Below, in pieces: positions 1 through 64,000 of a stretch of 64,000 bases of DNA. Source of the DNA: Chlorokybus atmophyticus (taxonomy: Eukaryota; Plantae; Mesostigma and Chlorokybus algae); contig RHPI01001616.1 of assembly GCA_009103225.1 (NCBI GenBank), forward strand, positions 188,640-252,639. Direction: 5' to 3'. The notes under the pieces are model-generated. The model saw only the letters and a program-made list of their open reading frames with translations. It did not search any database and was not told the origin of the DNA. The position numbers and the translations under genes were made by a program. The stretch's first letter is position 1, and the number at the start of each line of letters is the position of its first letter.

Positions 1-650
1 CCAAATTTGGCAAGACCTCAATGGGAGTGAAAAACGCAAGGCATTGTAGGTGCACGTGGTCCACGTGGTGATGCCTATTTCGTATTGTCCACCGCACCAT
101 GCAGCTGCATTGCATATAGTGTACTAGAGTGGGTGTTGGCATGGTTAGATAAAACGCGATATCCTCAGTTAAACTTAACCTTGGTTGTCCAATTGCTCCA
201 TTTACTTGTACTTTAGGTTTATCTTGCATGTACTGCCATACCGCAGATGTAGGAAGGTTCGAGAATGTTGTACACGCCGCACACACTTTTTCCAAACAAT
301 AAGCACGCACTGCATGGCATTAGCGGGGTACTTGCTACCTACGTAGGTAGCAGGGGAGTTTGCATTCACACATGGCCTTTCCGTTGGATGTTGCTTAATG
401 CAAGTGCGTTAAATCCATTATTCCATTGTGGGCAGGGAAACATGCACATCAATCACTTGCCAACTTCACATTAACAGTGTTAAAGTTATGCCAAGCCATG
501 GCATTGCCGCGCAATTAATATGGCGATGTACAAAAGAATATCGAGGCCATGAATTGCTGCATGCAGCACTGTGTTGTCGCGCAGTGTGACTGCTTTATGC
601 TGTTAGGCGATGTTCAATCCTCATACACAAGTGTGTGGGGTAATTACAAG
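1..650 (+). mobile_element. Possible highly degenerate Transib/Chapaev (RAG1-related) DDE transposase relic
   Basis: Stop-ridden translations IWQDLNGSEKRKAL (2-46) and YGDVQKNIEAMNCCMQHCVVAQCDCFMLLGDVQSSYTS (~510-625) loosely resemble RAG1/Transib motifs (NGNxxRKL; YxHxxVxHxxxF...GSxxxxS) in the right order. No TIRs seen. Confidence 0.2.
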
Positions 651-1380
651 CATGAATAGCCATCTATGCAACCAAAAGAGCCATGGTGACAGCAGCTCCG
701 CACTTGCTATAAATACGCTTGCAAGGGAGATTGTATTGCCTCCTGCTGGTTGCGATGGATGAAGCCCACGAACTTTGTGTTCAATCTAAATATGGTAATG
801 CAGCAACGCGTTATACCGGCGATCATAATTGGTTATACAAAACGTCACTTACAAAATCAGTATGACAGCATATACCGTGTTGAATTGGATGTTATGCATA
901 TTATATCATGTTGTGCTTTGTGCAGTATTTAACATGTCATAATAACATATATTGTTTGCTTTAAGACTCATAATACCAATGAATGGTCTTTGGGTATTCA
1001 CTACGCACGATATATGTTGCAACCACCTATGAGTGTATCCTATTGCGAAAGTGTGCTAACGTGAAGTGCTAGTGGTAAGACTGCGTTGCATGATGCAACT
1101 TGCAGGCAAGCTATGTTGCACGCTGTTATGGAGCCTCCGCAAGCGCGACTCTCAACTGAACACGCTCTTTGCATGCATATTCGCGCCAAGGCCTGCGCTG
1201 CGCGAGTCGCACGCACGCACCAAGGCCGTTGAACTGCACCGTCACAGGTCACTGACAACTTGTCACTGACAAGAACGCCTTTTTTGAGGCTTTATCCACC
1301 AGCACTAATTAGGGAGACGGTCACAATCGTAATGCTGGCAGACACGAGTGCCTGTGGTGACTCATGGTTAGCACCCCAAG

Positions 1381-1748
1381 CATCATCGGACATGTGACCG
1401 ATTTCCTTGAAGAAGTCGTCAGGGCTTTAACTGGCGACGACTGACATGCGACGTCAGTCACTACCATAACTGACACTTGACGGGAAATGTTATAGCTGTC
1501 AGGCCGCTGCCGGCCCTAACAGTTAACTTTTGCACCGCGTGCGACGTTCCCTAACCAGGAACCACGGACGGTGTTGTTATCTTTAACCGCCATGCTGGTA
1601 AGTAACGGCAACTGCCCGGCCTGCTTGCGCGTAACGGCGGTTGCAGGCAACTTGCAGCTTTCGTCACCCAGGGACAACGGTACCCGACATGCCGAGCATC
1701 GCATGACAATATGAAGGTACCGGCAGCTTTACGTAGAACGCTCATGAG
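1381..1748 (+). repeat. Diverged dispersed repeat, copy 1 (partner at 4644-4992)
   Basis: Colinear shared blocks: ATCATCGGACA(A)TGTGACCGAT, GGCT(T/C)TAACTGGCGACG, CTGAC..GTCAGTC, CTGTCAGGCC, GCGC(G/T)TAACGGCG, GGACAA..GTACCC, ATGAA(A)GG.AC.GGCA.CTTT. Confidence 0.7.
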
Positions 1749-3011
1749 CGCGACGATGCCAAGGGACACATGATGGGCAATGTTTGCATTAGCTCCGCTA
1801 TTAGCATTGAATGCAAAATGCTTACCCGGTACTTTGTATTGGCTTAGAGCAATTAACGTGAAACAGAGAGCCTCGGATTTCAACATGTAGAAAATTGCAT
1901 CGATTGATATAGGCTTTTATAATAGACGTGGTTATCTCGGCTGAGCTTTCATTGGGTGTGCTTGTTAATATTATATGTTTATTATATTATATTATACATG
2001 TATAATATACATAATGTATCCTTTAAAGCGACTATAAGTACCAAAATCACAACAGGTCACGTAGGGGTGTTGCAGGGGTGTTGCAGCTTAGATAGTAAGT
2101 CAGTATTCATCTTACTTGGCCAATGCACGTGTTATGCCTTAATTGCTCACAAACAATTGCCTGCAAAGCTGCAAGAAGAGCTATCCGCCCCTTTCTTGTC
2201 AATTGAGTTTTAAATGGCTTTTCAGCATAAAATACGTTCTATCAATGCCGTGCAACAATTGCGCATGCATAAATTTGAGGTCCCGAGATGCGGATATACC
2301 AGATGTACTTGACTAGACATACGTAAATAGCATTATCACCATTGGGTGACATGTATGTTTCGTGATACAGAGCCCGTCACAACACACATACATCAGCATG
2401 AACATGAATTTGCAATACAGTACTCAGTGTATCCACGCTGTTCGATAATTGTAGTATATTGATTGCTATTGCTGTAAATTTTGATTGACGTGCTATATAT
2501 AATAAATGTAGTCTCTGGAGAAATCACACCCTTAAGATAACGATATTGTTGATAATGTCAACATACGTGCCATATGGTAGTATCATACGATGAGCATTCT
2601 TTTGTATAACACGTATTTGTGCAATTTGCATTGCCTATGTAAAAGCGCACATATGCGTAGATGCTTGTGCATGCATGTGCGCATGCAAAATTAATAATAT
2701 AACTATTTCAAGTTACATATGTTAGATACGTACGCCTCGCATAATGCATTCGCGTTTAAAAGTTTTATGTGATGCATGATCGTGCATTTAGCACTAAATA
2801 GGGCTAACCATTACCCTATCCTTAGCTGTTTCGCACGCAATGTTCCACTTTGACATGTGCAACTTGATATGTGTTGTAGCCTGTAGCTTCCATCACGTAT
2901 CGTATGCGATGTTGTAATTTGTACCGGTATATACCGGTACAAAATATAACTTGGTCACCTGCTTGCAACTTGTGACATATATGTCACAACTTGCAAGCGG
3001 ATAACCTATTT

Positions 3012-3637
3012 ATGAAGCGTGTGATCCGCGATGCGGAGGGCTCATACTTGCTTAGGTGCCCGATCGGGCGCAACCACACGGCCACTCTTGACGCGCTCCG
3101 GACAAGATGTACGGCGTGCTGAAGGAGGCGTATACGGTCAACAGGGAGTAGACGGGTTTACGCCTTTTTAGGTGGGAGAGTCACGTGGCTGGCGCTTGGA
3201 TGTTGTAGCGTCGGAGGCGGGGCGTAATACACAACTGTATTTGGACGTGGCGGTCATAGCGCAGACGGTCCATTCGGAAAGGGGGGGGGGGNNNNNNNNN
3301 NNNNNNNNNNNNNNNNNNNNNNNNNNNNNNNNNNNNNNNNNNNNNNNNNNNNNNNNNNNNNNNNNNNNNNNNNNNNNNNNNNNNNNNNNNNNNNNNNNNN
3401 NNNNNNNNNNNNNNNNNNNNNNNNNNNNNNNGGGAGGGGGGGGCGAAAAATGGAGTCGGTAAAACGGAAGTAATACGACGTCCATCCCTTCGTCGACACT
3501 TTAGTCCCATTGGCGGTGGAAATCTACATTACACTCGGTCAAGCGCTCGCCGACATTATCGACACGTGCACACGGAGGACACCGGCGGCGGGTAACATTC
3601 TGCTGCGCCAACTGTGTGGTTGTCTAACCATGTATTA
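3012..3637 (+). mobile_element. Degenerate 3' part of a non-LTR retrotransposon with restriction-like endonuclease (CRE/R2-type)
   Basis: Motifs in order: zinc-knuckle remnant SYLLRCPIGRNHTATLDAL(R)DKMYGVLKEA, then RLDVVASEAGRNTQLYLDVAV (PD-D/E), then after the gap ESVKRK*Y...FVDTLVPLAVEIYITLG. Frameshifts and stops; N-gap 3292-3431. Confidence 0.6.
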
Positions 3638-3847
3638 ACAGAGGGTGACGTGCGCGCTGGAACGGAACTAAAGCATCATCGTGTCCTCGTGTGCGGCGCA
3701 GCGGCGGTGGCGGCGGTCCAGTCAGTAGTGCCGACGACGCAGGCGGATGCTTCGCTAACAGCCACGGGCGCTTAGTTGCCTGTACACTTGTGTGGATATG
3801 CATGGTCGGCATTATACGTTGCCGAACATTTTTCCCCTCATATCATA

Positions 3848-4442
3848 GGGTAGAGGTGCCCCATTTGGCTGCTCGCCCTTCTTTGGCCAATGACGGTGTA
3901 ATGAAGGTTGCATGCACGGGTAAGCACGTGGGGCGATGGTTTTTGGGTGTAGTATACTACTCACCGAGGTTTACTTATTGCAAAAACAAGTATTAACATT
4001 GAGCGAACATAGCAGCCATAATAATTTCTGAGAAACAGTGTTTGAAACAGCACAGATTAGGGTTTGGCAGCTAACCCTAAATTATAACACGCCCGTGACT
4101 TTGCCGACCATAAATTCAATTTTTATTTGTTGAACAGTTTATGACAAGAACTAGCCACTATTAAAGTTTTGGGCAATGTAGTGCGGCCAATTAAACGTTG
4201 GAAGGTTCAAAGTCAAAGTGGCCAGTTTAGGGTAAACGTTTACTAACCTAACCTCTCTACCACCCCTACTTTGACACAATGTAACTTTCTCCATACTCAT
4301 CCGTTTATAAAAATAATGATAACGCCGCATAGCTTAACTTCAGGGCTACCAAAAACAGGTACACTTCACCGCCATACACTGTACACAGCGCCCACGGCAA
4401 CCCTAAAACCACAAAAATGCGCCAAATAGGGCACCTCTACCC
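3848..4442. mobile_element. Non-autonomous DNA transposon (MITE), 595 bp, 22-bp TIRs, TA target-site duplication
   Basis: Left TA|GGGTAGAGGTGCCCCATTTGGC; right GCCAAATAGGGCACCTCTACCC|TA (one mismatch). AT-rich non-coding interior with TTAGGGTT/AACCCTAA motifs. Confidence 0.85.
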
Positions 4443-4643
4443 TAGCATGTAGTAGTCCGCACTGCATGCGGTTGCTGCCGAAGGCAATTAGGCCGTCAGC
4501 GCCATTGACACCATGACGCAGCCTTCTCCACTGACTCCGATGCGCCATATTGGCATCAGAGTGACATGATCAAGACGGTCAACTTCAGCATGCATGCCTT
4601 CACCATGTGAGCCGCTCATGCATGGGGGGTAGGCAGAGTTGTT

Positions 4644-4992
4644 TATCATCGGACAATGTGACCGATCGCTTAATTGGAGGCGATGTCCGAGGCTCTAACT
4701 GGCGACGCTGACATCCCCGTCGTCAGTCAATCCCTAACTGACATCAGATTGACGGGGCTGTCAGGTGTCAGGCCTCAATATCGTACTGTAACGTCCCCGC
4801 AAGCCGGACGGGTTATTGTTGACTAAAATGTTAGCACATAGTACTTGCCGTTACACGCTGCGTGCCTGCGCTTAACGGCGATTTCAGGCTGCAACTTTAG
4901 TCAAAGCACGACAAGGACAATAGTACCCAAGTGTACCTTTGTGTTGCACGATGACATGAAAGGGACTGGCACCTTTTCCGCAAAGATCATGG
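4644..4992 (+). repeat. Diverged dispersed repeat, copy 2 (partner at 1381-1748)
   Basis: Same ordered blocks as 1381-1748, with substitutions and small indels. Confidence 0.7.
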
Positions 4993-5947
4993 GAACAAGA
5001 CACCACCTCTCTGAGATTCACCCCACCGATCTGGAAGGGGATCCTATGACGGGGCGTAAACCCCCAAATTGACGCTTGATGCAACACGAACTCTGTTACA
5101 TGATGGAAGGTCACTGAGTCACTGAGCACTGCTTTACATTAGCTCTGTGTAACAACGGGGCACGGGCGTGAGTATAATTGTGACTGAACTGACGCAGTGG
5201 CCTCCCGCTCCAACCGACGCAACGCTGCAAAAAAGAAAACGGGTCAATTGTCTGAGGTTTCGCCAGCCCAAATCCATTAAAATCCTCGAAAATAGCGCCC
5301 ATGCAAATCCGGGCAGCAATGATACCGGTACGTCCCCGCCACAAAGTTTCTGCCCCTTTGCTTGCTGTCTCCGTTCCGTTTCTGGTTTCCCGCTGCAGGT
5401 GGAGCCTGCATATAGTCATGGAGCATGGCACTGCTTGTCCGGGGCACATCTACCTAACATGGATACCGCCTCTGCACATGCTTCCATTTTTCGCCTTGTC
5501 GTAATAACAACCGAAACGATGGTGACACCGGGGACGAAGCACCACACCCGTCTATTCGTGTACTGCATATAACAATAGACGGTACTGCATGAGAGCCCCT
5601 ACTGCCTTGCTGACCGCTACGCTCCCTGCGTGCCTGCTCAGCTGGTTTGTTGGAGTTGACGGCGGCGGCGGCGGTGTCCGCGGCGGCAGTGGCGGCGGTT
5701 GGTTGGGCTGTGGACAATTTCGACCTTGCCATTGTTCGTGGAAAAGTGGTTGGCACGCTCAAAAGCTTGAGAGGCGGCGTGTGTGTGCGTGGGGAGCTGC
5801 TGTCGCTGTTGTTGCTGCTGCTGGTGGTCAGGCGGTTTGCCTCTCCCTTGCTTGGGCAAGGGAGAGGCAGTGGATTGAGTGAGCGAGAGGCTGAAGCTTG
5901 TTGTTTATGTCTGCCGAGGGGTATGGTGCTAGTATACAGCAACTAGC

Positions 5948-8070
5948 ATGCAGGCCAGAGTGAGCTGGCCGCTGGCAGACCATCAACAGGTGCGGATAAG
6001 GTGCAAGGGGCTAGCTGCTGAGCCTGTGGTAGCCAAGGTGAAGGAAAATCACATCGTCGTTGACGAGGCGGTTGAAGCCGATGAAGATGATGTCCGGCAA
6101 CGCATCCACATCTGCCAGAATGGCAATCTGTTCAGACAGCGATACGCCATGGGCAAGAGCCTCGGCAGTGGCGGTATGCAACATGCTAAGTCTCTACGTC
6201 TCTCACACAACTGTGCAATACATGGTTGACTTGTATCCTACACGTAACAAGTACGCAATGCAGTGAAATGTCAGTCATTCACGTTGTCCACCACAGTCAC
6301 AGTGAGGGCTGTAGTAACTTTGGATTAAGGTACCTTTCTGCTGAATGTCTTACACGCGTGGCTTTTTAGGGTTCTCGAAGGTCAAGGAGGGCACAAACTT
6401 GCAAACCGGTGAGAAGGTAGCAATCAAGATTGTCGACAAAGCGCGCTATGCTCCTGGTGATCAGAGTCTACAACGAGAGATTGAGGTGCTCCTGCAGGTA
6501 TGTGTTGGGCTGTGAAGCCTGCTCTTTATGGCTCATGCATGCGGGTTGTATGCATTGAGAATGAAGCCTTGTCCTGCAACGTTCAATACCATGTACATAG
6601 CCCGCTGAGAATCGCATCGCAGGTCAAGCACCCAAACTGCATACAACTCAAGGAGATTTTTGCAACACCGCGCAAAGTCTACCTCATCACCGAACTGTAA
6701 GTAGCAGCTTACATACCACGGTTGTGTACGTGACCCGCACTTTGCTTGTTTGTGTTGATGCCACTGACACGTGTACGTTTGGCCAGTGCAAGGGGCGGAG
6801 AGCTTCTAGAGCGCTTGACAGACCCAAGCAGGCTGCCTGAGGGGAAGTACACCGAAGCACAGTCCAGCGCAATCGTTCGACAGATTCTGGAAGGCGTAGC
6901 CTATCTTCATGACATGGGCATTGTTCACCGTGACCTCAAAGTAAGCGACGAAGTGCACAAAGCCTTTCACTTGCTTCAGCCTCCTGCTTCCAGAGCAACG
7001 CTGTGTGAGCAGTTGCCGCATGTTGTGCGTGGTGCTTGCTTCGCTCATACTGGCACTCGTTGCAGTTGGAGAACTTGCTTCTCAAAGATGAGTCCATGGT
7101 CTCTCCAATCAAGATTGCCGACTTCGGGCTGTCAAAGTTCTTTGTTGGAGATGAGATCTTGCAGACCATGTGTGGCAGTCTGGAATATGTTGCCCCCGAG
7201 GTGCTGGAAACAGGCGTTACGCGCATCTCATATACCCCTGCTATAGATATGTGGTACGTTTGCACCTATGGTTGAGTGCAACGAATCTAGCCATCATTTC
7301 TGCCATCTCAACTGGACTTGTGCTGACTGTGCGCTCTACTGATGCAGGAGCGTCGGTGTTATATTGTACATATTGCTTTCCGGTTTCACACCTTTCTATG
7401 ATGATAATGACCCCGCCTTGATTCGCAAAATCAAAAGAGGAGAGTACTCATTGGATGATCCCGTTTGGAAGAAAGTGTCCGATGCTGGTACGTGGCATTA
7501 CACCCTATGAGTGCAACAGTGCGACCAGCATCATGACACACAATGCTGTTGCAGCCAAGGATGTGGTGGCGGCCTTGTTGACGGTTAACCCAAACCAGCG
7601 GCTGACAGCCAGGGAGGTGCTCGCCCTCGCATGGGTGCAGGTACTTGCTAATCATATTGCATGAGATACTGGCAGGGTCAAGCCCAAAGGCTTAAGGCTT
7701 AAGGCTTAAGGCTGTCATCACTGTGCCGGGCATCATGCATGGCTCACCACACTGACATACCTTCTCAACAAATTGAACAGCATGTTTGCATGCGGTGCAC
7801 ACGTGTGTACCTTACCAGTGGACTGAACTTGTTGTTTACAGGGTGATGTGAAGCCGCCATTGAGCCCAACCTTGCCTGTTCCTGAGAACGTGCAGCAACG
7901 GATCTGCCGCAAGGGCAGCGTGCGTGAGGCACCGACAATGCATCATTCGGTGCGTGCAGCTCTACATATGACCCACGCCTGTGGCTGACTCATGTCCTCT
8001 TGAACACGGCCTACAACAGCACCCTCATGTTTGCCGTATCTCGCAGGAAAGTGGCCAGTCTGACTACTGA
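5948..8070 (+). CDS. Ser/Thr protein kinase, CAMK group (CaMKI-like, no EF hands), about 9 exons; true start uncertain
   Basis: Spliced exons give GKSLGSG|[21 protein letters not shown]|[13 protein letters not shown]|ARGGEL..HRDLK|[22 protein letters not shown]|[16 protein letters not shown]..|..[12 protein letters not shown] junctions stay in frame. Confidence 0.9.
7685..7713. repeat. (AAGGCTT)n minisatellite in kinase intron
   Basis: aaggcttaaggcttaaggcttaaggct. Confidence 0.8.
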
Positions 8071-9276
8071 CAATGTGGATAATGTGGAGGCGGCAGAATC
8101 ATGGTTGTGAGCAGTTGGTTGACGTGGGTGTAAGCATGGAAACTGCGGGACTCAGTTGTAGGTAGTCAAATTTTCTCATCATTCTTCAGATGATAGGCTG
8201 TACATATGGGCGGTTGAGCAGGCTTTGCGGCGGGTTGGTGGACAGAACAGAAGGATAGACGATAGCGATGTGCAGGATGACATATAACCAATAATGCATC
8301 AGGGACTGCCCGATGCCTCGTCAGGCACTCCCTGATTAATACAAACCATTTGCTTAGCTGGTGTGTGCAGCGTGTGGTCACTTGAAAAGCAGCAAGGCCG
8401 GTTCAACGTCAATATGATGCATAGATACTCCATGGTCCCGGGCGTCTCTGTCAGGTGCTGGACTGTTGCTGCTTCCACCTTGGCAGATGCTCCATTTGAT
8501 CCTCTGCTGAGAGGAAACAGCAAAGTTGTTGCCACGTTACACCTGTAGCCACTTGACCTCGGCTTAAATTGAGCACTCAACGAAGATCAAGTAGGTGGCA
8601 TGTCAGTTATGGCGACACATCGCACCACCGACTGCAATGCAGCAGTTGCCGAGCAGCTGGCTATGCTGCTCAGAGCTGGGTCACGTTGTATACTGTTGTG
8701 GTGCGGTGTTGGTTAGGTATGAACACGAACTGTTTGCCATGCACTGATTTTGAAATTCTAATGTTTGACAAAGGCATGCAGGAAGCCAACATGGTCCGCG
8801 CACAATGCTGAATGCCCAATTGACGCAGCTGATGTTTGAACAGCATCTGCGCACACATCTGGCCTCCACCAGCCGCTGAAATCTGGCAGCACACCAAAAC
8901 CAGCGAAGGATAAACTTGGTTGAAGCTGTTGTTAAATCAGGCTGACGAAGCTTATAAGATAGCCCCTGATTCGCTTGTCACAGCAGTGTGTACCAGCACG
9001 GGCATCTCAGCGTAACAAAGATGCGCAGCCACATGCAATATTGCACAACGTGAACAAAAGGTGTCCAGCTACAATACTCATAGCTCTATGTACAGTTCAG
9101 TAGGGTCCTGCGTGCAACAATACTTCGCAGCGAAGAAATGGTCTCAAGGATGTGCGCACACCATAGCAAGTGCCGTACAGAGTGGCCCCATACCGTCAGC
9201 AAGTGCTCCGCCCACACGATGTGCGCATGTGCACGTGCGACACGAGAAACAGAAATTACAGGTGCCATGAACTCAC

Positions 9277-12069
9277 TCAAGCGTGCGGGGACGGCGACCG
9301 TCTGGGGCCTTTTCCTGCTAGGCTTCGCGAGGCATTGTCAGGCGACCCGAGTTTCGAGCTGGTCTCAACCGTCGCAATGCTAGATGGCATGCTTGGTAGA
9401 TCCGCTTGCCACTCGGCTCCCATATCGCTACGCGGTCGCACTTGTCCAACATGCGGGGACACCATCTCCGTGCTGAGAGATGTGGGCGTCGCGGGCGCTT
9501 CGTATGAGGAGACCGCGCATACATGCATGCTCACGCCGTCCATCAGATCCAACTGGGCGGGAGTGCTGTCCAAGCTAATCAGCTGACCACCATCCTCAGC
9601 AGGCGCGTCCAGCGTTATTCTTAGCAAACTCGGGTCGATTTTCAGCTGATCAGCTACTGCGTCCACCACTTGACGGAACTGCATGTCGGCACGCATCGCC
9701 AACGAAAGCCGGGCCTATCACAGCCACAGTGGCAATCACTAAGACGGACAGAATACCTACAAATGCGCATGCACGCGTGCACACATGGATGGGAGTGCAT
9801 GCATGCGTGCGTGCGCGTACTCACAACCACAGGCACCCACACGCGCAAATAAAGACGCGCGTGCATGCGTGTACGTGTGTGCACGTGCACGCATCTACAC
9901 GCTCATACCCTTGCGCACGCGATACACGAGCATCACTGCGTGTGCATACATGACTCTATGTCATATGCGCATGTACATGTGCATGCGTACATGCGTGCGC
10001 GCGCGTGTAATGTGGAAATCCACCTGCGATGTGGAGCTCCCTTCAATCATGTGCTCATGCCCTGGTGGCAACTGAACGACGGCTGTCATCATCACAATCT
10101 TATCATTGGTAGATGACTGCCGCATGCGTGCATCCTTCTGACCCCCCAACCACACTTTGCGCACAGCGCGTGCGCCCTTGCGGCCACCTGCGTGACAGTG
10201 TTATGTCTCATATCTCTCACACGTGTATATAAGACTCCTCTGATCTCTCCGTCTCAACAAGGCAAAGAAACAAGCACTACCTTCGGCCTCCATGACATCC
10301 AATGGATTGTCTGCAACAGTCCCACTCGCAGCCGTGGCAGAACCAGACTGCACTCGCATCTGAGTAAAAGGGTCATATTGATTCACATTGCTCAACACAC
10401 ATTCAAGATGTGTGTTGAGCAATGAGCATGCGTGCGCACACCCACATGCACGCGTGTCCATATGCGCACATGCATACGCACACGCACACACGCACATGTG
10501 TGCATGTGCATGTGCATGTGCGCAAGCACAGATCATTCATGCAACACCAAGTCCCTAGCATAATCTAAGTGGTGCGCTAACCTCATGCCGGCATTGCTCC
10601 AGGTGAGCTGGCAGCTCCATCCGCGTGCCTGTAAAGTTGCACCCTGCGTGCGCGTGCGGGCAGCATGCGGGCTCCTCCAGATACTCGCTGCAGTCGTGCG
10701 TGCTGCTCCCGCCCGCGCGATCCGCCATCGCGACACGCTTCAACGGCGGGAGCGGGTGCGCGTGACCCCACGAGTCCGAATGCGCGCAGATCGGACAGTA
10801 TGGCTCACTGCTGACTGGAGCAAACAACAGAGCGTCAGCGTGACATGTGTGTATGTGTACATGTGTATGTGTGCAAGCAACAATTGCCAGAGAGATCTTG
10901 CGCACGTTTGTGCTGTGACAATGCAAATGCTGTAGGGAAAGCGTAAATACACCGAGCTTGGATGAATGCAATGGCAGACAATATAAAGATGTGTTTTTAC
11001 AACGCAAGAGCACAAGAGAATTCACGCAAATGGTTCACGCGACAACAATGTAGTAGGACATTCACCAGTTGCCATTTTACCATTGTACCATCACATCAAC
11101 AGTGGATGATGACGATGATGATGGTGACGGTGATGATGATGATGACGGCTGTTGTGGTATGTACCAATGCCATGCATGCAGGCTTGGCACAGCGGGTGGC
11201 AGCATCCGGGACCGTTCTCGGTGGTGTACTCCGACTCGCACGCCACGCACAGCTGCGAATGCACCGCACCTGTTGGGGAAGTCCCAACCGGCAACAACGC
11301 CGCCAGATTGCGCCGCCTCCTGCGCTTCCTCTTCATCATACTGCCACCGTCCTGCTAGCAAGCAACACACATCACACGCATCAATGCCAACATAATACAA
11401 TGTCAGTCAAGTGGACAGTCATCATGAATGTGTGAACTGTGGTTGCAATGTGTGTGTGGGCAGTAAAGCTACGCACAGCCCACATGCTGCACAATGAGTA
11501 CGAACTTGCGTGCAGTTGTCTGTGGACTTAATATTGCACTATATTGCGCTCTTGGTAGCTAGTACATAGCTTGAGAGTTGTTAAGAGATGTGAGTTGTGT
11601 TGCTCGGAAGCAACACAATGCGCATGCATGGCAAGGCATTGCGTTGTCTTTTGTTCAGAAACGACAACGCAGCATGTCATAATAGCTGCTTGTGTGGCAA
11701 TCAGCATGCTCAAAGTAACAGCACAGCTGGCGTGCATTGGGGTTTTACGAGCACGACACAGCCAGACAGTGCATGTAAAGCTGCTCAAACCATCAACCTG
11801 AGGTGCCTTCTGCTCACCATGGGGACGTCGCCTGTGCTCGTCATGATCTGCGGCAGCTGATGATGGTGTCGCTGCTGCTCAAACTGCTGCTGGAGCTGCT
11901 GAGGTGGCAGCTGCTGTGGCAAGGGCGGCGCCAGCTGGCAGTCGTCATGGTGCTGCAGCTGCGCCGTCTTCAGCGACAGCGCCTTGACATAACGCGCCAC
12001 CCTGAGCGCAATCTGCTGGCTGCCAATCTCGTCGTCAGCGTCGTATGATGGACCAGCATTCCCAGCCAT
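9277..12069 (-). CDS. C3HC4 RING + TRAF-type zinc finger + SUMO-like (Rad60-SLD-type) domain + ELM2-like motif protein, about 6 exons
   Basis: Exons about 12069-11818, 11351-11165, 10814-10582, 10358-10281, 10082-10025 and 9716-9277 splice in frame. NLS KRKRRRRR; RING CVAC-x11-CCHPLCQAC-x10-CPIC; CPHAHAGCNFTGTRMELPAHLEQC; ..ISLDSTPAQLDLMDGVSMHV; RSDMGAEWQADLP. Confidence 0.75.
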
Positions 12070-12488
12070 GACTCTTCACTCCAACAACCACGTCCACAAC
12101 CACCACACCGCCACCGCCACCGCCACCGCCGTTGACGACGCTGACAATGATGACACTAAACCGACGTCGACGCTCGCAGAGCAGATCGACGCCGTCAACT
12201 AACGAAATTTTTCTACATGCTACCGGAAGATATATAAGTTGGAAGCTGTACGGAAGCTTTGGCAGTGACGTGTTTGCCACACGCTAAAGTACTTCGCATA
12301 CGCTAATAACTGTAACTGACGGCAGTAATCAGCGTGACTGGAGGTGTGTGGTGTAACGTCATCCAAACAGTGTGACGCAAAAAGCGGCGGCGGCGGCGGC
12401 GGCAGCGGCGACGTGGTCATTGGCGGGCGGGGCTTGGTGATCAATCTTGCTTCTGCGCTTGTGGCAGTGGCAGGTTGTATTCTTGATT

Positions 12489-15400
12489 ATGGCTGCGTGC
12501 GCGGCAATGGCGGCCGTGGCGCCCGCTGTGGTGGTGACTGCTGCAAGCAGCGCCGCCAGGCCCGGGCGGCCGGCGGCGGCCACTGCTGCTGCCTCCAGGC
12601 CGGCGGCGGCGTTCACTGAGTTCAGCGGGCTGCGTGCTGTGTCACGTGTCGACACTTGCGCCTCCTCCTCCTCCTCCCACGCCGCCACGCGTCCCGGCGC
12701 CGTACAGTGCGTCGCCACGGTAAGCGTCGTCGACGCCAGGCCTAGGGTTTTGCTTGCTGTTTGGTATCTTTTGCTTTGCCACTGTCACAAGCCCACATGC
12801 CACGCTTGCAAGACACTTGGCAGCTGCATGCAGATTGCAGCAAGAGCAAGAGCAAGAGCAAACACATTACAGCATAGGCTAGCATAGTCTGCCTAGCAAC
12901 TACTGTCTGCAATGACGCTGTCGTTTGTGTGCTCAAAAGTGTGGTATATGTGGTGTCAACTTATTTCTTGTGCACGCTTGTGCAGCCTGCAGCTCCCCCA
13001 TCAGCGAAGCCAGCTAAGCGCAGCAAGGTTGAGATCATCAAGGAGAACAGCGACTTCCTTCGACATCCTCTCTTAGAAGAGCTCGAGACGGAAGCTTCCA
13101 ACATCAGCGACGCCGCCGCGCAACTCATCAAGTTTCACGGCAGCTACCAGCAGGATGATCGAGAGAAGAGAACGTTCGGGAAGGGAAAGTACTACCAGTT
13201 CATGATGCGCACCAAGCAGCCGGCTGGCAAGGTATGATATTGCAAATATCATGGTCTACTGCCTTGTGGTTAAAGAAGCGCTCGCTTCCAACATGGCAAC
13301 ATGCTTTTACTCATGCGATGATGATGATGCCTTGCGGAAAATGTTTTTTGGTAGGAGCTTGTCCAGATATGAGCCTGCGCATACACACGCACGTGCACAT
13401 GTTTGCACACACGTGCAGACACATAAGCATGCACGCACGCATGCATACAAAAAAGTTTGTCTGGCAGGTTGACAACAAGTTGTACCTCACCATGGACGAC
13501 CTCGCTGACAAGTACGGCAACGGCACCTTGCGTCTTACTACCCGCCAGACATACCAACTCCACGGCGTCCTCAAGGAGGACATGAAGACCGTGTTCTCCA
13601 CCGTCATCAAGAACATGGGTTCCACCCTCGGCGCGTGTGGAGACCTCAACCGCAACGTGCTCGCGCCACCACCGCCGTACACCAACCGACCCGACTACGC
13701 TGCGGCAGTGAAAGTGGCAGAGCAGATAGCTGACTTGTTTGCACCACAAGTAAGTGCAGCTAGTATTGGTGCACACTCTATGTGCGTGTGTGCGTGCGTG
13801 TGTGGGCGCATGGGTGCAGTGTGTATGGTGTGTGTGTGCATATGTGGTAATGAAGCTAGCGCTCAACAAGTATTTCTTACTCAGGGCGGTGCTTATTACG
13901 ACGTGTGGCTCAATGGCGAGAAGTTCATCTCCTCACAGAAGGACGATCCCGAGGTCACCGACGTCCTCAACGACAACTCTCACGGCACCAACTTCGTCGG
14001 GTCTCCGGAGCCCATCTACGGCACGCAGTTCCTGCCACGCAAGTTCAAGGTGGCCGTCACGGTCCCTGGAGACAACTCCGTCGACCTGCTCACAAACGAC
14101 GTTGGCCTTGTTGTCATCAGCGATAGCAATGGCGAAGTGCAAGGCTATGATATATATGTAAGTGTGCGTTGTGTGTGTGTGCCCCGCGTGCATTCGCGTG
14201 TGTACATGTCGCGCGTGTACATGTCTTTGATTGTGCGTGTGTGCGTGCGTGACTGTATTGTTGCGTGTTGGCTTGCATCTGACTTGGTTGTAAGTTACTT
14301 TCATGTCATCAGTCTATGCACTGATGAAGCGGAGTGTCGTGCTGATTTGCTCACATTCTGATTTGTCTAGGTTGGTGGTGGCATGGGCAGGACGCACCGA
14401 GACGAGGAGACCTTTGCCCGTCTCGCCGAGCCCCTTGGCTACGTTCCCAAGGAGGACGTGTTGTACGCCATGAAGGCCATCATATGCACGCAGCGCGACT
14501 ACGGTCGGAGGGACGACCGCCGCCAGTCGAGAATGAAGTACCTCATTCACGATTGGGGGATTGAAAGGTTTAGAACGGTGGTGGAACAGTACTATGGGAA
14601 GAAGATTGAGGAGTTCAGGTATGATGCAAAGCTTGTGTGTTGCGTTGCACAGGAGTTGGCGGTTATGCGTGCATGTGCGTGCGTGCGCACATCTGTGTTG
14701 TGAGATTAATGTGCTTCATCCCAATGCAGGCCGCTGCCTAAGTGGGAGTTCAAGGATTTTCTTGGCTGGCACGAGCAGGGTGATGGCAAGCTGTTCTACG
14801 GCGTGCAGGTGTGTGGTCATGCCACTTGATGTTGGCCATTGGGTTGGGCAAGTCACCTTGCCACAGCTTAAACAATTGTTTTGTGACTGCAGGTTGAGAA
14901 CGGCAGGCTCAAGGGTGAGATGAAGCAGGCTCTGCGCAGGGTTGTGGAGCGCTACGAGCTTCCTGTGCGCATCACAGCGAACCAGAACCTCATTCTGTGT
15001 GACGTGTATCCCGCATGGAAGAGAGACATTGTGAACACTCTCAAGGTAAATGGGTAGGGTAGATTCATCTGCTTTGCTCAGTTGGTTGCAGGAGAGTGTA
15101 TTTGACAGTGTGAAGGTCGTATAGGTAAAGCGTTTGGTGTTGCACACTAGCCGTTGCTTACATCTTATCATTCACAGGCAGCTGATGTGAAGGATGTCTC
15201 GGAGGTGGATGACCTCGTGCGCAAGTCGATGGCGTGTCCCGCGCTTCCACTCTGCGGTCTGGCCATCGGCGAGGCCGAGCGCACGCTGCCTGATATCAAC
15301 AAGAGGCTGCGAACTCTGTTGACACAGGTATGATATATCAAATTATGGTGTGACATCTATAATATTGCATCATCAACACAACCACCCTTCCAGCCACAGT

Positions 15401-15979
15401 TTTGATATGTTGCTGAAGTGTAACCTGCATGAGTGTTGACATGCTGTGTGCATCAGACTGTTATATGATCGTTTGTCATATCCTAAACGCATCTGTGTAC
15501 AGGTGGGTTTGCAGAACGAGTCCTTCGTGATCCGCATGACCGGTTGCCCCAACGGTTGCGCTCGCCCTTATATGGCCGAGTTGGGTCTCGTTGGCGACGG
15601 CCCCAACTCGTACCAAATCTGGTTGGGTGGTTGCCCCAATCAAACCCGCCTTGCTCGCGCATACGCCGACAAGGTCAAGTTCAACGACTTCGAGTCATTC
15701 CTAGAACCACTCTTCTTCTTCTTTAAGACAAGGAGGGAGGGTGCATCCGAGTCTTTCGGGGACTTCTGCAATCGTGTGGGATTTGAGGTGTTGAGAGAGT
15801 ATCAGAGGCTTTACGTGTCGCCGATGAAGTACCTCAACCGGCCACGTGTGGCGCTCGATGAGGATGTGTTCTCTGAGCTGCAAAAAGCGGCGGAGGAGAG
15901 AGGGACGACGCTGTCACAGCTGGCAGGGGAGGCTATCAAGGCTTATGTTGGGTCCTCCAAAGCTGATGCTGCGCAATAA
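12489..15979 (+). CDS. SIR: Ferredoxin-dependent sulfite reductase, plastid-targeted, 9 exons
   Basis: Ala/Ser-rich transit peptide; [94 protein letters not shown] (siroheme/4Fe-4S cysteines). Confidence 0.97.
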
Positions 15980-17187
15980 GTTGGGTGCTCTTTTTGGTGA
16001 AGTAGTTTTTGCTGAGAATCCTCCCCGGGCTACTGATGTTGTATATAGCCAGGTGCTTGCGTGATAGATTGTTCAGGACTGGCGCAAACTGTTGGTCGGG
16101 TGTAGTAGGGCAGGATGCTTGGGCATTGGATTGGGATTGAACAGACAGGATATAGTTGAGGTCGTGCATAAATTGCGCGCAACATTGGCAATGTGCAGCA
16201 TGCCGGGCTAAGCAATGTCTGTGCTTTTGCCCGTACCCTTGCGCTTGTGAGTGCTGTAGCATGGCAGTTCTTATGGTATTTTCTTGACAATAGCTTCTAA
16301 GGATGCCTGTGCAAACAATCTGGGACAGCAGGACTGATAGTGTGGATTGGACTCGTGTACAAATGTGCGGAAGTTGCTATGACACAAATCAGTAAAGCAG
16401 AAAAATCGTAGATATGGTGTAAATATGTAAGCCACCAGCTCCATAGCGAACAGCAATCCACTGTCTGAGTGGACATTCCAAAGCGTTGAGCATCCTCCAC
16501 CTACACGAATGATACTGCAACAGGCATAGCACCCTACCACTCCCACCTTGCGTTCCCAAAGTATGCATGCTAGCATGCATACTTTGGGAGTAGCAAGGCT
16601 CACATCGTCACGTCATCAGTACTGCAATGTTTGACGATGTGGTTACAGGCGTAGGTCGTGGGCCAACCTGGGACTGCGCACGTGTATATGTATCTGTGTA
16701 GGAGGATGTGCGCGCAGAGTTGGACGCCAATGTATGCCATGTATGCGGCGGGGATGTGGACAGTCCACTCAGCATATATACGGAAAGCTATAGGCCTGTT
16801 CACCTAGTACTTATCAACCTTGCGCACGCACAAGCAGTAACAGCCTTGAGCAGACTGCAGCGCACAAGTCCCTGCCTGTACTTGGACAAGAAAGGACTGA
16901 CATGCGGCGATCGAGCCATAGAGCAAGGCGATGATTCAACATCTACATACTATCTTGAGTTCAAACTTAGCCATGCAGTCCTTGTCATAGTCAATGCCCT
17001 CCTTATCCAAATGTTCCATTTTATTCGCTGCTGGTTTTAACCTTTTGTGCACACACACAAAAAGTACAACGTTTCAACCATTGACTACCAAGGACTCTGG
17101 CCCCGCACACCGTGCCAGGCAAACACAAGGCCTATCCGGTAACACCTCGCCATGCACACAGTAGGCCAAAATCTGCCTTGAGACACA

Positions 17188-17230
17188 TGCACACACACAC
17201 ACACGCACACACACAGAGAGAGAGAGAGAC

Positions 17231-17291
<61 letters not shown>

Positions 17292-17538
17292 AAGAGAGCG
17301 AGAGAGCGAGAGCGCGAGAGAGCGAGAGCGCGAGAGAGCGAGAGCGCGAGAGCGAGAGCGCGAGCGCGAGCGCGAGAGCGAGAGCGCGAGAGCGAGAGCG
17401 AGAGCGAGAGCGAGAGCAAGCGAGAGCGAGAGCAAGCGAGAGCGCGAGAGCGCGAGAGAGCGAGAGCGAGAGAGCGAGAGCAAGAGCGAGAGCGAGAGCG
17501 AGAGCGAGAGCGAGAGAGAGCGAGAGAGAGCGAGAGAG

Positions 17539-17569
<31 letters not shown>
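17188..17569. repeat. Compound microsatellite (AC)n-(AG)n-(GAGAGC/GAGC)n-(AG)n
   Basis: Directly visible ~380-bp low-complexity tract. Confidence 0.95.
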
Positions 17570-17575
<6 letters not shown>

Positions 17576-19893
17576 GTTTGTAGCCTACATACGGACATTG
17601 CGCATTGTCAAGTCTTCAATAACTCCAAGTCTCCAACTACAATAGTCAAAGGTTCAACACAACAACGCCGCATTTTCGCCCCACATTGCTGGATATTGGT
17701 GTTTCACATATCAGACTGCAATGCTGATTAGAACATTGTACTGCACACTTTGCTTTACTGCAACATACGCAATATGTTGTGTTTCTCTGCTGCTGCTGGC
17801 AATCAATAGTGCGCGCGCGCGTGTGTACAAGAATCTCCAAAACTGTGTGTGTGTGTGTGTGTGTGTGTCTCCAAAGCACATAAGATATGCACAGGCACAT
17901 CGGTTGTGTAGTAGTAGGATGGGTGGGGAGGGNNNNNNNNNNNNNNNNNNNNNNNNNNNNNNNNNNNNNNNNNNNNNNNNNNNNNNNNNNNNNNNNNNNN
18001 NNNNNNNNNNNNNNNNNNNNNNNNNNNNNNNNNNNNNNNNNNNNNNGGGGGGGGGCACGTGCGTTTGTGGACGTATGCGTGCCTGTGTGCGCACATTTGC
18101 GTATAAATGTGCATGCGTGCATGCGTGTGTATGGGTGCGTGCATGTATGCGTGTGCCACACGCAGTGCGCGTGGCTGTAAATTGCATCTGCATATATACA
18201 ACAGTTCGAGCCAAATCTCGGCTTTTCAAAGACCCAACATACTCTCTGGTGCAATCGCAGGGAGAAGATGGGTCCGTTACCACCCGCTCCGTGCGTCACG
18301 ACGTTCTTGTCAGCTGCGATGGCGAACGCTCCGCTGTTTGGAAGTGCGTGTTGAAGAAACAACCAGGCAAGCATTGATAAAGTCACTTTGGTATCATGTA
18401 ATGTAGTGCGAGCATATATACACCAGTGACATTGTACTGATGACAAAATGAGGCCATGTGCATGTGTGTGTACGTGCGAGCGTGCGCGCGTGCGTAAATC
18501 TTCAAGACTATTGTGTGTGTGTCCGAAACACATTTGTGTGTGTAGTGAGAACTACTACGACATGTACATGGTTTGTGCTGGTTCCACACTGTCATGCTAT
18601 TCCACACAACACCTCATCGAAACATACCGTAATGCACGCCGACACACCCGCTCCCATCCACACATATGTACACACATACGCTCCCATACACCTACACGCC
18701 CACGCACTGCATCGCTTTCTTTATGCACACATGCATGACTAACAGGGGAGGCAGTAGGGGTAGGTGTAGAGTAAGGGGTAGAGTCAACCCGGTGGTCGTG
18801 TATGCAGCATTGAGGTGCGTGGTGCCTGCTGCATGCAGTTCATTGCTCTCTGATGCATGTTGGCATTGGCACCTTTGCATATGCAATGCACCGCCACTGA
18901 CAGTCATCCAACGAGCCTGCACTCACACGCCAACACAACGACTAACCAGCGCACGTGTGGGCATGTACGGACCTCTTGCTTGTATGTCCGACGGGGCCGG
19001 CTAGAAGAAGCATAGCAAGCAGCCATAGTATCAGCCCGATGGTGAGTTATACATGATGAGTCGTGAATGCTTGTTGAGGTGCATGTCACCCGCATTGTCC
19101 GCACACCATGCATGCTGGCACAGCAGCATACCCCTTATGTACAACCACAGCACTATGCAGCAGCGTCCTTGTGTGTAGTGCTGTGTGCAGTCTGGAGAGT
19201 GTTCTTTTTGTCCACATGCAGGGTGTCTCATTAACGTTCAGCATCAGCAAGCAAGCCAGCGCGTCACAGAATGTGACTCTCACATGCTGATGTCATTTCA
19301 CTAAGTGGTTGTGGCTAGCAGTAAGCATGCACCGTAATGGTGTTCATGACAAAATGCACACTGCTACGTGGGTGACCGCATTTATCTACTACATGACATG
19401 TCTGGTGTGCAATACTACACATACTTTATTACAGCCATTTACCACCATACCTCAGCTGCAAACTACAATGCACAACATGTGCTTCACTCCTTTCCGGCTC
19501 CAGAATAGCAACTGGTGCTGCAGATTGGCTGCTTTGTACGCGGCAAGCCATAGCTCCTCTGAGCGGCAAGGAACACTAGCGCAAAGGGCATTGCTGCGTA
19601 TAACACACATCAATGCATAATGTGTCTCATGTGTGGCAAGTAGGCGCACAATGTCTGCACACCAACAGCTAGCACTGTCACACAATGCCGCAATGTCACG
19701 CAATATAACGAAGCGCAGCAGTATGCGACTCGCAGTGACCTCACTTACGCTTAACTAGCCAAAGAATAACAATCTCCCACCCACCGCACTGTTTTAGCGT
19801 ACTCTACTCCTCTACCGCGCTTCTCGATTTATCCATTGGACTGTAGCTCCTTCATGATACCATCAATCACCCAACAAGCCTCCTACCCGCTCT

Positions 19894-22800
19894 CTAGTGG
19901 TACCGCATGGTGTCCACATTGATGCCCGGGATAGGGAACGACGTCGCAAGCGCCTCAACCTCTGCCTTGAGCGCGAGGATGGCGTCGCGCTCCTTGCAAT
20001 CGGGTGACAGTATGTACTCCTTGAAGTCGGCCAGCTTCGGCTTCTCGCCGGGGGTGGACTTCTTGGCGGCCAGGGCCAACTGAATGCCGCGGTCAATGAA
20101 GTCCGCCACCTGGGGACAGAAAATGAAGGATATTGGTTTGCGCATACTACAACATAACACTACTGGGTACTACGGGCAGATACACAAACTCATGACAACA
20201 ATATCAACGTTGCCAGCAGCAAGTAAATCTGCATGCATGCATGGCCGCACGGATACGTGTGTGCGGGCGTGTCTATGTGCACACACGTGCTGTGCGTGTA
20301 CGCGATTCAATGCACGGGCGCATATATGCTCAAGGTGGTTGATGTCTGTGCAACAGCTTGGCTGCGAGTGCATGAGACTCAGTACACACCTTCACAAAGT
20401 CCTCCTCAGTGAAGCCGCGTGAGGTGAGTGCGGGTGTGCCGATACGCACGCCACCAGGCACGACTGCGGACTTGTCGCCGGGGACTGAGTTCTTGTTAAG
20501 AGTGATGTGGGCGAGGTCGAGGACAGCCTCAGCCCTCGCACCATCCACACCTGTCGGCCGCAAGTCCACAAGGATGAGGTGGTTGTCCGTCCCGCCTGAC
20601 ACGAGCTTGTAACCCTTCTCCTGCAGCCGCGCCGCCATCGCCGCACAGTTCTTGATCACCTGGTGTGTATATACAGCTAGCTTAACACACTGTGCAGCAA
20701 CAAGAGCGTTGCATGGAATACTGTACGCAAGTCTCAATCATGTATACACATGTGCACAAGCTTAGACTAGCTCACAGTGTTGGGTTTGCTCATAGACCTA
20801 ACAGATCTATGTGCAAACCCAACATCAAATAGCGTAGAGCCATACAAAGCTAGCAAACATGCATGCAGACACGCATCTCCAATTGTGCAACATCACGCCA
20901 CTTGTATCAGTACCTGCTGCTGATAGGTGTTGAACTCGGGTGTGGCAGCAAGCTTGAGGCACACTGCGAGTGCGCCAATGGTGTGGTTGTGCGGTCCACC
21001 CTGTAGTCCCGGGAACACAGCCTGGTCGACGCGGTCCATGATGTCGCTGGCGAGCTTGGAGTTCCTCCTGCAAAAGATCATCCCGCCTCGGGGACCACGA
21101 AGGGACTTGTGTGTGGTCGTCGTGACCACGTCGGAGTACTCGAACGGGCTCGCCACAGTGCCCGCGGCAACCAAACCGCTGATGTGGGCCATATCGGACA
21201 TCAGGTATGCCCCCACACTATCCGCAATCTGAGGAAGAAACCCATAAATGGATTGATAACCACTGTAGCAATGGACTGTTACAAGTTACAACACAACATT
21301 CACGTGCACGCTCTGAGCCAATGTGTAGTTGTTGGTTCCCTCACCTCACGCATGCGCTTGTAGTCATAGTCGCGAGGATATGCGCTGGCGCCTGCAATGA
21401 TCAGCTTTGGCCTGAATCGCAGGGCAGCCTTCTGCAGCTCGTCGTAATCAACATAGCCTGAGTAAAGAGACATAACTCAGCAAGCAAAGATAACCTCAAC
21501 ACTAAGTAGAAATGAAGCTCACATGTGGCCGCATAGAAGATAAGACATACCTGTCTCCTCATTCAGTAGGTATGACATGGACTCGAAGTAGACAGATGTA
21601 GCAGAAACGCGTCGCTTGGCTGTTTGAAAGCCGTGCGTGAGATGACCACCATGTGACAAGTCCAAGCCCTGCAAGCAAAGACATTCAGAATAAAGCAGTG
21701 ACGATACTTGTGTACTCTCAACGGCAGCGCAGAATGCTGTTGTGCTTGCAAACTGATAGGCGCACACGCACCAAACACCACCATGCATAGTTCAAGTGTA
21801 TTACAGCTAAAGATCTTTAGCGCTTCACAGAGAATGTCAACAACAGGGCATGGTCAATTCAGTAATACATCAACGACATGTCAATATGCTGCATGCCCTG
21901 CATAATGCATATGATGCATGAAGCACCTCTCATATACACGCTAAGTACTACGACACAACAGCGCAGGCAACTTACCATAATGCGGTCATGAGGCTGCAGC
22001 AAGGCGGTGTAGACGGCAAAATTGGCGGGCGAGCCCGACAGCGGCTGCACATTCACGCCCCACTCCTCAGGCGACAGGTTGAATGCCTTCAACGCGCGCT
22101 CTTGGCACAGCCGCTCGCTCTGGTCAATGAACTCATTGCCACCGTAGTACCTGGTGAGAACGTTGCGTGAGGCTATTTGGAAGTTGGAAAGAGGAAGCCA
22201 AGAGTTAGTTACACCCATGTATGTGTTTGAGGGGACATATTGCCAAAAGCACGTACAGAGGTGTTGAAGCTTACAAATGCACGCTTGCATGCACATACAC
22301 AAGAACGTCTCAACAACCACATGCACGTATACACGTGTGTACACGCATATGCTTATATAGCTGTACATACACACATGCGTGTAGCAGAAGCACAAACCAC
22401 TGAACTGCACTCACCGCTTGCCAGGCAGGCCCTCAGAGTACTTGTTGGTGAGGCATGATGCGAGCGCTTCCATGACAGCGCGCGACGTAAAGTTCTCGCT
22501 GGCAATGAGCTCGAGCCCCTGCCATTGCCGCCTCTTCTCGTGCTCGATAATGTCATACAGCTCAGGGTCGGCCTCTTCTAGCGCATGGTCCGGTTGGAAC
22601 AGCTCCCTCCCTGTGCACACAAGCACAATGTCAATAAACACCTAAGCCGGCACAACATGCAGCAGCTTTGCCTCATTTGGCAGCAGTGACTGCACTGTAC
22701 GCGAACATAAAACACTGTCTTGTTGACACGCAAGCAAGAAACAGAAAAGCAAAAAAACGAAGACACGAACAAAGAAGGAGAGAAAGAAACCTACGAGCAT

Positions 22801-23411
22801 TGTTTGAAGAGCATGTGAAGTTGAGGCAGCGCTGAGGATGAGTGTCAAACATGCTCAAGTGCAGAGATTGTAAAACTAACAAATCTGAAACTTGTATGTA
22901 CGTAAGCCTGGCTGCGGTGCGTTAAGGTTTGGTGAGCTAGGGTTTAAAAGTGCATGACTAAGCGTGAGGCCNNNNNNNNNNNNNNNNNNNNNNNNNNNNN
23001 NNNNNNNNNNNNNNNNNNNNNNNNNNNNNNNNNNNNNNNNNNNNNNNNNNNNNNNNNNNNNNNNNNNNNNNNNNNNNNNNNNNNNNNNNNNNNNNNNNNN
23101 NNNNNNNNNNNNNNNNNNNNNNNNNNNNNNNNNNNNNGGGAAGGGGAGGAGTGAGAGAGCAGCAAAGCGGGGAAGCTCGGCTGCTCACTTCGTATGCTAG
23201 ATTTGACAGCTGGCGCCTCTGCCGCAGCGGTTGACACGCTGGCGTGGCTTGCCCCCGCCGCCGCCCCCGCCATACAGACCACAGTGCTGCGGAGTGTGGC
23301 AGCAGGTGCAGCAGCAGCTCGAAGGCGCTGACCTGCAAAGCTGCTAGCCTTCGCCGAGTGCCCGTTCGCCTGCACTGCCACACCCGTCACAGCAGCAGTC
23401 GCCGAAGCCAT
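19894..23411 (-). CDS. SHMT: Serine hydroxymethyltransferase, plastid-type (SHM3-like), 8 exons
   Basis: Transit peptide MASATAAV..; [23 protein letters not shown]|[49 protein letters not shown] (PLP lysine), [27 protein letters not shown]. Confidence 0.97.
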
Positions 23412-23801
23412 CACCGCCTCCTCCTCAACCGCCGCAGCCGCCGCCGCGTCCTCCTCCGCCGCCTTCACCACCGCGGCCGCCGTAATGAACCCTTTTGACA
23501 GTGACGTATGCTTCAATCAAGCCGTCAAAAGCGCTGATCAGTGTCAACAGCAATGAAACGGCAGCCAACAAACTCCCAACCAGAGTCGGAATCATAACGT
23601 TTGTCCTAGCTTCTATCAGGACAATGCAAGCTTACTGCAAACAGCTGCCCCAACTTGGCCCCCCCAAGGCAAGCAGAATCACGGTACCCTACTCAATTGG
23701 ACTGTCAACATGAGGAAGAGTCGGCTCCGCTTTCTGCTTCCGGTCCTGACAGTGTCAAGGACCTCAGTTGGGTGTTGATGCGTACAGGGGCATTGTGGCC
23801 G

Positions 23802-26800
23802 ATGCTGGCGAGGGCGGCGGCGGCGTTGGCTCGGAGGATGCCTGGGATGGCGCTGGCGGCGCTGCCGTCGTCGTCTTCTACGGCCTCATGCTCCTTCTCT
23901 CTACTGCCTGCGAGGTGTCTTGCAACTAGAGCAGCGGGCCTCCGTCATCAACATCATCATCAACGGGCAGTCCCCAGCGGCAGCCTTGCAAGTGAGGGCA
24001 GCCTATTGACCCAAAACCCAATGACAAACAGTCTTAAGTATGGTACACTCCTCAAAACAGAGAAACCAACGTTATGGGAAATATCAGCTCAGTGCATGCT
24101 TGCCATTTGGACAGCAACATGCTGTGCTTTGCTGCCAAACAAGAGTAAGTGCATGTCATGCCAAGCCTGTCAACATGCCACCATGCACAGCTTGACATGC
24201 GATTGCGAAGCTATCAAGCAGGAGCAGGATATACATACAATCTTGGTTCTGTGTTTTGATGCTAACGAACAATCAGCAAGCTGCATTTGACACACACCCG
24301 AGATCAAGTATCACAAGCATGAATGCAGAGACACGCGCGCGCGTGCAGGCGCGCACACGCGCACACGCACATACGGACATGTATGCGCGAGCACATGCAT
24401 GCGCAAGCACACGCGCACACGCACATGCATGCGCACGGACACAACTTGCACATGCGCACATGCACGTTCGCCCACTAGTCCGCCTGGTTGCTACCTGTCT
24501 CGTTAACAACTGCGCACTCACTCCATCTGCTATTGTACCATTATGCGTACTGAAACGACACGTCTGTGACAGCAGCATACACTTACTCTTCGTGTGTGCT
24601 CACCAGACACATGTGTAAGGAGGGGAGGTGAGAAGCACCCGAGTCGCAGCGATTGGGTGGCCAGCTGGGCAAGGTTAGCCTCAAGCAATGCGCACGAGAG
24701 GGTGGCTGCTGCACCACGTGTCAGTAGAAAGGTATGACACTAGTCAAGATGATGTTGTACCAAAGTGTCCGGTTGATTACCATTGTTGGTAATCCATTCC
24801 TCCAATAATCAGGGTGTGAACTGAGTATAACACTACAATAGGTGAGTCAGTCCCTGGTAGCAAGTGTGTGACCAAGTGTTTATGTCAGTGCTGTGCTATC
24901 TGACTGATTGCTTGCTTCCATTGGCTGTTCTAATAGGGTATGCAACCATTCCTTGAGTTGATACATGAACCACTTCTCATGTCGCTCCTCTATTTAGGGT
25001 TTGTGTCTGTCTACAGGCTATGCTTTGCACTTGTTACATAACATCTCAGACCAATACATGCAGGAAGCCAAGTTCTATGGTACATGGCAGTCACTGATAT
25101 CCTTATGGTAACTGTTATCAGGGAATTGAGAGTGATATCATAGTACAATAATGATGCTGCGCATGCGTGTGCGCGATCCCGTGCGCGTACACACGCACAC
25201 GCACGTTCACACGCACACGAGTGACAGGTGATTTTACAACTTAACAACACAACAAAACTGATCAGCATTTCTTTCTATGTTGTGTGTGCAGGGCTCAGTC
25301 ACCTCAGAACAGCCGCAGCAGCCACAACCAGTTCTCAATGACCCACCCAGCACCAGCACTGTTGATGATCAAGATTACGACTCTGACGATGAGAATGAGT
25401 TCTACGCCTCCGACGACGATGAGGACGTTGATGACGCCGCCGCCACAACCACGGGTGACTTTGACGAGGAGGAGTATTGGTCGGACCTGGATGAAGACGA
25501 GGATGAGGATGGCGAGGAAGCGCAGGCGCCGGTGGCGATGGAGGACGAGAGAGCGGTGCTGGCGGGAATGCCGGACTGGGCAAAGAAGGCGTTTGCTATA
25601 GCTAAAGAGGTACATCTCTCTATGGGCACATATGCGCATCGAGCACACATGCACGCATGCACACACGCACTCACGTGCGCAAGCACATATGCACGCTCAA
25701 ATGCGGGCGCGTACACGACCACAGTCGCACTCACACTCCATGCGCGCATGCGTATGGTCATGTCGGCGTGGGCACGTGCGTGGGCATGCATGTGTGTGCA
25801 TGCCCGTACAGGTGTGGTTCTTGGCATTATACACACGCACTGTCATCCACCTCACCCTTCTGCTTATAATCTTCTGCAACCAGGTTCTGAGCGACCCACA
25901 GTTCAACGAAGACGTCACGCTGCACGCATTCCGTGTGACTCAACGCAACGCGCTCGTTGTTCGTCTCGACAAACTCAGCGATCAGTACGGCTCCCCGACG
26001 CTGGAGGAGATTTCGGTAAGCACTGTCATGTATATCACTTCTAGCCAGCATGGTTCATGATTCAAGTTAAGAGTAGAGAGAGTGTATTATATATCATTAG
26101 TACGCGTTTATCGTTACTTCCTCAGCATGCTGCATATTGTAACAGGCATTTTCTCGCGCGTACAATGCACGACTGGAGGAAGCGGTGGTGGAAGGTATTC
26201 TTGCGTGCGTGTGCATGCGAGTGTGTGCGTTTGCGCTTGCAAACATGCTTGCGTGTATGCGATGTTAAACATGTGGTCAGCCTGTGTACAGTCTGTATGT
26301 ATCTCGACATGTTGGCAGTTGTCATTTTCTGCTAAAGACACATAGTGCATAAGCACATCTGCGCGAGTGTGTAAATCTGCATGCACACGCATATACGCAC
26401 GCACACGCAAAGACACGCACATGTGCAGTAACATGCAGTTGAGTCACTTACGTATGCATGCAGGGGCAATACCGAGCACCTACTCTGTGGAGGTCTCATC
26501 ACCCGGCGCTGAAAGAGCGGTACCGTTGTTGTCGTCGTTGTGTTGTATGTTGTTTGGCACGCCTTGCACAACATACCAACACCGTTCTTGGTCTGGATTG
26601 CTGTCAGGTCGCTGTGCCTCATCAGTTGGAGCGCTTTAAAGCCCTTCCCATGCGCGTGAATTATTCAGTCATGGGGAGCGAAGCAACATCAACGTCAGGC
26701 GAGCGCAGTGAGGTAGAAATTGACCGTCACTGAATGGAAGCAGAACCTTACATAGTTAAAAAAACATAAAGGAGAACTATGTATCTGACGTTGATACTCA

Positions 26801-27200
26801 TCGCATGTGGCAGGTTTTGGACTTTGTATCATTGGACGAGGATGGCAGCGTCACGCACTGGCGGCTGGCAAATGTCAAAGTCAATAGGGGAGAAAAGGTT
26901 GTCTAATGTGGTTCTCGAAAACCACAGAGCGGCTCAGCACACACAAACACGCAGACATGCTTGCATGCACGCATGCATGCACTTGCACGCATGCGCACGC
27001 GTAAGTATGCGCATGCACATGTGCAAGCATACACCTGCCAACCCATAGATGTGTGCACGCGCGCATGCGCACGCACGCATGCAGTAACGTTCCATTGGCC
27101 CTTGTCGCAGGGCAAGGGGCTGTCAAAGAAGCAGCGCGAGCGCATCCTTGATATTCCAGTGTCGGCGATACAGCGCGTGAACCTGCATCTGGACTTTTGA
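23802..27200 (+). CDS. RimP/DUF150-like organellar ribosome maturation factor
   Basis: Targeting-peptide-like MLARAAAALARR; acidic linker; RLDKLSDQYGSPTLEEIS, YSVEVSSPGAER, LERFKALPMRVNY, THWRLANVK, GKGLSKKQRE..VNLHLDF*. Confidence 0.88.
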
Positions 27201-28130
27201 CTGAGGATCGAACAGCTGCTTATTTGACAGCAGTTGACTGCGAGTTGATGTGAATATGCGTTGCTTGTGCCTTCACAAGAGAACAGGTTTTTCATTCCAC
27301 ATGTCACACAGCGTCTGCCATGCAACTTGCCATATTCCATCTTCCTCGTTTGGAAACAAGATGAAGCAGCAGTCATTGCAAATCTATAGCCAAATGTTCC
27401 AGTTTTAACAGGCACCATGTGACTGTTTCATGTAGTATAGAGAAAGTGTTTCAATGGCATAACGGGGTGTTAGCAATAGTGTAGGCGGGTAGTGAGTTTG
27501 ATAGGGTAGCATAGCCCGGTGGTGAAGTGTGACAGTGTTATGCTTGTTGTGTGCTCGTTGGATGATTGTAATGGTCATTATGCACATGCATAATGACCAT
27601 CACATGCACAATCATCCAGAGCCAGTGCCTGAGCACATCCCTCGCGCGTTGTGTGTTATGGCCAATTGTCACCAATATGTTACCATTTCGTTGGTGCAAA
27701 TTGCTGCACAAGCGCCTTGGTAGGGGGTGTCTCTCAGCAACTGTGCTTTCCTGCATGTTGTCGATAATTTTCTGCATACAGCCTTCACCCATAGCAGCTT
27801 TGACACAAGTTCAGCGGTTGATGAGCGCATGCTGAAGTGAAAGCCTTGAGCGCCGCAGTGACACATCTGGTAATGTAACAATTGGTGACACCCTAGCCCA
27901 TCACGCCTTTACTTTTGTTGCAATCTGTTACAATGCACAACAAGCACCGCACTGACATTATGAATACGTGACGTCAAGCAATGCACATTACACACCAGAC
28001 CTCATTGCGCCACGTTGGACATGAGCATGCACAGTCATCACACATGCGTCTACACAATGCTTGTCATACACTCTCCGCCCACCATGATACACCAAAATGT
28101 ACACATTGATATCTGCTGACCCTTTCCTTG

Positions 28131-30377
28131 CTACCTGACTGACTCCGCTTCGCGCATCGGTTGTGCCCTGTCAGCAACACAAATCAGTGACACAAGAAAA
28201 AGTTGACATTCATCAACAACAGTTGCTTGGCATAATTAGATAACATGGGATGCAACATTGTCAACGCACGTCTCACGCGCAAGTGCTTCCAGCTCTGCTT
28301 CTAACCCTTTACACGCCGCCGATATGTCCATGTTCTTCTGTACAAGTTCCATCCACTCTGCCTCAAGACTTCTCAACTGTTGCCCCACTTTCACCTGCAA
28401 ACAACAAACACCTTGCACACATTACAACAAAGGAGAAGTCCAACAAGCAGCTTGCTTGCAGTAAGAGTCTCAGCAAGGGTGAAGAGTGTTGCTGTGTTAC
28501 ATCCGACAAAGACCACACTTGCCTGCTCTGCTTTTCGTTGCCGGTTCAACTGATCAATGCTCTGTTTGTTCTCCTTCAACAATCGTGACAACCTGTTGAA
28601 GCAGCAGGATATGTTCACATGCAAGGGATGCTACAATCTCATAAGTGTTTGAAGCTCTCCAGTGCACAAACCTGGCGTTGGTGGCTTCAAGGTGCTGTAT
28701 ATGCGCTCGCCATGCATTGGGACCAAACTTGACTGCCAGCTCCAAGTTTATTAGCCTGCAACCAGCATGATATTGTATCAACCAGCAGCGTGTACACCCA
28801 GGCGTACGCACACACACACGAACGTGCACATGGACACAGAGAGCGCGTATAAGAGAGTTGGTACTATACACACTGGTTACGATGGGATGAATGTTCAATG
28901 GAATAATGACATCACTCAGAAAGGAACCACAACGCACATCACGCATCTATTCACACATTGCGCATGTACATGTCCTGTATATCCAGCGCAACTTTCACAC
29001 AACAAATACACAACCACTCGCACGCACCCCTTCCCACCTGTTGAACTGGTGCTCTAGCTGCGCGTGCGAGTTGGCAATGGCGGCCTTCCACGCGGCGGGG
29101 TCGGCACGCTTGTTGACGGGCGGGGCCTCCGCGGCGTAGCGCCCCTCATCCATGCCCACCAAAGGAAGACCTTGAGACACGCGGAGAAACTCATTTGCCA
29201 GGAGGGGGAAACGCTGGTGGGGATGAGGGGTGAGGTAGTGGCGAATGTTACACATGGCAGTGTAGGATGGCGACGCAGTTATTGGTATACTGTGGGAACA
29301 GACACTATACCAGGCGGTGTACATGACGTTTGGTGATTAAGTATCAAGTAGCAAACAGCAAAGTGTGGTGTAGTTAAGCGTGGCGATGTGTAGCATACTG
29401 AAACACCAAGTGTACTTTGTTGCAGTGTGTAGAGTTTTAAGCAAAGTTTTCGTAATGTACTTATTATGTGGACTACGCTGCGCCACACTACAAGGACAAT
29501 CAAGTGTAGTGTAGTGTGGTGTGGTGCGGTGTAGTGCAGTGTAGTACAGTATAGTATAGCGTAGTGGTCTTGTGTAAACGTCAGCAAACAGCGTATAGTT
29601 GTACGCGTCCTTCAACCTCAAAGGTAGCTTGATAATGATAATGTGTGCAAAAACGCACACGGTTCTTAAGACACGCGCGCGCACGTACGATGTGTGCAGC
29701 ATGCATTGGTTTCACTCACATCGAAATGCAGCTCGGGCGGGGGCGGCAGCTCCTTCAGGTAATCGGCCGGCTGCTTGGTGCTGCGCTTAAGCTCCTGCTC
29801 GATCAACTTGTCCACCTGCGTGACGTGTTATGCATGTGGTCTTCAATTGGTCAACTGTTAGAACAACTGTCAGAACAACAACTGTCAGAACAAACAACTA
29901 TAGCAGATCTTGCTGACAGAAAAGCTACATGCTTCAATTGCAGTAGCTTACAGTAATAACTGCTTGTTTGTGAATAGTTCATAGCTATCTCCTTCACTCT
30001 CAACACTGAATGTGTGGCATAGACATACAGATGCTCTCCGTAGAGGCAAGCAACTTGCATGCGTCCCATAGAGGAACATGCGTGTTCACAACCTAAACAC
30101 TCGACAACGTGAGCAGCTTTCAAGGCTGCATGTTGCCGAAGATGTATGCTTACTACTCATGGCAAAAAGCTATCAGCAACAAACTGACAAAGCTAAGAAT
30201 AACACAGCATAGAACACAGAACGTGACACTTGCCTGTATTTTCATGTCAGCGTACTGGCCATCGACATAGGGCAGGGCGTCAATCTCCTCAGCCACGGCG
30301 CCGCCCCGCCACCTCGGCCCAAGATCCTCCTTGTCCGTCAACGCAAGCGGCGGAGCCTTTGCCTCCACTCCAGCCAT
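28131..30377 (-). CDS. SPF27: Pre-mRNA splicing factor SPF27/BCAS2/MOS4
   Basis: IDALPYVD, VDKLIEQELKRS, WKAAIANSHAQLEHQFNR|LINLELAVKFGPNAW, IDQLNRQRKAEQ, LEAEWMELVQKNMDISAAC. Confidence 0.95.
29495..29567. repeat. Degenerate (GTGTA)n pentamer satellite in SPF27 intron
   Basis: gtgtagtgtagtgtggtgtggtgcggtgtagtgcagtgtagtacagtatagtatag. Confidence 0.8.
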
Positions 30378-30654
30378 GACGTCCCACTCGTCCCTCCTCC
30401 TGCTCCTCCTCCTGCTCCTCGTCCTCCTCTGCCGCCGCCGCCTGGCGTAGTGGTTCAATTACACCGGTTTCCGTTACGTAATAAGAAACCCTAACGGCGT
30501 CGTTGAGACACGCTGCATTGCTTGACGTTACGGCAAAGGTGCGAGCGCAGTGTAATTTGTGAAGGAGCCTGCGGCGGCAGCGGTGGTGGTGACGGCGCAG
30601 GAGGTGGAGGGGGTAGAGAGTACCACTGTGTAGCTGGTGGCTTGTTTGAGTGTA
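30378..30654. promoter_or_regulatory. Bidirectional promoter SPF27/NUP50 with telo-box
   Basis: 277 bp between divergent ATGs; AAACCCTAA at ~30487. Similar telo-boxes lie near other gene starts (~12743, 22938, 30897, 35430, 35527, 41278, 49312). Confidence 0.6.
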
Positions 30655-34051
<3,397 letters not shown>

Positions 34052-35113
34052 TAGCGAGTTTAGTGTTGTGCAGGAGTGCTTTGGCATGCCTGGTGCGAGT
34101 TCCAATTGCTGTTCAGGGCAATGATGGCGTACTTATGGGCATATGTTGTGGCGGGCAACAGTCACAACATGCTGAGTGGCTGTTGGACATTACCATGTAC
34201 ACAATTGTGCTCTGGGTTCATGTACACTAATGCTGTGGTACAAGGCATGAAGTATGCTGTGTGCTGTCCACGCGTCCATGTGCGCATTGCATGGATCATT
34301 TAAGTATATGCACCACCTACATGAATGCACAGAGTTGAAGTGCACGTAGCTTACGCACAAACTTGCATATACCTGTGCGATTGGTATGCAGCAACAGCAA
34401 GGTAGGTTGCATGCCAGAAAGGTAGTCATTGAGTTGGACATTGGCACTACGCTTTTGCAACCAGAGGCAAAGCTGCACAGAGTGCGTGACATCACACCCT
34501 GGCGTATATGAAAGTTAACTTCACATAGCTGTTGCACCAGGTTGTCAAGCTTTGTCAATGATGCAACCACACGCACATGGTTCCTACATGCATTACACTA
34601 TGCCTGGAGCGTTCTGCACACTCCACAGGATCACATTGCAGTTGTAATCAGCAATGTGCATGCACTCTGATTGGCATATGCACGCATACTGCCAACAGCT
34701 GGCTAACTGGGCTACTTATAAAACAATATCTCTAAGAAGTGTCCGTGCTCACAATGCTGGTAGAGTCCCTCAACACTTTACTGTACTGTATGAAACCTAC
34801 ACAGGCTGCTGCGCACGGCCCAACCACATCTGGGGCATGTGTGCATTGATTCCCAACATACAACGTCAAGGCTTACAGGCTTCCAATCGCTCTCACGTCC
34901 AGCCTTGAGCCAAAGCAGAAAGTAGGGGCAATCCTCTCCATTGCGCTAGCTGCTCACGGCCCCTACTATCCCTAACCATTGTGTGGGCATGTGTCCGGAG
35001 CAGTCCATCTCATGCCTCACATGGCTCACATGCTCAAAGGCTGATGGATGGGTGGAGGAGGAAGAGAGGGACAGAGAGGGTGTGCGTGTCTGCTGGTGGT
35101 GAAGCACCAACCA

Positions 35114-35305
35114 TCAATGGTGAGAGGTTGCAGGAACGGCGCCGTGTGCTGTCTTGGCAGACATCTTGTCATACACGTACTCGCCGGCGCAGTAGGCGGC
35201 GAACAGCACTGCCCCCGTGCCGAACCCTGGAAGGGCGTACCGCAGGTTGTTGCTCAGCATAGGGTGCTTCCTCCACACGAACAACCTCTCCCAGTCCATC
35301 GCCAT
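35114..35305 (-). CDS. NDUFB3: NADH dehydrogenase (complex I) B12 subunit, single exon
   Basis: MAMDWERLFVWRKHPMLSNNLRYALPGFGTGAVLFAAYCAGEYVYDK: plant B12 signature WRKHPML..R.ALPG.G plus a transmembrane helix. Confidence 0.92.
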   Translation of the reverse strand: MAMDWERLFVWRKHPMLSNNLRYALPGFGTGAVLFAAYCAGEYVYDKMSAKTAHGAVPATSHH

Positions 35306-35593
35306 GCTGCAACTTAAAGCGCTGTCCACCCTCGCGCCTACCAACCTCCACGGCCGCCTCCCCACGCTGCCGACGACACCGCCAACGACACCGCCAATGC
35401 CAACGACACTGCCGCCCACGAGCACGACAAAACCCTAGATGATCCCAAACCGATCTCAAATTGATCCAAGCTGTTCCCGATGAAAACTTGAGTGATCCAG
35501 GTCTGAGCCCAAGGTGATCCCTTGTGAACCCTAACAAGAGAACACAACCAAAACACCAGCAAATAAGAACTCGCAAATATGCATTCAGGTGGG
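35306..35593. promoter_or_regulatory. Bidirectional promoter NDUFB3/PFDN4 with telo-boxes and four TGATCC repeats
   Basis: AAACCCTA ~35430, AACCCTAA ~35527, TGATCC at 35440, 35462, 35493, 35515. Confidence 0.55.
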
Positions 35594-37115
35594 ATGGCGG
35601 CGGCATCGGCGGCGGCGGCGCCAGGTGAGGAGGCCGAGGCGGTGGTGACGTGGGAGGATCAGAAGGCGATCAATGCGTTCGGGCAGCTGAACAGCCGCCT
35701 GCAGGAGCTCATAGAAGACATCGCTGTAAGATAAACAACAGGCACTGTTTTCGCTCTTTGACTTGTGGTGTGAGCTTTCCGCACAAATTGTTACAAGGTT
35801 ATATCTTGTGTGTACGCAGATTAGTTATGTTGCTTTGTGTACTTAATGTTCGTTGCAATGTGCGGCGTGCAAAGTGCTTTGAGCATGCATTTTGCGCAGC
35901 TACTTTGAAGTTTTGCGTGAAGTACCTTGTGATGTTCACATTGCACGACACGGCCATATGAGCATCACAAGGTATTTCATGCCTGTAATTTCATTTTGTG
36001 CTACATGCGGCTATTCTTGGTATAGTGTTGCACGTGATCACTTCAAGGAAGTGCTGTGAAAGCTTCAGTTTCATCACTACCGGCCAGAGCTCGCGTGTGC
36101 GTTGTACTCTGCTGCGCTGTATACTTTTCTTTTGTTGGTTTCTTGCCACAAACAGCCACATGCACATGCACACGCGTATGCAACTGAACTCGCTCTCACA
36201 CCAGGACAACCACCTAAGCATACGCGTAGCGCACACTTACTCTCACACTTGCGCACACGCGCACATGCACAAACACGCGCGCGTGCGTGCGCACAGTAAC
36301 AGGCACAGGCATGTACACGCAAGCGTGCACGCGTGCGCATGCACAGATTTTCGCTCTTGGCGCATGCACGCATGCATGCGTGCGCGTGCATGCATGCGCG
36401 CGCATGCAGGCATGCACGCCCGCTTGCGCACCCACATGTGTGCTCGCAGGCCAAGAGGAGGGAGATTGAGGCATTGGACGATGCCAGCAACGAGCTCATG
36501 CTTGCGGACGAGGGCGAGGGTGTGAGACTCCTCGTGGGGGAAGCCTTTGTCACTGTAAGCAAGAATGATGCTCAATGAATCATTGTTGACTGAATGCGCA
36601 TACACTGCACCATACATGTTACTACTTTGCTCTCCCAGTGAAATATGCCATTTCTTAACACTGTTGCAGCTGTATTTTGCAACTGATGTCCTATGCTGTG
36701 CTACCATTCTCCACATAACTACATACCATCAATTGGAGCTATACTAACCATCATGCACGCATGTTTCATTCTGAGGTACAGTATCATAATTCATATCACG
36801 TTGGATCAACTCAGTATACTGGATTCGTATCGGTGATTACACGGCATTGTGTCACTTGATGCAAGCTGTTACGCACTGTACCATGCTGCCAAAAGCTATG
36901 TTTACCTGCTTTGTAGCATACCATGTTGTACTATGGCATGCTGTCATTGACTTGATACAGTGCACACGCAATATGATGCATTTGCCACATAACACTGACT
37001 CATAGCGCTATTTTACATCACAATGTCACAGTTGCGAACACATCCACGCACGCAGGCGCACGTGCACGTGCACGCTAGTGCGCACGCTAGCTTGCATATG
37101 TGTGCGCACGGGCAT

Positions 37116-37148
<33 letters not shown>

Positions 37149-37338
37149 CGTACACACACACACTCCCCAGGTCAGCGCCGACGCTGCCGAGTCGCGTTTG
37201 TCCGAGCTTAAGGAGGAGGCTGAGCGCGAGGTCGCGCGTATGGAGGAGGAGGCCGAGGGGGCCCGGGAGCGCATGGCGCAGTACAAGCACAGGCTGTACG
37301 CCAAGTTCAAGGACGCTATCAACCTGGAGGCGGACTGA
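35594..37338 (+). CDS. PFDN4: Prefoldin subunit 4, 3 exons
   Basis: VTWEDQKAINAFGQLN..|AKRREIEALDDASNELMLADE..VGEAFVT|..KHRLYAKFKDAINLEAD*. Confidence 0.95.
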
Positions 37339-38078
37339 TTTGGGGGGGGGGCAAGGAGGGTGGGTGTGGGTGTGGGTGTGGTTGGAGTGTTGGAAAGCAC
37401 AACTGCTGTTGCTTCATAGGAATCACACATACTGGGGAATACCTAAATTGAAATGCTGCGATGATGTGCCTCAGTCTGTGCTGGTGTATATGCTCTGCGT
37501 GTGCGTGTTAGACAGAGCATGAGCTGTTAGGTAGTAAGCTGGCTGAAGGGATCTGCTAAGGGGTAGTCTTGCATGTCAATGGACAAGCATAGCACATTAC
37601 ATTTGTGACTTGGACTTTGCACGCCGTAGCACACATGCATGCTGGTGTGACTAACGGGGTAGGGAGTTGGTGTACAAGACAAGCGCGACAATGTTGTAGG
37701 CATGCATTTCAACGCCATGCATCACATGCAGTCAATCTCACGCACCTCCATGCCGCACACATGCATGCGACCACCGGGCTCAATCTGTGTTAGGTAGGGT
37801 TAAGAGTAGCCCGGTGGTGAGTTAGTGTGGTGAAGTGTTGGCATGAGATTGCATGTGCCGTGTGCTGCTGATGTAGCATACTAGTCCTTATACACATGCG
37901 CGCTGTAGAGGACGCGGCAACTAGCACGTAGCACGCCACTTGCCTTGTGAAATGTACCACACCACCTACTGTATCAGCATCATGTGGGTTTACCCATTGC
38001 AAACACAAACATACCCATGCAAACACACATGTAGCATACTCTGTATCCACCACTTCCTTTTCCTGCGCACTGCATAAC

Positions 38079-38227
38079 TATATAGCAAGCACCGAGAATT
38101 GACCTTGTACAATTGCTGTACTCAACTAGGTGACAATCTGCATAAATATATAGCAAGCACCAAGTATAGTCATTGTACAATTGCTGTACTGAACTCCTCC
38201 TCTCAACTAGGTGACAATCTGTCACCT
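38079..38227. repeat. Two-copy ~65-75 bp tandem duplication ending in a 9-bp hairpin
   Basis: TATATAGCAAGCACC..TTGTACAATTGCTGTACT..CAACTAGGTGACAATCTG occurs twice; TAGGTGACA-atc-TGTCACCTA. Confidence 0.8.
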
Positions 38228-38431
38228 ACAATACATCTACAACAGCCCCCTTGCCCACAACATCACATTTCACTTACACGGAACTATAACATACACTAGT
38301 GACAGCATGGCAGTTGTTGCTTCAACACACTTCTCTCACTCCTAGCCTCCCACCCAATAGGGCCCTATCGTTGGCACGTTGCTACATATAAGCGCCTGTG
38401 TATACGTGTTGTATGCAAGTATGCACCCATG

Positions 38432-39017
38432 TCACTCCACCACAGCCCCCACAACCCTCAGCTCCGCATGTGGACATATCGTCCTCATCGCCAACCTCGT
38501 GCTATCCGCATGTCTGACCGGCGCATCACTTCTTTCAACCAACACCGCGCGGTCGATATTGGCGTAGTCCCCGCCGCCGGATGTGACGAAAGATATCAAA
38601 GTGGCCTGCAAGGGAGGGAGAGAAGGGTTGAAGGCGGCGCACTCGATGTAAGAACCAGCGGAGAAGAGACCGCCGCGGGATTGCAACACCATGCCTGTGA
38701 GAGAAAAGAGGGTGAGAGGAGGAGGAGAGGAAGGGGAGACCTGTCAAAGGACAGGGCGAGCACATGTGATGGTCGGTTGCAGATATTGTCAACAACGACA
38801 ACAGCAAAAACTTTGTAACAAGCAATCATCCTGAAAAGGTGTGAACATGCTTTGCCACGAACATTATACCACCGTCATAACTACAATGCATGTGTGCATT
38901 CGAACACACATGTGCACGCGCGTTGTGGCATGCAAAGCTTGCGTTTGCAATTTGTGTTCTATGCCAAGTATGTCAATGACACCACGCAACACCACATACA
39001 CCTGCACATGTGCTGTC

Positions 39018-39062
<45 letters not shown>

Positions 39063-41393
39063 NNNNNNNNNNNNNNNNNNNNNNNNNNNNNNNNNNNNNN
39101 NNNNNNNNNNNNNNNNNNNNNNNNNNNNNNNNNNNNNNNNNNNNNNNNNNNNNNNNNNNNNNNNNNNNNNNNNNNNNNNNNNNNNNNNNNNNNNNNNNNN
39201 NNNNNNNNNNNNNNNNNNNNNNNNNNNNNNNNNNNNNNNNACCCCACTCTCCCCACCCTCCACCCTCATCCCGTTCTCCCTCTTCTCCAGCAACAGAGAT
39301 GTTCTCTTGCCCTCTGATTCGTGTAATAGATCCAAAGGTCCGAACCGGTGCGGCAGGAGTAAGGGGAGTGTCGAGGGTGACTTGTTGTACACGAGGAAGC
39401 GGAGGTGCTGGGAGGAGGAGAGCTCGCCAACAAACTGGCGGCAGTGGCCGCAGGGGGCGTGGGAGACGGCCACCACACGGAGGCCCTGAAGGGAGAGAGA
39501 AGGGAAAGATTGTTGTTGTGATTATTATTGATGTTGTCAGTGTTGGTATTAGTAATGACGGTGATGATTTTGGTCTGTTCAGAGAGCAAGATGGACTGAT
39601 GCATCTGCGGTGCGTGAGGATTTGTCAGGAGGAAAGTTGTAGTGATGGACGATAGACTGTCGACACGCGCGCGCACGGTCACACATGCCCACTCTCTAAC
39701 TGCCCACCAACACACTGTGCGTGCGTGTGTGCGCGGGGGGGGGGGGNGGGGGACATGTACGTGCGCAGATACACCCGCGGCAAATGCATGCGCCATGCGC
39801 TTGCGAATATGCGCACGCACGCATGTGATAGCGAGCAAGCGTGCGGTCGAGTGAGCGTGCATGAGCGCGCGCGCGCGCATGCACAAGCACATGTCGCACA
39901 TATCCTCTCATGCTACAGTCACCGCGACAACCGAAACATCACAACAAGGCAACAGCAACCGCACCACCACAGACCGTATCACACACAGCATACTGTCATT
40001 TCATAACACTTCACCTCTTCACCATGAATGAGCGCGTTCTGCACGAGGAACTGCTCCGCGTGCACCGAGTTGCTGAGCGGGAGGCCCGGAAACTCCAGAT
40101 TCACGCCCACGTACAAGCGGCCGCTGTCGCCCAAACCCACCGCACCCACCCTAATAGTGTGGACAGTGACACCATGAGTAATGATACTGTAACACTAACA
40201 TGATGATGTCTTGGTCACACTGTTACTGGCAGTAGTTACATGCAGGTGTGATGTAGTCAGCAGCTGTGACAATGACTGTTATGTTATCAGCATAGAGCAA
40301 TTTGACCGTGTTGCCGTTGTGTAGGAGCACAAACGGTGCAATGATAACCCATAACTTACACAGCAAAAAGACAACATAAAAACACAACATAGAAGAGACA
40401 AACTGCTGGTAGCACAGAATAGAGTGCGTGAAACAGGACCCGTCACCAAAATCATTCACAAAACACAAAATCGGCAATGGACACACAACACAACTGAGTT
40501 TATGTTCTGCAGTTGTGAAGACTGGTGCAGTACACACGTAAGACGAAAAGCAATAACACGCAACAATCCATATAGAACGAGGCACTATAGACTGCAACTG
40601 TTGCATCGGCTAATACCGCTTGGCACATGTCAACTATACTTTCACCCTGTGCAAGAGAATGTTCAATTAATAAAGTTTGCAGGGGCAAATGTGACAGGAT
40701 GATACTGCTCGCGGGTACACGGATGGTTGCCAAGCCGGCAGCCACCAAGGTAAGTAACCGTAGTTTATTGAGATGATGATAAACATAATGTAAAGAGGAA
40801 AACTATCATTCACCACAATGCAGTACCGATACCGATGCAATATCCACACGCACATGGCAATGCATAATTGAAATACAATCCTTTTGAAGTCGTCAGGGCT
40901 GATTTTGCTCTTTGGATCTTGCCCTTTGATTTTACTGACTGTTTGCGTTTGGCCAGCATTGTTGTTTTTACTTTATCAAGCATTGACTAATTCACCACCA
41001 TGAGTATGTTCAAACGACAGTAATTACTGTACTAAACATAGCCACGTAGCGCAATTGTGCTTGAACATAGCGACGCAATTGTGAATTGGCACAAATGCAT
41101 ATGTGCGCGTGCGTGTGCCTCATACCACACCTGAAATTGCTGATTGGCGGCCTGGCTAGCGCCTGTGCGTCCGGCAGCATCGCCAGCAGAAGCTTCTCAA
41201 TGCCAGTATAGCCTTCTCCCCTATCACCATCATCATCATCAACACCATCAATGCCATTATCTATACCATCAGTCTCAAACCCTAACGCCGCCGCCCTGGC
41301 CTTCGCCTCCGCCGCCTCCAGCATGAACACACCCGGCACGCCAGGCAGCCCGTTGACCCCGCCCCCGCCGCCGCCACCATCCCGGCCAGTCAT
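38432..41393 (-). CDS. CDA: Cytidine deaminase, plant homodimeric (CDA1) type; part of the CDS lies in the N-gap
   Basis: [10 protein letters not shown]|[34 protein letters not shown] (40150-40023)|[25 protein letters not shown]|[18 protein letters not shown]. Confidence 0.93.
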
Positions 41394-41793
41394 ACAAACA
41401 ACCCGCGGATAGGTACCACTCACAATGCCGCCACCACCGCCGCCGCTTTGGCCTGGTCTGGCCTGGCTATCGGCCCAACGGCGGCTAACGCCTAACTAAA
41501 CGGTTCAGCCAGGTTCAACTGATTGGGTAAACCAATGTGAACTTGAGTCCAGTCAGCTTGACGGAGAATGCCAGACTTCGCGTCAAACTACAAAAGCATC
41601 TAGCTTTTTCGCTAACTGGGTTTTACTGCGATTTGCAGCAAATCGCTCTGATAATTTCAATCAGAGCTGAAAACAACTTCAACCAAATTGAAGCAAAATC
41701 ACTGCATGAGGATTTTGCTGTGTGTAGGCCTACCCAACGACAAGCATGGTAGGTGTGCTGGCTGTGATGTAGATAGCTGCCACGGCGAGTACA

Positions 41794-44700
41794 ATGGCCA
41801 GTTGTCTGCAGCTTCCCCGCCTGCTGGCTTGCTCGTCTGGGGCCCTCCGCGTGCTGCGCTCCCGGACCACGCTGCCTCCGACGCCGCCGCTGCTGCTGCG
41901 CCAAAGGTAAGCTTGCCATGCTTGCCATGCCAATTGACACAACCATGGCCAGCCATTACAAGCATAATGCTTGTAGGCTATGCTCGAGCGCCAGCATGCC
42001 GCAAGAATTGTCAAACTGATAAGCGTGGCAAGCATGCTTGCGATTTTGGCTGGCCGGTCGTCAGCATGCTTGGCAATAGGCATGCGTCATGACCATGCTT
42101 GTCATGCCTCAAGCATGCTTGACGCATGCTTGTGTCTGGGATGGCCATGCTTGTGATGTATGGCATGCCCATACTACTCTTACAAACATGGCAAGCATGC
42201 TTGTAGGAGTGCTTGTTATCCAGCAGCATTGGATGAAGCATTGCTTGCAAACGCCATGAAGCTTGCTGCAAGCTCCAATTGTTAGCGTACACTCCCTTAA
42301 AACTGTCTGTCTGTGCAATTGTGTGTCTCGGCAGTGAGTCCCTCAGTTTGTTTGCGTCTGCGCCTCGCTTGCCAGCAGCCAGCGAATTTTCAAGGCAGCC
42401 CCTGCAAGTGAGTGAGCTCTGCTGTAACTTGTTGTTTGCTGCACACTGTGCTTGCTGGTTGGCTTGTGTGGAGCTTGAGCTGACAGCCATGGGTGTGTGC
42501 ATACTCTGTGTGTGTTTTGTTGTACTTTGTTCAGTAGAGCAGCAAGCAGTGGTTTCAGAGCGGATCTGCCAGGAGGTTTAAGCCCTTGGCAGCGGCGGTC
42601 GGCGGACCTGGAGGAGGGGGCGGAGCAGTAGGAGGGGGAGGGGGCGGAGGAGGAGGAGGAGGAGGAGGGCGTGGAGGAGGAGAGGGTTCTGATCAGCTTG
42701 GAGGCGGCAGATCTGAGTACGGCTGCTTTGGTGTGCTTTGCTGCATGCGTGCGTTGTGCAAGGGTGTGCATATGGTCCATACAATGTCAATGTTCAGTGC
42801 AATACAGCATTGTGTGTTACTGTAAGTTACTTTCAGCTCATGCTGTATCAGCACAATGCTGCTACCACATGCTCGAAGTACATGCATGTGGCACATTTCG
42901 TGTACGCGTATTGTACGATGAGAAGCAGCATTCGCTCACAGTCTCCAACCAGCCCAGAAGCCATAGCCATTGTCACCTTTCAACGCACAACACTATATAT
43001 TGCACAAGCAACGTGACCCATGAATTGCAAAACTTGGACAAGTTGTTGCTCGTGCAGTCACGAGTTGTGTGAGGCATCAGAGAAGCACTTATTCTGTCAA
43101 GGGTGTGTCTTTGTTGGGATTTCATTGTTCTCTGCCTACATCGTAATTCAACAATCTGTTCTTGCAGGCCCGGTGGCTGGTTTCTGCACGTGGGCAAGAT
43201 GATATTGCAAGCCTTGCTCTTCGCCGCAGCGGGGCTCGCCCTGTTTATAGCGGCAATACCTGCGTTGCTGTCGAGCCCATGGGCCGTGAACATACTGCTT
43301 TCGTACCTCAATAACACAATACCAGGTGAGCCGACGAGCTTGTGAAGGAGAGTTATACAACATGTCACAGGCTGATGTGTGTGCATGCGTATCAAAACTA
43401 TGAAGGCATTGCTGTATGGGGTGTTGATCACACGCATATGGACACGCATACACTCATGTACACACGTGCGCACACGCACACGCACACGCACACGCACACG
43501 CACATGCAAACATGTTGTCGCTGGCTATCATGCAGGTTCTATCAAGGTGGAGAAGGCGACCATATCATGGGGAGACCAGCTTAAGCTCTTCAACATTACT
43601 ATCTTCGGGCCCGATGGAGTAAAAGCTGCCACCATAGAGTCGATACAGACCGCAGCAAAGCTTTGGGAACTCGTCACACGCAGGAAGAGCCTAGGTACAA
43701 GAACTCAACATCAGACATGCATCATGTGATGATCAACACCTGTACGAAAATTACTTATGTTTACAGGTGGATCGGTGATCAAAAACCCTACGCTGGACCT
43801 GTCTTTGAACCTGGATGACCAGCCCAGGCTGCTGGCGGCCGTGTACGAGTCATCTGCGACGGCATCAAAGCCTCCAGCGAGCGAAACGCCGCCGCCGCCC
43901 ATGAAGCAGCAAACTGGCACGCTCCCACTTGTTGCCAACATCAACTTACCGGACGCACCCATCGTATTCCAGGTCTGTTCTCAAGTCCATGCCAGGGCTG
44001 TTGTCAACTATGCTATGCTCTGCTATGCTGTGCTATGCTAGTTGCATGGTATGCTCATGTTAACCTCCGCTCAGCTATGTTGGACGTATGTTGTGCTATG
44101 TCTCTATGCCATGCTATGCTAAGCCAAGCTATGCTCCACACCTCTATTGTGCTATGCATTGCCTTGGTTGAGTTGCTAGACGACGTAAGGGTTAGATGGG
44201 CGACTTCTCAAACCCCCAACAACGCTGGAGAGGGTGCCAATTAAGATTGAACGGCATGCAGACCACATGACGGGCAATTCCAACACGATGACCAACAAAG
44301 CACTCAAAGACCTGGCATATCGCCTCGGCGCTGAACTGGCCGAGATGATGGCTTATCATCTCGGCCACTTACTGCCGAGGTTATGAGCCAACTCTGACAG
44401 TACTTTGTACGTCGCGGTGTTGTCATTGCCCGTCATGTCGTCCGCGAGTTGCTCATTTCCCTTTCCACCCTTTTTAGCGTTGCAATAATTTCAGTGTGTC
44501 TGGACCCAGGTCACACTCTCGCAATGCTTGGCGTCTTTGATAGCATTGACTTGGAATGAACCGTTTCAGGGAGGCTCATTGATCATGCCGGTTGAAGCCA
44601 TCGATTGTCTAGGGGATGGTCCAGTGATCCTTGACGTGACAATTGGGCCGCCCGGGACGCAGCTTGAGGACGAGGCGGCGCATGTGAGCTCTGAGCTGTC

Positions 44701-46179
44701 GACGCAGGACAAAGCCATCGCCTGGTTCAAGAGCTGGCTTGGGTTTCGCCGGCCGCTGTTCGCGCGACTCTCGACCAAACACTCCAAGATGGAAGTCTCT
44801 GGAAGCATCGACTTTAGCGGGATCGTGTACACAGACAAGCCTGTGCGCGCAAAGGTACGAGCTGCATTGGCACTGACTACATTATGCGAGCTCGTGCAGG
44901 TGTCATGCTCCATGCGGTGTATTGTCAAACACTATCTGCATTCACTTGTTGTCCATGACCACACATAACAGGCTTGTCAATGCATGTTGGCGTTTATAAG
45001 CAGTGTCGGTTCCTCACACCTACCAACAGATCCACCAACTCACAAATATGTATGGGCTTGGTCTTGATGGTCATACAAGCCGTATCCTGTACATCTGTCT
45101 TGCCTTCTCCTTTTGCAGCAGGCTATTGATGCTCACAAAACCAAATCTGTGGTTGTGCGATGCAGCTGGACGTGACGACGCCTCTTTGTCGGACAGTCCT
45201 TGCGAAGGTCAATCCTTTGCTTTCAGATGCGGTCTCCGTGGACCCGCACTGGGGCGAGCAGATGCAGGTGTTGGTGAAGCCCGAGGGTGGGATGATCCCC
45301 TCCACCATGTACAAGGCCAGGATCCTGCCCATGCGGCTGGTCATCGAGCAGGGCAGTCTCATCAGCAACGCCCTCAACATGCTCAATGCCAAGTCGGCCG
45401 CACACGGGCCCACCACAACTATGATGACGTCCGCAGTCCACGCAGAGTATCACTCACAATCAGGACTTGTAACTTCCTCTCGCCTGGACGTGCGCGTGGC
45501 AGGTATGTTGGATGCATCTCATGATGGATGCATCGCATGTTCATGACCTGGTTGTGCATTGCAGTAACCAGGACTGAGTTGCTGTTAATTGTGGTGCAGA
45601 TGCGGTGCAGTTGGCGGCGTGGGGTGAGACCGACTTGAACACGAGGAAGATCAGCATGACGCTGGGAGTGCCAGCGTACTCGCTGCGGAGATGGACGGGC
45701 GTGAAGAACTTGCCCGAGGACTACGTCCTTCAGGTAAGGAATACATGCCCCTTACCTTGTCAAGTTGTACTTTTTCTCTAGTGACCGCTCAGCCCGACAC
45801 ACATTGTACAGAGCATCAAATGGTGTATGAGTGTATAGGTGCATCTGGGTGGGACTTTGGACCAGTACCGTGTGGACTGGGGAAAAGCAGCAAAGCAGGT
45901 GCTGGTTACTCCTTGCATGCTTTCATTATCTTGATGCACAGCATAACCAACCCTACAAAGCACATACGGTTGGGCACAACTGCCGGCGAATAACTACTTA
46001 CACAACTCCGTTTTACTTGCCAGATTGCTGGACTTGTGCTTAGAGGCGATGAGCGTCCGCGAAGTAACGACCTACTCGGGAACCTTCTCACTGCGGGAAA
46101 GATACTGGCGCCGTCCCTCGAGGAAGGCACGAAGGCACCCCCGCCCACTCTGCCTCACCCTTGGGAACAGGAGTACTAG
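41794..46179 (+). CDS. Uncharacterised AsmA/TamB-like protein, probably plastid-envelope; 11 exons
   Basis: All 11 GT-AG exons join in one frame: transit-peptide-like start, polyGly, TM helix (LQALLFAAAGLALFIAAIPALLSSPW), LNNTIPGSIKVEKATISW, beta-rich body, LAKVNPLL, SRLDVRVA|DAVQLAAWGETDL..MTLGVP..LPEDYVLQ|VHLGGTLD..IAGL..PPPTLPHPWE. The family assignment is from motif recall. Confidence 0.75.
41906..42260. repeat. Array of CAAGCATGCTTG/CATGCTTG palindromic units in intron 1 of the AsmA-like gene
   Basis: More than 10 (G/C)CATGCTTG or CAAGCATG units in ~350 bp. Confidence 0.75.
44005..44160. repeat. Degenerate (CTATG)n satellite in intron
   Basis: ctatgctatgctctgctatgctgtgctatgctag..ctatgccatgctatgctaagccaagctatg. 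Confidence 0.8.
44220..44482 (+). ncRNA. Long imperfect intronic fold-back; candidate pre-miRNA/hpRNA (or old MITE)
   Basis: 84/83-nt arms (44266-44349; 44355-44437) around a 5-nt loop, plus a 17-bp basal helix (44220-44236 with 44466-44482). Symmetric mismatches, G:U pairs, a single bulge. Confidence 0.55.
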
Positions 46180-47313
46180 AGAGGTGCAGCATCTGGTCTA
46201 TTGCTTGCACACATGCATGCTGTGGTGAGGTGCACTTAGAGAGAGAAGAGCACAGGTGGCGGTGGTGTTAGCATTGCGGACAGTTGTATAGCTGTTTCTT
46301 GGGGGGTCTAAATGGACCTTGCTGTTAGTTAGATAGGAAGTTTCTGGGCATGTAAAGCACACAGATGGAGAATTGAGTTGCATGGCAGTACGACGGTGTC
46401 ACGCATATCTTTCCTGTTCCTCGGGAGCATTTGGAGCATGCGATGTTGGACCATGCCATGCACATGTGTACACACATGCAGTTGTAGTTGTCTGTGAAAA
46501 GCCATTCCTATCGTTGGCGCAGCAAACACCGGGTTTATACTGAGGTTTATTGTGTGGTTCTGTGCATGCACTTCGTGGCACACATGATTGTTTTGTTCTG
46601 CGCCAGCCCACTGTAGGCACAGAGATTGGCGTGTACACGTGTATGCAAAAACAGGGTAGAGTAGGTTACAACAAACCCTCAGCAACAACAATGGGTCCCC
46701 AGAGCTCCTAAGCTGTTTTGCTTAACTCTTCGCTCACAGATACAAGCACAAGCACGAGAAACAGTGCACAAGAGAAGGTGCTAGTGAGTGTCGCAGACAG
46801 GCACAGGAGATGTGCGTGCATAACTTGTAAGCTGTGGGACAAGTTGCTGCATCCTGTAGACCAACATCATAAGCGTCTGGCACAGCATGCCTTGGTAGTG
46901 ACATTCTTCCGTATGCCATCAAAGCAACCTGTACATGTATGCCAGCACAATGCGGAAGCAGGCAACCTGTTTTAGCCGTAACTGTTATTGAGCGTCACAG
47001 GGCAGGTGATGGTCAACTCATTTGCACATCGCAACGACTCTCATGTCGGGTCATACGATCCATGAGCTGCACACAGTGCATCATGCGACAAAGGGTCCCC
47101 TGTCACAAACAACATGGCAGGGACATCAACGAATCCATTGCACACAGCAGGGGCGCAGACTGCCAAGAGAGAAGCAGGGCGGCGGGTGGAGAGAGAGCGA
47201 GAAAGCAGAGGGAGGGGGAGTCCGTCTGCTTTGTGCTGCTGCCACAACTACAGCCACACCGGTGCCTAACTGTGGGGACTCTACTTGTGTACAGGTAACT
47301 ACGCATGCATGTT

Positions 47314-47375
47314 GACTAACGGGGCAAGGGCTTAGCGAAAGTAGCTACCTAATTTGTATAGGTAGCCCGGTGGTG
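47314..47375. other. Recurrent 3'-flank element GACTAAC(R)GGGG-N~35-TAGCCCGGTGGTG (other copies at ~18737, 27460, 37649-37819, 55084)
   Basis: Exact TAGCCCGGTGGTG at 27512, 37807 and 47363, each preceded by TAACGGGG. Variants at 18737-18798 and, reverse-oriented, 55084-55151. Confidence 0.65.
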
Positions 47376-47849
47376 TAAGAAGTTGTTTGCTAGCGTGTGC
47401 AAGTGTGCGTGTGTGTGTGCATGTCATGTTCACAATGCAATGGGGTCACATGCATAACATTGCATATATGTTACACAGTCATGGGGCAAACGACACAAAC
47501 AGTTCGGGGGAACACTGGTGACCAGAGCAACTCCTCACCGTTGACAGGTATATGCATACATGGAACAAGTGTCCAATCGACACATCCTGCCTGTTTGACA
47601 GTAAATGCAGCTGTGCCGCAATCTGCGCAACCCTCAACTCAGAATGCAGCAAAAGGCGTTGTTGCTGGCTCGACTCTCTAGCGAAGGCTACCCCACTTCA
47701 CCCAGCATGAGACAGTGACCCTGCTGTGCCGGCTTCAGCCAGGACAGGGTACAAACATTGCTGCTCACTCTGGTTGGTCCCTCTCAGCGAATGACTTGAT
47801 GTTGCTCCCAGTAGCTGTTGCCCCAACAACATACAATATGTACACAACT

Positions 47850-49159
47850 CTACCGTCCGCGGCCACGACCACGGCCACGGCCACGACCCCTGCCCCTTCC
47901 AACAGGCCGGCCTGCAAGCAAACAAACACTTCAGATCACTCGCACACGCGCGCGCACCAAACAACATGCGAGAATCATACACGCATCTCAACACTTACCA
48001 GGTGCTTCTTTCTTTGGCTTGATCTTGGGTGTATCATCGATGAGCAGCGTGTCCAAGTTGATGCTGTCCGGGAGAATGTAGTAGCGGATGTTGCTGCCGC
48101 GCACGCTGAGGTGGTCTAGAGATATCGGGTTCTTGCCTTTGGGTGTAAGCTTGACTGTTTTCAAGTGCGTGTTCATGCTGATGTCCACACCTGAAAACAC
48201 ACGCGCACATGTAAGGAAGAAGAAAGACGTGTACAAGAGAAGTAGCCATAGTAAACCACCTTGACGCAAGCAACTCACCCATTATCGTCCCGTGCACAAC
48301 TGTGCCATTTTTGAGCTCGATTACAACTGTCTCATTGTTCAGCTTCATGAGAAACCTGCAAGAAAGCGCAGTGTGAGATTGAAGCCATTGGCATAAGCGC
48401 GATGCACGCAAAGCTTTGATATCCTGTACACAACAAATGTGCAACTCCCACGCATGCACTGGTTGCAGCCTGCATGTCTCCGCGGGTAGAGACGCATATA
48501 CCAATAGAAGCATGCAAGAAGAAATACACACACCGCTCAACCAGTGCAAGATCGTTGCTGTTGACCAAGTGCGAATAGGCTGTCTGACTACTAATCACAA
48601 TTGCATGCACTGCTGCTTTATGGTAGAAGCAAAGTCCACCAGCAAGTGCACTCTGGCAGTAACTAACCGAAAGCTACAGTGAGTAATACTTGCAGAAAAA
48701 CGGCTTTGTGCCAGTCATGAGGCAGCCAACACACAAGCGCAAACGGGCGACGGCAGGTTGCAGCCTATTGACAACAACATGTCAAGCTTTGCAACCACCC
48801 TTTCATACATCAACAGAGACCCCACGCACCAGTGCTGCAGCCGACGCGCGTTAGCGCCACATGTAATGAAGCACCATGCCATGCGCAAATGCAGATGTCG
48901 TAAACAGTACAAATATGCAAACACAGAATCAATCAACAAGCATCTAAGGGCCCACCCTGACAGCTGTGAAGATGCAAGCATGTCACACAGGCACACCAAT
49001 AAGTCAAGTTTATCAGCAAAACGCTTGCGACAACAGTGCTTATTAGTCATCAGATTGCGCAGCTGGGGGGAATGTAACCCAATGCCTGATGTCAAACTAA
49101 AAGCGCTTTTGCATGCACACAATCTGGTTGGAAAAGCTTTCTCACCTGACAAGCTTCAT
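47850..49159 (-). CDS. SmD1: Small nuclear ribonucleoprotein Sm D1, 4 coding exons
   Basis: MKLV|[26 protein letters not shown]|[34 protein letters not shown]..|[14 protein letters not shown]. Confidence 0.97.
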
Positions 49160-49544
49160 ATTGGCAGACCCCCCAATGCGTCTCACGCTGATGTGTCTTC
49201 AGTCCTTGTAAGTGTGATTCTCTACAGCAACACTGACACCCACGACCCTGACGACAAGGACCACCCCACCGCCAACCTCGCCGCCGCCACCACCGCCCGT
49301 ACAGTAGGAGTTAGGGTTTGTTTGATTTAGGGCTTTGTTCGGTTACGGATGCCCTGCGTAAACAAAGGGTAATCTGGCTTTGCATTACGACTTAAGGTCA
49401 CGTATTTGGTTACACGGAGTAACCCAAGAAGGAGTCGGCAGCGGCGGCGGTGCCGGCGGCGGCGGTGGTGGACGAAGAATGCAAGTGTATGCATGGTTAG
49501 GTGGGAGTCATGCGGGGAGGTCTCTTCTTTTCCCGGATCTATGA

Positions 49545-52500
49545 ATGTCTGATCGTAGAGGGCGGAAGCGGTCTGCCGGCGGCGAGACACTGGCGGAGGA
49601 CGGCGTCGGCGGAGGAGGAGGAGGAGAGGAGGGAGGAGGCCAGGCTGCCCTCCTCTCCCCTCCCATGAGCCCTGCCACGGGCGGCGACGCCGACAACGCC
49701 GCCTCGGTCCCCGCTCCTGCCGCAGACCAGCTTCAACCGCACTTTACCATCGATGAGATCGTCCAACATCCTTTGCCAGGGTTAGTGCCTGAGCTGAATG
49801 TTTAAATCACAGTCAGATTGTTACACATTGTCATTGTTTTGTCAGAGCTTGCCAAACTGCAACGCGCAGCGTCAAGTACACTTTGGCCGCTGTGATTGCA
49901 AACAGCCACTTGTTGGCACGATACTCATTGGTTTTTTGGTGTTGTGCGTACCAATTCACAGCATACAGCATGAGTTCTTCGTAGACTTGTTGCAGTGTTG
50001 TTGACCACTTCCGAAACGTATTTGCGTACCAGCAACTCTGTATTACCAAAACGTATGTAGCTCTGTTGGCAGTGACTGACCTCATAATTGGGATCATGCT
50101 TCTTAATCTACTCCAGTTCTTGCATTCTTCTTGCATGCTTGCGCCCTGCTCGAAGGATTGCCATTGTTGTGACTACTGAGAGTTGTTTGTTGTTATCCAT
50201 GGCAAGGGCTGCTGTTGCAAATGCCCTCACATTGATCAGTACATTGCACCAACAGAAATGGCGCATTGCAATTGCCATCTGTAGCATTGTTGCAGCCATT
50301 GCGACTGTTGCGTGCGTGTTCGCATGTGTGTGTGCGCGCACTTGCAAGCACTCATGTGTGTTTCCGCGCACACATGCGCGTGTGTGCATGTATCTATTCC
50401 ATGCAAGCCACGATAAGCAGTACAAGACACACTTGGTTTTGCAGGTACGTGGCCCCCGGTTCGATTGCATTCAGCCCAGGTGACACCCACGTGACGTATC
50501 TCTTCAGTCCGGACGGCGCTCTCTCTCGCAAGCTGTACTCGTTCGATCCTGTGACGGGCGAGCAGAGGCTGCTTGCGTCTCCTCCCGGCGGTGGCGTGGA
50601 GGAGGGCAACATATCCATCGCCGAACGCCTACGCCGCGAACGTCTACGTGAACGTGGGCTTGGCATCACGCGATACGAATGGAGCAAAGGGAGTAAAGTC
50701 TCACGCCTTATGGTCCCGCTTCCGGACGGGGTGAGCATACCAACATAGCATAGCCACACATGGCATGTCTCTGCTGTTGCAAGTTGTGTGTTCTTACCAC
50801 GTGTCGACTTGTTGCGGGTGTTGCAAGTTTATCGCATGTACATTTGCTGTCAATAAACATATCTGTTGTGTGTGATGTGCATACGCCAAGCATATTTCTT
50901 GTTGTGTATATGTCTGCCCACAAGAGACAATCGCTGGAATCGCACGTATACATTGGCACTGACATTTGCGCACATGAGTGCCATGGCCCTAGAAGTATGT
51001 GAAAAGGTTTAACAAGCAGTGCGTGCGTGCGTGCGTGCCCGGTGCGTGCGCTTGTGTGCATGTGTGTGTGTGCTTGCGCCTGTGTCGAAAGTGGGGTTGC
51101 TGGGCTTATGGTGGTATGGTTATGTGTGCGTGTGCGTATTTCAGGTGTATATTCAGGATGGTTTTGGTGCGGAGTTCAGGCAGGTAGTGCGTGCGGTGAG
51201 CGGTTTTCCAATCATGGAGCCGCAGTTGTCTGCGGATGGCAACAGCATCGCGTACGTGTTGGATGACGAGCTGTATGTTGCGTCGGCCACAGGAGAAGGC
51301 AAGCCCCGTCAAATCACGCATGGCGCACGGGGAATTGGCCTGGTGCGCGAGCACTCAACAGCGTATTGTATGTAGCTTGCACCGCAGCCATTCACTACAT
51401 ATTTGTTGGCTGCTAAGTTTCACGTTGTTTAAGCTCATGTCTGCGATTTTGTTCAAAGACTCACATTTGTGTTGTATGTATTTTTCTGCGCAGACGCACG
51501 GGTTGGCAGAGTACATTGCACAGGTAACTTGGTTTAGTTGTAACAAATTATGGGAAGATGTGGTATCTGCCATGCACACGCGCACACGGACACGCACACA
51601 TGCACGCACGCATGCACACACGCGCGCTCTTGAATGCGAGCACACGCACACCAGCACGCACTGCATGCATACGCACATATGTGCGTGGCTATGCTCACGC
51701 GCGCATGCGCAGCCACACGCATGCATGCGCGTGCTCACAGTTATGCGCTTGCACATGGGCACGCCGCTCACTCAATTGCCTTCTCCCACAGGAGGAGATG
51801 CAGCGACGAGCCGGGTTTTGGTGGTCTCCCGACAGTGAGAGAATAGCTTTTACTGAGGTACACCGCAACTCCCACATAGCATAAGAAAACAACACAGCAA
51901 CAAGCCTCATCCTGCCATGGGCTGCTGCACAATAAACATCACACCAAGCCCTTCTTGTACCCTTGCCATGCGTTTGTTGTCTTGCACACAGAGACAACAC
52001 ACGTCACTCTCCCTGGCAGGTGGACCCAACCAGCGTGCCGTTGTTTCGCATCATGCATCTGGGCAAGGCGTCTGTCGGTCCGTCCGCGCAGGAGGACCAC
52101 CACTACCCCTTTGCTGGCCATTCGAATGTGCGGGTTCGCCTTGGGGTCGTCCCAGCCACAGGCGGCGATGTGGTACGCATGTGTAGTAAGTGCGTCAGTT
52201 GTGATATGTTGAGAGTCTCACGGTTGTGTGCATGCCTGTGCTTGTGCGTGACTTCTGTTTTCAGGTTTGGATGAACTTGCATTGCGGGTCTGGAGGTGCG
52301 CTCGAGGAAGAAGAGTACCTGGCGCGGGTATCCTGGCTTCCAGACGGCTCACTTTCAGCACAGGTAGCGTGTCCACACATCAACACATGTAGGAGGCTAT
52401 GTGTCACCTGATACACCAGTAGGAGACATAACTTGCAGAGTATTGCTCATGCAGCAATAGAGTGATAGACTACTAGTGACCACTGTCACTAGTAGTGAGC

Positions 52501-54513
52501 AGTGTTAGTCAAGCAGATTGACCTGCCATTCAAGGGACCGTGTTCACATGCGGCGCGATGACGATTGTGTTTGTGTCGTCCTCTCCCCAGGTTGAGAACC
52601 GCAAGCAGACGCGGTTGCAGCTGCTGCGTTTCAACCCGTACACGGGCGCGCGCAGCTTGCTCCTGGAGGAGCGGAACGACACGTGGATTAACCTGCACGA
52701 CTGCTTCACCCCCTTGCACAAGGCCCCCGGCGAGCTGGCCAACGGCTTCGTCTGGGCCAGCGAACGCACGGGATTCCGACACTTGTACGCCTACACCGCG
52801 GCCGGCAAGCTGCTTGGAAATCTAACGGCCGGCGATTGGATGGTGGAAAGCGTGGCAGGTGAGGACACGTGTTCTGCTTGCGTGTGCGCATGCACGCGAG
52901 TTTGCGCGCGCGTGCGTGTGTGCATGTTGTGTATTTGAATTAGAGTGTCTGTGTTGTGCGTGCAGGTTTGGATGAAGGAGCAGGGTTGATATACTTCATG
53001 GGCACTTGCGACAGCGCGCTCGAGACGCACTTGTACTCTTGTCCCCTCACACCTTGCACTTCAGGCACGCCTCCCCCACCACAGCGATTGACGCAGGTTT
53101 GCGCCCATTGCACGTACACATGTCACAACGATGGTTGCAGGCATGCGCACACCCATGCGCACAGGCACAGCGTGCATATGTGCTGCACATACGCACACGT
53201 GCACGTGGTGCAGTTGATTGGCAGGTATAACCTGGTTGCTTCTTGTGACAACGTGTGTTGGATGCACAGGGCAGTGGTCGACACGTGGTGATCGTGGACC
53301 ACGCGCTGCGCCGCTTTGTAGATGTGTACGATTCGTTGGGGCAGCCGCCGCTCGTCACGCTGCGCATGCTGGAAGACGGGCGCGAGGTTGTTCCCATTTT
53401 TGTACCCCAGACCCCCAACCCGCGCGCGTCACGCCTGCGGCTCGACCCGCCACGCCTCGTGTCCATACCCGCTGGTCGGCACGGCATTGTACTCTATGGG
53501 GCCGTCTACCGACCAGACACTGATGTCCACGGCCCAGGTGCATGATTGTTTTAGTTGTTGTCGTCGTTTTTCTTGTGGTGCTGTATTGTGGGGTTGAGTG
53601 TGACCATGAGTAGGAATTGGCTCATTATATGTGTTCCTGAGCAGGTCCCTACAAGACGATTGTTAGTGTATATGGGGGGCCCCGAGTCCAGGCAGTGTGC
53701 AACTCATGGATCATGACGGTGGACATGCGTGCGCAGTACTTGCGGTCTCGAGGCTATCTTGTTTGGAAGGTACACGCATAAGTTGCAGTTTGTCTGTGAG
53801 GGAGCCTATCTCATAAACTATGGTCAATCACTTACATGAATAGCATGCTGCTGTCACTGCATGCTCCTTGCTTGACACTTGCATTGACAAGGGCTGCTGG
53901 TGTCCGTGCTTGTGAACAATGTATGAGTAGCCCAACCCTTGTGTTTGTGGCTTGGCAGTTGGACAACAGGGGGAGTTCAAGAAGGGGTTTGTCATTTGAG
54001 AGCGCCATTAAGCACAAGTTGGGCAGCGTGGACGTGCACGACCAAGAGACAGGTCTGAAGTGGCTCCTTGAGCAGGAGAGGCTTGTGGACCCGACACGCA
54101 TGGGCGTGTACGGGTGGAGCTATGGCGGGTACCTTGCTGCAATGTGTCTATGCAAACTCCCGCACATGTTCAAGTCGGCCGTGGCGGGCGCGCCCGTCAC
54201 GTCGTGGGATGGGTACGACACCCACTACACCGAGCAGTACATGGGCACGCCGGGGGCCAACACGACGGCCTACCAGGAGAGCAGCGTCATGCATCACGTG
54301 GCCGCCATGCGCGGGAAGCTCCTCCTCGTGCATGGGATGATTGATGAGAACGTGCACTTCCGACACACGTGTCGACTCGTCAACGCCCTCAATGCCGCAT
54401 CCAAACACTACGAGCTTCTCACCTTCCCAGATGAGCGACACATGCCCCGCAGCCTGAAAGACCGCGTGTACATGGAAGAGCGCATGTTTGAGTTCTTCTC
54501 TAGAACAGTGTAA
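49545..54513 (+). CDS. Dipeptidyl peptidase IV/8/9-like S9B serine peptidase, 12 exons
   Basis: DPPIV beta-propeller motifs ([15 protein letters not shown]|[33 protein letters not shown]); catalytic [16 protein letters not shown] and FPDERH; [13 protein letters not shown]. Confidence 0.95.
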
Positions 54514-56078
54514 GTGAGTGCTGCGGGGAGAAAGAGCACTCTCTGTTTGAGAGCTACCTGTCTTGCAGCATTGAATGACATTGAATAAGTCGATTAGGTT
54601 GGTGTCGGTGTTAGTGCATGTGTGGCAGGCGGGGGGCAGCTTGGGCAGGGTCGCTGTTTGTGAGCCATTAGTGTCGTTGTTTATATATGTTGTCGTTGTT
54701 TAGTCAATTGTTGCTGTGTCAGCAGTAAAGCTCCTCGCCTCGCAACAGCTTCCCGCGATGCACACTTTGAAGTCTGTGGAACGTGTGTGGCCTACAGGTG
54801 GTTGCTCATCACACATTCCATCAGTGGTAGTGACTTTACATCCAACCGGCACCCATCACCACGATACATGCATGCAGATTGTACAGTATTAACTTTCAAC
54901 ATGTCATGTTGCGCGAAATGCAAGACTTGAATACAGGAGAGTCATCAGGCATGATTCAACAACTGTTCTTGCAGGCATGCCATTCGTGGGAATGTTTGCT
55001 GGGTACGGAGCTATTCTATGTGTACAGGATATGCGGTAGTTGTGGACATGCATGCACAAACAGCAGCATGCAAGCACGCTACACACCACCAGGGCTACAT
55101 ACACTGTTCATTCACGCATAATTCACTATACTACTTTAGACCTCCCTGTGTATGTGTGGCGCAGATAGATCTGCGCGTTTAAACCCGCCTGCAGCCAATG
55201 CAAGTCAGGCTGTAGCCTGGGCTCGCTGAGCACTGTTGGTCACATGGTATAAGCGGTGGTATTGTTGTGCCACGTGATAAAAATGGTGCAAGAAAGGGTG
55301 ACTGCGTGGCCGCAGCTATGTCGGTTGCTAAGGATGAACTCCACACCTGCAAATATCAAGGTTTTGGCTTCTACGACCGAACGCAGTTTTGCAAGTCTAG
55401 CTTGACGCAGCCAGTATGAGACTATTGCAAAAATAACTATGATTGGTGCAGGATGCGCCACTGGTCTTGTGGGGATGTTGTTTGTACGCGAACAAGAATA
55501 AACGTAGTGCATATGCTGAGTGGGGTCCCCCCCCCCCCCCCCCCCCNNNNNNNNNNNNNNNNNNNNNNNNNNNNNNNNNNNNNNNNNNNNNNNNNNNNNN
55601 NNNNNNNNNNNNNNNNNNNNNNNNNNNNNNNNNNNNNNNNNNNNNNNNNNNNNNNNNNNNNNNNNNNNNNNNNNNNNNNNNNNNNNNNNNNNNNNNNNNN
55701 NNNNNNNNNNNNNNNNNNNNNNNNNNNNNNNNNNNNNNNNNNNNNNNNNNNNNNNNNNNNNNNNNNNNNNNNNNNNNNNNNNNNNNNNNNNNNNNNNNNN
55801 NNNNNNNNNNNNNNNNNNNNNNNNNNNNNNNNNNNNNNNNNNNNNNNNNNNNNNNNNNNNNNNNNNNNNNNCCCCCCCCCCCCCCAGCAGACTGCTGGCT
55901 TATGCATAGGATGGCGCGCTCACCTGTGAGTGTGCTGTATATAGCAGCAAAAGCTGCTCAGGCAACTTATGGTACGTGCTGTACAACTCGTAATGTCCAA
56001 ATGTACACGAACTGTGGAGCCATAAAGGGCTAGGGCTTCAGGAGGCAAACATGGGCAGGAGAAAGACACTGAACAGGA

Positions 56079-59000
56079 TCAACACTGTGATGCTTGTACC
56101 AGTTTCTGCCTGACAGCTCTGGGATTCACCTTGTCTTTCAGCCTGAGAGATACATAGCACTTGTCTGAGAACAGACTACATAGAACACATTACTATGAGG
56201 GCTTGCGTTTTATAGCATCATACTTACTTGCAGAGCAGGTAGCCAAATCTTGACGGCTGCATCTCAAACCACTCAGGTACCAATTCAACAAACAGCTTCA
56301 GTTGGATTTCAACGATATCTGCAAAGACAAACAAGGTGTTTGGTGGTATAGAAACACAGGTGCCATTTAATCGTTATGTGCAAAACCGTTACCTCTGCTG
56401 GGGTTATGTTTATGGGACTTGAGTATGTGAGATAGCAACTCATTGGCGGGCATCGCGGTACGCTTGCTGCTGATGAACACGCTGCATGTGATGTCGTACA
56501 GCAATGGCAACCCTTTCAAAAGGAGGTTTCTTTGTCTTGTCGATGCCACATCTGGATGGTTGATTGCCTGCAGCTTCTGCTCTCTTTGCTCCACCTACAC
56601 GCATTACTCCTGTCAAACAGCACATGCACACATGCCAGCTGCCAACAACCGCAAAGTGGGACACATATATAGCATGCACCATACAGGTACACTGCCTTCA
56701 TGAATGAGGAGAACTTACTGCTTGTAGAAGCGTTTGTGGGATGTTGCGTATTCGCAGAGTGCGGGGCAGCCCGTCTGTTGAGGCAGTGTTGGTGCTCGTG
56801 CCGGCCGTGCAGCAGGTGTTTGTTGTGCTCGCGCTGTTGTTGCTGCATGTGGCCTGCGCATCTGAAGCAGGCGTGCATGCTGCCTCCGGCGATGCCCTCC
56901 GCTTGTGATCACTTGGTGCGGGTGTTTGAAGCTGAAGTAACAATCAACAGGTCAGAGACACATAGTCATATGCTTATGCCAATGACTCATCGATTACAAC
57001 ACTTACTCTGGGAGTGCAGGTGGGATCAGTGCTGTCGCGTGCAATGGCTATGTGCAGGGGTGTGCTGAGTGCTGATGCTGTTCTGACTGCATCCTTTGAG
57101 GGCGGGAGCGCTGTTGAAGGTTGCATGAAGCGAAACAGGCGAGGAGGGGTCGCGGGAGGTTGTTTCGGTAATGCTGTTGTTGGAATGTCCGGAACCTATC
57201 AATGAACTGGTTGTTACTACTGGTCACTCATGACAGCCTTTCGCGTCACAGATAGAGTCACAGCTTGCATAGATGTACCTCATCCAGCTCAAATTGGAAA
57301 TGCCAAAGCGGCCGGGACATGTCTTGAGATGGATCACTTGTGGCCTGGATGTGCCGCAGGAATTGCGAGTGATGGCCCTGCATGACACCCATTATGACTC
57401 CTTGACCTGACTTGCATAGCATAGACACTTTCAAGTGTTACATGACTACACAACTCACCTTCACAATTTCCAGAAGTCTGGACTTAAAAACATCTTTGCG
57501 AGACATTAGGTGCCTGCTTTGTTTGAGAGGTGAGCTTTGGGGTGAAGGAGCAGCTTGGCGTTTAAAAGGCGAAGGCGCTTTACATGGCGAGCCTGAAGGC
57601 TTGCGCGTGGGTGTTCTTATTGGAGTGCTTGCTGGTTGGGGCAGCAGATCGATGAGCAGTTGGTTTTGACGTGTCGAGTTCCCATCGAGACCCAACACCG
57701 TTTGCCGTGTGTAACTCAGGTGTAACACCTCAGGATACACGTACTTCATTTGCGCTACATGTTCTGCTGTGAACCTCCTGCACCGACAGTGAAACATGCA
57801 TTAGGCACGCAGCAATACTTGCACGCATACGCATTCCTGCCCACCAATCAAAGCACACACGCCTACCTGTTGCAAGACAGCTCAACCGACTTCTGCAGGT
57901 TCAGAAGCGTGCAGCTCTGCTGCCGTTTCCTCACCAACTCAACTGCTGATTCCAGTGCTGCGAACATTTCAAGAAGGCCATTGCACCTGGAAAGCAGGGT
58001 TGCATGTACAGGTCAAGCCTTCCATCTAGCAGGACAGCAAGCATGTTAATTGGGATGATTGGGCTTGTGTGCTTACTTTACAGGAAGCTGCAAGCCAACA
58101 TGACCAGGCTTTCCAACAGCATCAACACCGCCTTCCGTCAGTGCTGCCCACATCTCACGACCGCTTCCACATGCAATGCTCGCCTCATCGATGCGAAACA
58201 ATGAGCGAGCAACTCGCCCTGCTGGCGGGCGTGATGATGGTGATGCTGCACAACCTGCATCTGTACGCAAGTCGTTGATTACACAACTAGGCTTTGATAT
58301 GATGATTGATACTTAATAATACTTATCACAATACTTATCACAAGCAGTAACTTACCGCGGCGACTAGGGCTCGGGGACGATCTGGGCGGTGTTTGTTGTT
58401 TGACGGGTGACTGCAGCAGCTTTGTTACACCTGCAGAGCGCCAAGCTAAGCAACCAAACTGGACGTACAAGGACGGAATTCGGAATAAGAGCAGCAATGC
58501 TTGACATGCATGCGTTGCGGTTACAGTTACTACTAGTACTGCTGCTATTCAACGCTTGTATACATCACCATCCCATGACAAAGGTATGCATTATGAATGC
58601 ATGTTGTTGTGCACATGACTGGTTCATCTGCGTAATATGCCCCCATCACTGTGACAAGCATGAAGCGATTGCGGCAATGCCATGCATGCAACTGTGTCCT
58701 CGTGTGTGTACCCAAACGCAAAGTTGTTTCGCGCATGCTTACCAGCAGACACAGCTGGCGGCAGCGGATCGGTGACCTTTGCCATAGCAGCCGCCAGCAT
58801 GCGACGACCCTGCCCGCCGACAGCTGTCAACGCAGGAGGCGCAGCAGTGACAAAAGTAGCTGCTGGAGCCAGCTTCACTGCTGATGGTGACGGCAATTGC
58901 TTCTTCTGTACTTCAATGCTGTTGAGCTGCTGTCCGGCTTGAGGCGTAACATTTTCCCTAGCAGCCTGTCTTAGCTTCTGTAGGCCTTGGCCAGCTGTCA

Positions 59001-59505
59001 AGGCAGCCGCAGCAGCTCGCAGCCTTGCCACTGCCTGCTTGGTGGTGCCAGCTGGCTGCAGCAGCTGTGGCGCTGCTGTTTTGGGCGTGGGCAGGAACAA
59101 AGGCCTGGTTGACTTGTTGGTTGGCGCTTGCTGCTGCTGCTGTTTGAGCTGCTTGGGCTCGCCATTATCGGCAGCTGGAGGTGCAGGCCGAGGATTGTGC
59201 TGTGACTGGGGCTTGCCGATGGCGGCGAAGAAGTCGGTTATGCGAGGAGATAAAGCTTCCTCTCTCCCATGCTGCTGCTTTGGGTAATGCTGATGGTGGA
59301 GGGGAGGAGGCACAACTGCCGGCAGGTCTGGAGAGAGAGACAAACACACGCATGCATGTCAGCATGACAGCGCCTCGCATTTGCAACATCACACACACAC
59401 ACACTTGCCGTGGCCAGACTCCAGGTCCAGCTTCCGCCGCTTGGTGGCAGGGGCGGCGGCGCCCTCCTCGCCCCTACCACCATCCGCACGCCCCACCTTC
59501 GCCAT
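56079..59505 (-). CDS. CDT1: DNA replication licensing factor Cdt1
   Basis: LLEMFAALESAVELVRKR..SVELSCNR|RFTAEHVAQMKYVYPE; HHSQFL..WHFQFELDE|VPDI; GLPLLYDITCSVFISSKRTAMP; QLKLFVELVPEWF; RITDFF PIP-like motif. Confidence 0.85.
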
Positions 59506-59639
59506 GCCCTCAAGTCCCCAATTGCCCGCTTCTCCTCGTGCTTCCCCGACTCCCTCCTTCCCCACCTCTCTCGCCTTGCCCACCTCCTTCACCTTCGCCG
59601 CCGCCCCCGCCTCTCCGCAAGCCTGAAGCTGAGCACAGC

Positions 59640-59704
59640 TTTGGCGGGAACGCTCACACCCGTCAGTGGCATGCCGCTGCTACGCGCTGCTCTGTTCCCG
59701 CCAA
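59640..59704. promoter_or_regulatory. Two inverted E2F-type sites (TTGGCGGGAA) upstream of the CDT1 start codon
   Basis: TTTGGCGGGAA at 59640-59650 and TTCCCGCCAA at 59695-59704. E2F control of CDT1 is established in animals and plants. Confidence 0.7.
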
Positions 59705-60781
59705 TTCTGTGAGGGGACGAACGAACGGAAGCAACGCGAGGGGGAAGAAAGCATCTGTGTTAGCACTCGCTTTGCTAACGGAAGTAACAAAGGAAAGTAA
59801 GGCAGGGCTTCCGTGTGTATGAATCAAAAGTGTGCAAGCAAGCTTTGCAACGTCACGGAGATTGGTTGCTAGTGTGCAATAAAATGAAACACCAGTAACG
59901 TCGTGAATAGAATACCTCCACATGGGGTTGTTCATTTTGCTTTGTAACTAAGCATCAGATGTAATTGGCTAAATAAAAGATGTTCGTAAATGTACGTGTT
60001 ATAACCCCAATAAAAAATTCTTAAAAAATTCTTTTATGCCACGTAACCGTCATAGCTGAGTGTTATACCAATAGTCGGTCCTGAGCTATAATTCCTCACA
60101 GCACGTATGCATACGTGTAATGCATTTCATTGTTCTATGTAGCACATGTTATGACACGTTACTTGCACATATGGTGTATGTCAAATCATATTACACGCAC
60201 ACCACTTGAGTCACCTACGGATGATATATAACGCAAATTACGCAACACTGTCTTCATATATGGGATTTTACAATGTAAAGTGTAACTTACAGAAATGTTA
60301 TTGCTGCGACAAATTATGCAATATGTTATCTCATTATTTGCGACTTTCTATGTCATACAAGGCAAGGTGACATGCACTCATTCTATATAAGTTGCTTGCT
60401 TATATGCTACGGTGAAGTTTCTACAAGTACAGCAACGACATTGTCATACGTTAAGATCTAATTGGGCAAACTTTGACATAAGTGTCAGCGTTTAAGCATT
60501 ACTTTGGTCAATCCGTTAGCATCAAACGTTAAGAACACCGATTGAAAGGTGTTTTCTTATAATGCTCATGCTTAACGAGAGGGTGTTAAAATAACATTGT
60601 TGATGGTGAGCTGTCAAAGTTCCAACTACTAGTTGGAACTTTGACAGTGACTCATAGTATGTGTAACAAATGCCGGCGTCACCGCCGACAACCCTTCAAT
60701 CCTCTACCCCAACACCCACACCGCCAGCAACAAGCCTGTCAAGCCGACGGCAGCATGACGCTGTGGCAAAAGACTGAATAA

Positions 60782-60939
60782 GGTCCCATCAGTTGATGGG
60801 ACCTTTTATATCAAGAGTTTATCACATATATATGTCTCAATATTAAACTCAACATCAGATATCAACCCTGCAGACAGAGTAACCGTTAGAAATCTGGTGT
60901 GAGACCAATTTAAGCTCAGATACTTAACGATAAGGGACC
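60782..60939. mobile_element. Possible Tourist/PIF-Harbinger-like MITE (158 bp)
   Basis: TAA|GGTCCCATCAGTTGA ... TTAACGATAAGGGACC|TAA: imperfect TIRs and a TAA direct repeat; internal hairpin AGGTCCCATCA-gt-TGATGGGACCT. Confidence 0.35.
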
Positions 60940-61414
60940 TAACAATAAGGTACCTATCGCGATAGCTGGCTATAGTGGTCGCATATATAACATGCGACCT
61001 TAAATAGGCTTGAACAGGCGATTCTACACCCGTTGGGACTTATATCAAATATTATCATTGGATATAAACGAGGAACCTTAGAAAAGAGGTGTAAATAAGT
61101 AAATAACTATACTTATCAAAACAAATGAAGCTTATGTAGCTAATTTACGTCGCAACAATGTCCCCAATACTATTGCTCCCGTTGCAGTATGAGTCAGTGT
61201 TATAATCCATGGCACATGTGTACAACACTATGTTAGTAGTTGTACAACACCGTGGTAGCATAATGCTCAGGAGAAGAAAGACCGTTCAACTCTATGCGCA
61301 CGTGCACTTGTACATGAACGCATGCATACGCGTGCATGTACAAGCTTCTACTAGCAAACACAATTATCCGCGTAGCATGTAATTACCCAACAACATTAGC
61401 ATGCGCAGCTGCGT

Positions 61415-61446
<32 letters not shown>

Positions 61447-62115
61447 NNNNNNNNNNNNNNNNNNNNNNNNNNNNNNNNNNNNNNNNNNNNNNNNNNNNNN
61501 NNNNNNNNNNNNNNNNNNNNNNNNNNNNNNNNNNNNNNNNNNNNNNNNNNNNNNNNNNNNNNNNNNNNNNNNNNNNNNNNNNNNNNNNNNNNNNNNNNNN
61601 NNNNNNNNNNNNNNNNNNNNNNNCCCCCCCCCCCCCCCCCTCCGGGGTTCGCCGCAGCACGCGGCACGGTTTCCGCATATGCATGCCATGGCAGTGACCA
61701 TTGCATAGTGTGCAATGCACAGAGGCTGCGGTGCTGTCATCTATGCGCATTTGACGCGACGCACAACATGGTGGACATCAAACCTAAGCATGCCGTCACC
61801 ATCATGATGCACGCTAATGATGTTCACCGTGATGTTTTAGAGCTTGTGCTTCTACGCAGTTCCGGTGTTGTCCACACTTTGTGCTTTCTATGAAGAGGCA
61901 GTTGCCACAGCTGCGTGATTATAACTGCTTGCAAGTGCTTGTGTGCATGCATGCATGCATACATTGAGCTTGCCTACAAATCCTGATGCTCTGCTTTATG
62001 GCCATCCCTGGCGATTTGCTACGAATGGCAATAATTTTATAGACGGTGCAACTTCAATGTGCTGGAACGCGAGTTGATTGTGTGTTGGTGCCGTTTGAGT
62101 TCCTGGGGCTTTCAG

Positions 62116-62437
62116 ATGGAGAGCACCAGCCAGCTTGAGACTAAGCTCAACCTGTCGTGTGCGCTGCGCTGCGAAGGGAGCATGAGGAATGGACACAAGT
62201 ATTACAAGTGCGGGACGCAGTCGTGTCAAGCCTTAATGACTAGTGGAACTGAAGGGAACGACCCCTCCGGAGCCGACATTGTGGCCACGGAAATTTTCCT
62301 CCTCTTGACTCACTTTGGCGATGTACCCAAAGACAGTGAGCCCAAAGACAGCAAGCATGAAGACAGCGAGCACGAGAAAGAGGATGCAACTACTAGCGCT
62401 CTGGTGCAACAACCCGGTGCACTTTTGCCATTGCAGG
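62116..62437 (+). other. Unidentified exon-like ORF with a Cys motif (possible transposase zinc-finger relic)
   Basis: Bounded by tttcag| and |gttagg; LSCALRCEGSMRNGHKYYKCGTQSCQAL resembles WRKY/FLYWCH-type YYxC-x4-CxA. No complete gene model. Confidence 0.25.
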
Positions 62438-64000
62438 TTAGGTTTTGTACTCCACTCAAACAACGCGCACACACAATGTACACACTTGGTGGCTCGTTCT
62501 CTCGCTAACTTTGCGGGCATTGTTGCATGCGCAGCTGGTAGCAGCTCATGCGACCCCGGCGTCTGCTTTATAGGAAAAACACTTGGACTCGGATGCTACA
62601 CGCGCACCGGGTACGAAGCAAAGAATTTCGGAGAGGATCAGCAACAACACAATGCAGTCTGCGACTCTTACGCTACTGGCATTGGGGTGCCCCCCCACCC
62701 ACGATAAAGAGCTTGATCGCGGTCACACTTGAAGGACTTGCTTGTGACACAGAGTGTGACATGTAGATCTGGACTTTGAAGGTGGTTTCTGAGTGCAAAT
62801 ATGTGTACGTTTGTATTTGGTGAGGACAAAGTCAAATGCACCGGTGACATGCGCAATCCCGCAGCCATGCGGCCGTACTATATACATAGCGCTCGTCTGG
62901 TTGCGGCCATACTCTCAACGCAGTCATTGGCGCCACATCTCCGTCTTACCAATAGCAGGCGCCACAGCTCCGTGGTTTGTGCAATCAGTGTTCTGTTGCT
63001 GATTGCGCTGCTGTTGGGTGATATGTGTGTGCTTTGTTTTAACTAGTGCATGCGTGCGTGTGCGCGGGTGTCATTGGCAGCTCTGTTTGTGCCTATCAGC
63101 AACGATGGAGCAAGCAATGTACTTCCAGATGGTGGACAAACCACTTGAGCACTCAACCCCGTGATATGACACGCATGTTTATTCTTTGTTGCACTGTTCA
63201 CTGTTGCAGGCATTGGCCAGAGTTTAGCCTTGTAAAGAACTTGCTGTTTTTGGCAGGCAAAGTTGTCCAAGCATGCGGCATTTGCTGCTTGGACAGCTCC
63301 ACCAAGTTGCTGGCTACTTTGATTGAGTCTGTCGGCAAAGGTGCAGGCTTTGCAACACTATTGCATGCTTGCTGTTTGTTTCCTGCTATACCATGTGTGT
63401 GCGTGTATGTCACTAGCCGTCAGTAGGTTACATTATTGTGCGCAGGGTGCACACTCCAGAACTCTCATAGCAAACGGTTGTGAAACACCAGCATTAAGAA
63501 TATTGAAAAAACGAGTCGTGTGTGACACAAGCAGACAAAATCAACAGCCACAATATGAATACGAGTATGCATGCGTGCGTGTCACCACAACTGTTTGGCC
63601 GTGTGCGCGCGCACAACCAAGTTGAAATGGCAAGCTATATCATTCATGGAGCATTGCCATGCATTGCACACTGTGTATAATAATGTGTACCCGTGTCGCA
63701 ACTGTACATCAAGATACACCGTTGGCAAGACCACTTATGTGCACTACGCGCTTGTCTGAACACATATGCAAACAGGTATTGCCACTAACTACTCACAACC
63801 ATGATTGTCCAAGAACAAGACGTTTCACGTGACTTTGTGATCGGCATGTACTTGTCTTACCCCTTCAGCACTGTGTTGAGTTGCTGCGCGTCTCACTGTC
63901 CGGATACCCTGAACTATCAACGTAATCGTACAACTCACTGTAGCAAGTTGTGTTGTTAAACTGCGAGTATGAAGTGACCATGTACATGTAGTTGGAGCTG

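Follow-up and report, generated by a model that had tools for sequence, protein, structure and literature searches.

The locus at positions 41794 to 46179 of a 64,000-nucleotide stretch of Chlorokybus atmophyticus DNA (the window) raises the question of what kind of protein it encodes and from where the gene came. It had been predicted to encode a short plastid envelope protein of AsmA/TamB type, with a Toc75-like polyglycine stretch and a resemblance to chlamydial proteins. We consider it rather likely that the product is a short, transmembrane-anchored member of the AsmA-like bridge-type lipid-transfer superfamily, that it belongs to a subfamily nearest to YhdP, that the gene reached the green lineage from the PVC group, and that the polyglycine is intronic.

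Reading of the window placed the start codon (ATG) at 41794 and the stop codon (TAG) at 46177-46179. The original prediction of an eleven-exon frame had both ends right, and a stop-free model with GT-AG borders does exist; however, it encodes 615 aa and not roughly 550. Splicing E1 straight onto E4 keeps the frame as well, and the nine-exon product is exactly the deposited C. atmophyticus protein P0001 (eukprot jgi/Chlat1/2778/Chrsp187S02909; Chlat1 2778), with 535 aa. Nine of the predicted exons are thus independently supported, whereas E2 and E3, which fall in intron 1 of P0001, are without such support. The locus is a real, nuclear, intron-bearing gene. All peptide strings quoted in the prediction are present in the frame, including the C-terminal PPPTLPHPWE. 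The exons are as follows.

E1, 41794..41906, plus strand: start codon and presequence, 37 codons plus 2 nt, rich in Arg, Ser, Leu and Pro; in P0001.
E2, 42335..42407, plus strand: candidate only, inside deposited intron 1; open, GT-AG, GC3 0.58; absent from P0001.
E3, 42550..42716, plus strand: candidate only, with the polyglycine; GC3 0.42, purine-rich acceptor; absent from P0001.
E4 (deposited exon 2), 43168..43325, plus strand: transmembrane anchor and start of the N module (P..LSS, ..N..IPG); alignment A8.
E5, 43536..43694, plus strand: rest of the chorein-N-like N module (..ISW.., SLW); hhalign of A8 with P0024, 97.2%.
E6, 43767..43972, plus strand: variable linker plus beta region; one Pro-rich loop has low AF2 confidence.
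E7, 44570..44854, plus strand: middle beta strands, of varying length across the family.
E8, 45166..45502, plus strand: start of the C module (LAKVNPLL ... SRLDVRVA); alignment A9.
E9, 45600..45733, plus strand: core of the C module, LAAWGETDL ... DYVLQ, with R, D, W and G invariant in algae and bacteria.
E10, 45839..45898, plus strand: last strand GGTLDQYRVDWGKAAKQ, which aligns with Chlamydiota GTL(E/D)DPK(V/I)D and the P0024 C-terminus.
E11, 46024..46179, plus strand: C-terminal helices, PPPTLPHPW tail and stop codon.

The first 46 residues of P0001 contain no D or E, six R and seven S/T. The single transmembrane helix proposed earlier was confirmed by a Kyte-Doolittle 19-residue maximum of 2.53 at residue 54 and by a helix at residues 2-29 of the AF2 model. 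A comparable hydrophobicity peak was seen in four of five other full-length members tested; it was weak in the pedinophyte protein P0014. The AF2 model (pLDDT 82.4, pTM 0.75) also bore out the beta-rich body: 24 strands make up 44% of the chain, groups of strands are set apart by crossover helices, and two further helices lie at the C-terminus. Confidence was low in the PPPT..PW tail and fell below pLDDT 50 at model residues 129-140, the Pro-rich loop of E6. Hydrophobicity alternates strongly within the approximately 24 amphipathic strands. Foldseek returned no match to the algal model at E<=1e-3. The top match was the Vps13 chorein-N fragment 6cbc, with E of 0.027 and above and TM-scores <=0.22 across the list; LPD-3 ranked fourth, and LPD-3 and TamB were both within the top 11 with E values that were not significant. 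VPS13, ATG2 and BLTP1/LPD-3, eukaryotic bridge-like lipid-transfer (RBG) proteins, are cytosolic, much larger and without sequence-level relation to the algal protein.

Profile comparisons were used to place the family. No Pfam or NCBIfam model scored above cut-off for the Chlorokybus protein or for seven relatives (P0003, P0005, P0014, P0015, P0017, L004 and L005). Comparison of the N-module (A8) and C-module (A9) family profiles with P0024, a 1004-residue bacterial PF13116 reference (Pfam YhdP 46.6 bits, cut-off 46), gave collinear matches at both ends. A8 aligned with P0024 residues 18-128 over 111 columns (hhalign 97.2%, E=2.8e-11), and A9 with residues 824-992 at the C-terminus over 165 columns (92.5%, E=4.8e-7). 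Alignment A2 matched the planctomycete DUF748 protein P0023 at 96.5%. Sub-threshold Pfam matches were in register: residues 55-212 of P0001 to DUF748 (E=0.022), the P0005 N-terminus to YhdP (E=0.19), and the N-terminus of the Phycisphaeraceae protein L006 to AsmA (E=1.4e-4). The Myrmecia member is named 'DUF3971 domain-containing' in UniRef. These comparisons show N-terminal homology to YhdP-, DUF748- and TamB-type proteins and support an N-terminally anchored, beta-rich AsmA-like protein whose nearest curated family is YhdP/DUF3971 and not TamB. The AsmA-like assignment of the original prediction is supported at the level of the superfamily.

The family is set apart from its curated neighbors in several respects. 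As in YhdP (PF13116, formerly DUF3971, plus AsmA_C), an N-terminal transmembrane anchor precedes an all-beta body with C-terminal helices in the AF2 model. In contrast to E. coli YhdP, the Chlorokybus protein is less than half as long (535 vs 1266 aa), and hhalign of the family profiles found nothing in the E. coli YhdP N-terminus and only E=0.09 at its C-terminus. The Chlorokybus family also adds a conserved PPPTTxPxPW tail, which P0024 lacks. AsmA, YicH and YhjG (PF05170) are similar in size (E. coli AsmA, 617 aa), in N-terminal anchor and in beta architecture, but no hhalign match to the E. coli AsmA N-terminus was found with the family profiles. Family members range from ~485 to ~1576 aa; the ends are conserved and the middle varies. 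The C module follows the consensus R.D...L..WG...GTxxxPxxD, and the PPP...PW tail is conserved in most full-length members, including those of Chlorokybus, Chara, the pedinophyte and bacteria. Judged by model matches, the subfamily is new to curation, as its bacterial members likewise escape the Pfam and NCBIfam models.

To survey relatives, phmmer was run with exon 8 against 1.84 billion proteins and recovered P0001 and algal relatives. Two full-length or profile word searches and a species-genome scan with degenerate peptide patterns were also run; sampling of cyanobacteria, red algae, glaucophytes and land plants was limited to the exon-8 search and the pattern-limited scans. Algal members came from Chlorokybus, Chara, Myrmecia, a pedinophyte and a picoeukaryote, and all eukaryotic members recovered by these searches belong to Viridiplantae. 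Bacterial homologues, which share the N module, the C module and PPPTTxPxPW, came from 16 metagenome contigs and from MAGs of three Chlamydiota and one member of the Phycisphaeraceae. Within these searches, the family occurred in PVC bacteria and green algae. The best non-algal match was P0017, from a Chlamydiia MAG and on a bacterial contig (E=6e-6 database-wide). The two further Chlamydiota MAGs and the Phycisphaeraceae MAG came from the species-genome scan, and the 16 metagenome loci carry PPPTT[NS]P[LF]PW. Within the searches run, the closest prokaryotic relatives were Chlamydiae. The four motifs that the original prediction likened to chlamydial proteins do occur, in collinear order, in proteins of Chlamydiota, as in DDYVLKVPVKGTLDDPKVDMSKAAAKILAL of L005 and EDYVLQVHLGGTLDQYRVDWGKAAKQIAGL of Chlorokybus, and the proposed similarity holds.

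Algal members were monophyletic in two trees (support 99/98 and 100/99). Chlamydiae and metagenome rows formed one side (83/79), and with a planctomycete as outgroup the algal clade lay beside the chlamydial group, not inside it. Bacterial branching was poorly supported (47-86%). The tree held one named non-chlamydial bacterium, and no cyanobacteria because none were found. A specifically chlamydial origin is not established, as the algae are outside the chlamydial clade and the family also occurs in a planctomycete. We infer that the green lineage may have acquired the gene from a bacterium of the PVC group before the chlorophyte/streptophyte split.

A possible, though less likely, history involves no transfer from PVC bacteria to algae: the source would be the cyanobacterial endosymbiont or another bacterium, or the gene would have moved from algae to Chlamydiae. 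The sister position of the algae and the weak bacterial branches are consistent with this, the bacterial searches were confined to degenerate peptide patterns, and P0024, a bacterial relative without a phylum assignment, shows that the family has wider kin. However, the named bacterial members are only three Chlamydiota and one Planctomycetota, and no cyanobacterial homologue was found in the exon-8 search, the full-length and profile word searches or the species-genome scan. The spread of bacterial lengths and the deep bacterial branches argue against a recent gain from algae.

Work on E. coli offers a guide to function: YhdP is reported to take part in moving phospholipids between inner and outer membrane, and the YhdP class needs its C-terminal helices for function (bioRxiv 10.1101/2023.10.05.561070; PMC10345924). 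If the protein works as YhdP and other AsmA-like proteins do, its transmembrane helix would anchor it in an inner membrane, which in the alga would be the plastid inner envelope. The beta sheet would provide, in the intermembrane space, a hydrophobic groove along which glycerolipid acyl chains are carried, and the C-terminal helices and PPPT..PW tail may dock on the outer membrane or a partner. The modeled groove region of the 535-aa Chlorokybus protein spans ~390-490 residues, less than the ~1260 aa needed to span the envelope alone, and the protein is probably too short to bridge the envelope by itself.

Placement in mitochondria or another two-membrane setting, and not in the plastid envelope, appears unlikely. 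It would suit the Arg/Leu-rich presequence of E1, as mitochondrial and plastid presequences of green algae are hard to distinguish, and mitochondria too descend from diderm bacteria. The restriction of the eukaryotic members found to Viridiplantae argues against it, as does the observation that most products of bacterial-type, chlamydia-affiliated genes in Archaeplastida are plastid proteins (Becker et al. 2008, PMC2490706).

In the papers cited here, TIC236 is the only chloroplast protein described as AsmA-like, and both TamB and TIC236 bind Omp85 partners (PMC10345924). A strut of this type, coupled to Omp85 for protein insertion or import instead of serving as a lipid conduit, is a quite improbable role for the Chlorokybus protein. 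TamB and TIC236 (DUF490) belong to the same superfamily and by topology share an inner-membrane anchor and an intermembrane beta structure; A8 also aligned weakly, but in register, with residues 1-69 of E. coli TamB (E=2.5e-4; PDB TamB match, E=1.5), and the conserved, disordered PPPT..PW tail resembles a partner-docking motif. In contrast, PF04357 (DUF490/TamB) gave no match to the algal protein at E<=10, A9 against E. coli TamB reached a probability of 0.1%, and both protein ends match the YhdP-type P0024. At four bacterial loci, no conserved gene neighborhood pointed to a partner and no Omp85 gene adjoined the homologue. The absence of the DUF490 C-terminal domain and a length about a quarter that of TIC236 uphold the proposed distinctness from TIC236.

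In Toc75, polyglycine after the transit peptide is an envelope-sorting signal. The eleven-exon model alone places a Gly run after a transit-peptide-like stretch in the Chlorokybus product, a helix-anchored AsmA-like protein, whereas Toc75 is an Omp85 barrel. The run is encoded by a (GGA)n microsatellite at 42610-42682 with 24 GGA copies (TRF). Other microsatellites like it occur within the window. That the eleven-exon model is the true mRNA, with a Toc75-type sorting or stop signal between transit peptide and transmembrane helix, is decidedly improbable. In its favor, both extra exons are open and keep the phase, their borders are canonical GT-AG with good donors (CAA|gtgagt, TGA|gtacgg), their non-Gly residues resemble a transit peptide, and without them the first intron, at 1261 nt, is the longest in the gene. 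Yet the 1261-nt interval between E1 and E4 admits 213 single-exon and 45,189 two-exon AG..GT insertions that are equally open and in frame, so the openness of E2 and E3 is not beyond chance. Both are omitted from the deposited model, the repeat is of a kind seen elsewhere in the window, and E3 combines its purine-rich acceptor with a GC3 of 0.42, lower than in any other exon (0.60-0.89 in E4-E11). E1 alone already yields an acid-free presequence directly before the transmembrane helix. Homologues from Chara, Myrmecia, the pedinophyte and the picoeukaryote carry no polyglycine: P0005, P0014 and P0015 showed no Gly run before the transmembrane helix, and P0003, which begins at that helix, also had none. 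With the repeat, the homologues and the equivalent insertions taken together, the Toc75 analogy is unsupported, and the polyglycine most likely reflects a GGA microsatellite within an intron, outside the protein.

An outer-membrane beta-barrel or LptD-like protein without an open groove is highly improbable: the alternating strand hydrophobicity would also suit a barrel, and LptD chains (E=2.5e-5, prob 0.92) head a list of large proteins of generic beta-sheet type, ApoB100 and teneurin among them, that Foldseek returned for the model of a long Chlamydiales homologue, but these alignments have TM-scores <=0.16 and, for LptD, rmsd >27 Å, helices separate the strand groups, the N-terminal helix and N-module homology point to inner-membrane-anchored AsmA-like proteins, and a disordered, non-aromatic tail stands in place of a beta-signal.

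That a striking Toc75-like polyglycine most likely stems from a microsatellite in an intron matters as a negative result. The bacterial family, ~485 to ~1576 aa long with its conserved ends and PPPTTxPxPW tail, is new to curation. Given the distribution found, in Chlamydiota, Planctomycetota and green algae, a putative envelope-biogenesis gene joins the chlamydia-affiliated genes debated for plastid origins. Bulk passage of glycerolipids between the envelope membranes is only partly explained by the TGD system, and a separately derived small AsmA/YhdP-type protein in early-diverging streptophytes and in chlorophytes is a candidate for envelope lipid passage. More speculatively, and with considerable doubt on our part, the green-algal plastid envelope may keep a second AsmA-like lipid conduit that is independent of TIC236, acquired by early Archaeplastida from a chlamydial or PVC associate, equipped with a PPPTTxPxPW docking tail, and lost or unrecognizably diverged in land plants. 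If true, this would tie the chlamydial share in plastid establishment directly to envelope lipid traffic.

Three-frame reading together with a check of exon borders showed a spliced eukaryotic gene on the + strand at 41794-46179 of the window. The original prediction had drawn 11 exons here with a product of about 550 aa. All introns of that model are GT-AG, the exons join without a stop codon, and every peptide string quoted was found in the translated exons (three-frame reading), but the product is 615 aa long; the joined protein was checked for length and stop codons only. The exons, numbered as in the 11-exon model, are listed below; P0001 is a deposited nine-exon Chlorokybus protein.

41794-41906, +, E1; frame reading, GT-AG borders, in P0001
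42335-42407, +, E2; candidate from the 11-exon model, within deposited intron 1
42550-42716, +, E3; candidate from the 11-exon model, polyglycine, within deposited intron 1
43168-43325, +, E4; frame reading, GT-AG borders, in P0001
43536-43694, +, E5; frame reading, GT-AG borders, in P0001
43767-43972, +, E6; frame reading, GT-AG borders, in P0001
44570-44854, +, E7; frame reading, GT-AG borders, in P0001
45166-45502, +, E8; frame reading, GT-AG borders, in P0001
45600-45733, +, E9; frame reading, GT-AG borders, in P0001
45839-45898, +, E10; frame reading, GT-AG borders, in P0001
46024-46179, +, E11; frame reading, GT-AG borders, in P0001

With E8 alone as query, phmmer against 1.84 billion cluster representatives retrieved P0001 (535 aa) at 100% identity. 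A word search identified it as eukprot jgi/Chlat1/2778/Chrsp187S02909 of Chlorokybus atmophyticus, an early-diverging streptophyte alga. Direct splicing of E1 to E4 is in frame and gives P0001 residue for residue, which lends nine of the exons independent support. The other two, E2 and E3, fall inside the 1261-nt first intron of the deposited model. An exact look-up found no identical P0001 on contigs on record, and antisense and intronic ORFs within the gene were without family matches.

The polyglycine of E3 had been likened to that of Toc75. A (GGA)n microsatellite of 24 copies (42610-42682) accounts for the Gly run, and comparable GGA/CCT arrays are present at other places in the window. 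E3 has the lowest GC3 among the exons (0.42; E4-E11, 0.60-0.89) and a purine-rich splice acceptor. GGA repeats are open in all frames. Counting the AG..GT insertions in intron 1 that stay open and in phase gave 213 with one exon and 45,189 with two; because these alternatives are equally open, the open frame of E3 is no evidence for an exon. No Gly run precedes the TM helix in the Chara, Myrmecia, pedinophyte or picoeukaryote homologues. A further point against E3 is that E1 by itself gives a 46-residue extension just ahead of the TM helix (0 Asp/Glu, 6 Arg, 7 Ser/Thr). With a microsatellite in a deposited intron, no Gly run in any homologue and openness at chance level, the Toc75 analogy is unsupported. 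A polyGly-containing isoform, which would use the stop-free but intron-embedded E3, is a main rival to the nine-exon model.

Other repeats were seen in the introns. Intron 1 has three copies of the palindromic decamer AAGCATGCTT, at 42030, 42111 and 42193 (spacing ~81 nt). It is absent from the rest of the window, and only 0.14 occurrences are expected by chance. Many GCATGC-containing units surround the copies (41911-42230), and the array is therefore a degenerate tandem repeat, which lies immediately 5' of E2. A (CGCACA)n microsatellite lies in intron 4 (43469-43508), which separates the TM exon from E5. Elsewhere, a 356-nt (AG)n microsatellite at 17215-17570 is larger than any other simple repeat in the window. 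A 271-nt homopolymer C run with one N and normal flanks (32154-32424) most likely arose in assembly or scaffolding and is not biology. The neighbouring ORFs belong to unremarkable nuclear genes of a eukaryote:

13234-14358, +, exon-sized ORF with nitrite/sulfite reductase domains
48037-48549, -, exon-sized ORF with a weak LSM domain
53836-54510, +, exon-sized ORF with a prolyl oligopeptidase S9 domain

The exon-8 search returned only 16 proteins at E<=1e-3 among the 1.84 billion cluster representatives. A word-index search with E8 gave no match, which its length filter would predict. The named relatives were Chlorokybus, Chara braunii, [Myrmecia] bisecta and Pedinophyceae sp. YPF-701, with no named land plant among the matches. 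One further relative lies on a compact eukaryotic contig, adjoining Prp19, ribosomal L30 and histone genes, and the remaining matches were exon-sized fragments on environmental eukaryotic contigs. P0002 and P0013, also among the 16, appear to be false, repeat-driven matches. The exon-8-like fragments are 62-135 aa long (L026 6001-6408, P0004, P0006-P0012 and P0016), and their ORFs run into intron-like sequence. These fragments suggest that other algae or members of the plant lineage, so far uncatalogued, carry the gene too.

Bacterial relatives were also found. A full-length word search retrieved P0017, a 637-aa hypothetical protein of a Chlamydiia MAG, at a database-wide E=6e-6. It is encoded on a bacterial contig, adjoining YchF and an aminotransferase, and is collinear with the algal protein through the TM/N module, the C module and a PPPPTSDVPW tail. 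Prokaryotes were scanned at one genome per species with degenerate patterns from the family alignment A4, which added two Chlamydiota MAGs (1138 aa and 485 aa) and one Phycisphaeraceae MAG (~1576 aa); the same genome scan with P0017 alone as query found no genome. A metagenome scan with patterns from alignment A7 gave 16 more loci, all of low to medium GC, and every full-length one among these loci ends in PPPTT[NS]P[LF]PW. The four motifs from which a Chlamydiae similarity had been proposed are visible in the bacterial alignments, the closest being the string DDYVLKVPVKGTLDDPKVDMSKAAAKILAL in the Chlamydiota homologue L005. The proposed similarity is therefore real, and both the gene and its Chlamydiae link are confirmed.

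The ends of the family are conserved and the middle varies in length, a layout typical of AsmA-like proteins. No conserved partner gene was found in the bacterial neighbourhoods, which hold YchF with an aminotransferase, kinases with a phosphatase, GlmS and DnaK. In most bacterial members (C-termini of L009-L023), PPPTTxPxPW is followed by a spacer of acidic and polar residues, after which the protein closes with a basic amphipathic stretch of the type ..GASSLLKKLFR or ..EASKLIKDLLK (e.g. L012 2890-3549, L020 1570-2229). This end, which may be a membrane-binding helix, and the spacer are missing from the algal proteins.

Two trees were built, from N+C blocks (9 rows) and from the C block (23 rows), both with pattern-limited bacterial sampling. 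The algae formed a single clade in both (99/98 and 100/99). In this clade Myrmecia and the pedinophyte, which are its named chlorophytes, grouped together and apart from the streptophytes, the pattern expected if the gene was inherited vertically within Viridiplantae. All metagenome rows joined the three named Chlamydiota on one side (83/79), separate from the planctomycete. In both trees the algae were placed beside the chlamydial group, not nested inside it. The simplest reading of these pattern-limited trees is a transfer from PVC bacteria to the green lineage, with the donor, the direction and the apparent lack of cyanobacterial homologues all tentative. A 'hypothetical protein pc0324' is listed as present only in Protochlamydia and Viridiplantae (Becker et al. 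2008, Table 1 no. 32, PMC2490706); its phyletic pattern matches that of this family, of which it may be a member.

Pfam and NCBIfam scans of single exons gave no matches, and the full-length protein matched no Pfam or NCBIfam model at cut-off. Three weak Pfam matches fell below the cut-off: DUF748 with residues 55-212 of P0001 (E=0.022), YhdP with the Chara homologue (E=0.19) and AsmA with the Phycisphaeraceae homologue (E=1.4e-4). They agree with one another: DUF748, YhdP and AsmA are all models of the AsmA-like clan, and in each case the start of the model aligned directly after the TM helix. A family profile search retrieved two bacterial proteins, P0023 (annotated DUF748) and P0024 (annotated YhdP; 46.6 bits against a Pfam YhdP gathering score of 46). 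In hhalign the family matched the P0023 N-terminus at 96.5%. The 16-sequence N-module profile matched the P0024 N-terminus (97.2%, E=2.8e-11, 111 columns), and the 23-sequence C-module profile matched P0024 residues 824-992 of 1004 (92.5%, E=4.8e-7, 165 columns). The Myrmecia member carries the UniRef label 'DUF3971 domain-containing', and DUF3971 is a YhdP domain (bioRxiv 10.1101/2023.10.05.561070).

Residues 1-69 of E. coli TamB gave a weak, in-register hhalign match (E=2.5e-4), and the TamB C-terminus was negative; both bear on a main rival, a TamB-like role with an Omp85 partner. No hhalign match was seen to E. coli AsmA or to the E. coli YhdP N-terminus. In hmmsearch of PDB sequences, the A2 family profile had zero matches and the A8 N-module profile only noise, apart from TamB at E=1.5. 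Because P0024 matches at both ends, against a weak TamB match and a negative TamB C-terminus, these comparisons support P0001 as a divergent, YhdP-side member of the AsmA-like superfamily and not as an orthologue of TamB/TIC236. Profile comparisons at both ends support the AsmA-like assignment; curated thresholds and Foldseek do not. No published description of the family was found in the literature; it is new and uncurated, within a known superfamily.

The AlphaFold2 model of residues 44-535 (14-row alignment; pLDDT 82.4, pTM 0.75) has a long N-terminal helix, 24 strands broken by short helices, two C-terminal helices and a disordered PPPTLPHPW tail. The body is 44% strand, with strong alternation of hydrophobicity inside strands. 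Foldseek against PDB gave zero matches at E<=1e-3. Its top match was 6cbc, a Vps13 chorein-N fragment (E=0.027), with LPD-3 in 4th place and TamB in 11th; all TM-scores were <=0.22. A model of the 1138-aa Chlamydiales homologue (pLDDT 78.8) matched LptD, ApoB100, teneurins and LPD-3 (TM <=0.16, rmsd >27 A), which are generic long beta sheets. Both runs were uninformative for such an elongated all-beta fold.

The algal protein shows a presequence, a TM anchor, an AsmA-like N module and an amphipathic beta body. Its C-terminal part has helices flanked by a C module and a tail, both conserved. YhdP/AsmA-like proteins have an inner-membrane anchor and a hydrophobic groove and transfer phospholipids, and their C-terminal helices are required and touch the outer membrane (bioRxiv 10.1101/2023.10.05.561070; PMC10345924). 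By analogy, the algal protein would be targeted to an organelle, with the plastid as the likeliest destination, and there be anchored in the inner envelope and display a lipid-carrying groove in the intermembrane space. The C-terminal helices or the PPPT..PW tail would engage the outer envelope or a partner. The ~24 strands of the protein are probably too few for it to bridge unaided, as with E. coli AsmA, or with TamB when TamA is missing. A mitochondrial location is a main rival to the plastid. The gene is moderately relevant to plastid envelope biology and to the debate over chlamydial genes in algae.

Follow-up and report, generated by a model that had tools for sequence, protein, structure and literature searches.

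A two-box sequence element with an inverted-repeat layout in the spacers between convergent genes of Chlorokybus atmophyticus

The DNA analyzed here, a stretch of 64,000 nt from Chlorokybus atmophyticus that we refer to as the window, carries between 12 and 57 kb a row of genes in the order SIR (+), SHMT (-), RimP-like (+), SPF27 (-), NUP50-like (+), an open reading frame (ORF) (-), PFDN4 (+), CDA (-), AsmA-like (+), SmD1 (-), DPP (+), and CDT1 (-). Orientation alternates strictly along this part of the window, which is the part covered by our gene map, with exons searched singly; the alternation creates six convergent spacers about 10 kb apart (Table 1). The names that an earlier note on this DNA had given to SHMT, SPF27, CDA, SmD1, DPP, SIR, and PFDN4 were confirmed. 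For SmD1, the best protein matches are land-plant sequences with about 80 to 84% identity. Searches for Chlorokybus transcripts or proteins corresponding to the last exon of DPP, exon 2 of SmD1, and the last exon of PFDN4 found none, the best matches being 72% and 84% identical for the first two, with no match for PFDN4.

The window also contains six runs of N, some of them flanked by homopolymer C or G, and, in the region of the NUP50-like gene, 250 consecutive C residues, all of which are probably assembly artefacts. One of the gaps falls in the DPP/CDT1 spacer, so that the length of this spacer is uncertain. Beside another gap, in the SIR/SHMT spacer, a long GA/CT-type microsatellite leaves all frames open and produces spurious ORFs of 130 to 177 aa. 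Across introns and spacers, the non-coding DNA is dominated by alternating purine-pyrimidine words (CA/TG, CACGCA, CATGCATG) of the RY-element or Z-DNA-prone kind. Past the stop codons, the first 300 to 500 nt of the sense strand are rich in G+T (46100-46600, 47500-47850, 54400-54800, and 27800-28400), a skew that flips before the element described below is reached; these G+T-rich stretches may mark the extents of the 3' UTRs.

Table 1. Stop codons, units of the element, their distances from neighboring stop codons, and other features of the window
Feature	Position in window	Strand	Composition or remarks
SIR, stop	15979	+	
SHMT, stop	19894	-	
RimP-like, stop	~26906	+	
SPF27, stop	28238 or lower	-	
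NUP50/RanBD-like, stop	~34052	+	
PFDN4, stop	37338	+	
CDA, stop	~38432	-	
AsmA-like, stop	46179	+	
SmD1, stop	47850	-	
DPP, stop	54513	+	
CDT1, stop	~56224	-	
U1, AsmA-like/SmD1 spacer	47304..47375	-	exact box 1 47363-47375; 38-nt spacer; exact box 2 47314-47324; CATGCATG 47304-47311
U2, RimP-like/SPF27 spacer	27457..27524	-	box 1 27512-27524; 44-nt spacer; box 2 variant 27457-27467; no adjoining CATGCATG
U3, SIR/SHMT spacer	18725..18797	-	box 1 variant 18785-18797; 37-nt spacer; box 2 variant 18737-18747; RY 13-mer 18725-18737
U4, PFDN4/CDA spacer	37755..37819	-	box 1 37807-37819; 27-nt spacer; inverted box 1 37769-37781; RY 13-mer 37755-37767
U5, PFDN4/CDA spacer	37629..37659	-	exact box 2 37649-37659; RY 13-mer 37629-37641; 147 nt from U4 box 1
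U6, degenerate second copy, SIR/SHMT spacer	18940..19044	-	box 1 with 2 mismatches 19032-19044 (18.6 bits); 81-nt spacer; box 2-like 18940-18950
U7, DPP/CDT1 spacer, opposite orientation	55084..55160	+	box 1 with 1-nt insertion 55084-55097; right arm 55141-55160
Element in SIR/SHMT spacer			850 and ~1094 nt from SHMT stop (-); spacer holds assembly gap
Element in RimP-like/SPF27 spacer			~551 nt from RimP-like stop (+); up to 712 nt from SPF27 stop (-)
Element in PFDN4/CDA spacer			311 nt from PFDN4 stop (+, left); 613 nt from CDA stop (-, right)
Element in AsmA-like/SmD1 spacer			1135 nt from AsmA-like stop (+); 475 nt from SmD1 stop (-)
Element in DPP/CDT1 spacer			571 nt from DPP stop (+); CDT1 side interrupted by assembly gap
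Hairpin, SPF27 3' flank	27567-27604		18-bp arms
Microsatellite, SIR/SHMT spacer	17077-17650		GA/CT type
Run of C	32154-32403		NUP50-like gene region
Runs of N	3292-3431, 17933-18046, 22972-23137, 39063-39240, 55547-55871, 61447-61623		

A 13-nt word, TAGCCCGGTGGTG, is present without mismatch at 27512, 37807, and 47363 on the + strand, just as the earlier note had listed it, whereas about 0.001 copies are expected per strand; when up to two mismatches are allowed, the count rises to six matches versus 1.5 expected, a number that none of 100 dinucleotide shuffles got to. We name the boxes in the reverse-complement reading, in which box 1 is CACCACCGGGCTA and box 2 is CCCCGTTAGTC. Variants included, the 64-kb window holds seven strong copies of box 1, five on the minus and two on the plus strand, and a position weight matrix derived from them finds nothing else above 14 bits in the window, with 24 matches at 9 to 13 bits versus about 27 in simulations. 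Among the core-only matches that had been reported, the one at 37771 stands as a perfect 11-bp inverted core, while those at 16023 and 46527, with scores of 9 to 10 bits that are no commoner than in simulated sequence, are at chance level.

Box 2, which reads GACTAACGGGG on the + strand, is exact at 37649 and 47314 and has a one-mismatch copy at 18737, giving three matches versus 0.28 expected. The boxes are also ordered with respect to each other: four pairs of box 1 followed by box 2 (box 1 with up to three mismatches, box 2 with up to two, at most 200 nt apart) occur in the window versus 0.1 in simulation (30 simulated sequences), which places the bipartite arrangement described earlier far above chance. 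The gaps in these four pairs measure 38, 44, 37, and 147 nt; among the units, the gap is usually 27 to 44 nt, with 81 and 147 nt in two of them. The variant at 18737-18798 and the reverse copy at 55084-55151, the latter with a 1-nt insertion, likewise read as had been noted.

Box 1 can be lengthened upstream to (TAACT)CACCACCGGGCTA, so that it spans 13 to 18 bp, and the box 1 units at 37819 and 19044 have 17 of 18 nt in common, TAACTCACCA(C/T)CGGGCT. The strand carrying box 1 is poor in G between about -60 and +60, with 0 to 4 G per 20 nt versus about 5 expected. The boxes are the sole conserved columns, the inter-box spacers reaching 46% mean column identity, and the only 8-mers common at matching positions in the 1.1-kb contexts of five sites are box 1, box 2, and GCATG-type words. 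Exact boxes joined by unrelated spacers of 27 to 147 nt point to constraint on the boxes rather than to common descent of a repeat.

The two boxes are related to each other as an inverted repeat. Aligned with the reverse complement of box 1 and allowing a single gap, box 2 agrees with it at 9 of 12 positions, and is thus box 1 in inverted, diverged form. In U4, in the PFDN4/CDA spacer, the position of box 2 is even taken by a perfect inverted box 1, which is separated from box 1 by 27 nt and immediately followed by the RY element; the resulting inverted repeat is 11 nt long and 100% complementary. The right arm of the DPP unit is unlike box 2, yet complementary to box 1 plus its flank. The third part of the element, the RY word CATGCATG, follows box 2, or the inverted box 1, at a distance of no more than 10 nt in four of seven arms, an adjacency with a chance probability of about 1e-6 (binomial; background of 38 copies per 64 kb). 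The RY 13-mer, GCACACATGCATG, has four copies in the window; every one is on the + strand, and three belong to elements. Since GCATGC-type words are over-represented throughout the window (150 versus 65 expected from dinucleotide-preserving shuffles), we give the RY element no more than a supporting part. A separate structure, a near-perfect hairpin with arms that are 94% complementary, a 2-nt loop, and further pairing that extends to about 58 nt, lies 43 nt away from the U2 box 1, within the 3' flank of SPF27; no counterpart was seen at the other units.

All seven strong copies of box 1 fall within five convergent spacers (SIR/SHMT, RimP-like/SPF27, PFDN4/CDA, AsmA-like/SmD1, and DPP/CDT1), and none was found in the exons, introns, or divergent spacers mapped in the window. 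The earlier statement that the copies lie between genes, past stop codons, and outside divergent promoters thus holds for every strong copy in the mapped part. Five of the six mapped convergent spacers are occupied, with about one locus each. About 17% of the window consists of convergent spacers, so that the probability of five independent loci all falling there by chance is 0.17^5, or about 1e-4. The sixth convergent spacer (34.05-35.1 kb), whose right-hand gene is the ORF without a family match, has no canonical copy, only a weak box 2-like word. At 34693-34715 within this spacer, GGCTAACTGGGCTAC combines an inverted box 2-like core with the 3' half of box 1, at a chance-level score.

The distance from the element to the stop codon of either gene ranges from 290 to 1135 nt (Table 1), and the element lies roughly mid-spacer, without a fixed relation to the nearer gene. 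It had been proposed that the core is sense to an upstream gene and acts in an orientation-dependent way. The former is true, but the latter does not follow, the minus-strand gene being nearer at the SmD1 site and the plus-strand gene at the PFDN4/CDA site; as a motif placed anywhere in a convergent spacer reads in the sense direction of one gene lying upstream, the orientation argument alone carries no weight. The ORFs that adjoin the elements, considered as downstream genes (17646-18533, 26903-27418, and 37026-37430), were rejected, being low-complexity CA/GT sequence or crossing N gaps and having no family match. The three-part, position-specific element in convergent spacers is real, statistically robust, and apparently undescribed, on an evidence base of five loci in one 64-kb window with six assembly gaps.

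We tentatively propose, as a possible reading, that this is a protein-bound DNA element placed where converging transcription units meet, be it a terminator, a roadblock, or a boundary. In this scenario, a cis-acting DNA element of about 75 to 100 bp would mark the spacer between convergently transcribed genes, laid out as box 1 (13 to 18 bp), an unconstrained spacer (usually 27 to 44 bp, with few G on the strand of box 1), box 2, and the CATGCATG RY element. One or more sequence-specific DNA-binding proteins would occupy the two inverted half-sites, and the bound complex would serve as a roadblock or terminator for read-through polymerases arriving from both sides, or as a boundary. While we infer protein binding, action at the level of DNA, and a termination or boundary function, we place this reading first because of the long exact boxes beside free spacers, the inverted half-sites, the presence of about one locus per gene pair, and the occurrence of both orientations. 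One locus per spacer, in either orientation and without a fixed relation to the nearer gene, would also fit a shared DNA mark better than a signal for one mRNA. Several points count against it, besides the sample of five loci in one 64-kb window. The spacing of the half-sites varies (27, 37, 38, 44, 81, and 147 nt), as would not be expected of a single rigid dimer; arm pairing is better on the G-rich strand by way of G.U pairs, which hints at structure at the RNA level; and the sixth convergent spacer lacks a canonical copy.

The main rival is an RNA hairpin formed by the G-rich strand, in the order GCACACAUGCAUG, GACUAACGGGG, a G-rich loop, and UAGCCCGGUGGUG, which would act in 3'-end formation, in RNase III-type fail-safe termination, or in transcript stability. 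We consider this unlikely, and give the same low probability to its expected location within the 3' UTR, or shortly past it, of the gene to which the G-rich strand is sense (PFDN4, RimP-like, and AsmA-like, or CDT1 for the reversed copy). Within each gene pair, the element would then belong to the partner of the gene that the earlier note had assumed. Because of G.U pairs, pairing between the arms is indeed stronger on the G-rich than on the C-rich strand in five of six units. For the G-rich strand, the arm duplexes of the six units have energies of -13.2, -12.8, -18.4, -24.5, -9.5, and -17.3 kcal/mol, which are reached by 3.3%, 6.5%, 0.1%, 0%, 16%, and 0.1% of random 20-mers from the window, respectively; on the C-rich strand, the 5% level is attained in only two of six units (U4 and U7). 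Flanking sequence lengthens the stem in U3, U4, and U7: the arms of U3 together with their flanks reach -26.6 kcal/mol on the G-rich strand, and arm pairing in U7 amounts to -17 to -24 kcal/mol, a range reached by 0.1% of controls. The different right arm of U7 still pairs with box 1, resembling a compensatory change.

Folding of entire units speaks for the hairpin in some cases and against it in others. Fold z-scores are about -2.7 for U3 and U4 (versus shuffles, -2.68 for U3 at 18725-18810, and -2.7 and -3.1 for the two strands of U4 at 37752-37832) and weaker, -1.3 to -1.8, for U7. However, U1 and U2, which have canonical boxes at the usual spacing, fold no better than shuffles (z-scores of +0.79 and -0.12), a stem of about 10 bp that closes a loop of 27 to 44 nt is weak, and the CA-rich left and GT-rich right flanks pair readily regardless. 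The boxes are so nearly invariant that true covariation is absent, there being too few variable positions, and at the AsmA-like site the element lies 1.1 kb past the stop codon. The inverted repeats themselves are real; that they form a stable RNA hairpin is not established.

Quite unlikely, in our view, is a single-stranded RNA or co-transcriptional signal, CACCACCGGGCUA ... CCCCGUUAGUC, that would act in cleavage and polyadenylation or in Pol II termination from the 3' region of SHMT, SPF27, CDA, SmD1, and DPP. Box 1 does lie 475 to 1094 nt past the stop codons of these genes in a fixed orientation, within about 120 nt of sequence poor in G and rich in C and A, and in Klebsormidium, a streptophyte alga, the words most often found upstream of cleavage sites are C-rich (PMC1868727). 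Nevertheless, any convergent spacer satisfies the orientation rule by default, the signal would be missing from the partner gene in each pair apart from chance-level core-only matches (PFDN4 excepted), and the sense strand is GT-rich just past the stop codons, with the skew flipping ahead of the element. Plant and algal poly(A) signals, moreover, are 5 to 6 nt long, degenerate, and present at every gene (PMC1868727). These signals (FUE/NUE/CE, and UGUAA in chlorophytes) have the location in the gene 3' flank in common with the Chlorokybus element, but the latter is 13 to 18 nt long, exact, and bipartite, with one occurrence for each gene pair; a 13-nt exact signal in one gene per pair would be unlike any known poly(A) signal.

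A promoter module, consisting of the RY element, a MYB-type TAACGG core, and a downstream box, from which unannotated non-coding transcripts, antisense or intergenic, would start at gene 3' ends, is a highly unlikely explanation. We take CATGCATG to be the RY element and TAACGG to be the c-Myb/MSA core of plant promoters, the spacing of the boxes is promoter-like, and a CT-rich patch lies about 100 to 200 nt beyond U1. Downstream on both strands, however, there is no family-supported ORF, Rfam family, or tRNA, and GCATGC-type words, at 150 copies, are common across the whole window.

Least probable of all is a selfish or neutral repeat, in the form of tiny MITE-like elements with conserved termini or of SINE relics that insert in, or are tolerated only in, 3'-3' spacers: the boxes are imperfect inverted repeats resembling TIRs, and MITEs are often located near gene ends, but exact boxes with unrelated, unequal spacers are the opposite of what neutral decay leaves, the units show no target-site duplication, A/B-box pair, tRNA-like head, or longer common flank, and no copies lie in introns, though introns make up much of the non-coding DNA of the window. 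MITEs of the Stowaway and Tourist kinds are, as here, short, with imperfect terminal inverted repeats, and located near gene ends. Unlike them, the element has neither target-site duplications nor a conserved interior, and its arms are about 70 to 75% complementary yet individually exact between copies. A MITE or SINE with a homologous interior was rejected, as the spacers do not align and range from 27 to 147 nt in length; under all boundary definitions, direct repeats were found in at most three of six units and were 2 nt long only. ARAGORN detected no tRNA or tmRNA gene. On its other strand, box 1 resembles the A box consensus at 10 of 11 positions, and no B box was seen downstream of it. 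Unrelated spacers, the lack of target-site duplications, and the lack of tRNA features thus argue against the SINE or MITE relic that the earlier note had offered as an alternative.

Its other alternative, a branch-point and acceptor cassette, has to be abandoned as well. There is no pyrimidine tract, and the interval from ACTAAC to TAG is G/A-rich, unlike the real introns here, the SmD1 introns ending in a T-rich tract followed by CAG/G; a coding exon after the putative acceptor TAG was likewise rejected for want of a consistent reading frame. No known RNA family in Rfam 15 matched at the gathering score, and the matches with an E value of up to 1 were low-complexity and miRNA-like only, none of them at the sites. 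A metagenome scan for the bipartite pattern returned 0 matches, and in other algae, all of them distant species, the loci of DPP and SmD1 have neither the motif nor an excess of GCATGC. String searches of the literature for the motif led to unrelated primer and gene sequences only, and a search for conserved motifs between convergent genes together with termination in algae led to nothing relevant.

The proposed protein-bound mark has two analogs among known systems. Myb-type roadblock terminators of the Reb1, TTF-I, and Nsi1 kind, which serve yeast Pol II and Pol I, likewise consist of a high-information DNA site downstream of genes, and this site stops polymerases when protein is bound. The yeast Reb1 site, presumably TTACCCGG, has a CCCGG core in common with box 1, and box 2 has a Myb-type TAACGG core. 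Unlike the Reb1 type, the Chlorokybus element is bipartite and inverted, includes an RY element, and is specific to convergent Pol II gene spacers in a streptophyte alga. CTCF-type insulator sites of bilaterian animals are similarly about 14 bp long, of like composition, oriented, and placed between transcription units every 10 kb or so. The DPP copy contains CCACCAGGG, which we take to be the CTCF core, although this may be a coincidence, and we know of no CTCF outside bilaterians. By analogy with these systems, a dedicated factor might bind the inverted pair of 13-nt boxes together with the RY element in nearly every convergent spacer, terminating or insulating converging Pol II units as a CTCF- or Reb1-like punctuation system; we regard this more specific version as somewhat unlikely.

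How transcriptional collision is avoided at the convergent ends of closely packed eukaryotic genes is an open question, and, to our knowledge, no sequence-defined terminator or boundary element has been described in plants or algae beyond the degenerate poly(A) signals. Should the element instead act as an RNA hairpin, it would suggest an unusual 3'-end mechanism in an early-branching streptophyte. A long, exact motif that occurs once per convergent gene pair would provide a handle for genome-wide scanning, a bait for its binding factor, and a candidate for a compact bidirectional terminator in algal or plant constructs. If the protein-bound reading is true, this would be the first sequence-defined bidirectional terminator or boundary element in the green lineage.
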